Source of the DNA: Bdellovibrionales bacterium | Lineage (GTDB): Bacteria > Bdellovibrionota > Bdellovibrionia > Bdellovibrionales > JAKFYE01 | NCBI GenBank assembly: GCA_965116215.1 | Contig: OZ220494.1 | Coordinates: forward strand, 384,841 to 448,840 | Length of the DNA stretch: 64,000 nt | Direction of reading: 5' to 3' | Shown here: positions 1 to 64,000 of the stretch, one piece after another | How the letters are laid out: every line of letters begins with the position of its first letter | Position numbering within the stretch: the stretch's first letter is position 1 | Notes under the pieces: generated by a model | What the model saw: only the letters and a program-made list of their open reading frames with translations | Database searches by the model: none | What the model was told of the DNA's origin: nothing | Made by a program: the position numbers and the translations under genes

Positions 1-1250
1 AAACACAAGGTTATAAAGTTATTGGAGTGAATCATATCGGAGACTGGGGGAGTCAATTTGGTAAATTAGTATGGGCTTATCTTTCATGGGGAGATGAATA
101 TGATTTTAAGAATAAACCATTTGAGTCTTTATTTACAATTTATGTTCGATTTCATGAAGAGGCAAAAAAGAATCCTAAATTAGAAGCTGAGGGTGCAAAA
201 TACTTTAAAAGACTTGAGGAGGGTGACAAAAAAATACAAAAAATTTGGGAGCATTTTCGAGATATCTCTATTAATGAGTACAATCGAATTTATAATTTAT
301 TGGGTGTCCAATTTGACCTTACTCAGGGTGAATCTTTTTATCTTCCTTTATTGGATGGGGTTGTACAAGAATTAAGAGATAAGGGTATACTCAAAGAAAG
401 TCAGGGAGCTGAGGTTGTTGATGTTGGTGAAGACCGACCACCTTGTATTATAAAAAAAACTGATGGAGCCTCTCTGTACTCTACACGTGATATTGCTGCT
501 GCTATATACAGACACAATATTTTAAATGCTGATGGGATTATATATGTAGTGGGGGCAGATCAAACTTTGCATTTTCAGCAAGTTTTTAAAGTTTTAGAAC
601 TTATGGGTTGTCAATGGGTCAGGGATTGCCACCATGTGGCATTTGGGATGTACAGGTTTAAAGATTCTGGAAAAATGTCAACGCGTCATGGAAAAGTGGT
701 TTTTATGGAGGATGTTTTATCGAGGGCCATCTCTTCTGTGAGGGAGATTATTGAAAAGAAAAACCCCAACTTAGAGGATAAGGATAAAGTTGCACAACAA
801 GTCGGTATAGGGGCTATTGTGTTCAACGATCTTTTAAACGATAGGGTAAAAAATGTTGATTTTGACTGGTCAAAGGTATTGGATTTTGAAGGAGATAGTG
901 GTCCCTATGTTCAATATACATTAGTGCGTTGTAAGAGTCTTTTAAGAAAATCCGGATGGGATTCTGAATTAGTTATTAATGGTGAATTTATGACAATAGA
1001 AGAAAAAAACCTTATTTTTCGTCTACTAGAATTAGATCAAATTTTTGAAGCCTCTTATAGGAAATATAAGCCGAATATTCTGGCCCAATATTTATTGGAT
1101 GTGTGTTTTGAATTTAATCAATTTTATCATAAACATAAAATACTCAAGTCTTCAGAAAGGGAGAACCGTCTTGTCTTAGTGAAGGCGACAGAGCATATCT
1201 TGGAGCAGGGATTAAATATATTAGGAGTTTCTTGTCCTGAAGTCATGTAG
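1..1250 (+). CDS. argS: arginine--tRNA ligase, 3' portion (5' end outside window; codon phase starts at nt 3)
   Basis: The frame is open from the window edge (TQGYKVIGVNHIGDWGSQFGKL...). ArgRS-type motifs are present: GDWG.QFG, YVVGADQ..HF and MSTRHG at the KMSKS position. A C-terminal anticodon-binding helical domain follows. Confidence 0.9.
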   Translation, partial: TQGYKVIGVNHIGDWGSQFGKLVWAYLSWGDEYDFKNKPFESLFTIYVRFHEEAKKNPKLEAEGAKYFKRLEEGDKKIQKIWEHFRDISINEYNRIYNLLGVQFDLTQGESFYLPLLDGVVQELRDKGILKESQGAEVVDVGEDRPPCIIKKTDGASLYSTRDIAAAIYRHNILNADGIIYVVGADQTLHFQQVFKVLELMGCQWVRDCHHVAFGMYRFKDSGKMSTRHGKVVFMEDVLSRAISSVREIIEKKNPNLEDKDKVAQQVGIGAIVFNDLLNDRVKNVDFDWSKVLDFEGDSGPYVQYTLVRCKSLLRKSGWDSELVINGEFMTIEEKNLIFRLLELDQIFEASYRKYKPNILAQYLLDVCFEFNQFYHKHKILKSSERENRLVLVKATEHILEQGLNILGVSCPEVM

Positions 1251-1631
1251 GCCACATGATAACTAGAAAGGTGGCTTATCATGAGAAGTGGGCTTTTGAG
1301 TGGTGTCCAATAAGCGTTTTTATGTCAAATGGATTAGGTTATTTTTGAGTCCATCTCAAATGTGCTTTATTGAGTTAAAAATGTGTAGAAAATGGAGTAG
1401 AGCAACAGTTGTGCTCTAGGAGTTTAGAGCTTGAAAAAGAGCATAGAAATACTACAAAATTAATAGGAAAATTAGTCACATACATGCAAGTACTGTAAAA
1501 TGTTGCATATATTGGCGGCATTTAAGAGATAGAAATAAAATAATCTTTACGGATTTGTTTTCAGAGATGACAATGGGGCGAGAATACGGGGCATGGGGGC
1601 TTTTTAAGGGAGAGCTTTAAAGAGGTAAGAG

Positions 1632-2903
1632 TTGAGTTATAAATTCTTCACTATAGTGTTCTTATTTTCATATTTATTGTCGTTTTTTGTGAATGCACAA
1701 GAGAGTGGGGTGGTTTTACCACCTCAGGTTTTTCATCCTCAGTTTCGGGTGGGTTATGCCTCACAGATTACTGAGAAATTTGACAATTCAGGTTCTCTTT
1801 ATTCTATAAGCCGTCTTAATCAAGCTATGAATGCCTCTAATATTTCCAAATATGTGCCAGAACTTAAAGAATTGGTTCAATACATAGAGTCCATTTTTCC
1901 TTATTCGACATATGCTGAGGACCTAACTATTGGGAATTTAGAGTTTGATGCGAATGCCTTTGTTACTTATTACGTTCCGGCTTTGGCATATGGGGTGAAT
2001 AAACAATGGACGATAGGAGTTGGATTTCCAATTGTGAACTTAAAGGCTCAAGTTAAGGCATCAAGAGCAGGAATCAATAATGCTGCCTATGTTAAAAGTG
2101 CTGTAGCAGGCTCTAACTGTCTGAAGGGAGTTCAGACGGACTCGAGTGGGTTAGCTCAATTATGTGAAGGATTTGATAGGTTAGAAAATGCTGATGTTCT
2201 TAGTGAGTATGAAGTCGCTCTTTTTTCAAAGGGTTATATTATTCCAAGAGAAGCTGAACAAACTGTCATTGGTGATCTACAGATTATTAGTCAGTACTTG
2301 TACTATTCCAAAAATCCCTGGGTTTTGTATCAACAGACGACTCTTAATTTACCTACGGGACCAGAGGATGATCCAGATAATTTTATAGATATTCCTATCT
2401 TCCATCAAACGTGGTTAAAGTTAGCATTTTATCAAGATTTTCATCTTAACCATCAATGGAAATTGGGATCCCATCTTTCATATACATGGAAAATGAAAGA
2501 TAAGGCTCTAAAGAGAGTCCCTGAATCGATAGATGATTTATTACCAGGTATAGATCGTAAAGAAATATTAAATAGAAACTTAGGTGATATTATTACTTTC
2601 GGTTTAAAAATAGATCATGCTTTTACAGAATTTTTAAACTTTGAATTAGGGTGGGAGTTTTCAACAAGGAGTCCAGACCGATATTCTGGTCATAGAGGGT
2701 TTAATTATCGTTTAATGTCACATAATACAGATGGAGAATGGTATCAATTAAATGCAGGTGGAACGTTGTCAACCATATCATGGTTTAAAAAAGGTGAGTT
2801 TATTCTACCTTCTTCTATTTCTTATTTATTTTCAAATGTTTTTGCAGGTAGAAATACAGACAATCAACAAATCCATGAATTACAGTTTAAAATGTTTTTT
2901 TAA
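1632..2903 (+). CDS. uncharacterised outer-membrane beta-barrel-like protein
   Basis: TTG start preceded by AAAGAGGTAAGAG. Signal peptide MSYKFFTIVFLFSYLLSFFVNA/QE. The C-terminus ...HELQFKMFF ends in Phe, as in OMP beta-signals. I recognised no specific family. Confidence 0.6.
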   Translation: MSYKFFTIVFLFSYLLSFFVNAQESGVVLPPQVFHPQFRVGYASQITEKFDNSGSLYSISRLNQAMNASNISKYVPELKELVQYIESIFPYSTYAEDLTIGNLEFDANAFVTYYVPALAYGVNKQWTIGVGFPIVNLKAQVKASRAGINNAAYVKSAVAGSNCLKGVQTDSSGLAQLCEGFDRLENADVLSEYEVALFSKGYIIPREAEQTVIGDLQIISQYLYYSKNPWVLYQQTTLNLPTGPEDDPDNFIDIPIFHQTWLKLAFYQDFHLNHQWKLGSHLSYTWKMKDKALKRVPESIDDLLPGIDRKEILNRNLGDIITFGLKIDHAFTEFLNFELGWEFSTRSPDRYSGHRGFNYRLMSHNTDGEWYQLNAGGTLSTISWFKKGEFILPSSISYLFSNVFAGRNTDNQQIHELQFKMFF

Positions 2904-2918
2904 GATAGAGAGGGTATT

Positions 2919-5768
2919 TTGAGAATATCTTTTTTTATTAGCATTTTATTTATTCTAATAGGCTGCCAGGGAGCTAAGGAAAAGTCTTTTAAAAGGGCTA
3001 AGGTGAGTTCCTATGATGTAGGGAAAAACTTTATTCATTTAAATGGACTTTATTCTATATCAGCAAATGATTTATTTAATATTCACTCTGAAACAGTGGT
3101 TATTGAGAAAACTGAGAATATATTTTATTTAACAAGCCATTTATTTTTTCTTTCGTCAATGAAAGAGCAAAGTGGGCGTCTCAATGAGGCAAAACAAATA
3201 CGCCTCTTAGCATACAGAATACTTAATTCTTTCGAAAGTTCTGATAGTTCTTGGACATATTTTAACCATAACAATAGTAGTTATTTGGAATTAGCTTTAG
3301 GATTGGCTATGGATGGTACCGAGGATTTACAAACTATTTTTGATAAAACATTGGATAATCAAAAAATTGGACTAAGTAAAGCCATTAAAAATATATCTAA
3401 TCGAGATTTCATTTTACAAGAATTGGAAAGGTATAAAATTTCTGATTTAGATAAAACACAGGACAATAGTAAAATAGAGGGAAATAACTCTCTTCTTATA
3501 AATAAGATTGTTCAATTTTATGTTGATTTCATAAATGGCTTGCCTGAAATTTTGGAGAAAGAAAATGTAGATTCTAGTATCGTCAATTCAGTTAAAGAAC
3601 GTGTTAATAATGAATTTTCTGGTATTGTAGATGGTTTTCGCAATCACCTTCAAAATATTAACAAACATCAATCCTTAAAAGATAATTTAAAATTTATTGA
3701 ATTAGCATTGAAAACGCTTGAGGTGGAAGACAGTCAAACAGGTGAAAAAATCTTTCTTTTAGGAGAGAGTTTCGAGACTATTCTTGATATGGTTCATTCA
3801 TTACATACTATTGCAGATAGCTTGTTAAATGCCTCTAAAAACTCTGAGATTATTGATGTTATTTTACAGATTTGGACTCATCCTCTAATGGGAGAAGAGG
3901 AAAAATTAAAATTTAAAGAAAAGAATCGCTCTTTATATAATTTTTTAATTAATTTAGATGAAAAGGATATTGAATATTTAAAACATTATAATTTAGGTAA
4001 AGACAGATTATTATTGAAAGCCTTAGCACATAGTTTCAATTTTAAAAAATGGGGCATTCAATATAAACATACTGTGACGTGGTGGGGGATACAAATAGAG
4101 GGTAAGCAGGAGATATTAGACTTACTGAATACATCTATAAATGAGAGTGTTATTTTAGAATTGGATGAGCAAATAAGGTTTCATACTCCAGGAATAGTAG
4201 AGGAGATACTTAATTTTATATCTTCAGAAGTGGATAGCGTTCATAATGAAAAGAGATCAAATATGTTTAACGTTTTTAGAGAAGAGGGGAGGATCTATTT
4301 TGATAATCTTTTTGGGTCTTCTTTTGAGCCCTTAAGGGGTTTTGAGCTTCAAGGTGGGACTCTTGTTTTAGGAGAGAATAATAGTTTTAAAGTTGAAAGA
4401 GTAGAGAGCAATAAAAGAGAAACTAGTTCAAGATTGGTTGCTTTGTCTATGATGACATATGCACAAAAGATGGCAAAGTATGATAAAGATTTAAGTATTA
4501 ATCCTACAGGACTGGCTTTTTATAGAGATATTTTTTCTGAACTGAATAAACTAGTGTCAATATTGGGATACCGGTTGATGGAATCACCTAGTTTACGTGA
4601 GCCCTCATTTTTTCGTCCTGTTTTAGGCAGAAATCCAGATGCTGAACCAGATGTTTTTTCTTATAATAATGAAACAGGTATATTTTCTATCCCTCGTATT
4701 ATTCCTTTAAAAGGGGCTTTAAGTATAGATAAAGAGAGAGTTAAGGGAAGTGAAGCTATCTCTGACATCGGTGATATGGCATTGATCGTGAGGGGAGCTT
4801 CTCTATATATGGAGTATTTTAAAGATTGGAAGTCTAATAATTTAGATCAGAAGTTTGTAAAAGAATCTTTTCAATTAGAAAAGAAGTCGGATTTAATATA
4901 TGTCTTTCCAAAAGATACATTTTACGCATTAGCTTTAGGATTGGCGAGTGTACCTCTAAGAAACTTACAAAGAGATGGGGTTTACGTTTATACAAAAGAT
5001 AAAGGCAAAGGGTCGTATCAAGAATATTTAAATGGAGCACTTAATAAAGAGGATTCTCAAACAGAATCTGTAGATCCAATCGTTCAGGTAGCAGTGACAG
5101 ATGTGACCTCTGAAGGGATGATAGAAACTGTTAAAGCAGCTGATCTTGCACAGTTAATAATGGCTGCTGATGAATTCATATCTGCGACAGATGACTTTGA
5201 AAAGTCAAAAAACGAAACTATTCGAAAAGTCGAAAATGGAGAACGGGTTAATTACATATCTATAAATGAAGGGAGAGATTTATTATACGATTTTATAATT
5301 GGCTTAGCTAATTTTCTTTCGGGCAAAATGATAAAATCAGATGGTGGCGTTTTTCATTCTTATTCTGTAAAGAACAATGAATTGTTACCTTGGTTGAGAG
5401 AGAGACCTGAAGGAGGAGAAAAAGTAGCGACTTTTGATAGAACATTACATGATCAATTGGTTGTTATGCAGGCTATGGCAAGGGTTGCACGTAGAACAGG
5501 TATTAAAGGTTATGCAGATATTGGATTGAATATTTACAAATACTTAATGAATTCACATTATCAAAGTGCAATAGGAGTATTTAACTCTATAGAGAATACA
5601 AATGAAGGGAGTATTTCCTTAATAGATGCTGTTCAACTTATATTGAGTTTAGAGGAATTATCTTTTGTTCTTGATAATTCATCAGCAGAAGCCTATCAGC
5701 AAATACAAGAATTAAAGGGGCTTTATACAATGAGATTGATTGACATTTATAGAACAACACAAGACTAA
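2919..5768 (+). CDS. large (949 aa) lipoprotein, unknown function
   Basis: TTG start 15 nt after the upstream stop, preceded by AGAGAGGG. Lipobox ILFILIG-C-QG. Long uninterrupted ORF with coding-like composition and no recognisable catalytic motif. Confidence 0.6.
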   Translation: MRISFFISILFILIGCQGAKEKSFKRAKVSSYDVGKNFIHLNGLYSISANDLFNIHSETVVIEKTENIFYLTSHLFFLSSMKEQSGRLNEAKQIRLLAYRILNSFESSDSSWTYFNHNNSSYLELALGLAMDGTEDLQTIFDKTLDNQKIGLSKAIKNISNRDFILQELERYKISDLDKTQDNSKIEGNNSLLINKIVQFYVDFINGLPEILEKENVDSSIVNSVKERVNNEFSGIVDGFRNHLQNINKHQSLKDNLKFIELALKTLEVEDSQTGEKIFLLGESFETILDMVHSLHTIADSLLNASKNSEIIDVILQIWTHPLMGEEEKLKFKEKNRSLYNFLINLDEKDIEYLKHYNLGKDRLLLKALAHSFNFKKWGIQYKHTVTWWGIQIEGKQEILDLLNTSINESVILELDEQIRFHTPGIVEEILNFISSEVDSVHNEKRSNMFNVFREEGRIYFDNLFGSSFEPLRGFELQGGTLVLGENNSFKVERVESNKRETSSRLVALSMMTYAQKMAKYDKDLSINPTGLAFYRDIFSELNKLVSILGYRLMESPSLREPSFFRPVLGRNPDAEPDVFSYNNETGIFSIPRIIPLKGALSIDKERVKGSEAISDIGDMALIVRGASLYMEYFKDWKSNNLDQKFVKESFQLEKKSDLIYVFPKDTFYALALGLASVPLRNLQRDGVYVYTKDKGKGSYQEYLNGALNKEDSQTESVDPIVQVAVTDVTSEGMIETVKAADLAQLIMAADEFISATDDFEKSKNETIRKVENGERVNYISINEGRDLLYDFIIGLANFLSGKMIKSDGGVFHSYSVKNNELLPWLRERPEGGEKVATFDRTLHDQLVVMQAMARVARRTGIKGYADIGLNIYKYLMNSHYQSAIGVFNSIENTNEGSISLIDAVQLILSLEELSFVLDNSSAEAYQQIQELKGLYTMRLIDIYRTTQD

Positions 5769-5838
5769 AGTCTTTTTTCAGAACTCGCTTTTTTGCTTAT
5801 TTATTTTTGTTTATATCCATATGCTATATTAAATTTAT

Positions 5839-6309
5839 ATGATATTTAAGTGGTTTGTTCTTGCTATGTTCTTTTGTGCTGTGTATTCTTTTTCTGAATT
5901 TTTATGGATTAATACCAATAATCCTCTAGTAGGTATAGTTAATGGACGTGAGATTAGAGCCAATCAGTTTAAAAAGTATGGTTTTGAAGAAGGCTCTCCC
6001 AAAAAGGTAAGAGAATATTTCAATGCAATTGCTGAAAAGTATGCACTTTTAGATTATGCTCGGAGAAATCATACAGATGTTGAGAGATTATTTTCATTCT
6101 TTGATAAAGTGCGAGAGTTTGCCATTACTAAGAATGAATTCAATATAAAAAAGCAAAAGTTGGGTTTAAATGGTAAGTTTATTTCTTTGAAGTTAGAGAA
6201 TAAAATAAAGGAAGAAATATATTTAGATCGATTTAGCAGGGCAAGAGAAAAATACATTAAGCAAATAAAAGGTCGTTCATTAATTAAGTTTTTATTAGAA
6301 AAGTCATAG
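5839..6309 (+). CDS. small secreted/membrane-anchored protein, unknown function
   Basis: N-terminal hydrophobic segment MIFKWFVLAMFFCAVYSF. 156-aa ORF on the same strand as the upstream OMP and lipoprotein genes. It looks faintly like a SurA/PpiD N-terminal domain, but this is unproven. Confidence 0.5.
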   Translation: MIFKWFVLAMFFCAVYSFSEFLWINTNNPLVGIVNGREIRANQFKKYGFEEGSPKKVREYFNAIAEKYALLDYARRNHTDVERLFSFFDKVREFAITKNEFNIKKQKLGLNGKFISLKLENKIKEEIYLDRFSRAREKYIKQIKGRSLIKFLLEKS

Positions 6310-6359
6310 TCATAAATTGACCCCTTTCTATGTGAAATATTTCAAATGATAGGTAAGCT

Positions 6360-7826
6360 GTGATAGCGGATAGGCGTGTTAAAATAATTGCTACAATTGG
6401 GCCAGCTTCTATGGATGAGGATAGACTTAAGGATCTCTTTAAAGTTGGAGTGAATGTTTTTCGTCTTAATTTTTCTCATGGAAAATATAAAGATCATTTA
6501 AGAGTTATAGAAAGGGCTAGAAAAATATCGAAAGAATTAAAGGCACCTATAGCGTTGTTACAGGACCTACAAGGTCCTAAAATACGAATTGGTTCGTTAG
6601 AAAATGGTCAGATTAAATTAAAACCAAAAAATAAAATTGTTATTACAGACGATTTAAAGTTGGGAACAGATAAAGAGTTTTCAACTGACTATCCCTATTT
6701 ATCTAAAATTTGTACTTTGGGAACACGAATTCTTTTGGATGATGGTCTTATTGAACTTTGTGTTATTGATGTAGAAGATAAGAGAATTCAATGTGAGGTC
6801 ATATTTGGAGGAGTGCTTAGGGAAAGAAAAGGAGTCAATATTCCAGGAGTGGAATTGGGTTTAGAATCTTTGACAAAGAAGGATCTTAAAGATTTAGATT
6901 TCGGATTAGAACATAACGTCGACTATATAGCATTAAGTTTTGTGAGATTTTCTAAAGATGTTCAGAGTCTTAAAAAATTGATAAAAGAAAAACAATCTAA
7001 GATTCAAGTGATTGCCAAGATAGAATTAAAACAAGCACTTGAGGACTTGGAAAATATTATTAGAGTTTCTGATGGAGTTATGGTGGCAAGAGGGGATTTG
7101 GCTGTTGAAGTAGGTCAAAGTTGTTTGGCCGGAGTACAGAAAGATATTATTAAAATGGCAAATGATATTGGTCGTCCTGTTATAACAGCCACACAAATGT
7201 TGAATAGTATGATTAGGAATCCAAGACCAACACGAGCTGAAGTGACTGATATTGCTAATGCTGTTTTGGATGGAAGTGATGCTTTGATGCTTTCAGAAGA
7301 AACGGCTTTAGGGAAATATCCTGCTAAATGCGTGGAGGTTATGGATGATATTGTTCAAGAGGTGGAGAGGCAGGGCGTTTTATTTTATAAGGATAAAATT
7401 AATCATAAATATGAAACTATAGCTGAGGCTATTGCAGCAAGTGCTGTTCTAACGGCAAAGACCTTAGATGCAGAGGCTATAGTGTGTTTAACGACATCAG
7501 GTCGTACAGCAAAATTAATATCTTCTATTAGACCAAAAGCAAAAATCATCACTGTGACACATCTTATAGAAACTTTAAATAGAATGGAGTTAGTTTGGGG
7601 AGTGAAGACATTTTCTATTGATCCCTATGATTCTACAGATATAGCAATAGATCAGATAGAAACACAGTTGGTCGATTTAAACATTGTCAAACCAGGGGAT
7701 AAAGTTGTATTGACAATGGGAGTTCCAATTATGAAACGAGGGACAACAAATTCTATTAAAGTCTTGATCATTAGTAAGAAAGGGCGGCTTCTCGAGCAAG
7801 ATAAAAGACCACTGCGTTGGCGTTAG
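6360..7826 (+). CDS. pyk: pyruvate kinase
   Basis: GTG start. Pyruvate-kinase motifs: KIIATIGPAS, FRLNFSHG, DLQGPKIR, MVARGDLAVE and TQMLNSM. The length (488 aa) fits, including a C-terminal regulatory domain. Confidence 0.93.
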   Translation: MIADRRVKIIATIGPASMDEDRLKDLFKVGVNVFRLNFSHGKYKDHLRVIERARKISKELKAPIALLQDLQGPKIRIGSLENGQIKLKPKNKIVITDDLKLGTDKEFSTDYPYLSKICTLGTRILLDDGLIELCVIDVEDKRIQCEVIFGGVLRERKGVNIPGVELGLESLTKKDLKDLDFGLEHNVDYIALSFVRFSKDVQSLKKLIKEKQSKIQVIAKIELKQALEDLENIIRVSDGVMVARGDLAVEVGQSCLAGVQKDIIKMANDIGRPVITATQMLNSMIRNPRPTRAEVTDIANAVLDGSDALMLSEETALGKYPAKCVEVMDDIVQEVERQGVLFYKDKINHKYETIAEAIAASAVLTAKTLDAEAIVCLTTSGRTAKLISSIRPKAKIITVTHLIETLNRMELVWGVKTFSIDPYDSTDIAIDQIETQLVDLNIVKPGDKVVLTMGVPIMKRGTTNSIKVLIISKKGRLLEQDKRPLRWR

Positions 7827-8056
7827 CTGTGCTACGAAATTGAAAAGCATATAGGACTAAGATGGTGTTTGGTATAAAAGAGCCGCACTCTTTGAGTTAG
7901 AGTTTATTTTTGGAAGATCAATTTTAACTCAATAAAAGGAGAGTTCGATGACTCAAGAGCTATATGGAATTAAGAATAAAGTTAAATGCACTAGAAATTG
8001 GAGAGAAGTTAGGAAAAATATCTCTCGCATGGAAAAGGCTTGGTATTAAACACATT

Positions 8057-8719
8057 TTAAAGTGAATCTTGTATTTCTATAATATCTTTTGAAATTTCTA
8101 AATTTGCTCCTGTTGCAGCTTTTATCTCTTCTGGTTTGAGATCAGGAGCATATTCTGTTAATAGAAAGCCTTGATTCGTTATCTGTATGACGCCAAAGTC
8201 TGAAACAATATGATGTACACAATTTATTCCAGTTAGGGGTAGTGTACATTCTTTAAGGAGTTTGGGATTTCCCTTTTTGTCAACATGTTGCATGGCTACA
8301 ACAACATTTTTTGCGCCTGCAACAAGATCCATAGCTCCTCCCATACCTTTTACCATTTTTCCAGGAATCATCCAGTTTGCAATGTTTCCCTTTTCATCGA
8401 CCTGCATCGCACCAAGAACAGTCAGGTCCACATGTCCTCCTCTTATCATTGCAAAGCTATCAGATGAAGAGAAGAAGCTAGCACCTTGAGCCGTTGTTAC
8501 AGTTTGTTTTCCAGCATTGATTAAATCGGGATCAACATCTTTGTTTTTTGGGAAAGGTCCCATTCCTAAAAGGCCATTTTCACTTTGTAACATAACGTTT
8601 AGATGTTGAGGAATATAATTGGCTACAAGTGTAGGAATGCCAATACCAAGATTAATAGTATAGCCATCTTTAATATCTTTGGCAATTCGCATAGCAATTT
8701 GTTCTCGTCTTAATGGCAT
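8057..8719 (-). CDS. scoB: 3-oxoacid CoA-transferase subunit B
   Basis: MPLRREQIAMRIAKDIKDGYTINLGIGIPTLVANYIP and SENGLLGMGP are typical of the beta subunit. I chose the ATG at 8719, 4 nt after the scoA stop, rather than the longer track ORF. Confidence 0.88.
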   Translation of the reverse strand: MPLRREQIAMRIAKDIKDGYTINLGIGIPTLVANYIPQHLNVMLQSENGLLGMGPFPKNKDVDPDLINAGKQTVTTAQGASFFSSSDSFAMIRGGHVDLTVLGAMQVDEKGNIANWMIPGKMVKGMGGAMDLVAGAKNVVVAMQHVDKKGNPKLLKECTLPLTGINCVHHIVSDFGVIQITNQGFLLTEYAPDLKPEEIKAATGANLEISKDIIEIQDSL

Positions 8720-8723
8720 AAGA

Positions 8724-9419
8724 TTAACCCTCAGAGACCGTACGTATTTCAATACGCTTTTGATAGTTCTTCCCTTGAAAAATACGATGTACAAAAATAC
8801 CCGGTGTGTGAATAGTGTCAGGGTCTAATTCTCCAATGTCTACAAGTTCTTCAACTTCTGCAACTGTTATCTTCCCTGCTGTAGCCATAATAGGATTAAA
8901 ATTTCGAGCTGTTTTTCGAAAGATTAAATTCCCATATTGGTCGCCTTTCCAAGCTTTAATAAAGGCAAAATCACCAGTAAGAGCCTTTTCTAAAATATAA
9001 TCACGTCCATCAAAATTTTTAATTTCTTTGCCTTTAGCAACCTCTGTTCCAATGCCTGTCGGAGTGTAGAAGGCAGGTATTCCAGCTCCTCCAGCACGGA
9101 TGCGTTCAGCAAATGTACCTTGTGGGCACAGTTCAACTTCCAGTTGACCTCTTAGGAACTGCTCTTCGAATATTTTATTTTCTCCTACGTAAGTTGAAAT
9201 CATTTTTTTAATTTGGCCAGTTTGTAGAAGCAAGCCTAAGCCAAAATCATCAACACCTGCATTGTTTGAAATACATGTTAAATTTTTTACTTCAGAATCA
9301 CGTAAAGCTATTATGGTATTTTCTGGAATGCCACAGAGTCCAAAGCCACCCAGTAGTAGGGTCATATTGTCTTGGATATCAAAAATAGCTTCTTCTGCAT
9401 TTTTATAAACTTTTTTCAT
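8724..9419 (-). CDS. scoA: 3-oxoacid CoA-transferase subunit A
   Basis: [11 protein letters not shown]...[14 protein letters not shown] is a typical alpha-subunit N-terminus. The start overlaps the thiolase stop by 4 nt. Confidence 0.9.
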
Positions 9420-10579
9420 CTTTCTACAATAAGGGCTGAACCCTCACCGCCACCTATACAGATAGTTGCACACCCCCGTCGTACAGACCTTTGTTTCATA
9501 GCATGGAGAAGAGTCGTTAAGATGCGTGCTCCGCTGGCTCCAATGGGATGGCCTAGGGCTACGGCTCCACCATTGACATTGACAATATCATTTGAAATCT
9601 GAAGCTCGTTTATAGCGGCCATAGCAACATTAGAGAAGGCCTCATTGATCTCCCATAGGTCGATATCTTTGATTTTTAAATTGGCTTTTTTTAAAGATTT
9701 TTTAACAGCTTCTGCTGGTGACAATGTAAACCATTTTGGGTCCTGAGCAAAGCTAGCATAACTGATAATTTTAGCTAGGGGTTTAATGTTTAGTTTTTTG
9801 GCTTGTTCAGAAGTGGAGAGAACTAAGGCTGCAGCTCCATCATTAATCTTACTGGCATTTGCTGCAGTGATTGTGCCGTTTTTTTCAAAAGCTGGTTTTA
9901 GTGTTGAGATTTTTTCAAATTTTACCCTCTGTGGCTCTTCGTCCCTATCCACTAGGTTCTTTTGATTCTTTACTTTTATAGGAATAATTTCTTCTTCGAA
10001 AGCCTTATTTTTTTCAGCAGTAAGGGCGCGTTGATAACTTTCTACTGCAAATGCGTCTTGCTCGTTGCGTGAAAAGGAATATTTTCGAGCACACTCTTCA
10101 GCACAGTGACCCATATGGACATCGTTATAGGGGTCCCAGAGTCCATCCTTAATCATAGAATCAATGAGTTTTACAGACCCCATCCGGTAACCTGATCGCA
10201 ATTTGTCTAAGAGATGTGGGGTTAAACTCATATTTTCTTGCCCTCCAGCTACAATAAGATGGGCATGACCTAACTGAATGGCATCTGCAGCAATCATTAC
10301 AGCTTTTAGACCTGAGCCACAGACTTTATTCAGGGTGAGGCATTCCGTAGATTCTGGAAGACCGGCATAGATAGCTGCTTGACGAGCAGGGGCTTGTGCG
10401 GCTCCAGCAGTGAGGACATGGCCCATAATACATTCTTCAATTTCTAATGGAGAGATCCCAGCTTTTGTAATAGCAGATTTAATGGCTTCCGCTCCGAGTT
10501 GAGGTGCAGGAATTTGAGCTAAAGTTCCTTGAAAAGCCCCAATAGGCGTCCGTGCAGCACTTAGTATACAAATACTCAT
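9416..10579 (-). CDS. acetyl-CoA C-acetyltransferase (thiolase II)
   Basis: Thiolase motifs: [12 protein letters not shown] (active Cys), [21 protein letters not shown] and CIGGGEGSA. 387 aa. Confidence 0.92.
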
Positions 10580-10747
10580 AAACTTCCCTTTTAGAGAATA
10601 ATGTCAATACGTTGTCGAAAAGCGTGCTCTAGTCTATAAAAAAAATGAATAAGATGTCACGCTTTTGATTCTTATTCAATGATAGTGGATTTCTTACTAG
10701 ACAGTCCGAATAAGGGATGAAAGAGTGAGTGTTTTGGAGATCTGAGT

Positions 10748-11740
10748 ATGTACGCATTTTTAGCTTTTTTAATAACAATGCATAGTGGCGAATTCGCTTT
10801 TGCACAGGTACAATTTTTTGAAACCAAATCCATTCAGCGTTTGCATATTATCGGGGTAAAGGCCAGAGTTCATATATTAGGAGACCAGGGTTCTCGATTA
10901 GAAGTTCGTATCTCTAGTCATGGGGGTGCAGACGACTTAGTTCCAAAAGCAGAGGTCAAAAATGGAGAAATATTTATTGAGGCCAAGGGGTTTCATACTA
11001 AAAAAAGCTGGGAAAAGGTGGTGTTCAGAGGAAAGAACGTACCTGATGTACAGATAAATATTAAAGGGCCGAGTTTACCTTTAAGAATTAATCTTTTAGA
11101 AGGTGATGTGGTATTAAAAAATTGGAAACATGATTTTTTAATTTCTCAAAAAAATGGAAAAATAAAATCCCTATCCAATAAGGGTGAGGGCAGTCTTCAT
11201 CTCGTGGAGGGACAAGTAGAGATGAGTTCTCATATAGGGAATATTAAGGCGGATTTATTTCGAGTTCAGGCCCGATATAATAAAGTTAAGGGAGAGATTT
11301 GGCATAAGTCTTTCAGTGGTGATGTGAATATCAATCATGCTTTGGGAACTGTCCATATGCAAGTGAATCAGGGTAAAGTGAATGTTATTGGAGGGAAAGG
11401 AAATACACACTTTGATCTTGGGGAGGCTGAGTTTCATTTTTCTAAACGCAGTGGGCTTCTAAAGGGGAAGAGCCTTCAGGGTACAATAAGGGCTATTTTA
11501 GATAGAGCTGTGAAAGTGTCGATTCAATCAAAAACTGGAGATGTGCTGCTTCAAGTTCCTCATACCAGTGCCGCCCGTGTGGATATTGGAACACAGGACG
11601 GGAAATTGGTTGTGCCTCAAGGATTACGTACTACAAAACGAGGTGTCTATGATATAGCTAGAGGGCGATTAAAGGGACAAGAGCCCGGACGTCTCTTTGT
11701 ACGTACAGAAACAGGAGGGATTACCTTAAAGCTTCTTTAA
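10748..11740 (+). CDS. secreted beta-helix-like protein (DUF4097/putative-adhesin-like)
   Basis: Signal peptide MYAFLAFLITMHSGEFAFA/Q. It has repetitive G-x-V/I strands (GDVVLKN, GQVEMSS, GDVNINH, GKVNVIG, GDVLLQV) and a ...ETGGITLKL ending, as in DUF4097 proteins. The family call is from memory. Confidence 0.5.
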   Translation: MYAFLAFLITMHSGEFAFAQVQFFETKSIQRLHIIGVKARVHILGDQGSRLEVRISSHGGADDLVPKAEVKNGEIFIEAKGFHTKKSWEKVVFRGKNVPDVQINIKGPSLPLRINLLEGDVVLKNWKHDFLISQKNGKIKSLSNKGEGSLHLVEGQVEMSSHIGNIKADLFRVQARYNKVKGEIWHKSFSGDVNINHALGTVHMQVNQGKVNVIGGKGNTHFDLGEAEFHFSKRSGLLKGKSLQGTIRAILDRAVKVSIQSKTGDVLLQVPHTSAARVDIGTQDGKLVVPQGLRTTKRGVYDIARGRLKGQEPGRLFVRTETGGITLKLL

Positions 11741-11801
11741 TTTTAATTGACACTGTCTTTTAAAAATTCAAAATGTGGCTTTCATTAAAAGGATATAGGA
11801 T

Positions 11802-12605
11802 ATGAAAAAAAAGAAATTCATGAAAAAGGTAAAAAAGAAAACAACTAAAAAATGGCTTTCATCAAAAAAGCCAAAATCGAAGAAAAAAGAGAAGGGGCAA
11901 AAAAAGAGTAAAAAAATATTAAGAAAAAAGTCTGCAAAAAAAGAGGGGACTAAGAAAAGGGCAGCGCAGTCAGCAACAACAAGATTGAGAAAAAAAACCT
12001 CTAAAAAGATGAAGGGGAAAGTATCAAAAAAGAAAACGAATAAGCGTAAAGCAAAGGAAAAGGCGAATAGGCTTCAAAATAAAAAAGAATCTAAGAAGAA
12101 GATATCTAAAAAAGTAAAAAGTTCACCTGTAGTTAAATCTAAGAAAAAATTAAAAACACAACCTATGCCTAAAGAAAAAAAGGCTTTGAGTAAAAAAGAG
12201 TTGATAGAGAGTATTCGCATTGCAGAAGATTATAACGATATTGAAGAAGTTGTTCTTACAGATGCTGAAGGTAACGTCCTCTGTAAGGTGAGAGATTGTG
12301 ATGAGATTGCTACAACTGAAGGATATTGTCGTTATCACTACTTGATGCATTGGAAAATGATTCAACGTCGGAGAGAGATTCTTAAAAGTGGAAAGCTCCA
12401 AGAGTATATTGATAATCTAACATCATATTTGCCAGATAAGTATATTAAACTTATGCGTAAAGATCTTTCTAATGAAAAGGATTTCATGATGGCTATTCAG
12501 CAATTAAATATTGATAATATATATTCAGGTGTTGATGATGACTCATTAGTTGATGAATCTCAGGATATAACCTCTCGTTCGACAAAAGAGAGTGATGACT
12601 ATTAA
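11802..12605 (+). CDS. Lys-rich (histone-H1-like tail) protein with C-terminal C-x4-C-x9-C-x2-H-Y zinc-finger-like motif
   Basis: The first ~130 aa are roughly half Lys (KKKKFMKKVKKKTTKK...). The C-terminal part contains CKVRDCDEIATTEGYCRYHY (nt 12282-12341). RBS-like AAAAGGATATAGGAT lies upstream. Confidence 0.7.
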   Translation: MKKKKFMKKVKKKTTKKWLSSKKPKSKKKEKGQKKSKKILRKKSAKKEGTKKRAAQSATTRLRKKTSKKMKGKVSKKKTNKRKAKEKANRLQNKKESKKKISKKVKSSPVVKSKKKLKTQPMPKEKKALSKKELIESIRIAEDYNDIEEVVLTDAEGNVLCKVRDCDEIATTEGYCRYHYLMHWKMIQRRREILKSGKLQEYIDNLTSYLPDKYIKLMRKDLSNEKDFMMAIQQLNIDNIYSGVDDDSLVDESQDITSRSTKESDDY

Positions 12606-12670
12606 TTTATTCTACATGCGTCTTTGATAAAATGTTAGGCATATATGAGCTTCAATAAAGGGTTTTACAA

Positions 12671-14023
12671 ATGATAAGAGAGCAAGAGAGTCGTGGTGTT
12701 TATATTTCTACATATGGCTGTCAGATGAATGTCCATGATTCAGAGAGAATGTATTCAATCCTTGAGATGTTTAATTACACACCAGTTCGTACACCAGAGG
12801 AGGCCTCTCTTATTATTATTAATTCTTGTAGCGTGCGTGAGAAACCTGTTCATAAAGTGCATTCTGAAATGGGGCGATATAGGAAGTTAAAATACAATAA
12901 TCCGTCTTTAAAAATTGGAGTGGGTGGCTGTGTTGGGCAACAAGAAAAAGATCGTCTTTTAAAAGATATACCGATATTAGATTTTGTATTTGGCCCAGAT
13001 AATATTGATACTCTTCCAAAGATTATTGCAAAAGTACAAAAACATAATGAACGAGTGGCTCATGCTAAGTTTGAGCATAATAAGCCTTATCAAATAGAGA
13101 CTTTAGTACGAAATCCTGGAATTTCAACATTTGTTAATATTACGAAGGGTTGTGATAATTTTTGTACTTTTTGTGTCGTTCCTTTTACAAGGGGGCGTTT
13201 AAGATCACGCCCCTTAAGGGAACTTGTTTCTGATGTCCAATCGCTTGTTCGAAGAAATGTCAAAGAAGTGACATTGTTAGGTCAAAATGTTAACTCCTAT
13301 CTGTCGGACTGTGGAGCTGATTTTTCTGATCTTTTAAGGATATTATGTGAAGACACAAATATTCAACGCATTCGATATACAACAAGCCATCCTAAAGACT
13401 TTGATCAAAAGCTTATAGATATTAGTGCTCAATATAGGGTTAAGATCTGTGATTATGTCCATCTTCCTGTGCAATCTGGAAACTCTCGTATTTTAAATAT
13501 GATGAATCGTGGCTATACTCGGGAGGACTATATTTATAAAGCAAAGATGATTTTAGAAGGTATTCCTGGGGTTTCTTTTTCAACTGATATTATTGTTGGA
13601 TTTCCAGGGGAAACAGAATGTGAATTTGAAGATACAATGACTCTTCTTGATGAAGTACCCTATGAATCTCTCTTTGCTTTTAAATATAGTCCCAGACCTT
13701 ACACGAAGGCAGCTCGTTATAAAGATCAAATTGAAGAGGTGGAAAAGCAGCGGAGACTAGCTGCACTTTTTAAAAAGCATAGAGAGATATCTTTCAAGTT
13801 GGCAAAATGTTATGAAAATAAGGTATTAGAAGTACTTGTTGAGAAAGTGGATAAAAATAATCCCTATGTTGTTATAGGGCGTTCTACACAAAATAAAGTT
13901 GTTTATTTTTCAGGCTCATCTGTAGATATTGGAAAAACTTTGCCTGTGCGTGTTCTTAAAGCTTTCCCACAAACTCTTCGTGGGGAGAGGGTGGATACTC
14001 GTGCCGTTGATTCAGTCTCTTAA
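12671..14023 (+). CDS. miaB: tRNA-2-methylthio-N6-dimethylallyladenosine synthase
   Basis: N-terminal YISTYGCQMNVHDSE, a radical-SAM CDNFCTFC cluster motif, and a C-terminal TRAM-like domain. 450 aa. Confidence 0.92.
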   Translation: MIREQESRGVYISTYGCQMNVHDSERMYSILEMFNYTPVRTPEEASLIIINSCSVREKPVHKVHSEMGRYRKLKYNNPSLKIGVGGCVGQQEKDRLLKDIPILDFVFGPDNIDTLPKIIAKVQKHNERVAHAKFEHNKPYQIETLVRNPGISTFVNITKGCDNFCTFCVVPFTRGRLRSRPLRELVSDVQSLVRRNVKEVTLLGQNVNSYLSDCGADFSDLLRILCEDTNIQRIRYTTSHPKDFDQKLIDISAQYRVKICDYVHLPVQSGNSRILNMMNRGYTREDYIYKAKMILEGIPGVSFSTDIIVGFPGETECEFEDTMTLLDEVPYESLFAFKYSPRPYTKAARYKDQIEEVEKQRRLAALFKKHREISFKLAKCYENKVLEVLVEKVDKNNPYVVIGRSTQNKVVYFSGSSVDIGKTLPVRVLKAFPQTLRGERVDTRAVDSVS

Positions 14024-14525
14024 TGGTAAGACACCATGTTTAGGAAGGGATGTATTTTTAGCCTCTGGCGTAAAGTTAGTTGGGGATATAGAGATTGGTG
14101 AGAAATCGTCTATTTGGTTTAACTCAGTTTTAAGGGGAGATGTTTATAAAATTAGAATAGGAAACGAAACAAATGTACAAGATGGGTCAATTATCCATGG
14201 AACATTTGGAAGATGTGGTACATCCTTAGGCAATTGTGTGACTATTGGTCATGGTGTCATTCTACATGGATGTACAGTAGATTCTGAATCTCTTATAGGG
14301 ATGGGGTCTATCATAATGGACGAAGTACACATTAGATCTCATTCTATAGTGGGAGCTGGTAGTTTAGTGACTCAAAATCAAAAATTTGATGAGGGAGTCT
14401 TAATTATGGGGCGGCCTGCAAAAGTTATAAGAAAATTGAACGCAAAAGAGTTGAGTTTTTTAAAGCAATCTGCAGATAATTATGTCAATTATACAAAGTG
14501 GTATAAAGATGAAGGATTAAAATGA
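14001..14525 (+). CDS. gamma-carbonic-anhydrase-like / hexapeptide-repeat (LbH) protein
   Basis: Pattern typical of the YrdA/PaaY family: GKTPCLGRDVFLASGVKLVGDIEIGEKSSIWFNSVLRGD...GHGVILHGC. The start is uncertain: I chose the in-frame GTG at 14001, and the ATG at 13929 would overlap miaB by 95 nt. The stop overlaps the guaB ATG (ATGA). Confidence 0.75.
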   Translation: MPLIQSLNGKTPCLGRDVFLASGVKLVGDIEIGEKSSIWFNSVLRGDVYKIRIGNETNVQDGSIIHGTFGRCGTSLGNCVTIGHGVILHGCTVDSESLIGMGSIIMDEVHIRSHSIVGAGSLVTQNQKFDEGVLIMGRPAKVIRKLNAKELSFLKQSADNYVNYTKWYKDEGLK

Positions 14526-15979
14526 AAGAATTTAGAAGAGCTTTGACTTTTGATGATATTCTTTTGGTTCCTAAATACTCTGAACTTGTTCCTTCAGATA
14601 TTTGTACAGATATTCATTTTGCTAGAGATGTGCGACTGAGAATGCCCATTTTGTCTTCGGCAATGGATACAGTTACAGAAAGTAAAATAGCGATTGTTAT
14701 GGCACAAAATGGTGGAGCAGGTGTGATTCATAAAAATATGTCTATTGACTCTCAAGTTCTTGAAGTTGAAAAAGTGAAAAAGTACGAAAGTGGTTTGATT
14801 CTAGACCCGATCACTTTAGATCCTAAACAGCCTGTTTCTAAGGCTTTAAAATTGATGAAACAATATGCTATTAGTGGTGTGCCTATTACAGTGGAAGGAA
14901 AATTGGTGGGGATACTTACAAATAGAGATCTACGTTTTGAAACAAATATTGATCAAACAATTGAAACTTTAATGACAAAGGAGAATCTTGTAACAGCTCA
15001 TGCAGGAATTACTTTACTTGAGGCAAAAGAAATTCTTCAAAAGAATAGAATAGAAAAACTTCCTGTTGTGGATAAAAAGGGAATGTTGAAGGGTTTGATT
15101 ACAATTAAAGATATAGAAAAGGCTCAGGCATTTCCGCAGGCCACTAAAGATGCTCATGGAAGATTATTTGTAGGGGCGGCTGTTGGTGTTTCTGATCAGT
15201 CTATAGAGAGAGTTGAGGCCTTAATAGCCTCTGGTGTTGATATGGTTGTTGTTGATACGGCTCATGGGCATTCAAAAAATGTTTTAGATATTATAGAGGT
15301 AGTTTCTAAAAAACACCCTGAAGTGATTATTGTTGGAGGGAATGTTGTAACTGCTGAAGCCACAGAAGCATTGATAAAAAAAGGAGTAGATGTTGTTAAG
15401 GTGGGCTTGGGGCCTGGATCAATTTGCACAACTCGTGTTGTCGCCGGAGTGGGTGTTCCTCAGATTACGGCAATTGTTGATTGTTGTACGGTCGCTCGTA
15501 AATATAAAAAATCTGTTATAGCAGATGGTGGGATTAAGTTCTCTGGGGATATTGTTAAGGCATTGGCTCTTGGAGCTGATACAGTAATGGTGGGTAATTT
15601 GTTGGCCGGAACAGATGAATCCCCTGGTGAAATGATCCTCTATCAAGGCAGGGCCTATAAAGTGTATAGAGGAATGGGAAGCTTGGGAGCTATGATTAAG
15701 GGTTCAAAAGATCGTTACCTACAGAGTGATGTTTCAGAATTTGATAAATTTATTCCAGAGGGGATTGAGGGACGTGTTCCCTACAAGGGATCTGCAAGTG
15801 GTGTCCTTCATCAGCTTTTAGGAGGTTTAAAGTCAGGTATGGGTTATCTTGGAGCAAGTTCAGTGTCCGACTTACAATCTCGTGCAGACTTTGTTCAAGT
15901 CAGTCCTTTTGGTCTTCAGGAATCTCATGTTCACGATGTTAACATTACAAAAGAGGCTCCAAATTATCGATTAGATTAG
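14522..15979 (+). CDS. guaB: IMP dehydrogenase (with CBS pair)
   Basis: [23 protein letters not shown], a CBS subdomain (ISGVPIT...LTNRDL), the catalytic loop [11 protein letters not shown], and [17 protein letters not shown]. 485 aa. Confidence 0.95.
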
Positions 15980-16046
15980 TGTGTATTTGAACCAGTTAGT
16001 TTCAATTTGTAGATAAATGAGAATCATACGTTAGAGGTTTAATATT

Positions 16047-17573
16047 TTGGAAAAGGCTGGAATTCATATCCTTGATTTTGGCTCTCAATTTACACAATTG
16101 ATTGTAAGGCGTCTTAGGGAATTGGGTATATACTGTGAAGTTCATCCTTTTGATATTTCTCTAAAAGATTTAAAGATAAAAAAACCTGATGGTTTGATAT
16201 TAAGCGGGGGACCTAATTCTGTCTTTAAAGGAAGTGCTCCTCAGAGAGATCTTAAGGAACTGGCCGAGATAGCCCCTCTTTTAGGTATTTGTTATGGGAT
16301 GCAATTAATTACTCAGCAATGGGGTGGAGTGGTTGAGAGATCTGATTGTGGAGAGTATGGGTTGAATCATATTCATTGGAAAGAACCCTTAAAAGATGTC
16401 CCTAGAGATCAAAAAGTTTGGATGAGTCATGGAGACCATGTTAAAGTTGTTCCCTTTGGTTTTAAGGTAATGGCTGTATCTGAAAAATCGATTCCCACAG
16501 CTATTCGACTAGGGTCTGTATGGGCCCTTCAATTTCATCCAGAGGTTTCTCATACAGATTGTGGTTTAAATGTGCTTAAATCCTTTGTCTTTGACTGTTG
16601 TGGGGCTCAAGATCATTGGAAAAAAGGCTATATAGTTGATGATATTTTAGAAGATATAAAAAAAAGTATTCCTAAGAAAGAAAGTGTTCTTTGTGCGTTA
16701 AGTGGGGGAGTGGATTCGACAGTTGTTGGAACACTTTTAACTCGAGCTTTGGGTCATGAACGTGTTCATTGTCTATTTATAAATAATGGACTACTGAGGC
16801 AAGAGGAGTTTGAAGATGTGTTAGAGTCTTATGGGGACTTGGGATTAAATGTAAAGGGTATTGATGCTACAGAAAAGTTTATTGCTGCCCTGAGAGGGGA
16901 GTCGAATCCTGAGAAGAAAAGAAAAATTATTGGTCGAGTTTTTATTGAAGTTTTTGAAGATGCTGTAAAGTCATTTAAAGATATTAAGTGGTTAGCGCAA
17001 GGAACGCTTTATCCAGATGTGATTGAAAGCCTTTCTCCAAATGGTGTATCGGTAACGATAAAATCTCATCATAATGTGGGAGGACTTCCTAAGAAAATGG
17101 GTTTTAAATTGATAGAACCGTTAAGAGAGTTCTTTAAGGATGAAGTTAGAGATTTAGGAAAAAAATTAAATCTTCCAAAGGCTATTCTCTCTCGACATCC
17201 TTTTCCGGGCCCTGGTCTTGCTATTCGTATTATAGGGGAAGTCACAGAAAGAGATTTAGAAATATTGAGAAGATGTGACGCTATTTATATTGATGAATTA
17301 AAATCATCTGGTCTTTATAATAAAATTTGGCAAGCCCTTTCGGTATTACTTCCTGTTAAAACAGTAGGTGTTCAGGGTGATTCTAGGACGTATTCTAGAT
17401 CTTTAGTCATTCGGGCTGTGTCTTCAGAGGATGGGATGACGGCAGATTGGTTTCATTTTGAACCCGATTTTTTAAAGCGATTGTCCAATCGTATAACAAA
17501 TGAAGTACTGGAGATTAATCGTATTGTTTATGATATTACAAGTAAGCCTCCTAGTACAATAGAGTGGGAATAA
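16047..17573 (+). CDS. guaA: GMP synthase (glutamine-hydrolysing)
   Basis: TTG start. GATase domain (ILDFGSQFTQLIVRRLRE, GICYGMQ, QFHPE), ATP-PPase SGGVDS motif, and the C-terminal ...PPSTIEWE typical of GuaA. Confidence 0.95.
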   Translation: MEKAGIHILDFGSQFTQLIVRRLRELGIYCEVHPFDISLKDLKIKKPDGLILSGGPNSVFKGSAPQRDLKELAEIAPLLGICYGMQLITQQWGGVVERSDCGEYGLNHIHWKEPLKDVPRDQKVWMSHGDHVKVVPFGFKVMAVSEKSIPTAIRLGSVWALQFHPEVSHTDCGLNVLKSFVFDCCGAQDHWKKGYIVDDILEDIKKSIPKKESVLCALSGGVDSTVVGTLLTRALGHERVHCLFINNGLLRQEEFEDVLESYGDLGLNVKGIDATEKFIAALRGESNPEKKRKIIGRVFIEVFEDAVKSFKDIKWLAQGTLYPDVIESLSPNGVSVTIKSHHNVGGLPKKMGFKLIEPLREFFKDEVRDLGKKLNLPKAILSRHPFPGPGLAIRIIGEVTERDLEILRRCDAIYIDELKSSGLYNKIWQALSVLLPVKTVGVQGDSRTYSRSLVIRAVSSEDGMTADWFHFEPDFLKRLSNRITNEVLEINRIVYDITSKPPSTIEWE

Positions 17574-17576
17574 AAT

Positions 17577-20500
17577 ATGTCATTTGTTCATTTGCATACA
17601 CATTCACAATATTCTTTATTGGAATCTTCAACATCTTCTCAAGATATGGCCAAGATGGCATTTGAGGATAAAATGCCTGCTTTAGCATTGACGGATAATG
17701 GAAATATGTTTGGTGCTATAGAACATTATTTTGCATGTAAAGATTTAGGAATAAATCCCATTTTAGGAATAGATGTTTATCTTGCCCCTAATGGGCGACA
17801 TAAAAAAGAAAGAGGGACAAATACTCGTCTTGTCTTACTTGCAGAAAATTTTAAAGGGTATCAGAATTTATGTAAGATCAGCTCCATTGGATATAAAGAG
17901 GGATTTTATTATAAACCGCGCATCGATATGGATGTTTTAAAGGAAAATAATGAAAATATTATTGCTTTAACTGGCAGTTTATATGGTGTTGTGCCATGGA
18001 CTGTTTCTCAAAAAGGAGAGGATGCTGCTTTACAAAAAATAAGAGAACTTAAAGATATTTTTCATGAAGGTTTATATTTAGAAATATGTCGTACAGGTCT
18101 TCCTCAGTTGGAGAGTATTAATCGTTTTTTAGTAGAGGCTTCAAAAATAACGTCAACACCCTTGGTGGCAACAAATGATGTTCATTATCTTGAATCAGAA
18201 GATTTCTTGGCTCAAGAAGTTATGATTTGTATTGGAACAAATAAGACTCTTCAGGATGAAAAACGAAAAACGTTAGGATCAAAAGAGTTCTTTTTTAAAA
18301 AAACAAAACAAATGAAGAGTTTATTTAAAGATATTCCAGAAACTATAGAAAATACTTTAAAAATCGCAGATCAAATAAATATTGAATTTCAACTAAAAGA
18401 TTCTCATGGAAAGCCTATATATCATCTGCCCAGTTACCCAATATCTAAAGGCGAAACTCTTAAAGCGGCAATGAAAAGACATTCAGAAGAGGGATTAGAG
18501 TTACGATTTAAAGAGCATCAGTTGTGTGGGGAAGGGGTTACAAAGGAAAGGAAACAAGAGTATTTTAAGAGATTAGAGTATGAACTAGAGACCATTCATA
18601 GAATGGGATTTGATGGTTATTTTTTAATTGTTCAAGATTTTATTAAATGGGCTAAGCAGTGTGAGATTCCGGTTGGTCCAGGTCGAGGTTCAGGGGCAGG
18701 AAGTCTTGTTGCTTATTCGCTTCAAATTACAGATTTAGATCCTATGCTTCATGGTCTCATTTTTGAGAGATTTTTAAATCCAGAGCGTTTAAGTATGCCT
18801 GATTTTGATATTGATTTTTGTCAAGAGCGTCGACATGAGGTGATTGAATATGTAACTCAAAAATATGGAGAAGAGTGTGTTTCTCAAATCATCACTTTTG
18901 GAAAGTTACAAGCTAGAGCTGCGATTCGAGATATAGGAAGAGTGATGGGGATGATCTTTAGTGAGGTTGATGTGGTTGCAAAGCTGATCCCTGATAAATT
19001 AGGGATTTCTTTAAAAGAGGCGATACAAATGGAGCCACGGTTAACCCAGCTCATGGAAAAAAAACCACAAATTCATTCATTGATGGAATTAGCTCAAAAG
19101 ATTGAAGGTCTTGTTCGACATGCCAGTATTCATGCTGCTGGAGTAATAATTTCTAATAAACCTCTTGTTGAACATGCGCCTCTTTATAAAGGAAATGAGA
19201 ACGAAAATGTTATTCAATTTGATATGAAGATTGCAGAAAAGATAGGTCTTATAAAATTTGATTTTTTAGGTTTAAAAACATTGACCCTTATTAAGGATGC
19301 ACTGTCTTTAATTAAAAGAAATAGAAAAAAAGAGATTCGCATTCAAGATATTTCAATTAATGATTCCTCTATTTATGAATTAATGAGCCGTGGAGATACA
19401 GCGGGTATTTTTCAGTTTGAAAGTGAGGGAATGTCGGAACTTATTAGTAGAGTACAGCCAACATGTTTCAATGATATCACGGCTATCAATGCTCTTTATA
19501 GGCCGGGTCCAATGCAAATGCTGGATGAATATATTGGGAGAAAAAATGGTAAGATAAAAATTTCTTATCCTTTTAAAGAGTTAGAGGATATTCTTAAAGA
19601 AACATATGGGATTATTGTTTATCAAGAGCAAGTTCAGTTTATTGCTGCAAAGATTGCAAATTATTCTCTTGCTGAGGCTGATGTTTTAAGAAGAGCTATG
19701 AGTAAGAAAATTGCAAAAGAAATGAAAAAACAAAGGAGTCGATTTCTAGAGGGAGCTGAAGAGAATCATTTTGATAGAAAGAAAACAGAAAATCTTTTTG
19801 AATTGATGGAAAAATTTGCTCAATATGGATTTAACAAATCCCATGCAGCTGCTTATTGTGTTGTTGCTGCACAGACAGCTTGGTTAAAGGCCCATTATCC
19901 TGTAGAATTTTATGCTGCTTTATTGAGTACAGAGATTTCAAATACAGATAAAATTGTAAAATATATTAAAGATGTTCGTGCTCATAATATTGAAGTCAAA
20001 TCACCACATATTAATTTTTCTGAATTTAAGTTTTCTGTAGATTCTGATCGATTATTTTTTGGCCTAGGTGCTATTAAAGGTGTTGGAGAGTCCGCTGTTG
20101 AGGCTATCCTTGAGGCTCGTGCAGAAAAAAAGGACAATAAATTTATGAGCCTTCAGGATTTTTTTGAAAGTGTGGATTTAAGACGAGTGAATAAGAGAGC
20201 AGTAGAAGCTTTAATTAAAGCTGGAGCTATGGATGGCTTTGATCTGACACGCGCAGAGCTATTTAATGGATATTCTTATTTTATAAAATATTCTGAAATT
20301 AAAAGACATAATAGAGAAATAGGTCAGACCAGTTTATTTTCAGAAGGAGATGAGGATAAAGTAGAAATTCCTATTTCTAAAAAATTATGGACAAAATCAG
20401 AATGTCTTAAGTTTGAAAAAGAAGTTTTAGGTTTTTATCTTAGCGATCATCCTCTTAAGGGTTTTGAAAGTCTCTTAACTTCTTCAACAGCAAGTGTTCT

Positions 20501-21086
20501 CTTGGATTCTTCAACAGCAAGTGTTTTTGTTTCTATTGAAGAGCTGAACAAAAAAGAGAGAACTTTATCGGTTATGGTTAGTGGTGTAGTGACTTCAAAA
20601 AGAGAGCTTGTGACTCGAAAGGGAACTCGAATGGCCTTTGTTCAATTAGAAGATCTTTCAGGGAGCTTAGAATTAGTTTTATTTCCTGATATTTTTGAAA
20701 AATATGAAAAAAAATTGAACTCAGATGAAGTTTTTTTAGTGAGTGGTACTTTTAAAAAAGAAAATCAAAATAGAAAATTGATTGTTGAGGAGATGGAAAC
20801 CTTAGAGGATCAACTTGTAAAGACAACAAAGAAAAAAGCCTATATGGAGTTTCGAATGGATGGAGAGTTGACAAAAAATATCTCTCTACTGCAATCCATT
20901 CTTAAAGATCATCCAGGAGAAACAAAGGTCAAATTATCTTTACTTTTAGATGATTTAGAAAATATCAAGGGAAAGCGGGTTGTTATAGGAATAAATAACC
21001 CTGAGGGAATTCGACCTTCAAAGGCATTTTTTGAACACTTACAGATGAAATTAGGGCGAACTGATTTTATTCATCTTGTCAGTTAA
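17577..21086 (+). CDS. dnaE: DNA polymerase III alpha subunit
   Basis: PHP-domain start FVHLHTHSQYSLLES. Polymerase core motifs: GPGRGSGAGSLVAYSL, PDFDIDF, YRPGPM and FNKSHAAAY. A C-terminal OB-fold region follows. 1169 aa. Confidence 0.95.
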   Translation: MSFVHLHTHSQYSLLESSTSSQDMAKMAFEDKMPALALTDNGNMFGAIEHYFACKDLGINPILGIDVYLAPNGRHKKERGTNTRLVLLAENFKGYQNLCKISSIGYKEGFYYKPRIDMDVLKENNENIIALTGSLYGVVPWTVSQKGEDAALQKIRELKDIFHEGLYLEICRTGLPQLESINRFLVEASKITSTPLVATNDVHYLESEDFLAQEVMICIGTNKTLQDEKRKTLGSKEFFFKKTKQMKSLFKDIPETIENTLKIADQINIEFQLKDSHGKPIYHLPSYPISKGETLKAAMKRHSEEGLELRFKEHQLCGEGVTKERKQEYFKRLEYELETIHRMGFDGYFLIVQDFIKWAKQCEIPVGPGRGSGAGSLVAYSLQITDLDPMLHGLIFERFLNPERLSMPDFDIDFCQERRHEVIEYVTQKYGEECVSQIITFGKLQARAAIRDIGRVMGMIFSEVDVVAKLIPDKLGISLKEAIQMEPRLTQLMEKKPQIHSLMELAQKIEGLVRHASIHAAGVIISNKPLVEHAPLYKGNENENVIQFDMKIAEKIGLIKFDFLGLKTLTLIKDALSLIKRNRKKEIRIQDISINDSSIYELMSRGDTAGIFQFESEGMSELISRVQPTCFNDITAINALYRPGPMQMLDEYIGRKNGKIKISYPFKELEDILKETYGIIVYQEQVQFIAAKIANYSLAEADVLRRAMSKKIAKEMKKQRSRFLEGAEENHFDRKKTENLFELMEKFAQYGFNKSHAAAYCVVAAQTAWLKAHYPVEFYAALLSTEISNTDKIVKYIKDVRAHNIEVKSPHINFSEFKFSVDSDRLFFGLGAIKGVGESAVEAILEARAEKKDNKFMSLQDFFESVDLRRVNKRAVEALIKAGAMDGFDLTRAELFNGYSYFIKYSEIKRHNREIGQTSLFSEGDEDKVEIPISKKLWTKSECLKFEKEVLGFYLSDHPLKGFESLLTSSTASVLLDSSTASVFVSIEELNKKERTLSVMVSGVVTSKRELVTRKGTRMAFVQLEDLSGSLELVLFPDIFEKYEKKLNSDEVFLVSGTFKKENQNRKLIVEEMETLEDQLVKTTKKKAYMEFRMDGELTKNISLLQSILKDHPGETKVKLSLLLDDLENIKGKRVVIGINNPEGIRPSKAFFEHLQMKLGRTDFIHLVS
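20481..20525 (+). repeat. 18-bp perfect direct repeat (period 27 nt) inside dnaE
   Basis: tcttcaacagcaagtgtt occurs at 20481-20498 and again at 20508-20525. This gives an in-frame SSTASVLLD / SSTASVFVS duplication. Confidence 0.9.
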
Positions 21087-21171
21087 AAACTTTTATAAGA
21101 TATAAAATGGGTATTGGATTATTATAATAATGAGATAGTACAAAGGTTTTGAATATGAGGTGTGTGTTTTG

Positions 21172-22341
21172 ATGGTCTTACGATCTTTATTGAAGATCTT
21201 TATAATTATTTTATTGAGTTCAAATCTCTTTGCTGAGGAATTGATTGAATATACTGATAAAGAGGTTATTTCTCATGCGCATAATCCTGTAAGAGCTCGT
21301 CAGAGGGTATTGCGCATATTTTCTGAAAAAGTATCTTCCGATATGATTAAAAGGATTTTAGGTCAAAAGAAGTATAGACAAAACTTGGCTCTTATAAAGA
21401 CTAAGATATTAAATCAAACGGAGAAATTTATTCCTTTTTCAAGAATTATTAAATTGGAAGAGTTAGAGAAAGGGAAGTTTAAAGCCTCTGTGATGCTGAA
21501 ACTTTCGTCTGAAAGTTTAAAGGATCTTCTTTTTAAAGAAGGGTTTATGAGTAATATGGAAAGAGGGGTTGTTTTATTACCTTTGTTTTCTATTGCAGAT
21601 CGTATTGAGCATAAGAGCTACAATTGGTGGAAGGAGCCTGTGAATAGGAAAGAAGATGGGTTTCTTATTCAACAGAAAATATTTCTTCTGAAGGAAATGA
21701 GGAGAGAGTTTTCGAAAAAGGGGCTTTATGTTTTAGATCCTGTGAAGTGGGGCTATTATTATAATGTCCCAAAACTTTATAGATCGGATTCTATGAGGAC
21801 GAAAGATGTTCAATTTTTGAGTCATCTCTATGGGAGTCAGATGGCCATAAGGGGTGAGGTGGATTTTCGTCCTGGAAGCATGAGTCAGACGGCTAAAATT
21901 TTTATTCGTTGGACTATTGTACATACGGATAATGGAAGAGTGATTGCTGAGTCTGTGGGTAGATATGAAACAGAGCCTGGAAATAGACAGAATGGAATTA
22001 GAAAAGTATTAACAACTCAGGGTAAAGATTTAGTTGTCAATTTAGTTCAGCAGGTTATGGAGGCTTGGAAGAAGGGAAGATTGAGTGTGACTCAAATTGT
22101 TCAAGTCGATATTAATGGTGCTATGGAGTATGCAGATATTCAGAGTTTTAGGTCCAATTTAAAAAATTTGATTCCAGAGATGAAAAGTATAAAAGAACGT
22201 TTTTTTCAATCTGATAGGGTTGTTTTTGAAGTAGATATTTTAGGGGGAGTACAGGAATTAGTAGAGCATTTAAGATCTATGGAGGGTTTTAAGGTAGCTT
22301 CTGTTAGAGATGATAGAGTTGTTCTTTCTGTAGGCAAATAG
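21172..22341 (+). CDS. secreted protein, unknown function
   Basis: ATG at 21172 gives the signal peptide MVLRSLLKIFIIILLSSNLFA/EE, with GAGG 12 nt upstream. The track ORF starts 12 nt earlier at a GTG. I recognised no family. Confidence 0.6.
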   Translation: MVLRSLLKIFIIILLSSNLFAEELIEYTDKEVISHAHNPVRARQRVLRIFSEKVSSDMIKRILGQKKYRQNLALIKTKILNQTEKFIPFSRIIKLEELEKGKFKASVMLKLSSESLKDLLFKEGFMSNMERGVVLLPLFSIADRIEHKSYNWWKEPVNRKEDGFLIQQKIFLLKEMRREFSKKGLYVLDPVKWGYYYNVPKLYRSDSMRTKDVQFLSHLYGSQMAIRGEVDFRPGSMSQTAKIFIRWTIVHTDNGRVIAESVGRYETEPGNRQNGIRKVLTTQGKDLVVNLVQQVMEAWKKGRLSVTQIVQVDINGAMEYADIQSFRSNLKNLIPEMKSIKERFFQSDRVVFEVDILGGVQELVEHLRSMEGFKVASVRDDRVVLSVGK

Positions 22342-22389
22342 AGAAGTGAAATTTATTTTATATTTTTTGATTTATGATATTGTAGATTT

Positions 22390-23124
22390 ATGGGTAGGGG
22401 TGGGAATTTTCTTAGGGTAAACTATCAGAGTTTGCATTTATATCTTATATTATTTTTCTTGTGCGTTGGAGTTTATGCCTATGGACATAGGTCTGAATGC
22501 CAAAGAGAGCCAAATGATGTATGTGCTGACTGTAATTATTATTTTAGTTGCAGAGAAAATCAATATTGTAAAAGAAATTCAAAGCCAAATTGTCAAAATC
22601 ATGATGGAGTTTTAGAGAATAGAGATATCGAAGGGGACGTTGAGTCAACTTCAACTTTAGAAAGTTGTGATATAGGATGTCTTTCTCGAGATATAGCAAG
22701 CTCTCTTGTTAAAGTCATTAAGGTATCAGATGGAGATACAGTGACGGTTTTAACTGAGAATAAACAGCAAGTCCGAGTAAGGCTTTATGGTATTGATACA
22801 CCTGAAAAAAGACAACCTTTTGGGAATAAAGCCAAGCAGTTCACATCGGCTTTAGTTTTTGGAGAAAGAGTTTTTATCCAAGTTATAGATAGAGATAGAT
22901 ATGATAGGAGTGTGGCGTTGGTTCAGTTGTCTGATGGTCGGCTTTTGAACGAAGAATTGTTAAAATCTGGTTTAGCATGGGTTTATGAGAGATATTGTAA
23001 GAAAGCTTTTTGTAAAAAGTGGAAGACTATAGAGATTCAGGCGAAGGCCAATAAAAGGGGCTTATTTCGTAACGAAAATGCTTTGGAACCATGGAAGGCG
23101 AGGCGTCGTCCTACTTCATACTAG
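22390..23124 (+). CDS. thermonuclease (staphylococcal-nuclease-like) with Cys-rich N-terminal extension
   Basis: SNase core pattern: VIKVSDGDTVTVL...VRVRLYGIDTPEK.QPFG...DRYDRSVALV...LNEELLKSGLAW. The N-terminus has a TM/signal segment, then 8 Cys within ~35 aa. Confidence 0.8.
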   Translation: MGRGGNFLRVNYQSLHLYLILFFLCVGVYAYGHRSECQREPNDVCADCNYYFSCRENQYCKRNSKPNCQNHDGVLENRDIEGDVESTSTLESCDIGCLSRDIASSLVKVIKVSDGDTVTVLTENKQQVRVRLYGIDTPEKRQPFGNKAKQFTSALVFGERVFIQVIDRDRYDRSVALVQLSDGRLLNEELLKSGLAWVYERYCKKAFCKKWKTIEIQAKANKRGLFRNENALEPWKARRRPTSY

Positions 23125-23177
23125 TACGATGATTTTTTCGATTTTTTTATGATGTCATTTATAATTGTTTATAGTAA

Positions 23178-24281
23178 ATGGTAAATATGTTCTTACGATT
23201 TTTGATTTTATTTATTAGCTTTTTTTTTCTTTCGAGAGATTCTGTTTATAGCAGTGATCTTTTATCGACTTTAGATCTTCCTAAAGGGTTTGAGATTACA
23301 TATTTTGCAAAAAATGTTGATGGAGCTAGGTCTATAGCTCTAGGGTCTCAGGGTGTTGTTTTTGTGGGCTCTAGAAGTGGCTCTGTGTATGCTCTTTTAG
23401 ATAAAGATTTGGACGGTGTGGCTGAAAAACGTGTCACTATTGCATCGAATTTAAATATGCCTAATGGAGTCACCTATCGAAAGGGTAAGCTGTATGTGGC
23501 AGAGGTGCATAGGATTTTAGAATTTTCAAATATAGATAAAAATTTAAAAAAGAATAGGAAGTATACAGTTTTTTTCTCTGATTTACCTGATAAGAAGCAT
23601 CATGGTTGGAAGTTTATTAAATTTGGTCCTGATGGAGATCTTTATATTCCTATCGGTGCTCCTTGTAATATCTGTCTTTCCAAGGATAAGAGGTTTGCCA
23701 CTTTATCTAGGCTTTCAATGAAGGATAGGACTTTGAAAATTTATGCCTATGGTGTTCGTAATTCAGTAGGGTTTGATTGGAATCCGTCTTCTGGTAGATT
23801 GTGGTTTACTGACAATGGAAGAGATTGGATGGGTGATGATATGCCTCCAGAGGAGATTAATGTTGTTCGTCGTGAAGGGGAACATTTTGGCTATCCTTTT
23901 TGTCATGGAAGAGATATTTCTGATCCGAAGTTTGGTAAAGGGAAGGATTGCAAGAAGTATTCGAAACCAGTGATTGAATTAGGGGCTCATCAGGCGGCAT
24001 TGGGTTTACGTTTTTATAAAGAAAAGCATTTTCCAAAACTCTATCGATCAGGTTTTTTTGTGGCCCTACATGGGTCATGGAACCGTAGTAAAAAATCAGG
24101 ATATAAGGTGATTTGGGCACATCCTAAAACGAAAGAGGTGAAGACCTTTATTAAAGGGTGGCTGAGAAAAGATGAAAGTGTATGGGGGCGTCCCGTTGAT
24201 GTTGAGATTTATTGGGATGGCTCTCTTTTAATTTCTGATGACTTTAATGATGCGATTTATAGAGTGATTTATAGGGGATAA
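23178..24281 (+). CDS. PQQ-dependent sugar (glucose/sorbosone) dehydrogenase-like beta-propeller
   Basis: Signal peptide, then HGWKFIKFGPDGDLYIPIGAPCN, GVRNSVGFDWNP..GRLWFTDNGRD and GEHFGYPFCHG, typical of the soluble YliI/sorbosone dehydrogenase family. Confidence 0.75.
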   Translation: MVNMFLRFLILFISFFFLSRDSVYSSDLLSTLDLPKGFEITYFAKNVDGARSIALGSQGVVFVGSRSGSVYALLDKDLDGVAEKRVTIASNLNMPNGVTYRKGKLYVAEVHRILEFSNIDKNLKKNRKYTVFFSDLPDKKHHGWKFIKFGPDGDLYIPIGAPCNICLSKDKRFATLSRLSMKDRTLKIYAYGVRNSVGFDWNPSSGRLWFTDNGRDWMGDDMPPEEINVVRREGEHFGYPFCHGRDISDPKFGKGKDCKKYSKPVIELGAHQAALGLRFYKEKHFPKLYRSGFFVALHGSWNRSKKSGYKVIWAHPKTKEVKTFIKGWLRKDESVWGRPVDVEIYWDGSLLISDDFNDAIYRVIYRG

Positions 24282-24527
24282 GATTTTTTCTTTCTTGTAT
24301 AAAGATGTTCTCCTGAAATAGATTGTATTTTCCCAGATCAACTATAGATTAGTTGAAAAGCGTTATAGATCTCTTTCTCTTTGATTTAAAAGACTGGATT
24401 TCTAGAGATTTGTGGTTTGAGATATTAAAATTCTCTTAAATCTTCTTGAGAATTTTTATGAGATTAAAATCTACTTCTCATTTGAGATCCAAGTTTTTAG
24501 TAGAGATTCACATAATTTTAACAATTC

Positions 24528-25043
24528 TTATTCTTTAATAACCTTTGTCTTGAATAATCTATCATGTAGGGTGAGTTTTTCACGACCTAGAGCTAAAAGA
24601 AAACCAATACCAAGGAGCCAGGAGGAGATAGATTTTCCAATAAATTCTCTAAGGAATATTTTTGTTTGGCTATTTTCTAGTTGTAGTGAGACAACTTTTA
24701 ATTTACAAATCTTTTTTCCTAGACTTTTTCCAGTTAAGGTTGTGGGAATTATCATAATGAGCATAGTTGTAATGGCTAATGATATATCTGAAATCATTTC
24801 CTGATCTGTAGATATTTTTAGACCACTTACTCCTCTTGTAAGGATATTTGCTGAGAACACAACGGCAACCATATCTATGCTTAAGGCTAAGGCTCGAATA
24901 CCAAATCCTGCTTTTGGACCACCCATATCTTCGGAGGACTTATTTGTATTCTGATTTTTTAAAATAGAAAGTTGAGCAACTTTTGGATTAACTGGAGGAA
25001 TTCCCAAACGATGAGGAGGGGCAGGTTGTCGTAAAGGCTTCAT
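24528..25043 (-). CDS. RDD-family membrane protein
   Basis: R..A..ID near the first TM (GIRALALSIDMVAVVF), about 3 TM segments, and a C-terminal LHDRLFKTKVI, as in RDD domains. Confidence 0.6.
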   Translation of the reverse strand: MKPLRQPAPPHRLGIPPVNPKVAQLSILKNQNTNKSSEDMGGPKAGFGIRALALSIDMVAVVFSANILTRGVSGLKISTDQEMISDISLAITTMLIMIIPTTLTGKSLGKKICKLKVVSLQLENSQTKIFLREFIGKSISSWLLGIGFLLALGREKLTLHDRLFKTKVIKE

Positions 25044-25343
25044 AGAGTGTACTCCTTATGATTTATATATTTGGTTTATTTTTAAATCAGTATGTCACTG
25101 ACCTTAGTTTCTTATTCGGTCATAGGGATTCTAAACTAAAGGTATTTCATTTTGGATTTTTATCAAAGATGGTATTTGAATAAATATTATTTATTAAAGT
25201 ATTGCTTATTAATAAAGTATTCCATTTGATCTTAAAATATAGAGAAAGGAAGAAGTCATATGTCTCATTTTTAGATATTTTTATATGAGCCGCAGTGGTT
25301 GAGTTGTAAAAGTGCAAATGGGACCTATTGAGAGAAAGTTTTT

Positions 25344-25868
25344 TTAGTGATTGATCTCAAGGGATTGGGCGGCTCCATTAATCACTGCGGCGATACGTAA
25401 GCAGGATTGTATACCCTGTTTAGAGATGCCATTTTTTATAATTTCATGAATATGGGCGTTAAGACATAGGCCACATCCATTAATAGCAGAAACAGCTAAG
25501 CTCATTAATTCAAAATGAATTCTATCAATACCTGAATTACGAATAATATTCATTCGTAACTGAGCAGGCATTTTAGAATATTCTTTATCATCGATAAGGT
25601 GAATAGATCTATAGTAGATGTTATTCATGGCCATGATTGTGGCAGCTGCTTTTGCAGCAGTGATGTCGGATTCTGAAAGTGTATTCGTGGTTTGGGAAAT
25701 AATGGCATGAATAATTTTTTGGTTCTTTGTGGCGTATGAAGAGGCTAGGGCAATACCGTAAGATTGCTGTAGAGTTAGGCCCTCAACCTCTTCATCAGAT
25801 ACAAGGCGTCCAAGATTTAACTTGATGTCTTTTGCATAGTCTGGAAAGTGTAAATCTTTTACAGCCAT
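25344..25868 (-). CDS. ahpD: alkyl hydroperoxide reductase AhpD (carboxymuconolactone decarboxylase family)
   Basis: INGCGLCLNAH redox motif (CxxC plus His). It lies immediately downstream of ahpC. I chose the ATG at 25868, preceded by GGGAG; the track ORF has 9 extra codons. Confidence 0.85.
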   Translation of the reverse strand: MAVKDLHFPDYAKDIKLNLGRLVSDEEVEGLTLQQSYGIALASSYATKNQKIIHAIISQTTNTLSESDITAAKAAATIMAMNNIYYRSIHLIDDKEYSKMPAQLRMNIIRNSGIDRIHFELMSLAVSAINGCGLCLNAHIHEIIKNGISKQGIQSCLRIAAVINGAAQSLEINH

Positions 25869-25927
25869 CTTTTTCGTACTCCCTCTTCGTTTCACTTTTA
25901 TCAGATATTTATTTTTCTGATAAAAAA

Positions 25928-26497
25928 TTATTTTGTGGCTTCTTTAAGGTCAATTGTCTTATCACCTTTATTCCAGTTACAAGGACAGAGTTCATCTGTT
26001 TGCAAGGCATCTAAAATACGTAGGACTTCTTTTGGGTTTCGACCTACGCTGAGATCAGTGACCATAGAGAAGCGAATAATACCATCTGGATCCACAATAA
26101 ATACAGCACGCTGTGCAATGCCCTCTGCTTTATCGAGGATGCCAAGTGCTGTGCTGAGTTCACGTTTCACATCAGCTAGCATGAGAATAGGGAGATCACG
26201 GAGTTCTTCTTGGTGTTTGCGCCAAGCCCAATGTGTAAATTCACTATCTGTACTGGCGGTCAGAAGGACAGAGTCTCTGTCGTTAAAATCTTCTTTCAGC
26301 TCTCCAAAGGCGGCTATTTCTGTAGGACAGATAAAGGTAAAATCTTTTGGGTAGAAAAAGACAGTGAGCCACTTACCTTTATGGACTTCATTGGTGACCT
26401 TGACGAAGACATTATCAATATTGATGTCGTCGAATTTTTTATCGGTTACGGCTGTCAGGCTAAATTCAGGAAAACGATCTCCCACTCCCATTGTCAT
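25928..26497 (-). CDS. ahpC: peroxiredoxin AhpC (AhpD-partnered type)
   Basis: FYPKDFTFICPTEI holds the peroxidatic Cys. The C-terminal DELCPCNWNKGDKTI resembles actinobacterial-type AhpC. Confidence 0.9.
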   Translation of the reverse strand: MTMGVGDRFPEFSLTAVTDKKFDDINIDNVFVKVTNEVHKGKWLTVFFYPKDFTFICPTEIAAFGELKEDFNDRDSVLLTASTDSEFTHWAWRKHQEELRDLPILMLADVKRELSTALGILDKAEGIAQRAVFIVDPDGIIRFSMVTDLSVGRNPKEVLRILDALQTDELCPCNWNKGDKTIDLKEATK

Positions 26498-26590
26498 TTG
26501 TGTCTCCTTTGTTCAATAAGTTTTATTTTCTGTTTTAAAAGAATAATAATAAACTTTATATATGTACAATCGTTTGTTTTAATTATATTA

Positions 26591-26626
26591 ATAGATATTA
26601 TCTATGACTAAATAGAGAAGGGTATT
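26591..26626. promoter_or_regulatory. candidate OxyR operator in the ahpC/oxyR divergent spacer
   Basis: ATAG-N7-CTAT-N6-ATAG-N7-TATT (ATAG 26591, CTAT 26602, ATAG 26612, TATT 26623). The published OxyR consensus is ATAG-N7-CTAT-N7-ATAG-N7-CTAT. This site has one spacer 1 nt short and a degenerate last quarter-site. Confidence 0.5.
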
Positions 26627-26693
26627 TTTGATATCTCTTTCAGAAGAGATACAATGATTTTAGATTTTTCTTAATTTTTAAAGGTAGTTAGAT

Positions 26694-27584
26694 ATGAATC
26701 TTAGAGATTTACATTATATCGTTGCTGTAGCTCATTTACAACATTTTGGGCGAGCTGCGGAGAAGTGTTGTGTGAGTCAGCCGACTTTAAGTGGTCAGAT
26801 TAAGAAGTTAGAGGATGAATTGGGGGTGAGATTATTTGAGCGGACGAATAGACGTGTAATACCTACAGATGTGGGGATCCGTATTTTGAGTTCAGCGAGG
26901 CGTATTTTGGAGGAGGAAAGGGTGATGAGTGAAGTGGCTAAGAGTGCTCAGGATCCTTTAGCGGGAAAATTTCGTTTAGGTGCTTTTCCGACTCTTGCGA
27001 CATATGTGTTTCCAAAATTTGTATCCCAAGTCAGGAGAAAATTGCCTTTGTTACGATTGATATTGATTGAAGAAAAGACAGCTTCTTTGCTGGATCAACT
27101 GAAGAGGGGTGAAATTGATGCGGCTTTATTGGCATTACCTTTATCAAAAGATTCTTTAGCGGGTGATTTTTTAGTGAGTCAAAAGTTATTTGATGATGAG
27201 TTTTATTTAGCTGTGATTTCGGATCACGAGTTGGCGTCTTATAAGAGAATCCGTCAAGATATACTTTCACGTTATCCTTTACTTTTACTAGAGGAGGGTC
27301 ATTGTTTGCGTGATCAAGCTTTAGAGCTTTGTAAATTACATAACGGGGGTGAGGTGGAGGATTTTAAGGCGACGGGACTTGAGACGTTGAGGCAGATGGT
27401 GAAGGCAGGGACGGGGATTACATTGATTCCTAAAATTGCTACGAGTAGAAATGAGAGAGGTATTTGTTATATTCCATTTGTTAAGCCTGCTCCGACTCGA
27501 ACGATTGGTTTGGTTTGGCGGAAGACAACTTCTCGGGAAGAGGTTTTAAAATATTTTGTCAAAATATTTTCACTATTGTTTTGA
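26694..27584 (+). CDS. oxyR: LysR-family peroxide-sensing regulator OxyR
   Basis: LysR HTH (LRDLHYIVAVAHLQHFGRAAEKCCVSQPTLSGQIKKLE). The redox pair is spaced as in E. coli C199/C208: EEGHCLRDQALELC. The gene is divergent from ahpCD. Confidence 0.88.
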   Translation: MNLRDLHYIVAVAHLQHFGRAAEKCCVSQPTLSGQIKKLEDELGVRLFERTNRRVIPTDVGIRILSSARRILEEERVMSEVAKSAQDPLAGKFRLGAFPTLATYVFPKFVSQVRRKLPLLRLILIEEKTASLLDQLKRGEIDAALLALPLSKDSLAGDFLVSQKLFDDEFYLAVISDHELASYKRIRQDILSRYPLLLLEEGHCLRDQALELCKLHNGGEVEDFKATGLETLRQMVKAGTGITLIPKIATSRNERGICYIPFVKPAPTRTIGLVWRKTTSREEVLKYFVKIFSLLF

Positions 27585-28015
27585 GTCCAATAGAATTTTT
27601 ATTGATACTGGGTAATAAACAGATTTGTACTTTTATTCAATCGTCTACAAATAGTTGATGATTTCTCTAAATGACTTCTCAGAAATTTGGGAACAGATGA
27701 AAATTTGTACTTTCCAATGAGTGTAAACCCTATCAAAAAGCCCTTAAGTTCTCTTGAGTCTAAGTTTTTTAAAATAATGCTTGAAGTGGCTACCTTACAA
27801 AAAGGGATTATTTTAGTGAACTGAGTTGATTTCTTATGCAGGATATAATATTTCCTATTCTTTTGAAATCATCTCTAAGTTTTGGAAGACTATTGTAAAT
27901 CTTCAGTAAATCTTTGACTGGATAGGACCAGCGATGTTTAATCTTGTGAGGATCATCCAAGGCTATTTTAAAAATCCAAATATGGGTGATGTTTATAATC
28001 AATGAGGAGGTCTAT

Positions 28016-28690
28016 ATGAAATTGGAAATAAGGTCATTTAAAAAGCCTATGGTGTTAGCTAATACTGTCTTACTTTTCGTTGTTTGCTTCTGGTCTTCCT
28101 TGTCTTATGGGGCTAATGAAAAGTCAGAAGATTTTAAACAGACTGAAGCAGCGGCAAGGGAGGGGCATCCAGAGGCACAACATAGACTTGGTATGATGTA
28201 TGTTGCAGGAGAAGATGTTAAAATAGATTTTAAAAAGGCTTTTCAATGGTTTGAAGCAGCTGCAAAGCAAGGTTATGCAACGGCTCAGCATGGTCTTGGT
28301 ATTATGTATTATAGCGGTGAGGGGGTTGAAAGAGATTTTCAAAAGGCCATTTCATGGGTGAGAGCAGCAGCAAAACAGGGGGATAGGAATGCACAGCATG
28401 ATCTTGCTGTCATTTATAGTAAAGGAGAAGCTGTTCCAAGAGATCCTAAAAAAGCGGCCAAGTGGCTTAAAGCAGCAGTAATGAAAGGTCATGCGAGTGC
28501 CGAATATTTACTGGGTTTGGCTTATTTTGCAGGAGAAGGGGTTGAAAGAGATTTTAACAAAGGTTTGGCATGGGTTGAATCAGCAGCAAGACAAGGGCAT
28601 GTAGAGGCCATCGCTCTTCTTGAGGAGATCCATATGGAACGGTCAGAAAGAGCATTGATAGGAGAATACGACTACGATGAGTGTTATTAA
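28016..28690 (+). CDS. secreted Sel1-like repeat (SLR) protein, paralogue 1
   Basis: GAGGAGG lies 6 nt before the ATG at 28016. Signal peptide ...LLFVVCFWSSLSYG/ANEKSE. Five or six A.Q..LG.MY..GEGV..D..KA..W...AA.QG repeats. Ends ...DYDECY. Confidence 0.88.
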   Translation: MKLEIRSFKKPMVLANTVLLFVVCFWSSLSYGANEKSEDFKQTEAAAREGHPEAQHRLGMMYVAGEDVKIDFKKAFQWFEAAAKQGYATAQHGLGIMYYSGEGVERDFQKAISWVRAAAKQGDRNAQHDLAVIYSKGEAVPRDPKKAAKWLKAAVMKGHASAEYLLGLAYFAGEGVERDFNKGLAWVESAARQGHVEAIALLEEIHMERSERALIGEYDYDECY

Positions 28691-28966
28691 AGTATTTTTG
28701 TATCTACAATAATAATATATGAAGAAAAATAAATGGACTGCATTGAGTTCATTTCTAAGTGTAAATTACCCATACTTTTTCAGAGTTCATATTACTATCG
28801 CTTGCCCCCTAGAGGAAAGGTAAACTACTCATACGCTCTCAGAGTTCATTCACATTTGCTCATACTAGAATGTTATCAGTTTTGTGATCACTAGAGTATA
28901 TGTTCAAAATGTGCTGAGAGGGTGAACCATCAATTAGGATTCGGAGGAGCTGCTTTATAGCCCAAC

Positions 28967-28978
28967 AAATCACGCAAA
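28967..28978 (+). repeat. left copy of 12-nt direct repeat AAATCACGCAAA bracketing the tRNA-Asp-proximal islet
   Basis: An exact 12-mer occurs at 28967-28978 and again at 30982-30993. The left copy lies 19 nt outside the DUF3800-like gene stop. Confidence 0.35.
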
Positions 28979-28996
28979 TAATTTTTTTAAATAAGT

Positions 28997-29767
28997 TCAT
29001 TTTTTGCAAAGTCGGTCTATTTTAGTTGTGTAGTGAGGATAGGAAATCAATCCAATACCTTTAATATTTCTTCTTATGTTTCTGAAACGAGGCTTAAGCA
29101 TATTGAAGTATATATCATTTTTTCCTTTTACAGCAGAAGCAACGCTACCAGCTACATAGTCCGCTATTTGTATCAATGGATTATGGGATTCAAAAGAAAA
29201 ATAAATAGAAGGTTCTAATAAGCTAAGTACGACAGGTGTTTTAATTGGGGAACTCCAATTTTTTGAGTGAAGAGTAGCTGTTTCCTTCCGGATGTTATAA
29301 TATGTTTCGCTAAATGGAAGTGCTTCTTCCTTTCCCGGATAAGCTAATATTATAGAACCTCTGTGTTTGCCAGAAGATTGTCTTTCTGACATAAAAAATT
29401 CAAGTCTTACAGATAAGTCATTTATAAGTTGGGAGGCCATTTTAGTAAAACTTAAACTTTTCGTTCCGTCATAGTATGCGCTTATTAAAGTAACTTCAGA
29501 AGAAGAAATAAGAGAAACAACTTTTTTACGAAATTTATTTTGGTCTTTTATATTTTTTTGTGCAATATATCTTTTATTATTTCTCGGATTAAATTTTATT
29601 GGGTCAAAAGGATTTAATTTAAAATTCTTTTTTAGTTTAAAAAGTTCTTCTATTAGAGAGTCTTCAGCAGACTCTTCAATAATAAGCCCACCCCATACCA
29701 TATATTTTGGTTTATTACGATTTCCACCCCACTTACTATCATCTAAGTAGAGGGTATATAAGCTCAC
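28997..29767 (-). CDS. DUF3800-like protein
   Basis: N-terminal LYLDDS acidic motif and C-terminal LIQIADYVAGSV motif, as I recall for DUF3800. The GTG start overlaps the upstream TAG stop by 1 nt. Confidence 0.6.
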   Translation of the reverse strand: MSLYTLYLDDSKWGGNRNKPKYMVWGGLIIEESAEDSLIEELFKLKKNFKLNPFDPIKFNPRNNKRYIAQKNIKDQNKFRKKVVSLISSSEVTLISAYYDGTKSLSFTKMASQLINDLSVRLEFFMSERQSSGKHRGSIILAYPGKEEALPFSETYYNIRKETATLHSKNWSSPIKTPVVLSLLEPSIYFSFESHNPLIQIADYVAGSVASAVKGKNDIYFNMLKPRFRNIRRNIKGIGLISYPHYTTKIDRLCKK

Positions 29768-30141
29768 TAAGGTATCATCAAAGTTGAGGGTTTTTTATCA
29801 GCCCATTCTTTTTTAAAATCTGGCCGAGAGGAAGGCTTTTCTTGAGATACTGGCTTCAATGGAGGTGTTGGCAATTTAACAAAACTTTTAGGTATTTTTG
29901 TTGAAGGAAAAACGGGGTGACATTTTCCATTTGCATTTTTCACAAAACCAACACATTTTCCGCTCAAATCTCTTAAAATCCCGTCATCAAACCATCCTCT
30001 TTGAGTGCCATTAAAATCATGCACTCTATCTTTTTCTATGTATCCTGCATATATGTTATGCCTACAACTTGCTAGGTAATCTTTTCTTACAATTCTTAAT
30101 GAAGGTGTACCTTTTCGGTCAAAAATTACATCTTTCATCAT
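29767..30141 (-). CDS. 4-fold beta-flower-like small protein with Pro/Lys-rich tail
   Basis: Repeated hairpin-like units (VIFDRKGTP, NIYAGYIEKDRVHDFNGTQRGWFDDGILRDLSGKCVGFV) are followed by PSTKIPKSFVKLPTPPLKPV...EWADKKP. This resembles the '4-fold beta flower' family architecture as I recall it. No SD is visible upstream. Confidence 0.45.
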   Translation of the reverse strand: MMKDVIFDRKGTPSLRIVRKDYLASCRHNIYAGYIEKDRVHDFNGTQRGWFDDGILRDLSGKCVGFVKNANGKCHPVFPSTKIPKSFVKLPTPPLKPVSQEKPSSRPDFKKEWADKKPSTLMIP

Positions 30142-30444
30142 TTATTATAATAATAGATTTTCTAATCAGAGTCAAATTAGTTGATTATTGGCTTTTTTGG
30201 GTATTTATAGTGTATTGTTGTAGTATATTCATTTACCTAATAATTAGAAACCTATCAATAAGGAAAGGCTCTTTTTATTGTCCAGGCTTTTTAAGCTAAA
30301 GAAGTTTCTGTTCTGTGAAATAATATTTATACCTAATTTTTATATTAACATTTAGACTTTCATTATTCCGTCTTTTTAAGACATTATTCTGTAGTTTATC
30401 TTTGAATTTTTTATACTTTTTAGTCAATAAGATACTTAAACTAA

Positions 30445-30957
30445 GTTTTTCACATTTTACTGCTACTTTATCTTCTTGGATATGAAAAATGGTCTAATTT
30501 TTAGAGGGTTATTTCTAAAGCACAAACAGCTTGTGAAAATTCTGGGCATAAAATATCAGACCATTTTGCCGGCGTCGGCAAAATGATTCATCTTGGTTCA
30601 GAAAGTAACAGAGAGGTGTTTGATATGATGCTGACTCGTTATGCCTGTTATTTAATCGCTCAAAATGGTGATTCACAAAAAGAGGAAGTTGCTTTTGTTC
30701 AAACTTATTTTGCTATTCAAATGAGAAAGTTTGAAATTATCCAACAACGACTTTTAGAATCAGAAAGGGTATCAGCTAGAAAGAAATTGGCTGACATGGA
30801 AAAAGAGCTTTCAGGTATTATTTATGAGCAAATTGGAAGTGATAAAAATTTTAGACATATAGAGCAGAGAGTAACTCAAAGGTATGCAAAGGCTGTTGCT
30901 CTTTTGAGTTCAGATGTAGGAGAGAAAACATCTTCATTATTTGATACGGCTAAGTAA
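30445..30957 (+). pseudogene. dinD: decayed DNA-damage-inducible protein D (dinD-like) remnant
   Basis: The frame reads ..LLGYEKWSNF*RVISKAQTACENSGHKISDHFAGVGKMIHLGS...MLTRYACYLIAQNGD..VAFVQTYFAIQMRKFE, matching the DinD core as I recall it. There is an in-frame TAG at 30502-30504. No intact N-terminus remains, and the C-terminal half diverges and is truncated after ...GIIYE. Confidence 0.6.
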
Positions 30958-30981
30958 AATTATTTTGTTCTGGCTTTTAAA

Positions 30982-30993
30982 AAATCACGCAAA
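30982..30993 (+). repeat. right copy of 12-nt direct repeat AAATCACGCAAA
   Basis: Exact match to 28967-28978. It lies 25 nt after the dinD-remnant stop and 50 nt before the tRNA-Asp 3' end. Confidence 0.35.
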
Positions 30994-31043
30994 AATTGAT
31001 TTCATTCCGAAAAACTCCAGTATTTAAAGGACTAGAAAGATAA

Positions 31044-31120
<77 letters not shown>

Positions 31121-31585
31121 CACTTTATTCTTTTTATTATAAAAAATATTGTATTACTCTTATATCCTTCTTCCTGTCTATTCATCAATACAAACGAAGC
31201 TAAAAAGCATCAGAATTATACAGAATCACAGTATAATAAATAAGAGCATCTGTCATTGACTGGCTATTTATATAGGACGGTCTAGAAGAGCATTTATAAT
31301 ACGAAAGGTCTGGCGTGATATAAAAGAGTTAGGCTCTCTTTGTTCCTTATTCAGGATACTCGAGCAAAATAGGGATCAGGGATAGATGAGCCTCATTAAA
31401 AACTCTCATTTTACATATCACTAAAAATAAAATTTCTCTTTTATTTCAATAATTTAATTAGAACTATGGAGAGATAACTTTAGATAAAAATTCACCACTA
31501 AAAGATCTTTTAAATGGTGTGACAATGGATATACTTGCTTTAGCAAAGGTAATTGAAAAATTCATTAAAACTTCTATATATGGCT

Positions 31586-32545
31586 TTATTTAATTAAACG
31601 GTGAATAATTTGGGCAGCCAGACGGGCTGTATACGGTTTTTTATCTTCTAGTCGAGGAGCCACTTCATAGAGTCCTAAAACCTGAATATCTAGTCTTCGC
31701 TTTAACACCTCAAGAACTCTCATAAAACTTATAGGATCTAGACCCGTAGGTAAACTGTGGCTGCATCCCTTAGCATAGGCTGAAGAAAAAACGTCAATAT
31801 CAATACTTAAAAATGTGGGAACAGAAGGCCTAGAAATCCAAGGTTCTAAAAATTTCAATATTTGAAGATCTGGAGACTCTCCCGAAAGAACAATATCTTC
31901 CCACCATAAGATATGTGCGCCTTGAGAGAGAGCCCAGCGTGTATGGTCTAGGCTATTACATTCTTCTTGAACTCCAATTTCAAGAAAATCAAATTTTTTA
32001 AAATTGGAAAGAAGACGATAAAAAGATGTGCCACTTGATAAACCCTTATCTAAAGGTCTAACGTCTAAATGGGCATCAAAATTAATCACCAAAGGACGTT
32101 GTTGGCTTTTTACCGTTTTTAGAAAAGCGGAACCATCTGCATACCCATAATCATGTCCTCCGCCTAAACCAATCCACTTGGCTTCAGCTTGTAAAACTTT
32201 TGGCAGAGCATTTTCAGTTAATTCATGACGCCTCTTTAATGGGACTTGTGTATAAATATTCCCTAAATCTTTCAGAACAGGAAATTTCTCTGTCAATGTC
32301 ATTCGATAGAGTTCCCTACGTATATAATCAGGGCCTTCGCTAGCCCCTAAACGGCCTCCATTGAGCCCGACCCCTTCGTCATCTGGATAGCCTAGTAAAA
32401 CAATATCATTTTTCTTTAATTCTGAAAGTCCCTCTTCATCTATAAGTTGGACAACATCACCTAAACGTTTGTCTGTTGGATCTTGTTTAGAAAAAAGGAC
32501 TTCAGAGTCCAAAGTTTTATAATTTCTTTTATTTTGCTTTTTCAT
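31586..32545 (-). CDS. arginase-family ureohydrolase (formimidoylglutamase/agmatinase-like)
   Basis: Metal-binding motifs of the arginase fold: GGGHDYGY, INFDAHLDVR and LSIDIDVFS. No hutH/hutU/hutI genes are nearby, so substrate is unassigned. Confidence 0.75.
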   Translation of the reverse strand: MKKQNKRNYKTLDSEVLFSKQDPTDKRLGDVVQLIDEEGLSELKKNDIVLLGYPDDEGVGLNGGRLGASEGPDYIRRELYRMTLTEKFPVLKDLGNIYTQVPLKRRHELTENALPKVLQAEAKWIGLGGGHDYGYADGSAFLKTVKSQQRPLVINFDAHLDVRPLDKGLSSGTSFYRLLSNFKKFDFLEIGVQEECNSLDHTRWALSQGAHILWWEDIVLSGESPDLQILKFLEPWISRPSVPTFLSIDIDVFSSAYAKGCSHSLPTGLDPISFMRVLEVLKRRLDIQVLGLYEVAPRLEDKKPYTARLAAQIIHRLIK

Positions 32546-32893
32546 CTCTCTTTCATATATCTCTTTCTATTGGACTTATAAACATCAATTTTTTAAGACG
32601 GCTTTAATACTAACACGGCGATGTTTGTATTTTCTCTTCTAGTAAAAAGCCCCTTTATTAAAAGTTTTTTCCTTATCTACTAATTGTTACGATAGGTTAG
32701 AGAGTCAGATTATATTGTACTTCTTAAAGAATATGAAGGAAGAAGAGTTTTGATGGCGTATCTTGAAAGGAAACAAGCCTATTCTCTTTAAATCACCTAT
32801 CCAGTCACGATTTTAGACTTTGCTACAAGCCTGCTTTGGAAAAAGGCTTTTATTTTTCTCTTAAAACGAGCCCTTTCAGAGAAATCGTCTCTA

Positions 32894-33907
32894 CTATTCA
32901 GAAGTCATAGCCTTTAAGGCCCAAAGAGCCATACCTTTGAGTTTTGGATGTCGAGAGAGTTCTAAGAGTTCTTTACGAAGTTCTTTAATATGTAAAGAGG
33001 CGATGACGCATATGGCATTACGTTTATGCTGAAGAGCTGAAAGTCGATTCAATGGAGTGGCTTTAAAATGTTTTAAAATTTGTCTATGAGAGGACGTTAA
33101 TATCCATTGCAAGTCTTCAATGAGTTCTTTTCTTGTGGGCTCTCTATCATCTATTTTCTTTTCAAAAATTTTCTTATTCCACGGGCAAATTGTCTGACAA
33201 AGATCACAGCCAAAATACCAGTCTTTAATGGCTTCTTCATAACCACTAGGTGTTAAAGATTTTCTCTCAATGGTTAAATAAGAAATACATTTATCCGCCT
33301 CTAAATATCTTGGAGAAGTAATAGCTTGCGTCGGGCAAATATCTATACACTTTGTACAAGTTCCACAACGATCTGGTTGAATATCAATAGGAGATGTTAA
33401 ATCAAGTGTTGTATAAATTTCTCCAATAACAAACAAAGACCCTGTCTTTTCAGAAAGCAAGCACGTGTTTTTTCCAATCCAACCCAGACCAGCCCTGTAG
33501 GCAAGATCTCTTTCTAATATAGGAGCTGAATCTGTAAATGCAGCAAAATTGTGATCTGAAAATTCTTGTTTAAGACACTCTATAACCTTTTGAAGATGAT
33601 CTTTTAACCAATAATGATAATCTTCTCCCTGTGCATAAAGTGCTGTTTTTAAGACTGTCTTTTTTTGAGGATGAGGATGAGGGAGATAGTCAACTGCAAC
33701 AACAATTCCTGATTTAGCTTTCTTAAGAAGAGTATTTGGTTTCTCTTTATATTTTATATGTTCTTTGAGGTACTTCATATCTCCATAATGATTGTTGTCA
33801 ATCCATGCTTTATAAAATGAAAAGCTCATGGGCTTATTTAATGTTGCAAATCCAAACCTCTCAAATCCATGAGTCTTTAATATATTTGATACCTTATCTT
33901 CTATCAC
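32894..33907 (-). CDS. queG: epoxyqueuosine reductase
   Basis: Two 4Fe-4S motifs (CGTCTKCIDICP, CDLCQTICPWN), a GWIGKN motif, and a C-terminal HEAT-like tail. 337 aa. Confidence 0.88.
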   Translation of the reverse strand: MIEDKVSNILKTHGFERFGFATLNKPMSFSFYKAWIDNNHYGDMKYLKEHIKYKEKPNTLLKKAKSGIVVAVDYLPHPHPQKKTVLKTALYAQGEDYHYWLKDHLQKVIECLKQEFSDHNFAAFTDSAPILERDLAYRAGLGWIGKNTCLLSEKTGSLFVIGEIYTTLDLTSPIDIQPDRCGTCTKCIDICPTQAITSPRYLEADKCISYLTIERKSLTPSGYEEAIKDWYFGCDLCQTICPWNKKIFEKKIDDREPTRKELIEDLQWILTSSHRQILKHFKATPLNRLSALQHKRNAICVIASLHIKELRKELLELSRHPKLKGMALWALKAMTSE

Positions 33908-34226
33908 TTTTTCTATTATTAACTGACTTTGAATATTTATCCATTAAAAATAGTTATTTTTAATAAAAATTAAAAGAGGATATATAAAAATTTTTTTATC
34001 TCTTTTAAGTTTTTTAGTGATTTTCTAAGATTTAAAAATTTATCATCATGTGATGAACTTTAAAAGTAAAAAGGAAAAGGATAAAAATAATGTTAGAGAG
34101 GCAATGGTCAACTCTATTGAATGTCTTGCAAAAAACAAGGATAGAGCAAATGTTTGATTCTCAAAAGTTATCGAGCGTGATGCTATTATCGACATTTCCT
34201 ATAAAACAGTTTATCTTAGAATAATT

Positions 34227-35468
34227 GTGGACAATCTTATTCAACACCCTTATTGGGAAAAAGTTCTTAAAGTTATTATAACCTTAGATCAAAAAGGATA
34301 TAAAGCTTGGTTAACAGGAGGGTGTGTCAGAGATGCGTTCATTGGTCGAATAATAAAAGACTTTGACGTTGTGACAGATGCAAAACCAGATGATATTGAA
34401 AATTTATTTGAAAAAACAATATCTGTTGGTAAGGCTTTTGGTATTGTGAAAGTCAACATAGGGGGTTTCATCATTGATGTTGCAACCTTTAGAAGTGATT
34501 GTAATTATAAAGATGGACGTCATCCTGAAAATATAAAATTTTCTAATCCCAAAGAGGATGCTTTACGAAGAGATTTTACCATCAATGCACTCTTTTATGA
34601 TCCCTTAACATCTCAACTCTATGATTTTGTAGAAGGTAGAGAAGATATTGAAAAAAAAATAATTAGAACTATTGGGAAACCAGAAAGGCGATTTAATGAA
34701 GATAAATTACGACTGTTGAGAGCCCTTCGTTTTGCTTCAGAACTTGGATTTCAAATAGAAAAGGAAACTTTTAGTGTCTTAAAGGAAAATATTTCTAATA
34801 TAAAATCAGTTTCATCAGAAAGAATAAGGGAAGAGATTTTAAAACTTTTAAAAGGAAAATTTCTATTTCAGTCTCTAGATCTGGTTAAAGAGAGTTATAT
34901 TTTAGAAGTGCTTTTTTGTAGGAGTCCAATCAAATATAAAAATTGGATGTCTTTTAAAAAATGGACATCTCATTACCAGCCCTTTAATGATCCTCTTTTG
35001 TGTCTGGCTGCTCTACTTTTAACTTTAGAAATAAACAATTCAAAAGAGTTAGAGAAACTTTTTTCTTTTCACTGTTTTTCTAAAAGGGAAAAAAAACTTA
35101 TCTCTGAGGTGTTAGCACTGCAATTCAATCTAGCTCAGTGGGAATATCTTTCCAAGGCAGAAAAACGTCGTTTACTTGCTCAAAAGTCTATGCCCCTTTC
35201 GCTCAATCTGTATTCGTTTTTTATTCTTTTAAACCCAAAGTGTGCTCTATTGCCGGTTAAAGATTTAGCTGCTTCCTGTAAACCATTACCTGAAGCCTAT
35301 TTAAAAGGGGAAGACCTTATAGAGCGAGGAATTTTAGGAGAGCAAATTGGACAATGGCTTGCTCAAGGTATGGATGCTCAATTAGAAGAACGTATTTGCT
35401 CTCGTAAAGAGGCCTTGGAGTGGCTCGACCAAAGGTTGAATTCCTCAGAAAGAGTGACGATAAAATAA
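34227..35468 (+). CDS. cca: CCA-adding tRNA nucleotidyltransferase / poly(A) polymerase family
   Basis: GTG start. Motifs: LTGGCVRD, DFDVVTD, RRDFTINALFYD and RLLRALRFA. 413 aa. Confidence 0.85.
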   Translation: MDNLIQHPYWEKVLKVIITLDQKGYKAWLTGGCVRDAFIGRIIKDFDVVTDAKPDDIENLFEKTISVGKAFGIVKVNIGGFIIDVATFRSDCNYKDGRHPENIKFSNPKEDALRRDFTINALFYDPLTSQLYDFVEGREDIEKKIIRTIGKPERRFNEDKLRLLRALRFASELGFQIEKETFSVLKENISNIKSVSSERIREEILKLLKGKFLFQSLDLVKESYILEVLFCRSPIKYKNWMSFKKWTSHYQPFNDPLLCLAALLLTLEINNSKELEKLFSFHCFSKREKKLISEVLALQFNLAQWEYLSKAEKRRLLAQKSMPLSLNLYSFFILLNPKCALLPVKDLAASCKPLPEAYLKGEDLIERGILGEQIGQWLAQGMDAQLEERICSRKEALEWLDQRLNSSERVTIK

Positions 35469-35552
35469 TAAAAAAGAAGAGGAGTATAGAAGGTAGGAGC
35501 CTAAAGAGACAGATCAGGAGGTTTCTGGTATTTTATAATAGGAGGGGGGGAG

Positions 35553-37115
35553 TTGGTGTATTCTTTTAAAAAGCCTCTATACTCTATCTGTATTTTGTTT
35601 ATTTTTGGATGTTCGGCAGATATTGAGGTTGATCCATTTATACCTGAGTTGAAAGGACATAAAGGATTCTTTTGTACACGGCCCCCAGAGGTTGTTCAGC
35701 ACTTTATCAAATTTCTTTTTATCATTGATAAGTCGGGAAGTAATGACAAGAGTGATCCCGAGGCTTTTCGAAGAGCTTCAAATATAGAGTCTTTTTATAA
35801 TCAACATCAACATAATCAATTTATGGAATGGGGCTTAATTGTTTTTAATGGGCGACGAGCTCGGGCTCTTATAGGTAGGGATGAGAATACTCCGACTTTT
35901 TCTCGTAATCCATATCAGATTAGATCAGGTATTGATGAAATTCGTCATAGACGTGATTCTGGAGAGACACCCTATGGCTCGGCTCTCAGTTTGGCTGAAG
36001 ATGCCATACGTAATGATATGATTAAAGGCTCAGAACAGCGTAGTACTTATATGGTTTTTTTCGTTTCAGATGGTCTTCCAACAGATATTAATAATGTATC
36101 GGCACTGGAGAGGCGTGTTCGTAGTTTAAAACAAATATCTTCAAATAAAATTTATCTCAGTTCTGCCTATTATGGTCAAAAAGATGTCAATGCGGAAATG
36201 CGTTTGAGAAGAATGGCAGAAGTCGGAGGGGGTGAATATATTAACTTAGCCGCCCATCAGAACCTCAATTATAATGATCTTATTGTTGATGGGCAAAATC
36301 ATGAGAGATGGTTTTTGAAGAATTTTGTTGTTTATAATTTAAACGCTACAATCTGTGAGAATACAAGAATAGGTGTCGACTCTGATGGGGATGGGCTCTG
36401 TGATCAAGATGAAATAAGATATGGATTAAATCCACGTCGACGTTTTAGTAGAGAAGGTGGCTTTTCAGATTGGTTTATACGTCGAGAACAATTCGGAGAA
36501 AGGTTACCAAGATGTTTTAGTCGGAAAGATCAAGATCTTGATCTTCTTACTGAGTGCGAAGAGTCTTATATAGAGAATAGGAGTGGAGTGAGTCGAAATC
36601 CTAATGAAAAAAATCCTATTCATGGAGACCCTGTAAACCCTGATACAGATTTAGATGGTTTTATTGATGGTATTGAGCTTTATACTTTTAGAAATAAAGG
36701 GGCTCCTATGAATGGATTTGATGTAACACGTAGTCATGATGGGGAAAAGGATGAGGCAGGTGTTCAAATTAAACAACATAGGAATCCACTAGTCTTAGAC
36801 TTAGATCAAATATCATATGGCGTGCGTATTGATCATGTTTATGAAAATAGGTACACAGGCCAAAATTGTTATAAATTTCAACAAAATACCTTACCTCTAC
36901 TTCCGACTTTAGCTACGGATTATACAGGAAATTTTCCGAGCCATATTCATCGTAAAAATGAAAATTTAATCTATGTTCATTTTATACAAACTCCTGAGTC
37001 AAATCCATTAGGTCGTGGCCTTTTTTCTTATTCTTTACAGAAGTTAAGGTTAGGGTCTTCTCGAGGCCTAAGAATAAATGATTCTGTTTTCCGTCATTAT
37101 GTTGTTCCCAAATAG
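35553..37115 (+). CDS. vWA-domain lipoprotein with thrombospondin-type-3-like Ca-binding repeats
   Basis: AGGAGGGGGGG lies before the TTG/GTG start. Lipobox LFIFG-C-SA. MIDAS-like FIIDKSGSN ... FFVSDGLPT. Acidic loops DSDGDGLCDQDE and NPDTDLDGFIDGIE. Confidence 0.7.
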   Translation: MVYSFKKPLYSICILFIFGCSADIEVDPFIPELKGHKGFFCTRPPEVVQHFIKFLFIIDKSGSNDKSDPEAFRRASNIESFYNQHQHNQFMEWGLIVFNGRRARALIGRDENTPTFSRNPYQIRSGIDEIRHRRDSGETPYGSALSLAEDAIRNDMIKGSEQRSTYMVFFVSDGLPTDINNVSALERRVRSLKQISSNKIYLSSAYYGQKDVNAEMRLRRMAEVGGGEYINLAAHQNLNYNDLIVDGQNHERWFLKNFVVYNLNATICENTRIGVDSDGDGLCDQDEIRYGLNPRRRFSREGGFSDWFIRREQFGERLPRCFSRKDQDLDLLTECEESYIENRSGVSRNPNEKNPIHGDPVNPDTDLDGFIDGIELYTFRNKGAPMNGFDVTRSHDGEKDEAGVQIKQHRNPLVLDLDQISYGVRIDHVYENRYTGQNCYKFQQNTLPLLPTLATDYTGNFPSHIHRKNENLIYVHFIQTPESNPLGRGLFSYSLQKLRLGSSRGLRINDSVFRHYVVPK

Positions 37116-37373
37116 CTCTGCCTACGGTCTTAAGATAAGGCCAGTTCATATTAAAATAATAGTAGGATAGACTTTAGCAGTTATTTTTCTAAAGGCTTAT
37201 TTAGAATTATTTAAAAAAAGACAGGTTTTGTGCTTATTGATAAAGAGGATGACTCTTTAGTGATTATTGTTGGAGGGAATGATAAACTAGTTTATTATAA
37301 GAAATGCAATATTCTAGAATTCTACTTGATAAGAATCTTTGAATTCCTTTGATATGCCTGATATACTCAAACC

Positions 37374-37622
37374 ATGAGGATTAGAAATTTTTACTATTTT
37401 TTGTTCTTTCTTTTACCTATTTATGTAGATGCTGAAAATAAAATAAATCTAGAAGATATAGATATTAAGGGGCAACTTCATAATACAGAACGTCTTCATT
37501 TTTTATCCAGAGAACAAAACACTCTGAAAAATTATATCAAATTTCGTACAAACTATTCAAAAGAAATTACCGAAGAACTTCCTGAGCCTGCTCCAGGAGT
37601 GACAAAAAAAGAAGTCAATTAA
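37374..37622 (+). CDS. small secreted protein (82 aa), unknown function
   Basis: Signal peptide MRIRNFYYFLFFLLPIYVDA/EN. It converges on the last ExbD-like gene and overlaps it by 4 nt. No SD is obvious. Confidence 0.4.
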   Translation: MRIRNFYYFLFFLLPIYVDAENKINLEDIDIKGQLHNTERLHFLSREQNTLKNYIKFRTNYSKEITEELPEPAPGVTKKEVN

Positions 37623-38182
37623 GATGATGAAGGAGGAATGACGGCGAAGTTAATTCCTGTCCATCCTTCATTAATAAGAACATTCATTACACGCTTTACA
37701 TAAATGAGAGGTATTGTTTCATCAGCTTGAATATTGACTTCTCCTTTAAAGGGTTTATCAGGAAAGATTGTTTCATGGAGAATTTTTATCTGCTGTAATT
37801 TTAATCTCAATTGTGGTAATTCGGCATGACTATCTTCTATGTATACAGGATTATTACCAACATTTTTTGCTTCAAAAATAATTGAATTTTGTGTAATTGA
37901 AACAAGAGGTAATCCTTCTAGAGATCTAGCATGATTGGCTTGTGGTAAACTCAGGCTTTTAGAAATAAAAAATATTTCACCTGTTGATGAAAAATTTAAA
38001 AGTAAAAAGATAACAAGCATTGAGAAAATATCAATCATAGGGGCAAGATTGAGTCCTTGTTGCTTTTTCCTACTCTCAAATGCAGTTAAGAACTCTCGAG
38101 TTTTTTTTAAGTCATACTTTGAGCAGATATGAAATCCAGGTGTTTTAACAGTTCTGTTAACACGCCCCTTTTGTTCTATCAT
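37619..38182 (-). CDS. ExbD/TolR-family protein (second copy, long N-terminal extension)
   Basis: LNLAPMIDIFSMLVIFLLL TM signature, with a periplasmic domain ending ...LINEGWTGINFAV. I chose the ATG at 38182, which forms an ATGA overlap with the upstream stop. Confidence 0.8.
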   Translation of the reverse strand: MIEQKGRVNRTVKTPGFHICSKYDLKKTREFLTAFESRKKQQGLNLAPMIDIFSMLVIFLLLNFSSTGEIFFISKSLSLPQANHARSLEGLPLVSITQNSIIFEAKNVGNNPVYIEDSHAELPQLRLKLQQIKILHETIFPDKPFKGEVNIQADETIPLIYVKRVMNVLINEGWTGINFAVIPPSSS

Positions 38183-38619
38183 TGTGTATTTACTCCTACA
38201 TCTGACCATCCTTGCCCTACAAGAGTATCAAAAACCTGTATCATATAACTGTAGGGGATATCATTTTGTGTGTTAAGAATAATATCTTTTCTTTTTGGAT
38301 AACGTTGACGCCATCGCTTCAATTCTTTAATTAAAGAATTGGGCTCTAAAAGCCCTTCAGATGTGAATTTTAAGGGCAGTCGAGTTGCTTTATCATCTTC
38401 AGATATTTCGATTTGGCTTTTTAAAATTGTAATGGAAAGATGGACTTTTTCATTACTAGCTAATGAATGGGCGTCTACATTTTCTACATTTGTAGATAAG
38501 GAGTTAATTTGTAACCACACAGCTGTCAGTAATAAAAAGACTACAAGAGTGGAAAAAAGGTCAATAAAAGGAGTTAGATTCAGTTCCTCATCTCCTGATC
38601 GGTTTTTTCTTCTGGTCAT
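38179..38619 (-). CDS. ExbD/TolR-family protein (first copy)
   Basis: EELNLTPFIDLFSTLVVFLLL signature. 146 aa. It starts 3 nt after the ExbB-like stop. Confidence 0.85.
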   Translation of the reverse strand: MTRRKNRSGDEELNLTPFIDLFSTLVVFLLLTAVWLQINSLSTNVENVDAHSLASNEKVHLSITILKSQIEISEDDKATRLPLKFTSEGLLEPNSLIKELKRWRQRYPKRKDIILNTQNDIPYSYMIQVFDTLVGQGWSDVGVNTQ

Positions 38620-38622
38620 TTT

Positions 38623-39267
38623 TTATCCAGATATTTTTTCTCTATTAGTTAGAATAAAATTTAATGTTGTTACGCTGGCCTCATGTATATCATCGACAAT
38701 ATTTTGTCCCCAAGAATTCAACCATCCATAGACTGCTAATAGGGGGATTGCGACCATTAGGCCAAAGGCTGTTGTACTCATTGCAATTGAAATAGAATTA
38801 GATAGAAGAGCTGCCTTTTCTGCTGGAGCTACGTTAGCAACAGCTGAAAAAGCTCCAATAAGACCCTTAACAGTTCCAAGAAGTCCTAGAAGTGTGGCCA
38901 AATTTGAAAGAGTGGAAAGGTAGTTAATTCTCTTTTCAATTTTTGGGATTTCATTTAGTGCAACAGAATCCATAGCAGTTTGTACTTCTTCTTCATTTTT
39001 TCCATTAGCAACTTGAACTAGTCCTGTTCGAATAATATTTGTTAGAGGAGTTTTAGTTTGTGAACAAATAGAAATAGCTTTTTCTAAATTTCCCTGAAGA
39101 ATATAAGAATTTATATGGTTGAGTAAATTTTCTTTTGAAATAGCTGAAGCTCCTTTAATAACTGCAATACGTTCAAAGGCAATAGCTACCCCGAACATAG
39201 AACATACAGCTATAAGCCACATAATTAATTCGGGCTCTTGTAATTGATCTACAATGGCTTCTATCAT
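38623..39267 (-). CDS. MotA/TolQ/ExbB-family proton channel
   Basis: Three TM segments, with the conserved LGLLGTVKGLIGAF and STTAFGLMVAIPLL motifs. 214 aa. Confidence 0.88.
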   Translation of the reverse strand: MIEAIVDQLQEPELIMWLIAVCSMFGVAIAFERIAVIKGASAISKENLLNHINSYILQGNLEKAISICSQTKTPLTNIIRTGLVQVANGKNEEEVQTAMDSVALNEIPKIEKRINYLSTLSNLATLLGLLGTVKGLIGAFSAVANVAPAEKAALLSNSISIAMSTTAFGLMVAIPLLAVYGWLNSWGQNIVDDIHEASVTTLNFILTNREKISG

Positions 39268-39344
39268 GTATTTAATCTCCTATTTGTTATTTTATAGGAG
39301 AGAGATTCAGACGGCTAATGGGGATATGACATCTAGACGTCTGT

Positions 39345-41183
39345 CTATTGTATTATGCCGAATGGAAAGCCTACGCTTGCAGATGTGGATTTTTTGTTTT
39401 TTGCTATAGGAAATTTCATTTGACGTATGACAGATGCTGCACATGAATAAAGAGAATCTCCATTTATCATCTCAGATTTAGAAATGCGAACCATCTCAAC
39501 TCGACCATTAGGCTGAATATTCCATTCAAATTCTACTCGTCCAGAAAGTTCTGGAGTTGTAAAAAGCGCACGTTCATAGCAACGAGCAATCTGATGAATA
39601 TGTTTTTTGACCTCAGCCATAACTTGCTCTTTAGTGAGTCCTTCATTTTTATTGATTGTGATGACTTGAGGCTTCCCTATAACAGATCCTTCAATATTTC
39701 GAGAGCCGGATATCCCTCTTAAGCCTTGAATCTCATAGTTTTTTTCAGTTCCATAACTTAATCCTTTCGTTTTTATAGAACCAATATCTTCAAGATTTAC
39801 AGAGCTTGTTTCTAAAGTGTTTAATAGCTTAGCTGTTTTTACTGATTTTATTTTTCTAGTACTTTTATTAATATTGATCGATAGAGATTGATTATTTTTC
39901 AAAGATGGATTTGGAAGAATTGCAGCTACAAGCTTTTTAACATTCACTGGTTTTTTCTTAGCAATTTTTACAGGATATTTATTTATTTTTTTAAGACGTT
40001 TTGATTTTTTAAGAACAATCTTTTTGGGTTTACTTTGTTTTTTAATAATATTTTTCTTTTTAACTTGGGCTATGATTTTTTGAGTTTGTTTTTTCTTCTT
40101 AGGTTTTGGTGGGTTAACTAGTAGACGTGCATAACGCTCAGGAACATTTTTAATTTTGGGAACATTAATCTTAGGTTTAGAAAAATAGGCAAAAAAGAGT
40201 AAGAGACAGTGAATGAAACCGGAATAGAGTGTTGTTTTTCTTATTTCTTCATCGGGAACGATAAGTTTTTTTTCTGCTAGTTTCCTTGGTGTAGGAACAT
40301 ATCTAAAGTGAACTGATGATGTTTCATCAAAGGCTATGCTAACTAAATCAGATCTATTCATAGTTAGCAAATATCCATCATCCCAGGATTTTAAAATTTT
40401 TGATTTAAGTAGATCTGGAAGCGTGGTAGTTATTTTCTCTCTTTTTACAGTCACTTGAAATCCATTTGGAATAAAACATTCTGTTGTTTCACCTCTGTAT
40501 AGAGCTAAATCCAAATTTTTCTTTATGAAAGGAAGTTGTAATCCCGCTCGTGCCCCTGAGCCCACGCTGATTTTTTCATTGGGTTCAAAGTGTTGAATAT
40601 CATACATTTCTCCATGCCATGTAACAATTCCTTCTAGAACACTTTGACTAACATTGATTTTATCAACATATTTATGAGGAACAGCTAACTTTAAATTTTG
40701 ATTTAAAATTTTTATTTTATTCCCTTTATAAGGATATGTGCATGTTTTTTTCTCTTGGTTTTTAGAAGAAAAAGACTTATTTAAATTGAGTGTTGGATTT
40801 TCTATGATAATTGTTTTTTCTTCATATAGGTCATCTTCATTTTCTGATTTTATATTTTCTATTTCCTCTGGAAGAGTATAGAAAACACATTTGAAGGGGC
40901 CAATGGATATTGGAACATCATTTACAGCAGGGGCTGTTTTTACTTTTTTCCCATAAAAATAAATATTTTTATTTAAACCAGATATTAATGGTTGAGAATT
41001 TTTCTCTATGATGACAGCATGTTGTTGAGATATAGTTTTGTGAAAAGGTAATATAATTTCAGATTTTGGATTTTGGCCAATAACAATAGGGTATTCTGTA
41101 AATTCACGATCAAAAATTAATTTTTCTTTGTCATAGATTTGAACATGTAGGGGAGTTTTAAATTTTTTTTTATTTTTATACAT
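39345..41183 (-). CDS. FHA-like / single-TM / Lys-rich linker / AgmX-PglI-type C-terminal domain protein (TonB-like transducer)
   Basis: N-terminal FHA-like pattern IVIGQNPKSEIILPFHKTISQQHAVII. TM segment LYSGFIHCLLLFFAYF. Lys-rich linker PPKPKKKKQTQK...KKKPVNVKK. The C-terminus IARCYERALFTTPELSGRVEFEWNIQPNGRV...SCAASVIRQMKFP...VGFPFG matches the two-Cys AgmX/PglI C-terminal domain as I recall it. Confidence 0.65.
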   Translation of the reverse strand: MYKNKKKFKTPLHVQIYDKEKLIFDREFTEYPIVIGQNPKSEIILPFHKTISQQHAVIIEKNSQPLISGLNKNIYFYGKKVKTAPAVNDVPISIGPFKCVFYTLPEEIENIKSENEDDLYEEKTIIIENPTLNLNKSFSSKNQEKKTCTYPYKGNKIKILNQNLKLAVPHKYVDKINVSQSVLEGIVTWHGEMYDIQHFEPNEKISVGSGARAGLQLPFIKKNLDLALYRGETTECFIPNGFQVTVKREKITTTLPDLLKSKILKSWDDGYLLTMNRSDLVSIAFDETSSVHFRYVPTPRKLAEKKLIVPDEEIRKTTLYSGFIHCLLLFFAYFSKPKINVPKIKNVPERYARLLVNPPKPKKKKQTQKIIAQVKKKNIIKKQSKPKKIVLKKSKRLKKINKYPVKIAKKKPVNVKKLVAAILPNPSLKNNQSLSININKSTRKIKSVKTAKLLNTLETSSVNLEDIGSIKTKGLSYGTEKNYEIQGLRGISGSRNIEGSVIGKPQVITINKNEGLTKEQVMAEVKKHIHQIARCYERALFTTPELSGRVEFEWNIQPNGRVEMVRISKSEMINGDSLYSCAASVIRQMKFPIAKNKKSTSASVGFPFGIIQ

Positions 41184-41324
41184 ATTTTCCTCTAAAGATA
41201 TATCGGTAAATTATTGTTATTTTTGAAAATATTAAGATCTTAAAATAAGATTTTTTATTAAATAGATTATTTCTATATGATTCTAGTTTTTGGGAAAGAG
41301 AGCATAGTAGGGACGAATAGGACT

Positions 41325-42248
41325 TTAGTTGGTGAAATAAAATGTATAGAGTACAAATAGGATAAATCCAAATAAGAGACAAGCTCCATAAACTCTTTTG
41401 ATTTCCTTGGAAAACATGATTATAGGTAGTAACAAAAGTGTTGTGGCTATTAGAATGTAGATACTTTCATTTAAGTGACCATTCAAAGATGCAAAAGGGT
41501 AAAATAGGGCTGTTCCACCTAAGACCATAAGTATATTTTGAATATTTGAGCCAAGTATATTACCTATTAATATATCTGAGTCTTTTTTTATAGTAGAGAT
41601 AATGGTTGTCGTGATCTCTGGGATATTTGTAGAAAATCCTACTAAAGTGAGCCCAATGACTGCTTCTGATAGTTTTAAAGATTTCATTAGGCTGATAATA
41701 CCCTTTAAAAAGAGTTGACCGCCAAAGTAAAGAAGAATTATTCCTAAAATGAGAAAGCTCATATTTTTAAAGATCTGATAATGAATTAAAGATTCAGTCT
41801 TCTTATTTTCTTCTTGATGAGGCAAAGAATAAATAAAGAAAATAAATAAAGAAAGTAAACAAAAACCTTCAATGCGTGAGTATTGAGAGTCATATCCCAT
41901 AAAAAATAATAGACAGATAGCTAAGAAAGCCCAGAGCCAATTTTTTAAAATTAAATTTTTCTTAAACTTTAATGGACGAATAACAGCTCCCAATCCTAAG
42001 ATTAAGAGTATATTGATAATGTTGGATCCTACGATCATTCCTAGTGCAACATCATTTTTATCTTTTGAAACTGAAATTAAACTTGTTACTAATTCTGGAA
42101 GAGATGTGCCAATAGCAACGATTGTTAATCCTATATTTAAATCTGATAAACCTAATTTTTTACCTAAGATTTTAGCTTCTCTAATGAGAGTATTTGCTCC
42201 ATAAATAAGTGTTGCGAGGCCTATAGCAAAAGTTAAAAATTCGTTCAT
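41325..42248 (-). CDS. Ca2+/cation antiporter (CaCA / YrbG-like)
   Basis: Two alpha-repeat motifs (GTSLPELVTSL..., STNIPEITTTI... with GNILGSNIQNIL and GSNIINILLILG). About 10 TM segments. 307 aa. Confidence 0.8.
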   Translation of the reverse strand: MNEFLTFAIGLATLIYGANTLIREAKILGKKLGLSDLNIGLTIVAIGTSLPELVTSLISVSKDKNDVALGMIVGSNIINILLILGLGAVIRPLKFKKNLILKNWLWAFLAICLLFFMGYDSQYSRIEGFCLLSLFIFFIYSLPHQEENKKTESLIHYQIFKNMSFLILGIILLYFGGQLFLKGIISLMKSLKLSEAVIGLTLVGFSTNIPEITTTIISTIKKDSDILIGNILGSNIQNILMVLGGTALFYPFASLNGHLNESIYILIATTLLLLPIIMFSKEIKRVYGACLLFGFILFVLYTFYFTN

Positions 42249-42431
42249 TATTTGTCCATTTTTATTAAAAAATCATAATAATATTATTTAGAGACTATAA
42301 ATCTTTTATTTTTGAATTCCAATTATTGAATTCAAGATTATTTGCTGAAAAATTAAAATATGAGTCTTTTGTTTTTGAGTTTTTATTATGAAGATTTAAA
42401 CCATTAAATATCATATAGATCAAGGAAGAAT

Positions 42432-45400
42432 TTACATTACATATTTGACAAATTTATGTATGGGACCAAGGGGTTGTTCTGTTTTTGAGATTTTTTTTTG
42501 CAGGGAAGAAACTTTTGATTTGTAGTGAAATGCATTAAATAGTCCCATTAGGCCCCATAGAGCCGTTGGATCTTTTGGGCTCTTTTTAAGGGCAGAATTA
42601 AATTTTAATTTTGCAGATTCAAAATCATTTAAGTAAAGATAATACATGCCTTGAAGAGCTATTAGTTTTGCCTCTTGTGGATGAATCTCGGACGCATGAT
42701 GAAGTGTCAAAATAGCCATTAGATAACTTTTATTTTTTACGTGTTCCTGTGCTAATTTTATCAATAAATTGATATTTTCTGGGTTTTCATAAAGTTTTTG
42801 ATGTAAGTTTTCAATATTTTCTAAATATTTTTTGCTTTTCCTACGATTTGTTAAATTTGTAGATTCATCTATTTTTATTTGCTTTTTTAAAATACACCCT
42901 TTAGCAAAAGGAGTAAAAATCTCTGATTTCTCAGCATTTACAGTACATCTTTTAAAATAATTATTTGCCTCTAAGTTATATTTTTTGGTTTGTTTGTGAA
43001 TAGCTTTCCTATATTCATTCACTTGAGTTTTGGTTAGTTTTTTAGGTACAGGAGTTGTTCGAAGAAATTGAGCAAATTCTTGATAGATATGTCCAAGTTC
43101 ATAAAGGGATGCAATGGTCCATTCTCCAACCCCCAATTTTGTAATAGCAATGAATTGAGATGTGAGCTGCTCTAAGAGTTTTGTCTTCTCCTGAATGATT
43201 TGTTTTTTATGAGATTGTTTTATTTTTATATTTTTATATTTATTTTTAAGGGGCATAGAAAGAAGATATAAAGAATGTGCAGCCATTGCATTTTCTTCAT
43301 AATTATCTGTTGTCTTATTAGTAATAGAGTTTAAGATAGAATGAGCAGCTTCCGGTCCTTCTGTATGATATGTAGCTAATCCTTTCCAATAAACCCCTTG
43401 GGTACCAGGTACAGATAGTGCTGATTTTTTAAGAGAACTCCAATCTTCTGCCAGATAGTCTATTCTAGCAATTGATATTTTATTTTTTAAATATTGAAAA
43501 TTTTGCCTTGCTGATTTGAAGTCTTTTAGAAACTCTCTTATGTGATTTGCATTTTCCATAAGATTTTGTGCCTTAGAGTCTTTTGGATATTTTTTTGCAA
43601 ATATCTCAAAATATTTTGCCGCTCTTTTAAAATCTGCTGTTTTTAAAGCTATTTCACCCATTTGAAAAATAACGTTTTTGGTGTATTTTGAATTTTTATA
43701 TTTTGAAAATAGTTTTTCCCCATAAGCATATGTTGTTTTCAAACTTTTTTTTGACTTTAAAAAGGCTTCATAAAGAGCGTTTATCTCTATATTCGAATTT
43801 TTATATTTAGAGGATAGCTTTAATAAATTTTTTATATAATGAGGGGAAGAATATTTACCAGCAGCTATCTGTACTTTTTTGTATTGTGCTTGTTTCATGA
43901 TTTCCAAAGCATTTTTTCTTATGTACTTTTTTATTGAATTGTTTTTTGCAATAGCCTTTCCAGATTCAATTAAACCATCATAATCTTCAATTTGATTATG
44001 AGAATCTAGAATCAGGTCAACAGCTAAGGAAACATCTTTATGTTTTGGAAAGTATTTGATATATTGAGAAAGCCACTGTGTAGATTTGTTGAAGTTACGC
44101 TCATCATAGTATGTTCTACCAATATTAAATAAAATTTCAGGTACAATTGGATTCTTTTTGTATTTTTTAATATAGTGCCAACCTATAGTACGTATTCCAC
44201 TTCGGACTTGTATGATTTGTAATCGGTCAAGATTTTTTGAATTTTTTAACGCTTCTGTATAAGATTGGATAGCTGAATCTAATATTTTCTTTTTACGATT
44301 TTGAGAAAAATTGGAGCTCATTCCTAAATGTTCATAGTGTATTGCCGCATTAATAAAATCACCTATATTGTAATAACATTCTGCTAAGTTGAGCTTTATA
44401 GATGGAATATATTTTGATTTTGGAAAGGAATTTAAATAGCTTTCGTATGCCTTAATTGCAAGTCGATAGTCTAATTTCCTTTGTGTGCTTTTAGCTCGTT
44501 CTTGAAATCGTATTGCATTATCTCTAGAAAAAATTTCAAATCTTTTAAGATAGTATTCCTTTTTCTCTTTATCTAATTGAGAAGAATATTTTATTTGATG
44601 AACAATTTTAGAAATTTCAGAAATTAATCCATTAACAGGCCAACGTTTTTCTGTATTTTTTATTGCCACATATAAAGACTCTAGTGTTTTAATTCTTATA
44701 TCTAAATCTTTTGAAAGTTTTAAAGATTCCATATGTACGTGGACTGCAGTGGTAAATTGTTTTTTTACAAGAAGCCTCTTTGATAGTTTTCTTAAAACTT
44801 TTTTATAACTTGTTAAGTCAGTTGATAAAGATTGAAAATAAGTTATTGGATCTGTGTATTGAGCACCCATTCTTTTTAATTCTTTTAATTTGAGTTCACT
44901 ATAGGGCCATACTATTGCTAAGAGAGCATTTCTTCTGACATCTGTTTTCCTATAAATTTTAGAAAGATTTAAACTATCTGTTGCACTGCCTTTTTGTATG
45001 GCTTTTTCAAAAGATAGAAGTGACTCTTTCCATTTATTTTTATGAATATAACACCATCCTGATTTATAGTGAGCAAAAGAAGTGAATGGACTAGTCGGTC
45101 GATCTATAATTTTTTGATAAAGATTTAAGGCTAAACTAAAATCTTTTTTTGTATTGTAAATATGATTTGCAATAGTAAGCTGACTCTCTGCCCAGTACTT
45201 ACTTTTTGGGTAGGTATTAACAAGATTTTGATATGTTTCAAGCATTTTTTGATGTTGACCTAACTCTCTATACTCATGTGCTATAAAAAAAAGAGCCTTG
45301 TCTTGAAGGAGCGATTTAGGAAATTTGTTAATAAATTTATTATATATTGCTATAGCTTCTTCTTTTAATTGTTTTTCTGCAGGATAGTTTATTTTTTCTA

Positions 45401-45656
45401 TAAGATCAGAATTCTCAATTTGATTGATAGAATATATATATTTTGATTTTTTAATAAGTAGCTCTGCTAAGATAAAATACGTTTCTGGTAAGAAACGTGT
45501 ATCTGTTAGGGTCTTCATTTTTTTTTTAGTTTCATCAATCGATTTGTTAATTTTTTGAAGGTCATCATGTAATTCTGTAGGAGTTTTTGTTTTTGTGGCT
45601 TGAGCAAATGCAATATGAGAAAGCAAGATAGATAACAAGATGAATAAACGAATCAT
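42432..45656 (-). CDS. large secreted TPR-repeat protein (1074 aa)
   Basis: Signal peptide MIRLFILLSILLSHIAFA/QA. Many 34-aa TPR-like units (e.g. ALFFIAHEYRELGQHQKMLETYQNLVNTYPKSKY). The start overlaps the upstream stop (ATGA). Confidence 0.75.
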   Translation of the reverse strand: MIRLFILLSILLSHIAFAQATKTKTPTELHDDLQKINKSIDETKKKMKTLTDTRFLPETYFILAELLIKKSKYIYSINQIENSDLIEKINYPAEKQLKEEAIAIYNKFINKFPKSLLQDKALFFIAHEYRELGQHQKMLETYQNLVNTYPKSKYWAESQLTIANHIYNTKKDFSLALNLYQKIIDRPTSPFTSFAHYKSGWCYIHKNKWKESLLSFEKAIQKGSATDSLNLSKIYRKTDVRRNALLAIVWPYSELKLKELKRMGAQYTDPITYFQSLSTDLTSYKKVLRKLSKRLLVKKQFTTAVHVHMESLKLSKDLDIRIKTLESLYVAIKNTEKRWPVNGLISEISKIVHQIKYSSQLDKEKKEYYLKRFEIFSRDNAIRFQERAKSTQRKLDYRLAIKAYESYLNSFPKSKYIPSIKLNLAECYYNIGDFINAAIHYEHLGMSSNFSQNRKKKILDSAIQSYTEALKNSKNLDRLQIIQVRSGIRTIGWHYIKKYKKNPIVPEILFNIGRTYYDERNFNKSTQWLSQYIKYFPKHKDVSLAVDLILDSHNQIEDYDGLIESGKAIAKNNSIKKYIRKNALEIMKQAQYKKVQIAAGKYSSPHYIKNLLKLSSKYKNSNIEINALYEAFLKSKKSLKTTYAYGEKLFSKYKNSKYTKNVIFQMGEIALKTADFKRAAKYFEIFAKKYPKDSKAQNLMENANHIREFLKDFKSARQNFQYLKNKISIARIDYLAEDWSSLKKSALSVPGTQGVYWKGLATYHTEGPEAAHSILNSITNKTTDNYEENAMAAHSLYLLSMPLKNKYKNIKIKQSHKKQIIQEKTKLLEQLTSQFIAITKLGVGEWTIASLYELGHIYQEFAQFLRTTPVPKKLTKTQVNEYRKAIHKQTKKYNLEANNYFKRCTVNAEKSEIFTPFAKGCILKKQIKIDESTNLTNRRKSKKYLENIENLHQKLYENPENINLLIKLAQEHVKNKSYLMAILTLHHASEIHPQEAKLIALQGMYYLYLNDFESAKLKFNSALKKSPKDPTALWGLMGLFNAFHYKSKVSSLQKKISKTEQPLGPIHKFVKYVM

Positions 45657-47200
45657 TTAAATCCCTTTGCATTTGTTATTGGATTTTCTTTAGAATCTTT
45701 ATTATTCTTATCATTATGACAACGACTATTGATAAGAACTTTATAATCTGGAAATTCATCTTTCCAATATTCAGTCTTAATAGGCCAGAAAATACGGTCA
45801 AATGTAATGGGAGAAATACGTTCTGATTTATATGATCTATTTTCACCTTTTTTTATAATGCGTAATTGATCAAGATTTGTAGAGTAATTAAGAAATTCAA
45901 TCTCTTCTTTGATTTCTAAAAAATGTTTAGCTGAATTTTTTGCATTGTTTTCTATTTTTTCTTGAAGCTCACGGATAATTTGTTTTTCTTTATTCTTATA
46001 ATCTTTAACAAGATTTATATAAAATGGATACTCTTGCCAATCAAATGTCTTAAGAATGCCCTGTTCGGTTCTTAGTAAGTGAATAAAATTTGCTCTTTCT
46101 TGTTCTTTATACGGAAGAAGAGAATGTGATGCAATAAGTGGATTTTCGTCTAAAGGTCTTCTTAATTTAATATCTCTTATTGCAGAGTCAAAATTTTTAT
46201 GAAATTTTTTAACTTCATTTTTTACGGCATTATAATGACAGAGTTGTTTATAAATTAACATCCTTAAAACATGTATTTCAGGGTCAATAGAGGCACGGTA
46301 ATAGGGAATCTCTAAGGTTTCTAATAAACCAAGAGCTTTAGAGAAGTCTTTAAGGTAAAAAAGTGTCCAGGCTTTTTCCAATAAAAGACGACCCTCTTCT
46401 CTTAGAGGAGGTTTTGCTTCTTTATAAAATTCAAAAGCTTTATTAAACTCTTTTTTTTCAAATAGAATACGGGCTAATTGAATGATAACTTTTTGCTTTA
46501 TTCTTTCATGAGTTGTTGGAGATTCATATTGAGCTTTAAGTTTGTTGTAAGCGGAATCCGTACGATCTCTGGCAACTTCTCCTAATGCTATAAGGTATTG
46601 TTTTTGTTGCCCCCAATATGTATTGGGCTTTATTTTTTCAAATTCTGCATCTGCCCATTTTTTAAAACCGTGTATGAGATTGTACATTCCCAAGTGATAA
46701 CTGACGAAGCTTTGTATGTCTGGGTGTAAGACTCCAAATTCATTTGTTGAAATAAGCTCTGAGGCGATTTCATCATGGGCATAGAGTCCATTTTGTGCAA
46801 TGAGACTTAACTGGTGCAAAGCTGCTGAGCCTATTGAGGTTCCAATTCGTCTATGTGCTATAGATTTTAGAATATGAGAGGCCCCGTAAGTGAGCCCTAC
46901 TTTATGTAGAGTGAGGCTTAATAAATAATAGGCCTCATCTTGCTCATCTGTTCCTGCATTTTTGATAACTTGAGTAGATATTTTGACAGCCTGAGAAAAA
47001 TCTTTGTCATCTAAGATCTTCTTAATGGTGTTAAAAAATTCAGGGTTTATAGGAGTATACTTAAAAGGTTTCGAGTTTTTTAATGTTACAGGAAGAGGTT
47101 GATCACTTTTACCTGGTGTTGATATATATTGTGCGTTTAAAGTGCTATTTAGAGAAAAAATAATAAAAAAAAGTAAAGGAATTTGTTTCCATTGATTCAT
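45653..47200 (-). CDS. secreted helical-repeat (TPR-like) protein (515 aa)
   Basis: Signal peptide ...FIIFSLNSTLNA/QY, with helical repeat character. It starts 3 nt after the upstream beta-barrel gene stop. Confidence 0.6.
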   Translation of the reverse strand: MNQWKQIPLLFFIIFSLNSTLNAQYISTPGKSDQPLPVTLKNSKPFKYTPINPEFFNTIKKILDDKDFSQAVKISTQVIKNAGTDEQDEAYYLLSLTLHKVGLTYGASHILKSIAHRRIGTSIGSAALHQLSLIAQNGLYAHDEIASELISTNEFGVLHPDIQSFVSYHLGMYNLIHGFKKWADAEFEKIKPNTYWGQQKQYLIALGEVARDRTDSAYNKLKAQYESPTTHERIKQKVIIQLARILFEKKEFNKAFEFYKEAKPPLREEGRLLLEKAWTLFYLKDFSKALGLLETLEIPYYRASIDPEIHVLRMLIYKQLCHYNAVKNEVKKFHKNFDSAIRDIKLRRPLDENPLIASHSLLPYKEQERANFIHLLRTEQGILKTFDWQEYPFYINLVKDYKNKEKQIIRELQEKIENNAKNSAKHFLEIKEEIEFLNYSTNLDQLRIIKKGENRSYKSERISPITFDRIFWPIKTEYWKDEFPDYKVLINSRCHNDKNNKDSKENPITNAKGFK

Positions 47201-47203
47201 AAC

Positions 47204-47902
47204 TTAGAGAGCCTCACTGAGTAGGGGAGAAGTTGGTTTTGAAGAGTTACCTAATTGTATATCTAAGCCGATAGATATTACCATGATGGCCTTTAAGCCT
47301 AAACTGACTTTCCTATCAGAATTTTTAAATATAATTTCTCTAAAATCAATTTTAATAGATGTTTTTGGGCTTGTAAAATATCTGAGATAAAAACCAACAT
47401 TGAAAATAGGTTTAAAACCAGAATGACTTAATTTTCCAACACCGGCTCCAACAAGAAAATTAATATCACTCCAAACTAGAGCTTTATTAAAGAGAAGGTT
47501 TTTACTATAAATAGGAGTATAGATTAAACTTGTTGTTATATAATATTTGAAAAAGTTAAAATATAAGGGGTGTTTTAGTGTTTTATCAAAATCTTTCTTC
47601 AAGTTTTCTGATAGATTAGTATCCATTGAAAATGTGTAGTTCAAGTTAGCAATTTCCCAAGCTATAAAGTCATTTAAGTTATGTGTGAGAGAGAGGCCTA
47701 AGTTAAATCCTCGGGTAATAGAATCTGAGGGTAAAAAATCGGCATGAAAAGTCAGTCCGTTTTTTAAGAAGTATTTGCGGTTTTGGACAGCAACAAGTTG
47801 AGGTAGGTCATAGATATCTCCAGCTTCATCATTACTGGCTTGCACTATTGGTGTGGTAAAAAAACATAAAAAAAACAGTATGAAACTTAAAAAAAATTTC
47901 AA
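47204..47902 (-). CDS. small outer-membrane beta-barrel protein
   Basis: A TTG at 47902 lies 4-5 nt after the strong SD GAGGGGGA and gives the signal peptide MKFFLSFILFFLCFFTTPIVQA/S. Alternating-strand sequence follows. The track ORF is 16 codons longer. Confidence 0.6.
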   Translation of the reverse strand: MKFFLSFILFFLCFFTTPIVQASNDEAGDIYDLPQLVAVQNRKYFLKNGLTFHADFLPSDSITRGFNLGLSLTHNLNDFIAWEIANLNYTFSMDTNLSENLKKDFDKTLKHPLYFNFFKYYITTSLIYTPIYSKNLLFNKALVWSDINFLVGAGVGKLSHSGFKPIFNVGFYLRYFTSPKTSIKIDFREIIFKNSDRKVSLGLKAIMVISIGLDIQLGNSSKPTSPLLSEAL

Positions 47903-48354
47903 TATATCCCCCTCGTAGAATATCAATGTAATATATTTAAATCTTAACATGCAAATTTAGAAATAAAACTAAAATACAAAGAGGAATTAGGTTATTTAAG
48001 TGTCTATTTTTTATGGGATTAAGATTTCTATTTTTATGTCGGTTTAGAAAGGCTGCCTGAAAACCTCTTATTTTGAAACAAATCTGAATCTAAAAATAGT
48101 GCGTAGTTTCAAAATCTATTTTTACATTTTGATCCATAGCATTATGAGGTTTCTGGTCTTTAATCTAGAGGGGGGTTTGCTTTTCTTGATTGAAATAAAC
48201 ATAGAGTTTGAATACTCTTATTTATTCAACAAAACATATTCTCGTTGAGTCTTTTTTTAAAAGACAGATAAATTATATTTTTTAACCAATAGAGATTTGA
48301 TATTTGTATTCTAAATTTCATTATAGGAACTGTGTATACAAAGGCGGTTTAGCA

Positions 48355-49464
48355 ATGATATTTGATTTAGTTGAGAAATATGGAGAGCATGAAGAAATTC
48401 TATTTTGTTATAATAAGGATGCTCATCTCAAAGCCATTATTGCAATTCATAATACTGCTCTTGGTCCTGCTCTGGGTGGGACGCGAATGTGGAATTACCC
48501 CTCTGAGGAGGAAGCCCTTATTGACGTATTAAGGCTGTCTAAAGGAATGACCTATAAGGCTGCGGTGGCTGGTTTAAATCTGGGTGGTGGAAAAGCCATT
48601 ATTATTGGAGACCCTAAAAAAGATAAAACGGAGAGGCTATTTAGGGCCTATGGGCAGTATATTAACTCCTTGAACGGTAGATATATCACTGCAGAAGATG
48701 TGGGGACGACAGTTAGAGATATGGAATATGTCTATATGCAAACTCCTTGGGTTACGGGTATTTCAGAAGATCTAGGAGGGTCTGGAGATCCTAGTCCTTA
48801 TACAGCACGTGGTGTGCTTATGGGTATTAAGGCTTGTATTCAATGGGCATTAAAAACAGATTCTTTAAAGGGGATAAGAGTTGCTGTTCAAGGCTTAGGT
48901 AATGTGGGCAAACATCTTGTTGAATATCTTCACAAGGAAGAAGCAGAAATTCTAGTGTCTGATATTGATAAAGATAAGGTCCGTCGTATTGTAGAACTTT
49001 ATGGGGTAAAGGCTATAGATCCTGAAAAAATCTTATTTTCTGAATGTGATGTCATTGCACCGTGTGCATTAGGATCTATTGTCAACGACAACAGCATTGA
49101 AAAGTTCAAAGCATCTATTATAGCTGGAGGAGCAAATAACGTTCTTGCAGAAGAGCGACATGGGCAACTATTAAAAGAACAGGGTTTTCTTTATGCCCCT
49201 GATTACGTTATCAATGCGGGCGGACTTATGAATGTTTTTGTGGAGTTAGAAGGCTATACGGAAGCTCGTGTTTTAAGTCATACAAAAAATATCTACGATA
49301 ATCTTATTAAAATTTTTGAAATCAGTAAAAAAGAGAATGTTCCTACAAATAAAGCAGCTGATTGTCTTGCTGAGAGACGTATTCATGAAATAGGACAGTT
49401 GAAGCGGAAACATACAGGTATGACCCAAAGAGTTTGGGGAACTCTTAAAGTTGATGGTCGATAG
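48355..49464 (+). CDS. Leu/Val/Phe-type amino-acid dehydrogenase (leucine dehydrogenase-like)
   Basis: HNTALGPALGGTRMW and GLNLGGGKAIIIGDP (catalytic Lys) motifs, with Rossmann GLGNVGKHL. The ATG at 48355 gives 369 aa, typical for LeuDH. Confidence 0.85.
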   Translation: MIFDLVEKYGEHEEILFCYNKDAHLKAIIAIHNTALGPALGGTRMWNYPSEEEALIDVLRLSKGMTYKAAVAGLNLGGGKAIIIGDPKKDKTERLFRAYGQYINSLNGRYITAEDVGTTVRDMEYVYMQTPWVTGISEDLGGSGDPSPYTARGVLMGIKACIQWALKTDSLKGIRVAVQGLGNVGKHLVEYLHKEEAEILVSDIDKDKVRRIVELYGVKAIDPEKILFSECDVIAPCALGSIVNDNSIEKFKASIIAGGANNVLAEERHGQLLKEQGFLYAPDYVINAGGLMNVFVELEGYTEARVLSHTKNIYDNLIKIFEISKKENVPTNKAADCLAERRIHEIGQLKRKHTGMTQRVWGTLKVDGR

Positions 49465-49581
49465 ATGGGATGATTACACAATGGTGTGGATTAGAGTCTT
49501 GGCTTTTTTATGCCAAATACGATCTAAATACTGTAAACACTTTTCAATCTACTAATACATAAGAGATATAAGTTCTTTCAG

Positions 49582-49914
49582 TTAGGATACTCTTTTCATG
49601 TACTGAAAATATTTTTTATCAAAATCCTTAGGTTTTGTGCCGTCTTTCTTAAGAAGGCCTTCCTTAAACCACATATAATGGGTTTTACAAAACCCTAATT
49701 TTTCAGCTCTTTTTCGACATTTGTTAGATAAACAAGACTTTACAAAAGGTATAGCAGGGTCAATTCTATCAACATCATCTTTAAAATATAAACCAAATCT
49801 TTTTTCCTTTTGTTTGCTTGTCTTTTGATTTTTTACTCTATATTTAGATGCTGACTCCTTTTTAAATAAAAATCGTGTTAATGGGACTTTATTTTTTACT
49901 TTATATTCAGACAT
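49582..49914 (-). CDS. small Lys-rich protein with C-x4-C-x9-C-x2-H-Y motif (paralogue of the 11802-12605 C-terminus)
   Basis: The ATG at 49914 is preceded by GGGAGGG. The basic N-terminus is followed by CLSNKCRKRAEKLGFCKTHY. The track ORF has 29 extra upstream codons. Confidence 0.65.
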   Translation of the reverse strand: MSEYKVKNKVPLTRFLFKKESASKYRVKNQKTSKQKEKRFGLYFKDDVDRIDPAIPFVKSCLSNKCRKRAEKLGFCKTHYMWFKEGLLKKDGTKPKDFDKKYFQYMKRVS

Positions 49915-50066
49915 TAACCCTCCCTTTTTATTGAAAATATACCCCTCGAAATGCTTATCGGATAAACAGGAACAGGACTTTAGCCTTATTTCAATGTACA
50001 TTATGAAAGGTATTTATATTTCATAGGATATTCCATGCAACAAAACATTCAGTAGATCAGGGAGTT

Positions 50067-51077
50067 CTATTTTTTCAGATCTATCAAAAGGGGAGCCGGA
50101 TGGAAAGCATTTTGAGCTTTGTCGTTAAGACTACTGTGTCCATGCCAATTGAGTAAATAAGGGCTTAAGTTGCCATATTTTTCTTTTAGCCATAAAATCT
50201 TTTCAGTATCTTCTCCAATAAGAGGACAAGTGGATTTGAAATGAAGATTTTGTTCTTTTAGGGTTCTTTTTATGTTTTTTTGTATCTTGAGCTTATTTTT
50301 TTCTTTGGTAAAACGAGAACAATTAATGGTTTCATCAAAACCATGGTCAATATAATCACCCCAATCCATTGCCTTTATTTGCACCCAACGATTTTCCTGA
50401 CAATTTATATAGGGACCTAGATTCTGCCCTAAAATGTCTTCTTCTTTTTGGAGTATGTGGTTCCAAAATCTCATTCCATTAAAATTCGCTAGCATGTCTG
50501 CATAAGAGATGACTCTTGTGGTTTTGGATCCCAGAAGATTGCTCTCAGCTTTCCATCCGATCATGAGGGCTTGTCCCAAAGATTGACCTTTAAGATAATA
50601 TTTTTTAAAATACTTGAACCCTGAACCTAAAAAGTGTCCTATTTTATCAGTTCCTAGATAGACATCTCCTATTCGAAGGATACGGGCTAAAAAGGGTTGA
50701 AAAAAATAAATGGGAGCTGCCATTATTCGTAGGAATTTGATGAGAGTGAAATTTGAATAAATACTTTCTTTAAAGGTATAAGAGAGCAAATCTATTTTGT
50801 CATTAAAAATGACGTCTGTTCGTAACCAGGATTGAGGTTTGAATCCATTTGTAAAGTATTTTTTAAAAGCCTTGTAGAGTTGCTTTTCATGACATCCGTC
50901 TTCTAATTTATCTAAAATTTTAGTCATTCTGCTATTGAAAGATAGATTTAGTTGTTTGCGAGAATCTATTAAAGAGGCACTGGCTGTGTAGGTGGAAAAG
51001 TGATCGACTTCTGCGGCTTCAAGATATAAGGAAAAACAAACACTAAAAATAATCATTTTTGTTAGAGTATCAACCAT
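50067..51077 (-). CDS. secreted protein, unknown function
   Basis: Signal-like N-terminus MIIFSVCFSLYLEAA/E. 336-aa ORF. I recognised no family. Confidence 0.55.
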   Translation of the reverse strand: MVDTLTKMIIFSVCFSLYLEAAEVDHFSTYTASASLIDSRKQLNLSFNSRMTKILDKLEDGCHEKQLYKAFKKYFTNGFKPQSWLRTDVIFNDKIDLLSYTFKESIYSNFTLIKFLRIMAAPIYFFQPFLARILRIGDVYLGTDKIGHFLGSGFKYFKKYYLKGQSLGQALMIGWKAESNLLGSKTTRVISYADMLANFNGMRFWNHILQKEEDILGQNLGPYINCQENRWVQIKAMDWGDYIDHGFDETINCSRFTKEKNKLKIQKNIKRTLKEQNLHFKSTCPLIGEDTEKILWLKEKYGNLSPYLLNWHGHSSLNDKAQNAFHPAPLLIDLKK

Positions 51078-51291
51078 ACCACTCCTTTGTGAGAGCTAAT
51101 AACTTTGAATATTGTTTTGGTTTCAATGGTCGCTGTTATCATAAAATGATTTAAACTCACTTATGAGAATAAAAAACCTCCACAATTATATTCTATAAAC
51201 ATTTATACCATTTTAAATGAAATTATTTACTGAAACCATTTAGAAAAGCATTTGAAGCCCATACAAAAGTCGTGAAAAATAAATAAATTGT

Positions 51292-52839
51292 TTATTTGGA
51301 AGTGGACTTTAGGTCGGCTAATTCAAAGTGATTCATTATGTTGAAGGACCATCCTTGGAAATTTGGATTCATGATGCGTGTAAAATGAATACGTCCTTGT
51401 GGAATTCCTGTGTAGCTATCCATCCAAATTTCAATAGCTTGCCGGCAGAGTTTCTTTTTCCCTCTTTTCTTTTTTCTTAATTTTTTAATCAATCGATCGT
51501 ATTTTGAACTTCTGAATTGTATATAATTTTCTATAGAGTTTGATTCAAATTGTTCAAGTGCAGCTATACATGTGGGTCTATCTAAGTTCATGCCTTTTCT
51601 AAAAATAGGGGGTGGTTTATTTTTTAATTTTTCTAAATAAAGTCCTTGTTCTGAGGGTATAAGTTCTATCTTAAGGTTTAAGTTTTGTTTCCATTGTCCT
51701 TGATAGAATTCACCAACCCTTTTTAAATCATCTCCTCCTAATTTACTAAAATAGAATTTCCATCTTTTTTTCAAAACACTTGGTGGAACTTGAGAGAGAA
51801 ATTTTTTGGCTTTTTTTAAGTTAAAGTCATAACAGGGTACTTTATCCATAAAATAAAGAGGGATGCTAGGGCATCCTGGACGACCCAGAGCGTGAAAGAG
51901 TTTTTTAAAGGCATTGTAATCGACGCCAAAAGTGAGAGCTTTTCTTAAGTTAGGATAGGGCTTAAGTTCTGGGCCAAAGCCAATATAATCAAAACGGGCT
52001 AATTCCACTTGAATGAAGCCTTTATGTTTTTTAAATCTAGGGATTTCAATTGTAGGAAGCCGTCTCATAAAATCTAAATAACCTGTTTCGAATAAATTTA
52101 ATGCTGTTGAATCGTCTTCAACGATGAGGATATCGATATTTGGTCGATCGGTATTCCCCATTGGATAATGTGGGTTTTTTTTCAGTGAAATTTTTTTGCC
52201 CTTTTCCCAATGATCAACATAATATGGTCCATTGGATAAGAATTTAATTTGCGAGGGTGGTACATTATGAATTTGACGAAGCGGTGCAAAGACTGGAGAG
52301 AGTAATTTAAAAAGAAATTCAGGATCTTCTTTTTCAAAGAGAAAAATCAATCTTAAGTCATGTGGAGCTGAAACCCCTAGAGTTTTTGGTTTTAATTGTC
52401 CGCTATAAATTTTCTTTGCATTTTTAATATTAAAGAGTTGATGGACTTCTTTTGCTTTCGAACTGGGATTGATAAGATATCTTAGTGTTCGAATATAGTC
52501 TTCAGCTTTAACTTTTATACCATCATTCCATGACATTTTAGGATTCAAATCACAGATAAGCTTCTTTTTTGTTTTCCAAAAGCAGGACCGGGCACCTTCG
52601 GGAATTAAGCCCTGTTTATTATCATAACGGTAAAGACCTTTAAATAACATACTATAAAAGTAGTTGATATCACTTCCTTGTATATTTGCTGGATTAATTG
52701 TTTCAGGCTCTTTAGAGAGATGAAATTTAAAAATAGCATCAGTCGTATATGCGTAGAGTGATATAAGCTGAAGTATTATAATGGTGGGAATTTTTATTCT
52801 TTTTAATATTCTAATAGAAAAGGATTTTAAAGTGTTCAT
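51292..52839 (-). CDS. ABC-transporter family-5 (peptide/nickel-type) substrate-binding protein, orphan
   Basis: N-terminal signal/anchor. SBP_bac_5-like pattern: GLYRYDNKQGLIPEGA...W.DG..V.A.DY..T. 515 aa. No permease or ATPase genes are adjacent. Confidence 0.7.
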   Translation of the reverse strand: MNTLKSFSIRILKRIKIPTIIILQLISLYAYTTDAIFKFHLSKEPETINPANIQGSDINYFYSMLFKGLYRYDNKQGLIPEGARSCFWKTKKKLICDLNPKMSWNDGIKVKAEDYIRTLRYLINPSSKAKEVHQLFNIKNAKKIYSGQLKPKTLGVSAPHDLRLIFLFEKEDPEFLFKLLSPVFAPLRQIHNVPPSQIKFLSNGPYYVDHWEKGKKISLKKNPHYPMGNTDRPNIDILIVEDDSTALNLFETGYLDFMRRLPTIEIPRFKKHKGFIQVELARFDYIGFGPELKPYPNLRKALTFGVDYNAFKKLFHALGRPGCPSIPLYFMDKVPCYDFNLKKAKKFLSQVPPSVLKKRWKFYFSKLGGDDLKRVGEFYQGQWKQNLNLKIELIPSEQGLYLEKLKNKPPPIFRKGMNLDRPTCIAALEQFESNSIENYIQFRSSKYDRLIKKLRKKKRGKKKLCRQAIEIWMDSYTGIPQGRIHFTRIMNPNFQGWSFNIMNHFELADLKSTSK

Positions 52840-52857
52840 TGAAAGAGTTCTTATCTG

Positions 52858-53904
52858 TTAAGTTAATCCATGAGCCTTGGATTCATAATTTCCAGAACCA
52901 CTCATTTCTATAAACTCGGTATTTTCTCTCATTTCAGGTATTGAAGTCACGTTGATATAACTCATTCCACTGCGAATGCCTCCACAAATTTCAGATATGA
53001 CGTCAGAGACATGGCCTTTAATAGGAACTTTTGTGGATTCTCCCTCTAAGGCCATGCCTTCAGGAACTTGTCCTCTCCATGTGACTTGAGCTGCTTTAGA
53101 GGCCATGCCTCTATATTCTTTGTGTCCTTTTTTGATTTCTCCAGGAGTTTCAATAGTTCCTGCAAGCATAGATCCTAACATGACTGTATCTGCACCACAG
53201 ACGAGAGCCTTTACGATATCTCCTGATGTTTTGATTCCTCCATCGGCAATGACAGGTACGTTTGCATCAATAGCTATTTGTGAGCAGAGAGCTATAGCTG
53301 TGAGTTGTGGTACACCACAGCCTGTAATAACTCGAGTTGTGCACATAGAACCGGGGCCAATACCGACTTTTATTGCATCTGCCCCAGCTTTTATTAATGC
53401 TGTTGCAGCTTCCGGTGTCGCAATATTTCCTGCGATGACTTCTATGTCTTTATATGTCGTTTTAATGTGTGTTAGAGCTTCTAACATAGATAGTGAATGC
53501 CCGTGTGCAATATCGATAGTGAGGATATTGACTCCTGCATTCACTAGGGCTTCAGAGCGTTCTTTCCAATCTCCGCTAACACCAATACTGGCACTGATAT
53601 TTTTATGGCCGACATCTTTAATCTTCTGTACTTCTTTGACTTGTTTGTCAATGGATAAGAAGCGATGAATAATTCCAAGTCCTCCTTTTTTGGCTATGGC
53701 TATAGCCATAGCACTTTCTGTTATAGTATCCATGTTGGCACTGATAATGGGAATGTCTAATGAGACCTTTTTAGTTAATCTGGATTGTAGTGAAGGATCT
53801 TTTCGAGATTTAATATTAGATTTTTTAGGGACGATAAGAACATCATCAAAGGTCAGTCCATGTTCGCGTTGAGGAATTTCTTTCCACTGAAATCTTAAAG
53901 CCAT
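52858..53904 (-). CDS. IMPDH/GMP-reductase-family protein lacking the CBS subdomain
   Basis: LTFDDVLIVPKKS, ISANMDTITES, IGPGSMCTTR and [15 protein letters not shown] motifs. It has 348 aa, with a short linker where guaB (14522-15979) has its CBS pair. Confidence 0.8.
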   Translation of the reverse strand: MALRFQWKEIPQREHGLTFDDVLIVPKKSNIKSRKDPSLQSRLTKKVSLDIPIISANMDTITESAMAIAIAKKGGLGIIHRFLSIDKQVKEVQKIKDVGHKNISASIGVSGDWKERSEALVNAGVNILTIDIAHGHSLSMLEALTHIKTTYKDIEVIAGNIATPEAATALIKAGADAIKVGIGPGSMCTTRVITGCGVPQLTAIALCSQIAIDANVPVIADGGIKTSGDIVKALVCGADTVMLGSMLAGTIETPGEIKKGHKEYRGMASKAAQVTWRGQVPEGMALEGESTKVPIKGHVSDVISEICGGIRSGMSYINVTSIPEMRENTEFIEMSGSGNYESKAHGLT

Positions 53905-53906
53905 CT

Positions 53907-54638
53907 TTATACTTTTTCCATGCGAGTGTTCAAGCCATAATAGATGCTAAAAATATAAGTTGTCACGGAAATATAAAGCAAAACATTTATAAATAGTGTA
54001 ATGAAGGTTGTCAGTAGAACTGCTGTTGTTTTTGTATGAATGCCTATCATAGGGTAAATTTTAAAAAGGAGAAGTTGAGTTCCTAATATCATAGAATAGA
54101 CGGCGGTATAGGCTCCACAAATCATAAAAAATAGAGCAATTTTGTTGTTTTTAGTCAGGTTCTCTGAAGTTTTTAGGGCATCTTTATTTCCCGCAAGATA
54201 TTCGGGGTCAAATTGGGCTATAAGAGGGACAAAGGCTAATCGTGTGTATTTATAAAGTCCCGGCAATATGAGAAATAGAGACCAGAGTAGGATTCTTAGA
54301 CTGGCCCGGAAATATTCAATAAAAACCTGAGCCCAATGTTTTTTCCAATGGTCCATAACATTTTTAGCAAGATTTTCTATATGGGCTTCCCTTGCTACAA
54401 AATAGGGGATAAGCACAATAGAGATAAATTCCCATGAGAGGTTGCAAAGGAATGATCCGGCCCAAGCAAAGGGGGGGGCGTCGTCTTGTAAAATAGCGTT
54501 AAAGTACTCGATCAATGCACCTAAAAGGTGAAAAGGAATATATAAAAGGAGAATCGGACCCAGACCTCTTCTGAGTGTTCCGGGAAAAAATTTTTTAAAA
54601 TGAATAATACTTTCCATTGGTTCAATTACATTATTCAC
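53907..54638 (-). CDS. polytopic membrane protein, unknown function
   Basis: About 5-6 hydrophobic segments. The stop lies 2 nt before the IMPDH-like gene start. Confidence 0.55.
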   Translation of the reverse strand: MNNVIEPMESIIHFKKFFPGTLRRGLGPILLLYIPFHLLGALIEYFNAILQDDAPPFAWAGSFLCNLSWEFISIVLIPYFVAREAHIENLAKNVMDHWKKHWAQVFIEYFRASLRILLWSLFLILPGLYKYTRLAFVPLIAQFDPEYLAGNKDALKTSENLTKNNKIALFFMICGAYTAVYSMILGTQLLLFKIYPMIGIHTKTTAVLLTTFITLFINVLLYISVTTYIFSIYYGLNTRMEKV

Positions 54639-54783
54639 AGGAAAGTAGGGTGTCAGGATATTTTTGAAAAATTAATGCTTAGCGCAAGATTATCTGAGTT
54701 TATTTTTTATGTGGTTTTTTAAAGATATCCCACTGGACAATTTATAAAAGTATCCTTAGTTTTATTTTTGTATTTTTTGGGAG

Positions 54784-54872
54784 GCCCGGGTGGCGAAATT
54801 GGTAGACGCACAGGACTTAAAATCCTGGGACCTTCACCGGTCGTGCCAGTTCAAGTCTGGCTCCGGGCACCA
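54784..54872 (+). tRNA. tRNA-Leu (anticodon TAA)
   Basis: Acceptor GCCCGGG/TCCGGGC, anticodon stem CAGGA/TCCTG with loop CTTAAAA, long variable arm (class II), T arm GCCAG-TTCAAGT-CTGGC, and an encoded CCA. 89 nt. Confidence 0.93.
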
Positions 54873-55355
54873 CTTTTTATCACATACTGTTAGATCGGGT
54901 CTCGTATTTTGAAAAGGTAGTTCAACAAATTGCACTGCCATCTTTCAAGATAGATACGTTTTTTAAATTTATTTAGATATTAGATATATCTTCATAGTTT
55001 TCGTCAGAAGGGGGACTTAATATTTTTATACCCTCTTTAAATACAACTTTCATCGTATGAGAACTTAAATGTAAAATAAATCCTAAACCAAATTGAGAGT
55101 GATAAATATTCTCTTTATTGCTGAAATTTTTATTTAATTGATGAGATCTCAGAGGCGATTGATAATGTCTTAATTGAGCATCTTTGAAGAAATCTCTTCA
55201 AAGAAGTAAACAAACAAGAGCATTATAGAAACGAATACGAATAATAACGGCCATGATAGCATATCAGAACCTATCGGCTTTTTCTACCCAATGCTTTAGT
55301 CGAGTAACTCTTCTTAGGCCTATTGAGATGGGTGTATGTTTTATATTGATACAAC

Positions 55356-57044
55356 TTAAGGAAATGTTAGGGGTATGTTGATTATATAGCCCCTAATTGT
55401 CATCCTATACTTTTTTATTTTTGTTATAGAGTTGCCTTTTATATCCAATCCACGTAGAGATATTTCATAATGATGTCCTGGTTGGAGAAGAATAGGTGAT
55501 ATCCAATCTAGATAAGTGTTTTTCTCTTCTAATAAGTTCACAGTCTCTTTTAAAATCAGATCTCTATATGTTTTATGTTGAAAGTTAAATCCTAAAATCT
55601 CTATATCTATAGAGTGTATTTCTTTAGGAAGTTTTCGGTTTTCAAATCGAATTATTAATTCACCTTTTGGTTCAATGTGAAGGGTGATATCTGGATAATA
55701 AAACGTAGGGTCAATATAGTTCATAATATTTCTTGCTGGAATATAGGGCGGAAAAGTATATTGAGTACTGACAAGTATTCCATGAGATTCTTGAGTTTGT
55801 AATCCACCATGAGTTCCGGCTCTATTTTTAAAAAAGTATTCAATGAATTTAAAAAATAAAGTGGAGGCATGTTCGTAGCCCTCTTTAAAAGTCACTAGAA
55901 TTGTAGCGAGATGATTCACATCATTAAAGCCTTCAACAATACGATGTAAGCTATCGGGATATGCAGTGTTTATGCTAGCTTGAAAAATCTCCTCTTGTGA
56001 TATCCATCTTTGAGTTTTAATACCTTGAGTTTCTAATCCTAATAAGTCACCAGAGTTTTTTGTCAAAAAGAAAAACTTTCTATCCTCTGTGCTATAAAAC
56101 TCCAGACGATGAGATTCCCTTCCTATAAGATAACCTCCGTTTTTGAGTCGTGTAATGACAAGGTCTACATATTCAGTTTGTTTTGCAGAGATTTCAAAGA
56201 CTTCTTTTTTTCTTTCCTCTTTCATATAAAGGGGAGCTACAGATACTATACCATAACTAGTATCTACAATATCACTTGATGATTCCAATCGTTTGACTAT
56301 TTGAAATCCAGCTTTTTTGAGAACTTTATGAAGCTGATCTCTTTTTGATCGAAGAAGAGTATTTCCATGATCTGAAACCAGCGTTATAGCTAAAGGCTCC
56401 CCATAGATCTGATTATATTGTCTACGGAGATCTGTAATTGTACGATCAAGATCATGCAGAAGCTCCATTAGTTTTTGTTCACCTTTTGTGTGTAGGACTT
56501 TATCAGTTATACTAAAAAGAATGAAATAACCTTGAGACAGGGGGTTTTCTAAGAAAGTCTTTTGGAAGCTGCTTAGCTGCTTTCTAAACACTTTATCAGC
56601 TCTTCTTGTATAAGATAGGCGAGGAAACATTGTTTTTTTACCTTTTGGAATTTTTTTAGGTATTTCATTAAATGAAGCATATTTATTTGAGTTGATAAGT
56701 TTCCTTTTTAAATTGGATTGATAATATGTTGGTTGATAACCATTGTGTTTGCTGTTCTGAAGCATAATGGACCAAGCAGTTTTAGTTAGGGAGGGAAATG
56801 TGGAGATCATTCTGGAAGGCTCTTTAAAATTTTGAAAGAGCCCGTTTTCTTGCGCCTTTAGAAAACTAGTATAGGGGACGCCGTCTATTCCAATAATTAA
56901 ATGATGAGGAGTAGGGGAGTTCTCTGTATTTTTTTGGAATAATAGAGGGGATGCATTTGTATATTTTATGTTTATAAAAAAACCAATACAGAGAGGGATA
57001 ATAAAATGAAAAATGCGAATAATAAAAAGAAAGTATAGGCTCAT
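55356..57044 (-). CDS. membrane-anchored alkaline-phosphatase-superfamily protein (nucleotide pyrophosphatase/phosphodiesterase-like)
   Basis: N-terminal TM segment. Metal and nucleophile motifs of the AlkP fold: IIGIDGVPY, FPSLTKTAWS, LVSDHGN and GTHGG. The extra C-terminal ~130 aa have unknown function. Confidence 0.6.
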   Translation of the reverse strand: MSLYFLFIIRIFHFIIPLCIGFFINIKYTNASPLLFQKNTENSPTPHHLIIGIDGVPYTSFLKAQENGLFQNFKEPSRMISTFPSLTKTAWSIMLQNSKHNGYQPTYYQSNLKRKLINSNKYASFNEIPKKIPKGKKTMFPRLSYTRRADKVFRKQLSSFQKTFLENPLSQGYFILFSITDKVLHTKGEQKLMELLHDLDRTITDLRRQYNQIYGEPLAITLVSDHGNTLLRSKRDQLHKVLKKAGFQIVKRLESSSDIVDTSYGIVSVAPLYMKEERKKEVFEISAKQTEYVDLVITRLKNGGYLIGRESHRLEFYSTEDRKFFFLTKNSGDLLGLETQGIKTQRWISQEEIFQASINTAYPDSLHRIVEGFNDVNHLATILVTFKEGYEHASTLFFKFIEYFFKNRAGTHGGLQTQESHGILVSTQYTFPPYIPARNIMNYIDPTFYYPDITLHIEPKGELIIRFENRKLPKEIHSIDIEILGFNFQHKTYRDLILKETVNLLEEKNTYLDWISPILLQPGHHYEISLRGLDIKGNSITKIKKYRMTIRGYIINIPLTFP

Positions 57045-57267
57045 TGTATCTTCCTTAATAGTTATAAGATATCATTGTTTAAAACTTTAGCAAGTCAGAC
57101 AGCAGTACTTGAGATAGACATTCTCTTTGAGATAAGGGGCAGGAGGGAAAGGATTTCATTTGAAAGTGTTGATTTTTATCAGGGAGGGACAATTTATTAT
57201 CCTACAAAGCAAACCCCAAAAGATGAGTTTATTTTAGTTCTTAATTGTATTGAATTCTCTATGTGAA

Positions 57268-57330
57268 CTCTTTTAAATGATTAACAATCAAATAAAATGA
57301 AAGCCTGATGACACTTTTTAATAACACCGC
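57268..57330. repeat. Sel1-gene 3' element, copy A
   Basis: ctcttttaaatgattaacaatcaaataaaatgaaagcctgatgacactttttaataacaccgc covers the last 4 codons (..RCY*) plus ~50 nt downstream of the 57318-58343 gene. Confidence 0.85.
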
Positions 57331-58343
57331 TTATTCTCTTCATGTTTCCTCTCCCAGTACAGGGCTTTTTGAAGATCTTTAAAAACACCAAACCTATACA
57401 TTTCACTAAGAATATCTTGAGCCCTCTTATGCCCCTGCTCTGCTAGGGCTTCATACAACTCCAAAGCTTTTTGAGGATCTTTTTTAACCCCCTTGCCTTG
57501 TTGATACATTAAAGCCAAATGATATTGAGCATGTATATGCCCCTGTTTTGCTGCAGCTTCAAACCACTTAAAAGATTTAATATTTTCATTATTATAATAT
57601 CTCGAGCCAAGGTCATACTGAGCCTTGCTATTTCCCTCCCTTGCCGCTGTTTCAATCTGTTTATCAAAGCTTAGTTGCTCCTGAGCTGCCTTATACCCTT
57701 GGTCTGCTGCTTTTTGAAACCAATAATGAGCCTTTCGAAGATCTCTTTCAACTCCCAGTCCCATATCATACAGTTGAGCAACTCTATATTGAGCTCTACT
57801 ATGCCCCTGCTGTGCTGCCTTCTCATACCATTTAACAGCCCTTTGATGATCTCGACCGACAAGGTTTTTTCCTAAATGATATATATCAGCAAGCTTAAAT
57901 TGAGCATTTACATCACCTCGTTCTGCTCGGGTTTCAATCATATTAACGCTTTGTTGAAGTACAGATTGAGCTGGCTTATACCCTTGGTCTGCTGCTTTTT
58001 GAAACCAATAATGAGCCTTTTGAAGATCTCTTTCAACTCCCAGTCCCAGACTATACAGTTCAGCAACTCTATACTGAGCATCTATATGCCCCTGCTGTGC
58101 TGCCTTCTCATACCATTTAACAGCCCTTTGATGATCTTGACCGACAAGGTTTTTTCCTAAATGATATATATCAGCAAGCTTAAATTGAGCATTTACATCA
58201 CCTTGTTTTGCTTGAGCTTCAAGTTGCTTCAAATTTTCTGAGTTTTCATTAGCCCCATAAGATAAAGGAGCAGAAAAACAAATAGCAAAAAGTAAGGCCA
58301 TCTTGGTTAAAGCTAAAGACTTTAGAAATGGTTTTGGTTTCAT
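57318..58343 (-). CDS. secreted Sel1-like repeat protein, paralogue 2 (contains 285-bp tandem duplication)
   Basis: AAAGGAGCC RBS. Signal peptide ...ALLFAICFSAPLSYG/ANENSE. About 8 Sel1 units. Ends ...ENKRCY. Confidence 0.9.
   Translation of the reverse strand: MKPKPFLKSLALTKMALLFAICFSAPLSYGANENSENLKQLEAQAKQGDVNAQFKLADIYHLGKNLVGQDHQRAVKWYEKAAQQGHIDAQYRVAELYSLGLGVERDLQKAHYWFQKAADQGYKPAQSVLQQSVNMIETRAERGDVNAQFKLADIYHLGKNLVGRDHQRAVKWYEKAAQQGHSRAQYRVAQLYDMGLGVERDLRKAHYWFQKAADQGYKAAQEQLSFDKQIETAAREGNSKAQYDLGSRYYNNENIKSFKWFEAAAKQGHIHAQYHLALMYQQGKGVKKDPQKALELYEALAEQGHKRAQDILSEMYRFGVFKDLQKALYWERKHEENKRCY
57630..58205. repeat. ~285-bp tandem duplication (2 copies) within the Sel1 gene
   Basis: For example, cctaaatgatatatatcagcaagcttaaattgagcatttacatcacc occurs at 57871 and at 58156 (offset 285). 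The protein units GDVNAQFKLADIYHLGKNLVG.DHQRAVKWYEKAAQQGH... are repeated with a few substitutions. Boundaries are approximate. Confidence 0.85.
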
Positions 58344-58560
58344 GTTAAAGGCTCCTTTGTGTATGTGGGCATTATGCCGCTCATATTCTGATTTTTAAAA
58401 TAGCTAATGTTGTTATCTTAAAACAAGGCGAATTTTGTTCTCCTATTCATGTACGTAAGGAGCAAATGCTATGCCAGCTGAATAGATTCATCTTTTATGT
58501 TAATATCTTTTAAAAAAAAGAGTGTTGAACTTCCACTTAAAAGAGGCTAAGTTATTGTTA

Positions 58561-58673
58561 CAACTCAACTCAACTCAACTCAACTCAACTCAACTCAACT
58601 CAACTCAACTCAACTCAACTCAACTCAACTCAACTCAACTCAACTCAACTCAACTCAACTCAACTCAACTCAA
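58561..58673. repeat. perfect pentanucleotide microsatellite (CAACT)22 plus partial CAA
   Basis: Counted directly: 22 uninterrupted CAACT units (58561-58670) followed by CAA, in the spacer between divergent Sel1 genes. Confidence 0.97.
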
Positions 58674-58869
58674 AAACTGAGAAAAAATTATACATTCTAT
58701 AAACTTTATTACATTTTTTTATAATTTAAAATAGTTCCTTTGCATCTAAGTTTCAGTTTTATAAGGGTATATATATTTGTGGTGGTTCATAGCTGTTAAA
58801 TTGACTTTTAGAGGAGTTAACTTTACTAGTTATGGATCATTTGCATATATAGGCAAAGGAGCCTTTAAC

Positions 58870-59649
58870 ATGAAACTAAAACCATTTCTAAAGCCTATAG
58901 TCTTCGCCCATATGGCCTTACTTTTTGCTGTTTGTTTTTCTGCTCCTTTATCTTATGGGGCCAATGAAAAGCCAGAAAGTTTTAAGCAGCTTGAAGTCCG
59001 AGCAAAGCAGGGAGATGTAGATGCTCAATATGAGCTTGGTAGCATGTATCATAAAGGGGAAAGGGTCTTAAAAGATTTTCAAAAGGCTTTGAAATGGTTT
59101 AAAAAGGCAGCAAGCGGGGGGCATCCAGCAGCTCAAAATGAGCTTGGTATGATATATGCTAATGGAGAAGGACTTATTACTAAAAGATATCATCCTCTGA
59201 TAATTAAAAGATATCATCTACAGGCTCAGTATTGGTTTAAAAAGGCAGCAAAGCAGGGGAATATAAATGCTCAACATAACCTTGGTTATATGTACACTGA
59301 AGGATATACTTCTGACGCAGGTTGGGTTATCCGCCGAGATTATCGTATTAAAAGAAATCTTCGAAAGGCTTTTTATTGGTATGAGAAGGCAGCAAGCGGG
59401 GGGCATCCACTGGCTCAATATAAACTTGGTCTACTGTATTATTACGGAATGGAGGGGAAGAAACTATTGCTGTTAGAAGATTTTTCACTAGCTTTTTATT
59501 GGTTTAAAAAGGCAGCAAAGCAGGGGCATAGAGGAGCTCAATATGAGGTATCTGGAATGTACGATAAAGGGGAGGGGGTTGAAAAAGATCCTCAGAAAGC
59601 CCTGCACTGGCGGAGGAAAGCGGAACAGAGTAAGGAACGGTGTTATTAA
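58870..59649 (+). CDS. secreted Sel1-like repeat protein, paralogue 3
   Basis: The ATG at 58870 has the same RBS context as paralogue 2 (CAAAGGAGCCTTTAACATGAAAC). Signal peptide ...ALLFAVCFSAPLSYG/ANEKPE. Ends ...SKERCY. The track ORF has 31 extra upstream codons. Confidence 0.88.
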   Translation: MKLKPFLKPIVFAHMALLFAVCFSAPLSYGANEKPESFKQLEVRAKQGDVDAQYELGSMYHKGERVLKDFQKALKWFKKAASGGHPAAQNELGMIYANGEGLITKRYHPLIIKRYHLQAQYWFKKAAKQGNINAQHNLGYMYTEGYTSDAGWVIRRDYRIKRNLRKAFYWYEKAASGGHPLAQYKLGLLYYYGMEGKKLLLLEDFSLAFYWFKKAAKQGHRGAQYEVSGMYDKGEGVEKDPQKALHWRRKAEQSKERCY

Positions 59650-59695
59650 AAAGTGTCATCAGGGCTTTCATTTTATTTGATTGTTAATCATTAAA
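59638..59695. repeat. Sel1-gene 3' element, copy B (inverted relative to copy A)
   Basis: The reverse complement matches copy A almost base for base, with one extra G (...aatgaaagccctgatgacactttttaataacacc). Confidence 0.85.
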
Positions 59696-59936
59696 AAAAA
59701 AGTGGTTCTACTCTTTTAAGATCTGAAGAATAAATTTTGTAAATATTAACTATATATACCTTTTTCTGTCTGCACTGCGTTTATGGTTCTAAAAAAGCAT
59801 TTTCATTGTCTATGAATCTTTCTGAAATGACATATATTTGGAAAAATATCATAGGATTTTCAAACAGTATTTTAAAATTCTTGTTCTTTAACTATACGTA
59901 GCTATACAATAAGGCTCTTAAAGGACAAATCGAAGT

Positions 59937-60716
59937 ATGAAAAAGAAACTCAGTAAGACAGAGATTCGTGGACCAGATCCTTTGGTTAGAGGGATTCGTA
60001 GGCTACAGCAACGGTTATTGCCTTATATAAAGCCTCTGCTTATCTTTTCCGGAGTTCTTATGTTTTCTGGGGGCGGATATTCTCTTTATAAGGGGCATTT
60101 AAGTCGTGTTGAATTAAAGGCTCAGGAAGCCTATTTTCTAAATAAAAAATCCTTAAAAAATCAAAGGGAATCTTTAAACTCAAAAAAAGTTGGAGATAAA
60201 AAAAAGGGCGATGATAAAATTACATCTTCATCTAGTAAGCCAGAAAAAAGAGATATTTTAGAGGATTATGGAAAGCAGATTACTGAATTTCATCGTATCA
60301 TTTCAGGTTATCCGAGAACAACAGCTCGTATTCTTTCTGGCTTTACGCTTTCAGATCTTTATGTGGAATACGAACAAAGAGAAAAAGCTCTGGAAATTCT
60401 AGAAAGTATGGGTTCGTTCATCGATAAAGATTCTGTTCTTTACGGATTATTAAATTTACGATTAGCACATTTAAAGTCTGAAGTGGGAAAATGTATTGAA
60501 GCTATCCCCACTCTTCAAAAAATCAATACCAATAAAAAATTGTCTTTTTTATTTGCAGAATCTTTATTGAGGCAAGCTATTTGTTATGAATCTCTTGGTC
60601 AACTCAATGAAGCTGAACGTATTTATAAAGATTTAGATGGTAATTATCCCAATACAGATCAAGGTCGTTCTGCAAAAATATATGCAAGACTTTTAAAACA
60701 AAAAGATTTTTTATAG
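59937..60716 (+). CDS. YfgM-like membrane-anchored TPR-like protein
   Basis: N-terminal TM segment (LLIFSGVLMFSGGGY) followed by a helical TPR-like domain. Its position immediately upstream of bamB matches the E. coli yfgM-bamB arrangement. Confidence 0.55.
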   Translation: MKKKLSKTEIRGPDPLVRGIRRLQQRLLPYIKPLLIFSGVLMFSGGGYSLYKGHLSRVELKAQEAYFLNKKSLKNQRESLNSKKVGDKKKGDDKITSSSSKPEKRDILEDYGKQITEFHRIISGYPRTTARILSGFTLSDLYVEYEQREKALEILESMGSFIDKDSVLYGLLNLRLAHLKSEVGKCIEAIPTLQKINTNKKLSFLFAESLLRQAICYESLGQLNEAERIYKDLDGNYPNTDQGRSAKIYARLLKQKDFL

Positions 60717-60728
60717 GAAAAGTATAAC

Positions 60729-61949
60729 ATGGGATATTTTTTTAAAATAATAAAATTTTTTAAAAACTGGCGTAATGAGATTCGATTAAAAAGATCTATT
60801 AATATAGGATATTATTTTTTTATATTATTTTTTGCAAGTTGTAGCTTTCTTGAAAAAAGCACTTTAGTAAAACAGACTTTAGTTATTGAAAAAAAGTGGG
60901 TGCGAGATTCAAGAGATGAGGATAAGCTAGGTCCTCGTCTTTTTCAGAATATGAGACCAACAATAGTTGGAGAGAAAATCATTCAGGGGAATGCACATGA
61001 TAGCCTTGTTATATATAATAGATCAAATGGTGATAAATTATGGAGCCTTAAACTCAAATATGGTGTGGCCTCTGGTATAGCTGTACATAAAAATGCTGTT
61101 TATTTTGGAGCAAGTGATGGCCGATTTTACAAATTAGATATTAAGAGTGGAGGGATTCACTGGGCGTTCCCAGTACGTGCAGAAACGTTATCGCAGCCCT
61201 ATATTTCAGAGGGCGTTGTTTACTTTGTATCTGGAAATAATGTACTCTATGCTTTGGATGCAGAGTCAGGTCGTTTAGTATGGCAAAAAACTCACCGTAC
61301 AGTAAAAAATCTTTTAATTCGTGGAGGATCTTCTCCTGTTGTATTTAAAGGTTATATTATTGTAGGTTTTTCTAACGGCGAATTAGTGAGCCTTAATAAG
61401 AAAACAAGGCAAATTGTTTGGAAAAGGCAATTAAGCCACTCAAAACGTTTTCCAGATATTGTAGTCCCTCCCGTTGTTGATGGGAAATATATTTATATCG
61501 GAAGCTATGATGATAGTTTATATAAGATACAAGCTTCTAATGGGGAAATTATATGGGAGATAAATTATGGCATATCGAATGCAGTAACTATTGTTGGAAA
61601 TAGACTTTTTGTTTCAACCACTGATGGGCGTGTACTCAGTTTGGATAAAAAATTTGGAAAAACACTTTGGTCGAAAAATTTAAAAAATGGTATTGGAACA
61701 CAACCTGTTTTCTTTAATGAAATGTTATTTTTAGGAGAATCTGAGGGCTCTCTTATTGCTATGAATGCAGATACTGGAGAAATAGTCACTCGTTTTCGTT
61801 TTGGTCGTGGGATGACTGCTTCACCATTAATAGATAAAAAAACAGGGGATCTCTATATTCAGTCGAATGAGGGTTATCTTTATGCTTTACAAGTTTATTG
61901 GGAAAAAGTTCAAAACTCCTATCCTTGGAGTAAAAGAAAAAAGCTATAA
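60729..61949 (+). CDS. bamB: outer-membrane protein assembly factor BamB (PQQ-like beta-propeller lipoprotein)
   Basis: Lipobox LFFAS-C-S. Seven or eight blades of the pattern xxVYxGSxDGxLYALDxxTGxxxW (e.g. GVVYFVSGNNVLYALDAESGRLVWQ). Confidence 0.8.
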   Translation: MGYFFKIIKFFKNWRNEIRLKRSINIGYYFFILFFASCSFLEKSTLVKQTLVIEKKWVRDSRDEDKLGPRLFQNMRPTIVGEKIIQGNAHDSLVIYNRSNGDKLWSLKLKYGVASGIAVHKNAVYFGASDGRFYKLDIKSGGIHWAFPVRAETLSQPYISEGVVYFVSGNNVLYALDAESGRLVWQKTHRTVKNLLIRGGSSPVVFKGYIIVGFSNGELVSLNKKTRQIVWKRQLSHSKRFPDIVVPPVVDGKYIYIGSYDDSLYKIQASNGEIIWEINYGISNAVTIVGNRLFVSTTDGRVLSLDKKFGKTLWSKNLKNGIGTQPVFFNEMLFLGESEGSLIAMNADTGEIVTRFRFGRGMTASPLIDKKTGDLYIQSNEGYLYALQVYWEKVQNSYPWSKRKKL

Positions 61950-62046
61950 AATTGTTTACCAAATAAAATAGAATCTTTATTCTTTATAAAAATTGTCAAA
62001 ATTAATGGTACTAATTATCTACCAATAAAGAGAGTGATTAATAATT

Positions 62047-62511
62047 ATGGAGTGTTTTTTGAAAAATTATTCCTCTTTGTTAAAGCGGCCAAGTAAAGCC
62101 TTATTTATAGTCTTTGTTATTAACTTTTTTCTATTTATTATAGATTTTAGGAAAATAAAGAAAGGGACTTCTATTTATTTTTTATTTCTACTTGTTTTTT
62201 TAGTACAATGTTCTTCTAAGCCTTGTGTCCCTGAAATTTTTCTGAAAAACAAAAGTCACCGAGTGATAGAAATTTATAGACCAGATGGAACTAAACAATG
62301 TGGTATGGGGGAAGAGATATCATTAGAGAGTATGGAAAAAGAACTCAATAGTATAGGAGTGGAAACATTAGATCGTCGTAAAGGTCAGAATAATCTTTTT
62401 CGTACTGTAGTTTGTGGTGCCCCTACAGGAAAGGTTAATATTTATAAAATTTATTCTTCAGATCTTAAAAGAGTAGAACCACTTTCTTTTAAATTATTAA
62501 CAATCAAATAA
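62047..62511 (+). CDS. membrane-anchored small protein, unknown function
   Basis: Two N-terminal hydrophobic segments, then a ~90-aa domain with 3 Cys. The last ~9 codons are read from the orphan Sel1 3' element. Confidence 0.45.
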   Translation: MECFLKNYSSLLKRPSKALFIVFVINFFLFIIDFRKIKKGTSIYFLFLLVFLVQCSSKPCVPEIFLKNKSHRVIEIYRPDGTKQCGMGEEISLESMEKELNSIGVETLDRRKGQNNLFRTVVCGAPTGKVNIYKIYSSDLKRVEPLSFKLLTIK

Positions 62512-62543
62512 GATGAAGGCTTGAGGATACTTTAATAACAAGC
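62482..62543. repeat. Sel1-gene 3' element, copy C (orphan, diverged)
   Basis: ctttcttttaaattattaacaatcaaataagatgaaggcttgaggatactttaataacaagc aligns with copy A with about 10 mismatches. No Sel1 ORF follows on the minus strand. Confidence 0.7.
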
Positions 62544-62589
62544 CTGTCTATCCTTTCAACTCAATATGATTTGAAATTTTTATAGAGAT

Positions 62590-63438
62590 TTATCCTGTTT
62601 GATAAATTGAAAGAGAAAGTCCAATGTAGTTTTTTATACTTTTAAAAAACGGACTGACTGAGATCTTTTTTATCTTTTCCAAGGATTCCTTATTGGGAAG
62701 ATATAGATTCCCAGTTCGAGAATTTGTTTTCAAATCCCATATGCCATTACTTTTAAAATTCATTTCCAAGATTTCGGCTGTGAGTTCTTTTATTTGTAAA
62801 CTCTCATTATTTAATAAATATTTTCCAATAATAAGAACAGGAATAGATTCTTTTTGATTTTTGTAAATTTTAAAATCAGTTATAAAATAACTTAATTTAT
62901 GATTTCTTAACTGTATATTAAAATTTATATTATGAATTCTATAAAGGGTATCATCAATATTGAGTTGAATGTTAGCATCAGCAATATCTAGATTAATATG
63001 AGCATTTCTCTTTCCTAAAAAAGGAATATTTATCTCAGGGGCTGGCATACTGGCTAAGCTTCTAAAAAATAAAGAACTATTATCTATAGAGCGTATTTCA
63101 TTTCTTTTTTTTAATTTATATTTCAGTGATAAATTTTCTAATCTTAGATGAATAATGGTATTGTTTTGAAATAAACTTTTAAAAGAAGGGGTTAACAAGA
63201 TTTTTTTTAAAACAAAACTGTAATCTTCGTTTGTCTGTTTAATATTTTTTGCTTGTAGACCTATTGGCCAAAGATGAACACCTATAGATTCTATAGAAAT
63301 AGGTGAAGTGGTTATTTTTGCTGTTTCATTATTTATTTTTTTTTTCAGATTAGGCCCAAGATATTTTTCTGTATAGTAATAAAGCCCTCCTATAAGAAGA
63401 CATAAAGTACAAATATAGCTTAGGAAGATTTTTTTCAT
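62590..63438 (-). CDS. membrane-anchored protein, unknown function
   Basis: N-terminal TM segment MKKIFLSYICTLCLLIGGLYYY. 282-aa Asn/Lys/Ile-rich ORF. I recognised no family. Confidence 0.5.
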   Translation of the reverse strand: MKKIFLSYICTLCLLIGGLYYYTEKYLGPNLKKKINNETAKITTSPISIESIGVHLWPIGLQAKNIKQTNEDYSFVLKKILLTPSFKSLFQNNTIIHLRLENLSLKYKLKKRNEIRSIDNSSLFFRSLASMPAPEINIPFLGKRNAHINLDIADANIQLNIDDTLYRIHNINFNIQLRNHKLSYFITDFKIYKNQKESIPVLIIGKYLLNNESLQIKELTAEILEMNFKSNGIWDLKTNSRTGNLYLPNKESLEKIKKISVSPFFKSIKNYIGLSLSIYQTG

Positions 63439-63851
63439 AAGATATATAAGAATAGGCCAATTTAAAAGAAGACTCAGAGAGTTTTATTGAGCTTTTTAAG
63501 TTTTTTAGGATAAAAGTCTTGAAGCCTCTGTTCTAGTTTTAAGTCAATTATGAAGAATATATGATTTCTCACGATATTCTGGATTTGTGAGTGTCGGGTA
63601 TTTAGGCCGATTTCATGTTCAGGAGCTTAAAAAAATTAAAGAAGCAAATTTCATGGGGGATTTAAGTGTTTTATTATGGTTATGTTTTTGTTTGGGTGGG
63701 TGGTTTATAGAGGTCTTTGTGTTTTTTAGTTTGTTTTCTGATAAGATACATTATGTTACGTTATAATTTATAATCCAGTTAATTTCTTAACTTAATTTTA
63801 TCGAAAATTGTGTAATCAATTTTTCTTTAGATTTTAAGAATAGAGCTACTA

Positions 63852-63900
63852 CTCTCTTTTAAATGATTAGTAATCAAATAAGACACTTTAATAACACCGC
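63852..63900. repeat. Sel1-gene 3' element, copy D (with ~15-nt internal deletion)
   Basis: ctctcttttaaatgattagtaatcaaataagacactttaataacaccgc lies directly downstream of the partial Sel1 gene at the window edge. Confidence 0.8.
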
Positions 63901-64000
63901 TCACTCTGTTGTTCTTGAGCTATTTTTTCCAACATTGCTTGTGCCGTCCTGTGACCTCGCTTTGCTACGGCTTCATACAACTCCAAAGCCTTTTGACGAT
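63888..64000 (-). CDS. Sel1-like repeat protein, paralogue 4 (only the 3' end lies in the window)
   Basis: The reverse frame reads ...RQKALELYEVAAKRGHRTAQAMLEKIAQEQQSERCY*. This has the same Sel1 unit and ..RCY terminus as the other paralogues. Confidence 0.8.
   Translation of the reverse strand, partial: RQKALELYEAVAKRGHRTAQAMLEKIAQEQQSERCY

What the first reader, a model, noticed from the sequence alone, without database searches (positions are those of the whole stretch)
28997..30141. Translationally coupled beta-flower-like + DUF3800-like gene pair: candidate uncharacterised two-gene (defence/toxin-type) module
Seen:
- A 124-aa protein has repeated beta-hairpin-like units and a Pro/Lys-rich tail.
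- A 256-aa protein has an N-terminal acidic LYLDDS motif and a C-terminal IQIADYVAG motif.
- The upstream TAG and downstream GTG share one nucleotide, so the two are almost certainly co-translated.
- Both genes are intact, while the neighbouring dinD is decayed. This argues for selection on the pair.

Established (from memory): DUF3800 and '4-fold beta flower' are families without assigned function.

Inference: a small intact operon, in a tRNA-linked islet, next to a stress-gene relic, fits the usual context of phage-defence or abortive-infection cassettes. I know of no described system with this composition.
Basis: partly seen in the sequence, partly recalled or inferred. Interest (0 to 1): 0.65.

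Follow-up and report, generated by a model that had tools for sequence, protein, structure and literature searches.

The report
Conserved beta-flower plus DUF3800 nuclease pair
Two back-to-back genes, a small "beta-flower" barrel protein and a predicted RNase H-type nuclease, form a unit that recurs in many unrelated bacteria next to restriction enzymes and other anti-phage genes, so it is a credible but untested new phage-defence module.

Summary
On the minus strand a 124-aa Bflower protein (PF21784, E=2e-19) and a 256-aa DUF3800 protein (PF12686, E=2e-9) are joined by TAGTG, sharing one G. A promoter invariant across loci sits directly upstream.

The pair is a real unit:
- Bflower lies directly upstream of DUF3800 in 19 distinct loci, with a 1-nt overlap or a gap of at most 4 nt wherever measured.
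- This holds down to about 28% DUF3800 identity.
- Both genes are under purifying selection (dN/dS about 0.2) and co-diverge (Mantel r=0.97).

Flanking genes differ at every locus. They are mostly R-M systems, TIR/Thoeris-like genes, AbiE, GmrSD, toxin-antitoxin genes, Fic, integrases or tRNA genes. In the window the pair lies in a roughly 3.3-kb islet at the 3' end of tRNA-Asp, beside a DinD fragment fused to an integrase 3'-end relic.

The link is subfamily-specific, not family-wide. The nearest other Bflower clade pairs with YfhO membrane proteins, and remoter DUF3800s sit alone inside R-M operons.

Best reading is a mobile defence or abortive-infection module with DUF3800 as nuclease effector and Bflower as co-translated partner. 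No function was tested. I found no description of this pair in the PADLOC library or in the papers searched.

The parts
30147..30175 (-). Promoter of the pair, TTGACT-17 nt-TATTAT. The -10 hexamer ends 5 nt before the ATG, so the mRNA is probably leaderless (inference).
   Evidence: The consensus scan gives 10 of 12 matches. The TTGA of the -35 hexamer and most of the -10 region (TTATTAT) are invariant in an alignment of 9 loci, while sequence further upstream is unrelated in most of them.
29767..30141 (-). Bflower gene, 124 aa. A 4-fold beta-flower barrel (residues about 5-66) is followed by a conserved extended tail, PPLKPVSQE...EWADK.P.TLMIP.
   Evidence: Pfam PF21784, E=2.3e-19. AlphaFold2 model with pLDDT 87.7 and 8 strands. 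23 close homologues, all PF21784. dN/dS median 0.21.
29765..29769 (-). TAGTG stop/start junction; the two codons share the G at 29767. This implies translational coupling.
   Evidence: Read from the sequence. In the 13 Bdellovibrionales-type loci measured the junction is a 1-nt overlap or a gap of 0-2 nt. In the distant loci the gap is 1-4 nt or a 1-nt overlap.
28997..29767 (-). DUF3800 gene, 256 aa, GTG start. Predicted RNase H-fold nuclease and the putative effector.
   Evidence: Pfam PF12686, E=2.1e-9. AlphaFold2 model with pLDDT 82.9. Foldseek matches are a viral DUF3800 (TM 0.72), then RNase H, NurA, EndoV and Argonaute PIWI, all weakly. The MSLYT N-terminus is conserved in homologues, which confirms the GTG start. 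dN/dS median 0.20.
29738..29743 (-). Codons D9-D10 of the YLDDS motif (putative metal-binding carboxylates on strand 1).
   Evidence: The second Asp is invariant across a 19-sequence alignment that reaches 22-30% identity. PMC7736814 describes a DE motif at the N-terminus of DUF3800.
29159..29170 (-). Codons Q200-I-A-D203, the DUF3800 QxxD motif.
   Evidence: Q is nearly invariant; A and D are invariant in the wide alignment. The motif is named in PMC7736814.
30583..30867 (+). DinD (DNA-damage-inducible protein D) fragment, covering only positions 72-172 of the 288-position NCBIfam DinD model.
   Evidence: NCBIfam PRK11525 at 110 bits against a cut-off of 242. PADLOC PDC-S13, E=1.7e-35, also partial. 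phrog_8036, partial.
30856..30957 (+). Relic of the last ~30 codons of a tyrosine integrase gene, fused in frame to the DinD fragment. It ends 86 nt from the 3' end of tRNA-Asp.
   Evidence: tblastn gives 47-53% identity to the C-termini of the intact Phage_integrase proteins that sit next to the pair in L003 and L004. The match includes the ...KYAK... catalytic-Tyr region.
31044..31120 (-). tRNA-Asp (GTC). Its 3' end faces the islet and is the likely integration target of the former island.
   Evidence: ARAGORN and Rfam tRNA at 73 bits. tRNA genes also lie within about 1 kb of the pair in L001, L011, L012 and L013.

Best explanation
The two genes form a self-contained, horizontally mobile module of about 1.2 kb: promoter, Bflower gene, DUF3800 gene. 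It most likely works as an anti-phage or abortive-infection system.

DUF3800 is the effector. It is a basic protein (pI about 9-10) with a predicted RNase H-fold and intact D-D...QxxD catalytic motifs.

Bflower is made from the same mRNA by termination-reinitiation at the TAGTG junction. This would favour coupled production of the two proteins, and I propose that they form a complex in which Bflower acts as the sensing or controlling subunit. It would keep the nuclease silent or untargeted until infection.

Shown here:
- the gene structure and the coupling;
- the family membership;
- conservation as a unit, purifying selection and co-divergence;
- a variable insertion context rich in defence and mobile-element genes.

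Inferred, not shown:
- nuclease activity and its substrate;
- physical interaction of the two proteins;
- which partner senses what;
- any phage phenotype.
For: 1. Unit conservation. Bflower lies directly upstream of DUF3800 in 19 distinct loci.
- Thirteen loci are of the Bdellovibrionales type.
- Six are distant metagenomic loci where DUF3800 is only 26-30% identical.
- Nine more contigs carry both genes, judged by matching contig lengths.

2. Coupling. Every junction measured is a 1-nt overlap or a gap of at most 4 nt.

3. Selection. dN/dS is about 0.2 for both genes. Their distance matrices co-vary, Mantel r=0.97, with 0 of 5000 permutations reaching it.

4. Mobility and dispensability.
- No flanking synteny exists between loci.
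- Conservation starts about 35-85 nt upstream and stops within 30 nt downstream.
- There are deletion relics in L009 and L010.
- Integrases lie beside the pair in L003 and L004, and an integrase relic lies by tRNA-Asp in the window.

5. Defence context.
- Type I R-M plus SocA (L002).
- ThsB_TIR, Nmad2, MazG_C and HMUDK_hel (L001).
- AbiEi/AbiEii, SNIPE/T5orf172 and Fic (L011).
- ParE and Gp49 (L013).
- TIR_2 and GmrSD (L004).
- ThsB_TIR plus 8xMP (L009).
- In the distant loci the pair sits on the same strand and closely spaced, downstream of ResIII or methylase/endonuclease genes.
- Remote DUF3800s are embedded within type I and type III R-M operons.

6. Effector plausibility.
- Fold matches to a viral DUF3800, RNase H and NurA.
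- Invariant D and QxAD residues.
- Literature predictions of an RNase H-fold nuclease used by type VII retrons and by Cas12a2/a3 loci (PMC7736814, PMC10910872, PMC13594972, PMC12669027).

7. Precedent for the partner. Cernunnos, a single-gene PF21784 cassette, gave phage resistance experimentally (bioRxiv 10.1101/2024.07.02.601686).
Against: - There is no experimental datum for this pair.
- Defence context is guilt by association, and I could not compute a background rate.
- L008 and L014 have mostly housekeeping neighbours. In the window, the genes outside the roughly 3.3-kb islet are housekeeping too.
- The closest non-paired Bflower clade sits upstream of a YfhO-family membrane protein in a syntenic, apparently chromosomal context. 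The beta-flower is therefore not intrinsically a defence domain.
- An intact DUF3800 of the same subfamily (L033) and remoter ones lack any Bflower. Bflower is therefore not an obligatory subunit of this nuclease type.
- Structural similarity to solved nucleases is weak: best PDB E=7e-3, TM no higher than 0.35 normalised to the query.
- Only two acidic residues are invariant across the wider family, so catalysis is not assured.
- PADLOC gives only a weak partial hit, PDC-M04A at 21.7 bits.
Confidence: 0.55

Rival explanations
1. The pair is a classical type II toxin-antitoxin (addiction) module. DUF3800 is a constitutively toxic nuclease. Bflower is its labile protein antitoxin, encoded upstream and made in step with it. 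The main role is stabilising the island it rides on, not defending against phage.
For: - The layout is a small upstream gene translationally coupled to a larger downstream enzyme.
- The pair sits on islands with integrases, IS elements and other toxin-antitoxin genes.
- The decay pattern fits loss of the toxin first. L009 keeps an intact Bflower while DUF3800 has lost residues 33-215. No Bdellovibrionales-type locus keeps DUF3800 without Bflower.
- Other DUF3800 genes are paired with 11 different ncRNA motifs (PMC5737381). I read this, as my own inference, as a possible variety of neutralisers.
Against: - An intact DUF3800 with its catalytic motifs exists with no Bflower, behind its own terminator and promoter, in L033. 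Remoter DUF3800s sit alone within R-M operons. A constitutive toxin should not survive alone.
- Bflower has no recognisable DNA-binding domain of the kind typical of autoregulating type II antitoxins.
- Its nearest relatives partner a non-toxin, YfhO.
- Cernunnos, a Bflower protein, acts alone in defence.
- The charge of Bflower varies widely (pI 4.6-9.9), so there is no consistent acidic nucleic-acid mimic.
Confidence: 0.2
2. The pair is an accessory of restriction-modification systems. One version is a latent back-up nuclease triggered when a phage disables the neighbouring R-M system, on the model of the PrrC anticodon nuclease in the EcoprrI locus. Another is a nuclease that processes restriction products. 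Copies standing alone, as in this window, would then be orphans left after the R-M genes were lost.
For: - In the distant loci the pair follows R-M genes on the same strand, with a 1-nt or 4-nt overlap or a gap of at most 112 nt.
  - L026: BsaWI-like endonuclease, C5 methylase, Vsr, then Bflower overlapping Vsr by 1 nt.
  - L031: methylase, then DUF6996/6997, then the pair.
  - L024, L030, L032: a ResIII protein, then the pair.
- Remote DUF3800s lie between hsdM and hsdS (L037), between mod and res (L039), and between a methylase and hsdS (L040).
- L002 has a complete type I R-M system just upstream.
- The DinD fragment in the window also matches PADLOC's type I specificity-subunit model.
Against: - In Bdellovibrionales the pair has its own invariant promoter.
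- It occurs without any R-M gene within 6-10 kb in most loci of that clade.
- The R-M types involved are heterogeneous (I, II, III, IV). That fits general defence-island clustering better than a specific partnership.
- The PrrC analogy comes from memory of the literature and was not tested here.
Confidence: 0.12
3. The pair has no conflict role. It is a nucleic-acid housekeeping or mobile-element maintenance function, for example removing RNA primers or R-loops for an integrative element. Its position in islands would reflect only where accessory genes accumulate.
For: - RNase H-like enzymes commonly serve replication and repair, and the non-family fold matches are RNase H, NurA and EndoV.
- Some loci (L008, L014) and the window's wider surroundings are housekeeping.
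- Bflower relatives occur in a stable chromosomal YfhO-SIR2-RND neighbourhood.
Against: - Distribution is patchy and the position is different in every genome.
- The pair is repeatedly lost by deletion.
- It is absent from the phage, plasmid and IMG/VR collections searched, which argues against a role in element replication.
- The recurrent company of R-M, TIR, Abi and GmrSD genes is typical of defence genes.
Confidence: 0.08

Closest known systems
Cernunnos, an anti-phage cassette of the Vibrio cholerae superintegron (Darracq et al., bioRxiv 10.1101/2024.07.02.601686)
   Same: [quoted passage not shown] It is small, is carried by mobile or variable DNA, and was shown experimentally to give phage resistance.
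   Different: Cernunnos is a single-gene system with no DUF3800 partner, and its mechanism is unknown. It is reported from Vibrio, Escherichia prophages and Bacteroidota, not Bdellovibrionales.
Type VII retrons (reverse transcriptase + ncRNA + DUF3800 protein or fused domain; Mestre et al. 2020, PMC7736814)
   Same: A DUF3800 protein serves as the presumed nuclease effector of a compact defence-type module, and it needs a second component.
   Different: There is no reverse transcriptase and no ncRNA here. According to that paper the retron DUF3800s lack the Q of the QxxD motif, whereas the window protein has Q200-x-x-D203. The partner here is a protein of a different fold.
TPR-DUF3800 accessory proteins of Cas12a2/Cas12a3 and some type VI-F loci (PMC10910872, PMC13594972, PMC12669027)
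   Same: A DUF3800 RNase H-fold domain is combined with a non-catalytic protein-interaction module and is encoded in immunity loci.
   Different: In those proteins the partner module (TPR) is fused and the locus is CRISPR-Cas. Here the partner is a separate beta-flower protein, and no cas genes or arrays are nearby. The adjacent Sel1 (TPR-like) gene at 27986..28690 converges on the pair, appears from its N-terminal sequence to carry a signal peptide, and is absent from every other locus.
DUF3800 genes associated with DUF3800-I to -XI structured RNA motifs (Weinberg et al. 2017, PMC5737381)
   Same: A stand-alone DUF3800 gene is tied to one specific, conserved neighbour of unknown role.
   Different: No such RNA motif was found near the pair: not at E<=10 in window 24-36 kb, and not at gathering score in 15 related loci. 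Conserved non-coding DNA is limited to a promoter. A protein takes the neighbour's place.
PADLOC candidate system PDC-M04 (component A)
   Same: Component A is DUF3800-like and gives the only PADLOC hit.
   Different: The hit is weak and partial (21.7 bits, residues 2-60). Distant pair members score no better. No PADLOC model matches Bflower. I could not find the composition of PDC-M04 in the papers searched.
Genes embedded in R-M operons, such as the PrrC anticodon nuclease in EcoprrI (from memory of the literature)
   Same: Relatives of this DUF3800 occupy slots within type I and type III R-M operons, and the pair often trails R-M genes.
   Different: There is no sequence or fold relationship to PrrC. 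The window copy has its own promoter and no R-M neighbour.

Membership tests
Pfam PF21784 Bflower (4-fold beta-flower) | HMM score above the curated gathering threshold | tested here: met
   70.3 bits against a cut-off of 25, E=2.3e-19, covering profile positions 2-111 of 116. The 5-fold model PF21785 scores below its cut-off.
Pfam PF21784 Bflower (4-fold beta-flower) | Eight short antiparallel strands forming four hairpin 'petals' (Durairaj et al. 2023, PMC10584680) | tested here: met
   The AlphaFold2 model has 8 strands between residues 5 and 66, mean pLDDT 87.7. There is no PDB fold neighbour (best E=4.7), as expected for the fold described as new.
Pfam PF21784 Bflower (4-fold beta-flower) | Semi-conserved [DNEQ]xxG motif at hairpin tips | tested here: met
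   The motif is read from the sequence at D8-R-K-G11, D42-F-N-G45 and D58-L-S-G61, that is three of four hairpins. G11 and G61 are invariant, and D42 and G45 nearly invariant, among homologues.
Pfam PF12686 DUF3800 | HMM score above the curated gathering threshold | tested here: met
   38.7 bits against a cut-off of 21, E=2.1e-9, covering profile positions 2-147 of 149.
Pfam PF12686 DUF3800 | N-terminal acidic D[DE] motif and C-terminal QxxD motif (as described in PMC7736814) | tested here: met
   YLDDS (D9, D10) and IQIAD (Q200, D203) are present. In a 19-sequence alignment reaching 22-30% identity the second D and the A-D are invariant and the Q is nearly invariant.
Pfam PF12686 DUF3800 | RNase H-like fold | tested here: inconclusive
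   The model has pLDDT 82.9. The best BFVD hit is a viral DUF3800 (TM 0.72-0.76), followed by many RNase H proteins at E=0.02-1. PDB hits are NurA, RNase H1 (prob 0.98), EndoV and Argonaute PIWI, but E>=7e-3 and TM is at most 0.35 normalised to the query. The results are consistent in kind but weak in score.
Cernunnos defence system | Sequence homology to the V. cholerae Cernunnos protein, beyond sharing a Pfam domain | not testable with these tools
   The Cernunnos sequence is not in the held text or in any searchable collection. Only the shared PF21784 domain is known.
Cernunnos defence system | Single-gene system that is sufficient on its own | tested here: not met
   Here Bflower is always coupled to DUF3800. 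The paper states that all systems except Sucellos and Toutatis have one gene.
Type VII retron | Adjacent reverse transcriptase and msr/msd ncRNA | tested here: not met
   No RT ORF or RT Pfam hit was found among the neighbours examined, either in the window or in related loci. There is no Rfam retron or DUF3800 RNA hit.
Type II toxin-antitoxin system | Upstream antitoxin with a DNA-binding domain, and a toxin that cannot persist without it | tested here: not met
   Bflower gives no HTH, RHH or AbrB hit. Intact DUF3800 relatives exist without Bflower. Toxicity itself cannot be tested with these tools.
PADLOC PDC-M04 | Full-length match to component A, plus the other components of the system | tested here: not met
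   Only residues 2-60 match, at 21.7 bits. No PADLOC model matches Bflower.
tRNA-targeting integrative island | Tyrosine integrase next to the 3' end of a tRNA gene, with a duplicated att site | tested here: inconclusive
   Only a relic of the last ~30 integrase codons remains, 86 nt from the 3' end of tRNA-Asp. No second copy of the tRNA 3' end of 10 nt or more lies nearby. Intact integrases of the same type flank the pair in L003 and L004.

The most novel reading that the evidence does not exclude
Beta-flower proteins are a new class of small, modular sensor or adaptor subunits that plug into different output proteins. Three arrangements are seen:
- a DUF3800 RNase H-fold nuclease (this pair);
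- a YfhO-type membrane protein;
- nothing at all (Cernunnos).

On this reading the Bflower-DUF3800 pair is a new, phylogenetically widespread anti-phage system. It would often work as a second line behind restriction-modification. The beta-flower would recognise a phage-derived cue and release or direct the nuclease.
Probability: 0.3. Interest if true: 0.75.

Novelty: new variant of a known kind. Interest (0 to 1): 0.6.

Why it matters
The beta-flower fold was described only in 2023 and has no known biochemical function. Its single functional lead is one phage-resistance phenotype, Cernunnos. DUF3800 appears repeatedly in immunity loci (type VII retrons, Cas12a2/a3, some type VI-F loci) and beside 11 unexplained ncRNA motifs, yet its activity has never been shown.

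This pair ties the two together in a minimal unit of 1.2 kb with its own promoter, which is easy to clone and test. A positive result would do three things:
- add a new two-gene defence system;
- give the beta-flower fold its first mechanistic partner;
- provide a simple system for defining what DUF3800 nucleases cut, which bears on the retron and CRISPR accessory cases.

The strong linkage of this DUF3800 subfamily to R-M operons is itself a testable lead on layered immunity. The host lineage, small-genome Bdellovibrionales known only from MAGs, has essentially no characterised defence repertoire.

Tried and rejected
- Rfam search for DUF3800-associated RNA motifs. Nothing was found in window 24-36 kb at E<=10, and nothing at gathering score in 15 related loci. 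This subfamily is therefore not of the ncRNA-linked kind.
- Searches for phage or plasmid carriage. There were no relatives in IMG/VR, in GenBank phages or PLSDB plasmids, or in PHROGs. The one weak Klebsiella-phage hit (E=0.05) lies antisense to the annotated genes and is spurious.
- First JGI metagenome scan with the Bflower alignment found nothing. The second scan, with distant DUF3800 sequences, succeeded. Alignment A6 was too divergent to seed a scan.
- Idea that the Pro/Lys-rich Bflower tail is a DUF3800-docking peptide. Rejected as specific evidence, because YfhO-linked relatives have the same PP.(K/E)P...W(S/A) tail. AlphaFold2 models the tail confidently, so it may be part of the fold.
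- Idea that the adjacent Sel1 (TPR-like) gene mirrors the TPR-DUF3800 fusions. Rejected, because it is absent from all other loci and converges on the pair.
- Idea that the 288-aa gene upstream of the pair in L002 is an intact DinD. It does not match the window's DinD fragment by tblastn and has no Pfam hit on record.
- Inverted repeat around the -35 element as a possible operator. It is not conserved across loci (my reading of the alignment).
- Search for an att duplicate of the tRNA-Asp 3' end found none.
- Sequence search of the PDB with both family profiles gave no relatives.
- Prediction of the two-protein complex was not possible. 
Full report
**1. What is in the window**

Two ORFs lie on the minus strand. 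One runs 30141..29767 (124 aa, ATG). The other runs 29767..28997 (256 aa, GTG). The DNA at the junction reads ATACCTTAGTGAGC, so the TAG stop and the GTG start share the G at 29767.

- The 124-aa protein matches Pfam PF21784, the 4-fold beta-flower, at E=2.3e-19 (70 bits, cut-off 25).
- The 256-aa protein matches PF12686, DUF3800, at E=2.1e-9 (38.7 bits, cut-off 21).
- All full-length homologues begin MSLYT or a close variant, which confirms the GTG start.

AlphaFold2 models were built with 23-sequence alignments.

- Bflower has eight short strands (residues 5-66), followed by a confidently modelled extended Pro/Lys-rich tail. Mean pLDDT is 87.7.
- DUF3800 has an alternating strand/helix domain, with mean pLDDT 82.9.
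- The DUF3800 model's best structural match is a viral DUF3800 protein (TM 0.72-0.76).
- All other matches are weak but of one kind: RNase H, NurA, EndoV and Argonaute PIWI.
- Bflower has no neighbour in the PDB. This agrees with its description as a new fold (PMC10584680).

**2. Signals around the genes**

A TTGACT-17-TATTAT promoter lies at 30175..30147 on the minus strand. Its -35 core and -10 region are invariant in nine loci whose upstream sequences are otherwise unrelated.

The -10 hexamer ends five bases before the ATG, and there is no Shine-Dalgarno sequence. I infer that the transcript is leaderless or nearly so. DUF3800 also has no ribosome-binding site of its own. The junction stays at a 1-nt overlap or a 0-2-nt gap in all 13 Bdellovibrionales-type loci measured. 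In the distant loci the gap is 1-4 nt or a 1-nt overlap. Translational coupling is therefore a conserved property, not an accident of this genome.

**3. The pair is a conserved unit**

Word-seeded searches of 5.8 billion proteins found only about 24 close relatives of each protein. A scan of 185,579 species genomes placed them all in small (1.4-2.2 Mb) Bdellovibrionales MAGs.

Bflower lies directly upstream of DUF3800 in every locus recovered from this clade: the window, L001, L002, L003, L004, L006, L008, L011-L014, L023 and the contig carrying P0024. Nine further contigs carry both genes, judged by matching contig lengths.

A full HMMER pass over 1.84 billion representative proteins found 210 DUF3800 relatives at E<=1e-3. 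I fetched loci for a distant group, only 26-30% identical to the window protein, and scanned them with my own Bflower HMM.

- A 120-123-aa Bflower ORF lies directly upstream in L024, L026/L027, L029, L030, L031 and L032.
- That is every locus of this group with upstream DNA, except L033.

Both genes are under purifying selection. Median pairwise dN/dS is 0.21 for Bflower and 0.20 for DUF3800. Their pairwise distance matrices are strongly correlated, Mantel r=0.97, and none of 5000 permutations reached that value. The two genes are inherited together and diverge together.

**4. The linkage is subfamily-specific**

- The nearest Bflower relatives outside the paired clade (31-36% identity) are never next to DUF3800. 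They sit directly upstream of a 950-1007-aa membrane protein that matches the YfhO family in most of these contigs. A SIR2 protein follows, and in three of the four groups an RND-pump adaptor, in four independent contig groups.
- These relatives share the PP.(K/E)P...W(S/A) tail. The tail is therefore a general feature of the domain, not a DUF3800-specific docking peptide.
- L033 carries an intact DUF3800 of the same subfamily with no Bflower, behind its own terminator and promoter.
- Remoter DUF3800s (20-27% identity) also lack Bflower.

**5. Mobility and genomic context**

None of the window's neighbours (AhpC, OxyR, Sel1, arginase-family, QueG) appears near the pair in any other genome. Conservation between loci begins 35-85 nt upstream of the ATG and ends within about 30 nt of the DUF3800 stop. 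The conserved unit is thus about 1.2 kb.

The pair can also be lost.

- In L009, DUF3800 has lost residues 33-215 while Bflower remains intact.
- In L010, both genes are gutted. What is left is the -35 box, the last ten Bflower codons and fragments of DUF3800.

tRNA genes lie within about 1 kb of the pair in the window, L001, L011, L012 and L013. Intact tyrosine integrases flank the pair in L003 and L004.

The ORF at 30583..30957 in the window is a chimera.

- Residues 1-95 are a fragment of DinD, covering model positions 72-172 of 288. They also match PADLOC PDC-S13.
- Residues 92-121 match the C-terminal end of the L003 and L004 integrases, including the catalytic-tyrosine region.
- This relic ends 86 nt from the 3' end of tRNA-Asp.

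The window copy therefore sits in a decayed integrative islet of about 3.3 kb, within a region that is otherwise housekeeping.

**6. Neighbours are mostly defence genes**

In the Bdellovibrionales loci:

| Locus | Neighbouring genes |
|---|---|
| L002 | type I R-M with SocA/Panacea |
| L001 | ThsB_TIR, Nmad2, MazG_C, HMUDK_hel |
| L011 | AbiEi/AbiEii, SNIPE/T5orf172, Fic |
| L012 | helicase + DUF559/MTES_1575, IS3, Fic |
| L013 | ParE, Gp49, DNA methylase |
| L004 | TIR_2, GmrSD, integrase |
| L009 | ThsB_TIR + 8xMP |
| L023 | IS3 |

In the distant loci the pair lies on the same strand and closely spaced, downstream of R-M genes:

- ResIII-type proteins in L024, L030 and L032;
- a methylase plus DUF6996/6997 in L031;
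- a BsaWI-like endonuclease, a C5 methylase and Vsr in L026, where Bflower overlaps vsr by one base.

The remote Bflower-less DUF3800s sit inside R-M operons:

- HsdM-DUF3800-HsdS-Mrr in L037;
- Mod-x-DUF3800-Res in L039;
- methylase-DUF3800-HsdS in L040.

L008 and L014 are exceptions with mainly housekeeping neighbours. I could not compute a background rate, so the enrichment is qualitative, though it is striking.

**7. How it most likely works**

The literature consistently predicts that DUF3800 is an RNase H-fold nuclease. It occurs as the effector partner of type VII retrons (PMC7736814). It occurs as a TPR-fused accessory of Cas12a2/a3 and some type VI-F loci (PMC10910872, PMC13594972, PMC12669027). 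It also occurs beside eleven different structured RNAs (PMC5737381).

In the window protein the signature residues are intact. Across the wider family the second Asp of DDS and the Ala-Asp of QxAD are invariant and the Gln nearly so, as are several Lys and Arg residues. The protein is uniformly basic, with pI 8.5-9.8.

The only functional datum for Bflower is Cernunnos. This single-gene PF21784 cassette from the V. cholerae superintegron gave phage resistance (bioRxiv 10.1101/2024.07.02.601686).

I therefore favour a two-component defence or abortive-infection module. DUF3800 is the nuclease effector. Bflower is its co-translated sensor or controller (confidence 0.55). The activity, the substrate, the physical interaction and the phenotype are all inferred.

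Rivals:

- A plain type II toxin-antitoxin pair is the main rival (0.2). The gene order, the coupling and the L009 decay pattern support it. Stand-alone intact DUF3800 genes weaken it, as does the lack of a DNA-binding domain in Bflower.
- An R-M-dependent accessory or back-up nuclease (0.12) fits the operon data from the distant loci. It does not fit the autonomous promoter or the R-M-free loci in Bdellovibrionales.
- A non-conflict housekeeping role (0.08) fits poorly with the patchy, mobile, deletion-prone distribution.

**8. Novelty**

No PADLOC model covers Bflower. DUF3800 gives only a weak, partial hit to candidate PDC-M04A. Full-text searches for beta-flower, Bflower, PF21784, PF12686 and DUF3800 returned no paper describing this pair. 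That library does not cover most subscription journals.

Both families have separately been implicated in immunity. I therefore class the finding as a new variant of a known kind, namely a compact nuclease-based defence module, and not as categorically new. It is well supported as a conserved genetic unit and is directly testable.

Noticed in passing
L016 6001-9276; L017 6001-9438; L019 6001-9444; L020 6001-9429: A second conserved Bflower pairing. A 128-182-aa Bflower protein sits directly upstream of a 950-1007-aa membrane protein that matches YfhO (PF09586) in three of the four groups (only faintly in L017, and with no Pfam hit on record in L016). A 268-aa SIR2 protein follows in all four contig groups and an RND-pump adaptor in three of them. 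Some of these Bflower proteins carry long Lys-rich C-terminal extensions. The function is unknown. It suggests that beta-flower proteins are general partner subunits.
   Followed up: partly
L037 2433-7151; L039 1669-7326; L040 1936-6213: Stand-alone DUF3800 genes (20-27% identical to the P0084 group) are embedded within R-M operons: HsdM-DUF3800-HsdS-Mrr_cat, Mod-107 aa-DUF3800-Res, and methylase-DUF3800-HsdS. Start and stop codons overlap or abut.
   Followed up: partly
window 30856-30957 (+): The last ~30 codons of the 'dinD' ORF are in fact a relic of the 3' end of a tyrosine integrase gene, fused in frame to the DinD fragment, 86 nt from tRNA-Asp. A similar integrase-end relic lies next to tRNA-Ala in L004 (20077-20160).
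   Followed up: yes
window 30560-30587: A 28-nt near-perfect palindrome (ATCATTTTGCCGACGCCGGCAAAATGGT; 12 pairs, 5 of them G-C) lies exactly at the start of the DinD fragment ORF. It scores as a bidirectional terminator-like hairpin. It may mark the breakpoint that truncated dinD.
   Followed up: no
window 27986-28690 (+), 57348-58349 (-) and 58864-59640 (+): There are several Sel1-repeat (TPR-like) paralogues in the window. The one beside the pair appears from its N-terminal sequence to carry a signal peptide, and two further copies lie at 57-60 kb. None is linked to the pair in other genomes.
   Followed up: partly
L009 10372-11230 (-): A ThsB-type TIR protein (138 aa) overlaps an 8xMP octameric membrane protein (149 aa) immediately downstream of the decayed pair. 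This looks like a compact TIR plus membrane-effector module.
   Followed up: no
L011 13238-14392; L012 15723-16211; L026 5250-6338; L031 5339-5761: Fic/DOC-domain proteins recur within 1-7 kb downstream of the pair in four otherwise unrelated loci, in L031 with an HTH_17 partner. This may be chance within defence islands, or a real association.
   Followed up: no
L016 3991-5768 (-): An AAA_15/AAA_21 ATPase (385 aa) with a DUF4276 protein (162 aa) lies just upstream of the YfhO-linked Bflower gene. The combination looks like an OLD/Gabija-type defence pair (my reading, from memory).
   Followed up: no

Follow-up and report, generated by a model that had tools for sequence, protein, structure and literature searches.

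A long perfect CAACT repeat between two divergent secreted Sel1 genes of a Bdellovibrionota bacterium: a candidate contingency locus

We analyzed a 64-kb stretch of DNA (hereafter the window, 64,000 nucleotides in all) from a Bdellovibrionales genome of 1.82 Mb. G+C content in the window is ~34%, with a GC skew that is steadily positive, and its housekeeping genes include dnaE, guaA, guaB, miaB, and pyk. At the locus described here, a pentanucleotide microsatellite lies in the 526-bp intergenic region between two divergent genes for Sel1-repeat proteins, which we call genes A and B. A third member of the same secreted family is encoded elsewhere in the window.

57318-58343, minus strand: gene A, Sel1-repeat protein of 341 aa, start ATG 58343 (ORF, Pfam, N-terminus)
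58561-58673, plus strand: (CAACT)22 + CAA, perfect pentanucleotide microsatellite (sequence, Tandem Repeats Finder, probe scan)
58870-59649, plus strand: gene B, Sel1-repeat protein of 259 aa from ATG 58870 (ORF, Pfam, paralogue alignment)
28016-28690, plus strand: third secreted Sel1 family member in the window, without a microsatellite upstream

The edges of the tract read ...ttgtta(CAACT)22CAAaaactgag..., and Tandem Repeats Finder reported a period of 5, 22.6 copies, 100% matches, and 0% indels over 113 bp. The 22 uninterrupted CAACT units plus CAA that a first-pass annotation had recorded at 58561-58673 were thus confirmed. The same annotation held that the 64 kb contain no other microsatellite of this kind, and this was also borne out. 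Tandem Repeats Finder detected no comparable second array with a unit of ≤6 nt across the 64-kb window, the runners-up being AATA x8.5 with 73% identity (41828-41863) and TGAGGA x2.8. When we scanned with a 15-nt (CAACT)3 probe, allowing ≤1 mismatch, all 20 overlapping matches fell within the tract (0.02 expected from 100 dinucleotide shuffles). The start codons at 58343 (minus) and 58870 (plus), described as each ~0.2 kb from the tract, are indeed 217 and 196 nt away. The two strands of the tract are asymmetric: the plus strand is G-free and has no stop codon in any of the three frames, each of which encodes (QLNST)n, and the minus strand (AGTTG) contains TGA in all frames. Long, pure, and built of a unit within the 1-9 nt range, the tract has the makeup of SSR contingency loci, and its placement is also theirs, in the 5′ region of a surface, secreted, or modification gene.

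Both flanking genes matched Pfam PF08238 (gene A, E = 2.8e-66; gene B, E = 7.8e-43), and both products begin with a signal-peptide-like N-terminus, which in gene A reads MKPKPFLKSLALTKMALLFAICFSAPLSYGA|NE. Their earlier description as two divergent secreted Sel1 genes therefore stands. The solved structures nearest to the gene B product are bacterial Sel1 proteins and human SEL1L. In public records, gene B is called as P0001, a protein of 290 aa that starts at TTG 58777. Since both the paralogue alignment and a Shine-Dalgarno (SD) sequence, AAGGAG 8 nt upstream, support ATG 58870, these data indicate that this codon, 31 codons downstream of the public TTG, is the true start. The 341-aa product of gene A is absent as such from the protein collection searched, and its public start therefore probably differs from ATG 58343 too.

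The secreted Sel1 family has at least seven members in the genome, consisting of the three in the window plus P0005, P0007, P0030, and P0077. The signature of the family is a near-invariant N-terminus, ...LLFAxCFSAPLSYGA|NE, usually accompanied by a C-terminal Cys-Tyr; P0030 carries a trypsin-like protease domain. The family is lineage-specific, and its nearest homologues outside the genome are about 35-44% identical. Multigene families of secreted proteins are the usual setting of contingency loci.

The 5′ ends of genes A and B form two inverted arms.

58151-58371, no strand assigned: left arm of the inverted duplication, at the 5′ end of gene A (28 nt of leader, signal peptide, and first Sel1 repeat)
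58842-59062, no strand assigned: right arm of the inverted duplication, comprising the same parts of gene B

The arms are 221 nt long, 82% complementary, and 470 nt apart, and the longest exact run between them, 31 nt, falls in the signal-peptide codons. Genes A and B are an old inverted duplication. The 470-bp core between the arms is unique, and the tract sits roughly in its middle, leaving 189 nt on the left and 168 nt on the right. The 3′ ends of the two genes are near-identical (57271-57329 versus 59638-59697), covering the last four codons (xRCY-stop) and ~48 nt downstream with one indel, while the rest of the genes is 70-80% identical. This pattern suggests gene conversion or a conserved 3′ element. 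Within gene A, we also observed a 285-bp tandem duplication (57682-58212; 1.9 copies, 95% identity). The repeated unit amounts to 95 codons and stays in frame, so the duplication is a recent expansion within the repeat protein.

Upstream of gene A lies a short block that recurs upstream of the third paralogue.

58382-58404, minus strand: 23-nt block GCTATTTTAAAAATCAGAATATG upstream of gene A, common to the third paralogue at 27962-27984 (plus strand)

The block GCTATTTTAAAAATCNNAATATG is found upstream of these two family members (2 matches versus 0.01 expected) and is absent 5′ of gene B. The block that gene A shares with the third paralogue might act as an operator or within the leader. Since it is missing from gene B, the two sides of the tract are not symmetric.

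To place the tract among others of its kind, we scanned species-representative genomes with (CAACT)5, which gave at least 119 loci of at least 5 units. Tracts of at least 20 units are rare, accounting for 3 of the 119 among the matches listed. Long CAACT tracts are enriched directly after a start codon and short ones are not: among the matches listed, an ATG ≤16 nt upstream on the CAACT strand was present for 16 of 35 tracts of at least 9 units, compared to 4 of 35 in the control (the opposite strand at the other flank), and for 8 of 67 tracts of 5-8 units, compared to 10 of 67 in the control. The following loci, from unrelated bacteria, have an SD and an ATG directly before (CAACT)n, with (QLNST)n encoded.

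L001, 2216-2335
L007, 6244-6318
L082, 7469-7562
L102, 2240-2338
L011, 2150-2198
L015, 3119-3167
L021, 6239-6283
L087, 3163-3222

We inspected six of these loci (L001, L007, L011, L015, L021, and L102), and in each a short SD-ATG-(CAACT)n leader precedes a gene on the same strand. In Limosilactobacillus, the genes that follow encode DNA methyltransferases (N6_Mtase; type III Mod), and the leader ORF stops at the start codon of the methyltransferase gene. In a spirochaete, the gene encodes a BspA-type LRR protein, and genes for signal-peptide proteins follow the leaders of L011, L015, and L021. At all six inspected loci, one frame takes ribosomes either through the start codon of the gene downstream or to a point no more than 35 nt from it. 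Relative to that codon, the nearest leader stops are at -18 (L011), -22 (L015), -3 (L001), -2 (L007), and +10 (L102), and in L015 and L021 a frame reads on into the downstream gene. The M-(A/V)-R-x-L leader before the tract is conserved in L011, L015, and L087, all from MAGs labelled Deltaproteobacteria, and differs in L021; in L087, the tract is followed by a run of N, and we identified no gene downstream.

Because the six inspected loci share this same-strand leader design, and because long tracts are enriched after ATG, we infer a cross-genome rule in which long CAACT tracts would be sense-strand, translated, frame-setting elements for the downstream gene. In the literature searched, we found no description of such (CAACT)n/(QLNST)n leader cassettes, which in several phyla lie ahead of genes for methyltransferases and secreted proteins. 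Start-codon-proximal CAACT leaders across phyla would provide a general rule that predicts both the strand and the gene controlled. A tblastn search of the three window Sel1 proteins against the 119 loci listed detected no Sel1 relatives near CAACT tracts elsewhere. Many of the tracts lie within a few bases of contig ends (for example, L017, L026, L034, L044, L046, L058, L080, L012, L028, L037, L053, and L116). Short-read assemblies therefore tend to break at these tracts, and unit numbers from draft genomes are lower bounds.

At the locus in the window, the plus strand also carries an SD-like sequence and a potential start codon just before the tract.

58541-58557, plus strand: SD-like AAGAGG (58541-58546), then 8 nt, then TTG (58555-58557) (sequence)
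58555-58680, plus strand: hypothetical leader mini-ORF M-L-(QLNST)n-QLKN-stop (sequence; translation predicted)

The TTG at 58555 sits 6 nt before the tract and opens a frame that runs through it. Where this frame would end depends on the number of units: at TGA 58678 with the 22 units present, at TAA 58700 with 23, and at TAA 58722 with 21 or 24. Relative to the gene B ATG, these stops are at -192, -170, and -148, and no frame reaches gene B. Thus, an SD-like sequence and a start codon are found 5′ of the tract as in the leader cassettes of other genomes (TTG here, ATG in the comparators), but the passage of a frame to the downstream start is lacking. We also considered a 52-aa ORF (58522-58680) as a protein gene and rejected it, as it has a GTG start without an SD and its product is almost pure repeat.

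We searched the region for promoters, operators, and RNA structures. A sigma-70-type consensus scan gave 11 sites compared to 9.5 expected, which is background. With a PWM, the best plus-strand match was TTGAAC-17-TAAGTT (58525-58553; score 7.7), and scores of at least 7 occur ~2.5 times per kb in the window. A search for exact words common to both unique flanks, which degenerate operators would escape, found none beyond chance; the longest was 10 nt, a length reached in 22% of shuffles. Paired operators flanking the tract are therefore not indicated. An Rfam scan gave no relevant family match. In a putative rightward transcript, the CAACU repeats are predicted to stay single-stranded in both MFE and centroid structures, with no hairpin like that of hmw, and the fold of the minus-strand transcript is no better than shuffles (z = 0.0). 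At 113 bp, the tract is far longer than the 16-19 bp spacer between -35 and -10 elements, so it does not belong with the core-promoter spacers of the hif, porA, and opc type. As a candidate proximal promoter for gene A, we examined TTTAAA-17-CATAAT together with the block common to the third paralogue. We dropped it because the third paralogue does not keep this spacing (21 nt to its TATAAT) and because the SD-masking helix predicted for gene A, described below, needs a leader of at least 150 nt.

Folding of the leaders predicted that the ribosome-binding sites of both genes pair with distal anti-SD sequences.

58734-58743, plus strand: anti-SD GUUCCUUUGC, predicted partner of the gene B ribosome-binding region (folding; beats shuffles, P ~0.03)
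58853-58862, plus strand: gene B ribosome-binding region GCAAAGGAGC, predicted to be masked (folding)
58458-58464, minus strand: anti-SD GCUCCUU in the gene A leader, -120 to -114, predicted partner of its AAGGAGC (P ~0.02 versus shuffles)

The predicted gene B helix, between 58734-58743 and 58853-58862, has 10 bp. Against dinucleotide shuffles, the P values for distal masking in the two genes are both modest, and masking in the third paralogue is not significant. Among 46 window genes, gene A ranks 1st and gene B 4th for distal masking. In constrained folding of gene B, masking was kept when the leader was held single-stranded up to 58733, and the pairing probability of the SD dropped from ~0.93-0.98 to ~0.2-0.3 only once the footprint reached at least 58734. 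Thus, the leaders of genes A and B seem to extend over at least 150 nt, with the ribosome-binding site predicted to be masked by a distal anti-SD, and transcription would therefore start within ~50-60 nt of the tract edges or beyond.

The explanation we favor, with a probability of roughly 0.45 and hence tentatively, is that the tract is a hypermutable contingency-type repeat that modulates gene expression in cis, most probably that of gene B, by way of a long leader or distal upstream region. Long pure repeats slip at high frequency, as is known from Haemophilus, Neisseria, and Moraxella. From this established knowledge, the tract would be expected to lengthen and shorten in 5-bp steps through slipped-strand mispairing, much more often than point mutations arise, and a population would consist of a mixture of tract lengths. 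Less securely, a change in length may alter the expression of a neighboring gene in cis. The likeliest target would be gene B, for which the tract is the sense, stop-free strand; we place the effect mainly on the plus-strand gene because the asymmetry between the strands of the tract and its counterparts in other genomes both point there. Within the long leader or distal upstream region of gene B, the tract might act as a graded or periodic modulator, as the repeats of hmw, uspA2, and nadA do, and not as a core-promoter spacer.

Several observations argue for this explanation. One is the rarity of tracts of this length, and another is the SD-like AAGAGG and TTG that adjoin the tract, together with the masked sites predicted in both genes. 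In addition, at the six inspected loci, long CAACT tracts elsewhere are found at typical phase-variable genes, on the sense strand of the downstream gene. Other observations argue against it. The six comparator leaders reach the downstream start, while here no frame ends nearer than 148 nt. The CAACU RNA is predicted to be unpaired, the promoter matches are at background, and the P values for masking are only ~0.02-0.03. Finally, the 64 kb contain a single such tract, and phase-variable organisms usually carry many.

In its function, the locus would appear to resemble distal or leader repeats (hmw1A/hmw2A, uspA2, and nadA) more closely than repeats within core promoters (hif) or ORFs (opa and mod). 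At hifA/hifBCDE of H. influenzae, reportedly described by van Ham et al. in 1993, a (TA)n repeat lies in overlapping divergent promoters, so that one repeat affects both units. As at hif, a single repeat here separates two divergent transcription units. However, the hif repeat is itself the -35/-10 spacer, of ~16-20 bp, which a 113-bp tract cannot be. In H. influenzae hmw1A/hmw2A, a long hairpin, cut by RNase III, arises when the (ATCTTTC)n repeats pair with a G-rich region (PMC12721329). There, a many-unit repeat separates the promoter from a gene for a secreted or surface protein and has a graded effect without a frameshift in the protein, and we propose the same here. The two differ in that no pairing is predicted for the CAACU tract, in contrast to the hmw hairpin, and in that the unit is 5 nt rather than 7 nt.

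The (TAAA)n repeat of N. meningitidis nadA, which encodes a surface adhesin, lies upstream of the core promoter, where the number of units shifts the spacing and phase of distal elements, and operators for NadR are present on both sides of the tract (PMC2791445). The likeness is a repeat in the distal upstream region of a gene for a surface or secreted protein. The tract studied here, however, is much longer, lies between divergent genes, and is flanked by no motif that we could detect as common to both sides. In Moraxella catarrhalis uspA2, an (AGAT)n repeat lies in the 5′ UTR, where it separates the promoter of a surface-protein gene from its start codon (summarized in PMC4679880). This repeat differs in being a tetranucleotide and in belonging to a cultured pathogen with measured effects on expression.

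Pentanucleotide tracts such as GCACA[21-32] occur inside type III mod genes (PMC5909438), and shorter ones occur in hsdM (PMC2651432). The mod tracts and the CAACT loci L001, L007, L011, L015, L021, L082, and L102 follow the same strand logic as the window tract and have similar lengths. The CAACT comparators share with the window an SD or SD-like sequence and a start codon just 5′ of the tract and a downstream gene on the same strand. They differ in that one of their frames reaches or overlaps the downstream start, while the frames in the window stop 148-192 nt short of it. Repeat-driven phase variation is thus already known, and what is new here is the lineage of the host and the gene family.

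The main competitor, which we regard as possible though somewhat doubtful, is a microsatellite that is neutral or a by-product, having arisen and grown through slippage within a long AT-rich spacer, in a genome of small size, and having no effect on genes A and B. Such a tract may well be polymorphic in length. Much of the local evidence is as a neutral tract would have it, as no frame that spans the tract reaches a gene, no promoter or operator signal is significant, Rfam gave no match, and no other such tract exists in the 64 kb. The same holds for the 19 of 35 long CAACT tracts elsewhere that, among the matches listed, have no ATG ≤16 nt upstream. However, pure tracts of at least 20 units, being so rare (3 of the 119 listed), would be expected to decay unless turnover is fast or the tract is maintained. 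Neutrality would also leave as coincidences the location of the tract, exactly in the common 5′ region of two genes of a secreted family, and the adjoining SD-like sequence and start codon, for which we estimate the chance at ~5-10%.

A more specific mechanism, which we consider unlikely, takes the leader mini-ORF from TTG 58555 as a frame-setting device. The number of units would set the stop at 58678, 58700, or 58722, and only the last would put the ribosome at the 5′ arm of the helix predicted to mask the gene B ribosome-binding site. The result would be a 1-in-3 stochastic ON switch that works by remote unmasking over 146 nt, not by a frameshift in the protein or by re-spacing of a promoter. 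In keeping with this model, the SD-like AAGAGG and TTG precede the tract, long tracts elsewhere have an ATG upstream well above the control (16 versus 4 of 35 among the matches listed), and in each of the six comparators one leader frame extends to the downstream start. A 10-bp anti-SD helix is also predicted, and its unmasking only once the footprint reaches at least 58734 is about the reach of a ribosome stopped at 58722. Yet that position is right at the edge of a normal ribosome footprint, the start codon is TTG and not ATG, and a promoter upstream of 58541 would have to be postulated. The model also stacks several assumptions on a purely thermodynamic prediction, and its design is unlike that of all six comparators. 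If true, it would describe the first repeat-driven switch in Bdellovibrionota and an offshoot of the (CAACT)n/(QLNST)n leader cassettes.

The first-pass annotation had proposed a different mechanism, in which each 5-bp step rotates the left flank by ~171 degrees relative to the right and thereby toggles or reciprocally biases the divergent promoters. The geometry is right, a unit of 5 bp being about half of a 10.5-bp turn, the genes diverge with the tract roughly central, and nadA provides a precedent for a distal repeat between operators (PMC2791445). Nevertheless, we consider this half-turn toggle quite improbable. It would require that a protein bridge, or a loop, span more than 113 bp, and the flanks have no common motif beyond chance. 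Promoters adjacent to the tract see the same local sequence at any number of units, so that only a long-range loop could sense the phase. The conserved block upstream of gene A is missing at gene B, which makes the sides asymmetric, and both the strand asymmetry and the cross-genome pattern favor one-sided use of the sense strand. With a 113-bp tract that is not a spacer, a longest flank word of 10 nt (22% of shuffles), and promoter matches at background, a toggle that biases both genes is not supported. The more general part of the proposal, that the locus is a candidate contingency switch, holds up on the purity and uniqueness of the tract and on the multigene secreted family, while the half-turn mechanism has no feature in its favor.

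Recombination between the inverted 5′ ends, as at fimS or Campylobacter fetus sap, could flip the 470-bp core and swap promoters with the microsatellite as a bystander, and the 221-nt arms with their 31-nt exact run in the signal-peptide codons would suit this, but it is very improbable, as the arms are just 82% identical and hence not being homogenized, and neither adjacent ORF contains a recombinase domain (Pfam matched nothing in the 562-aa ORF and only TPR in the one at 59937).

If the tract varies and alters Sel1 expression, as in the cis-modulation explanation that we favor, it would represent the first contingency locus of the simple-repeat kind in Bdellovibrionota. Our search of the literature for work joining Bdellovibrio with repeat-driven phase variation returned nothing beyond a review of phage-bacteria coevolution. 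By the reasoning applied to Haemophilus and Neisseria, such a locus would also imply that this Sel1-rich member of the group, with its 1.82-Mb genome, faces a fluctuating selective partner, be it a host, prey, or immune-like pressure.

We also examined how the source relates to other sequenced bacteria. The best matches of GuaA, at ~62-64% identity, were to MAGs named Bdellovibrionales, Bdellovibrionaceae, or Pseudobdellovibrionaceae, and all nine proteins tested formed singleton clusters at 90% identity among ~15 billion proteins. Exact-protein look-ups for both Sel1 products, P0001, BamB, and P0007 found none on record, and metagenome scans with the left flank plus tract and with a degenerate pattern of the family signal peptide each gave 0 matches. 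Because of the GuaA identities and the nine singletons, we take the source to be a deep-branching, small-genome member of the Bdellovibrionota without a close relative in the collections searched. Two further window ORFs have weak, sub-threshold similarity to myxobacterial gliding-motility proteins. One (35553-37115, plus strand) resembles MtsD/CglD, and the other (39345-41183, minus strand) resembles GltG/GltJ and has an AgmX/PglI C-terminal domain. These gliding-motility-like ORFs are consistent with an origin in Bdellovibrionota.
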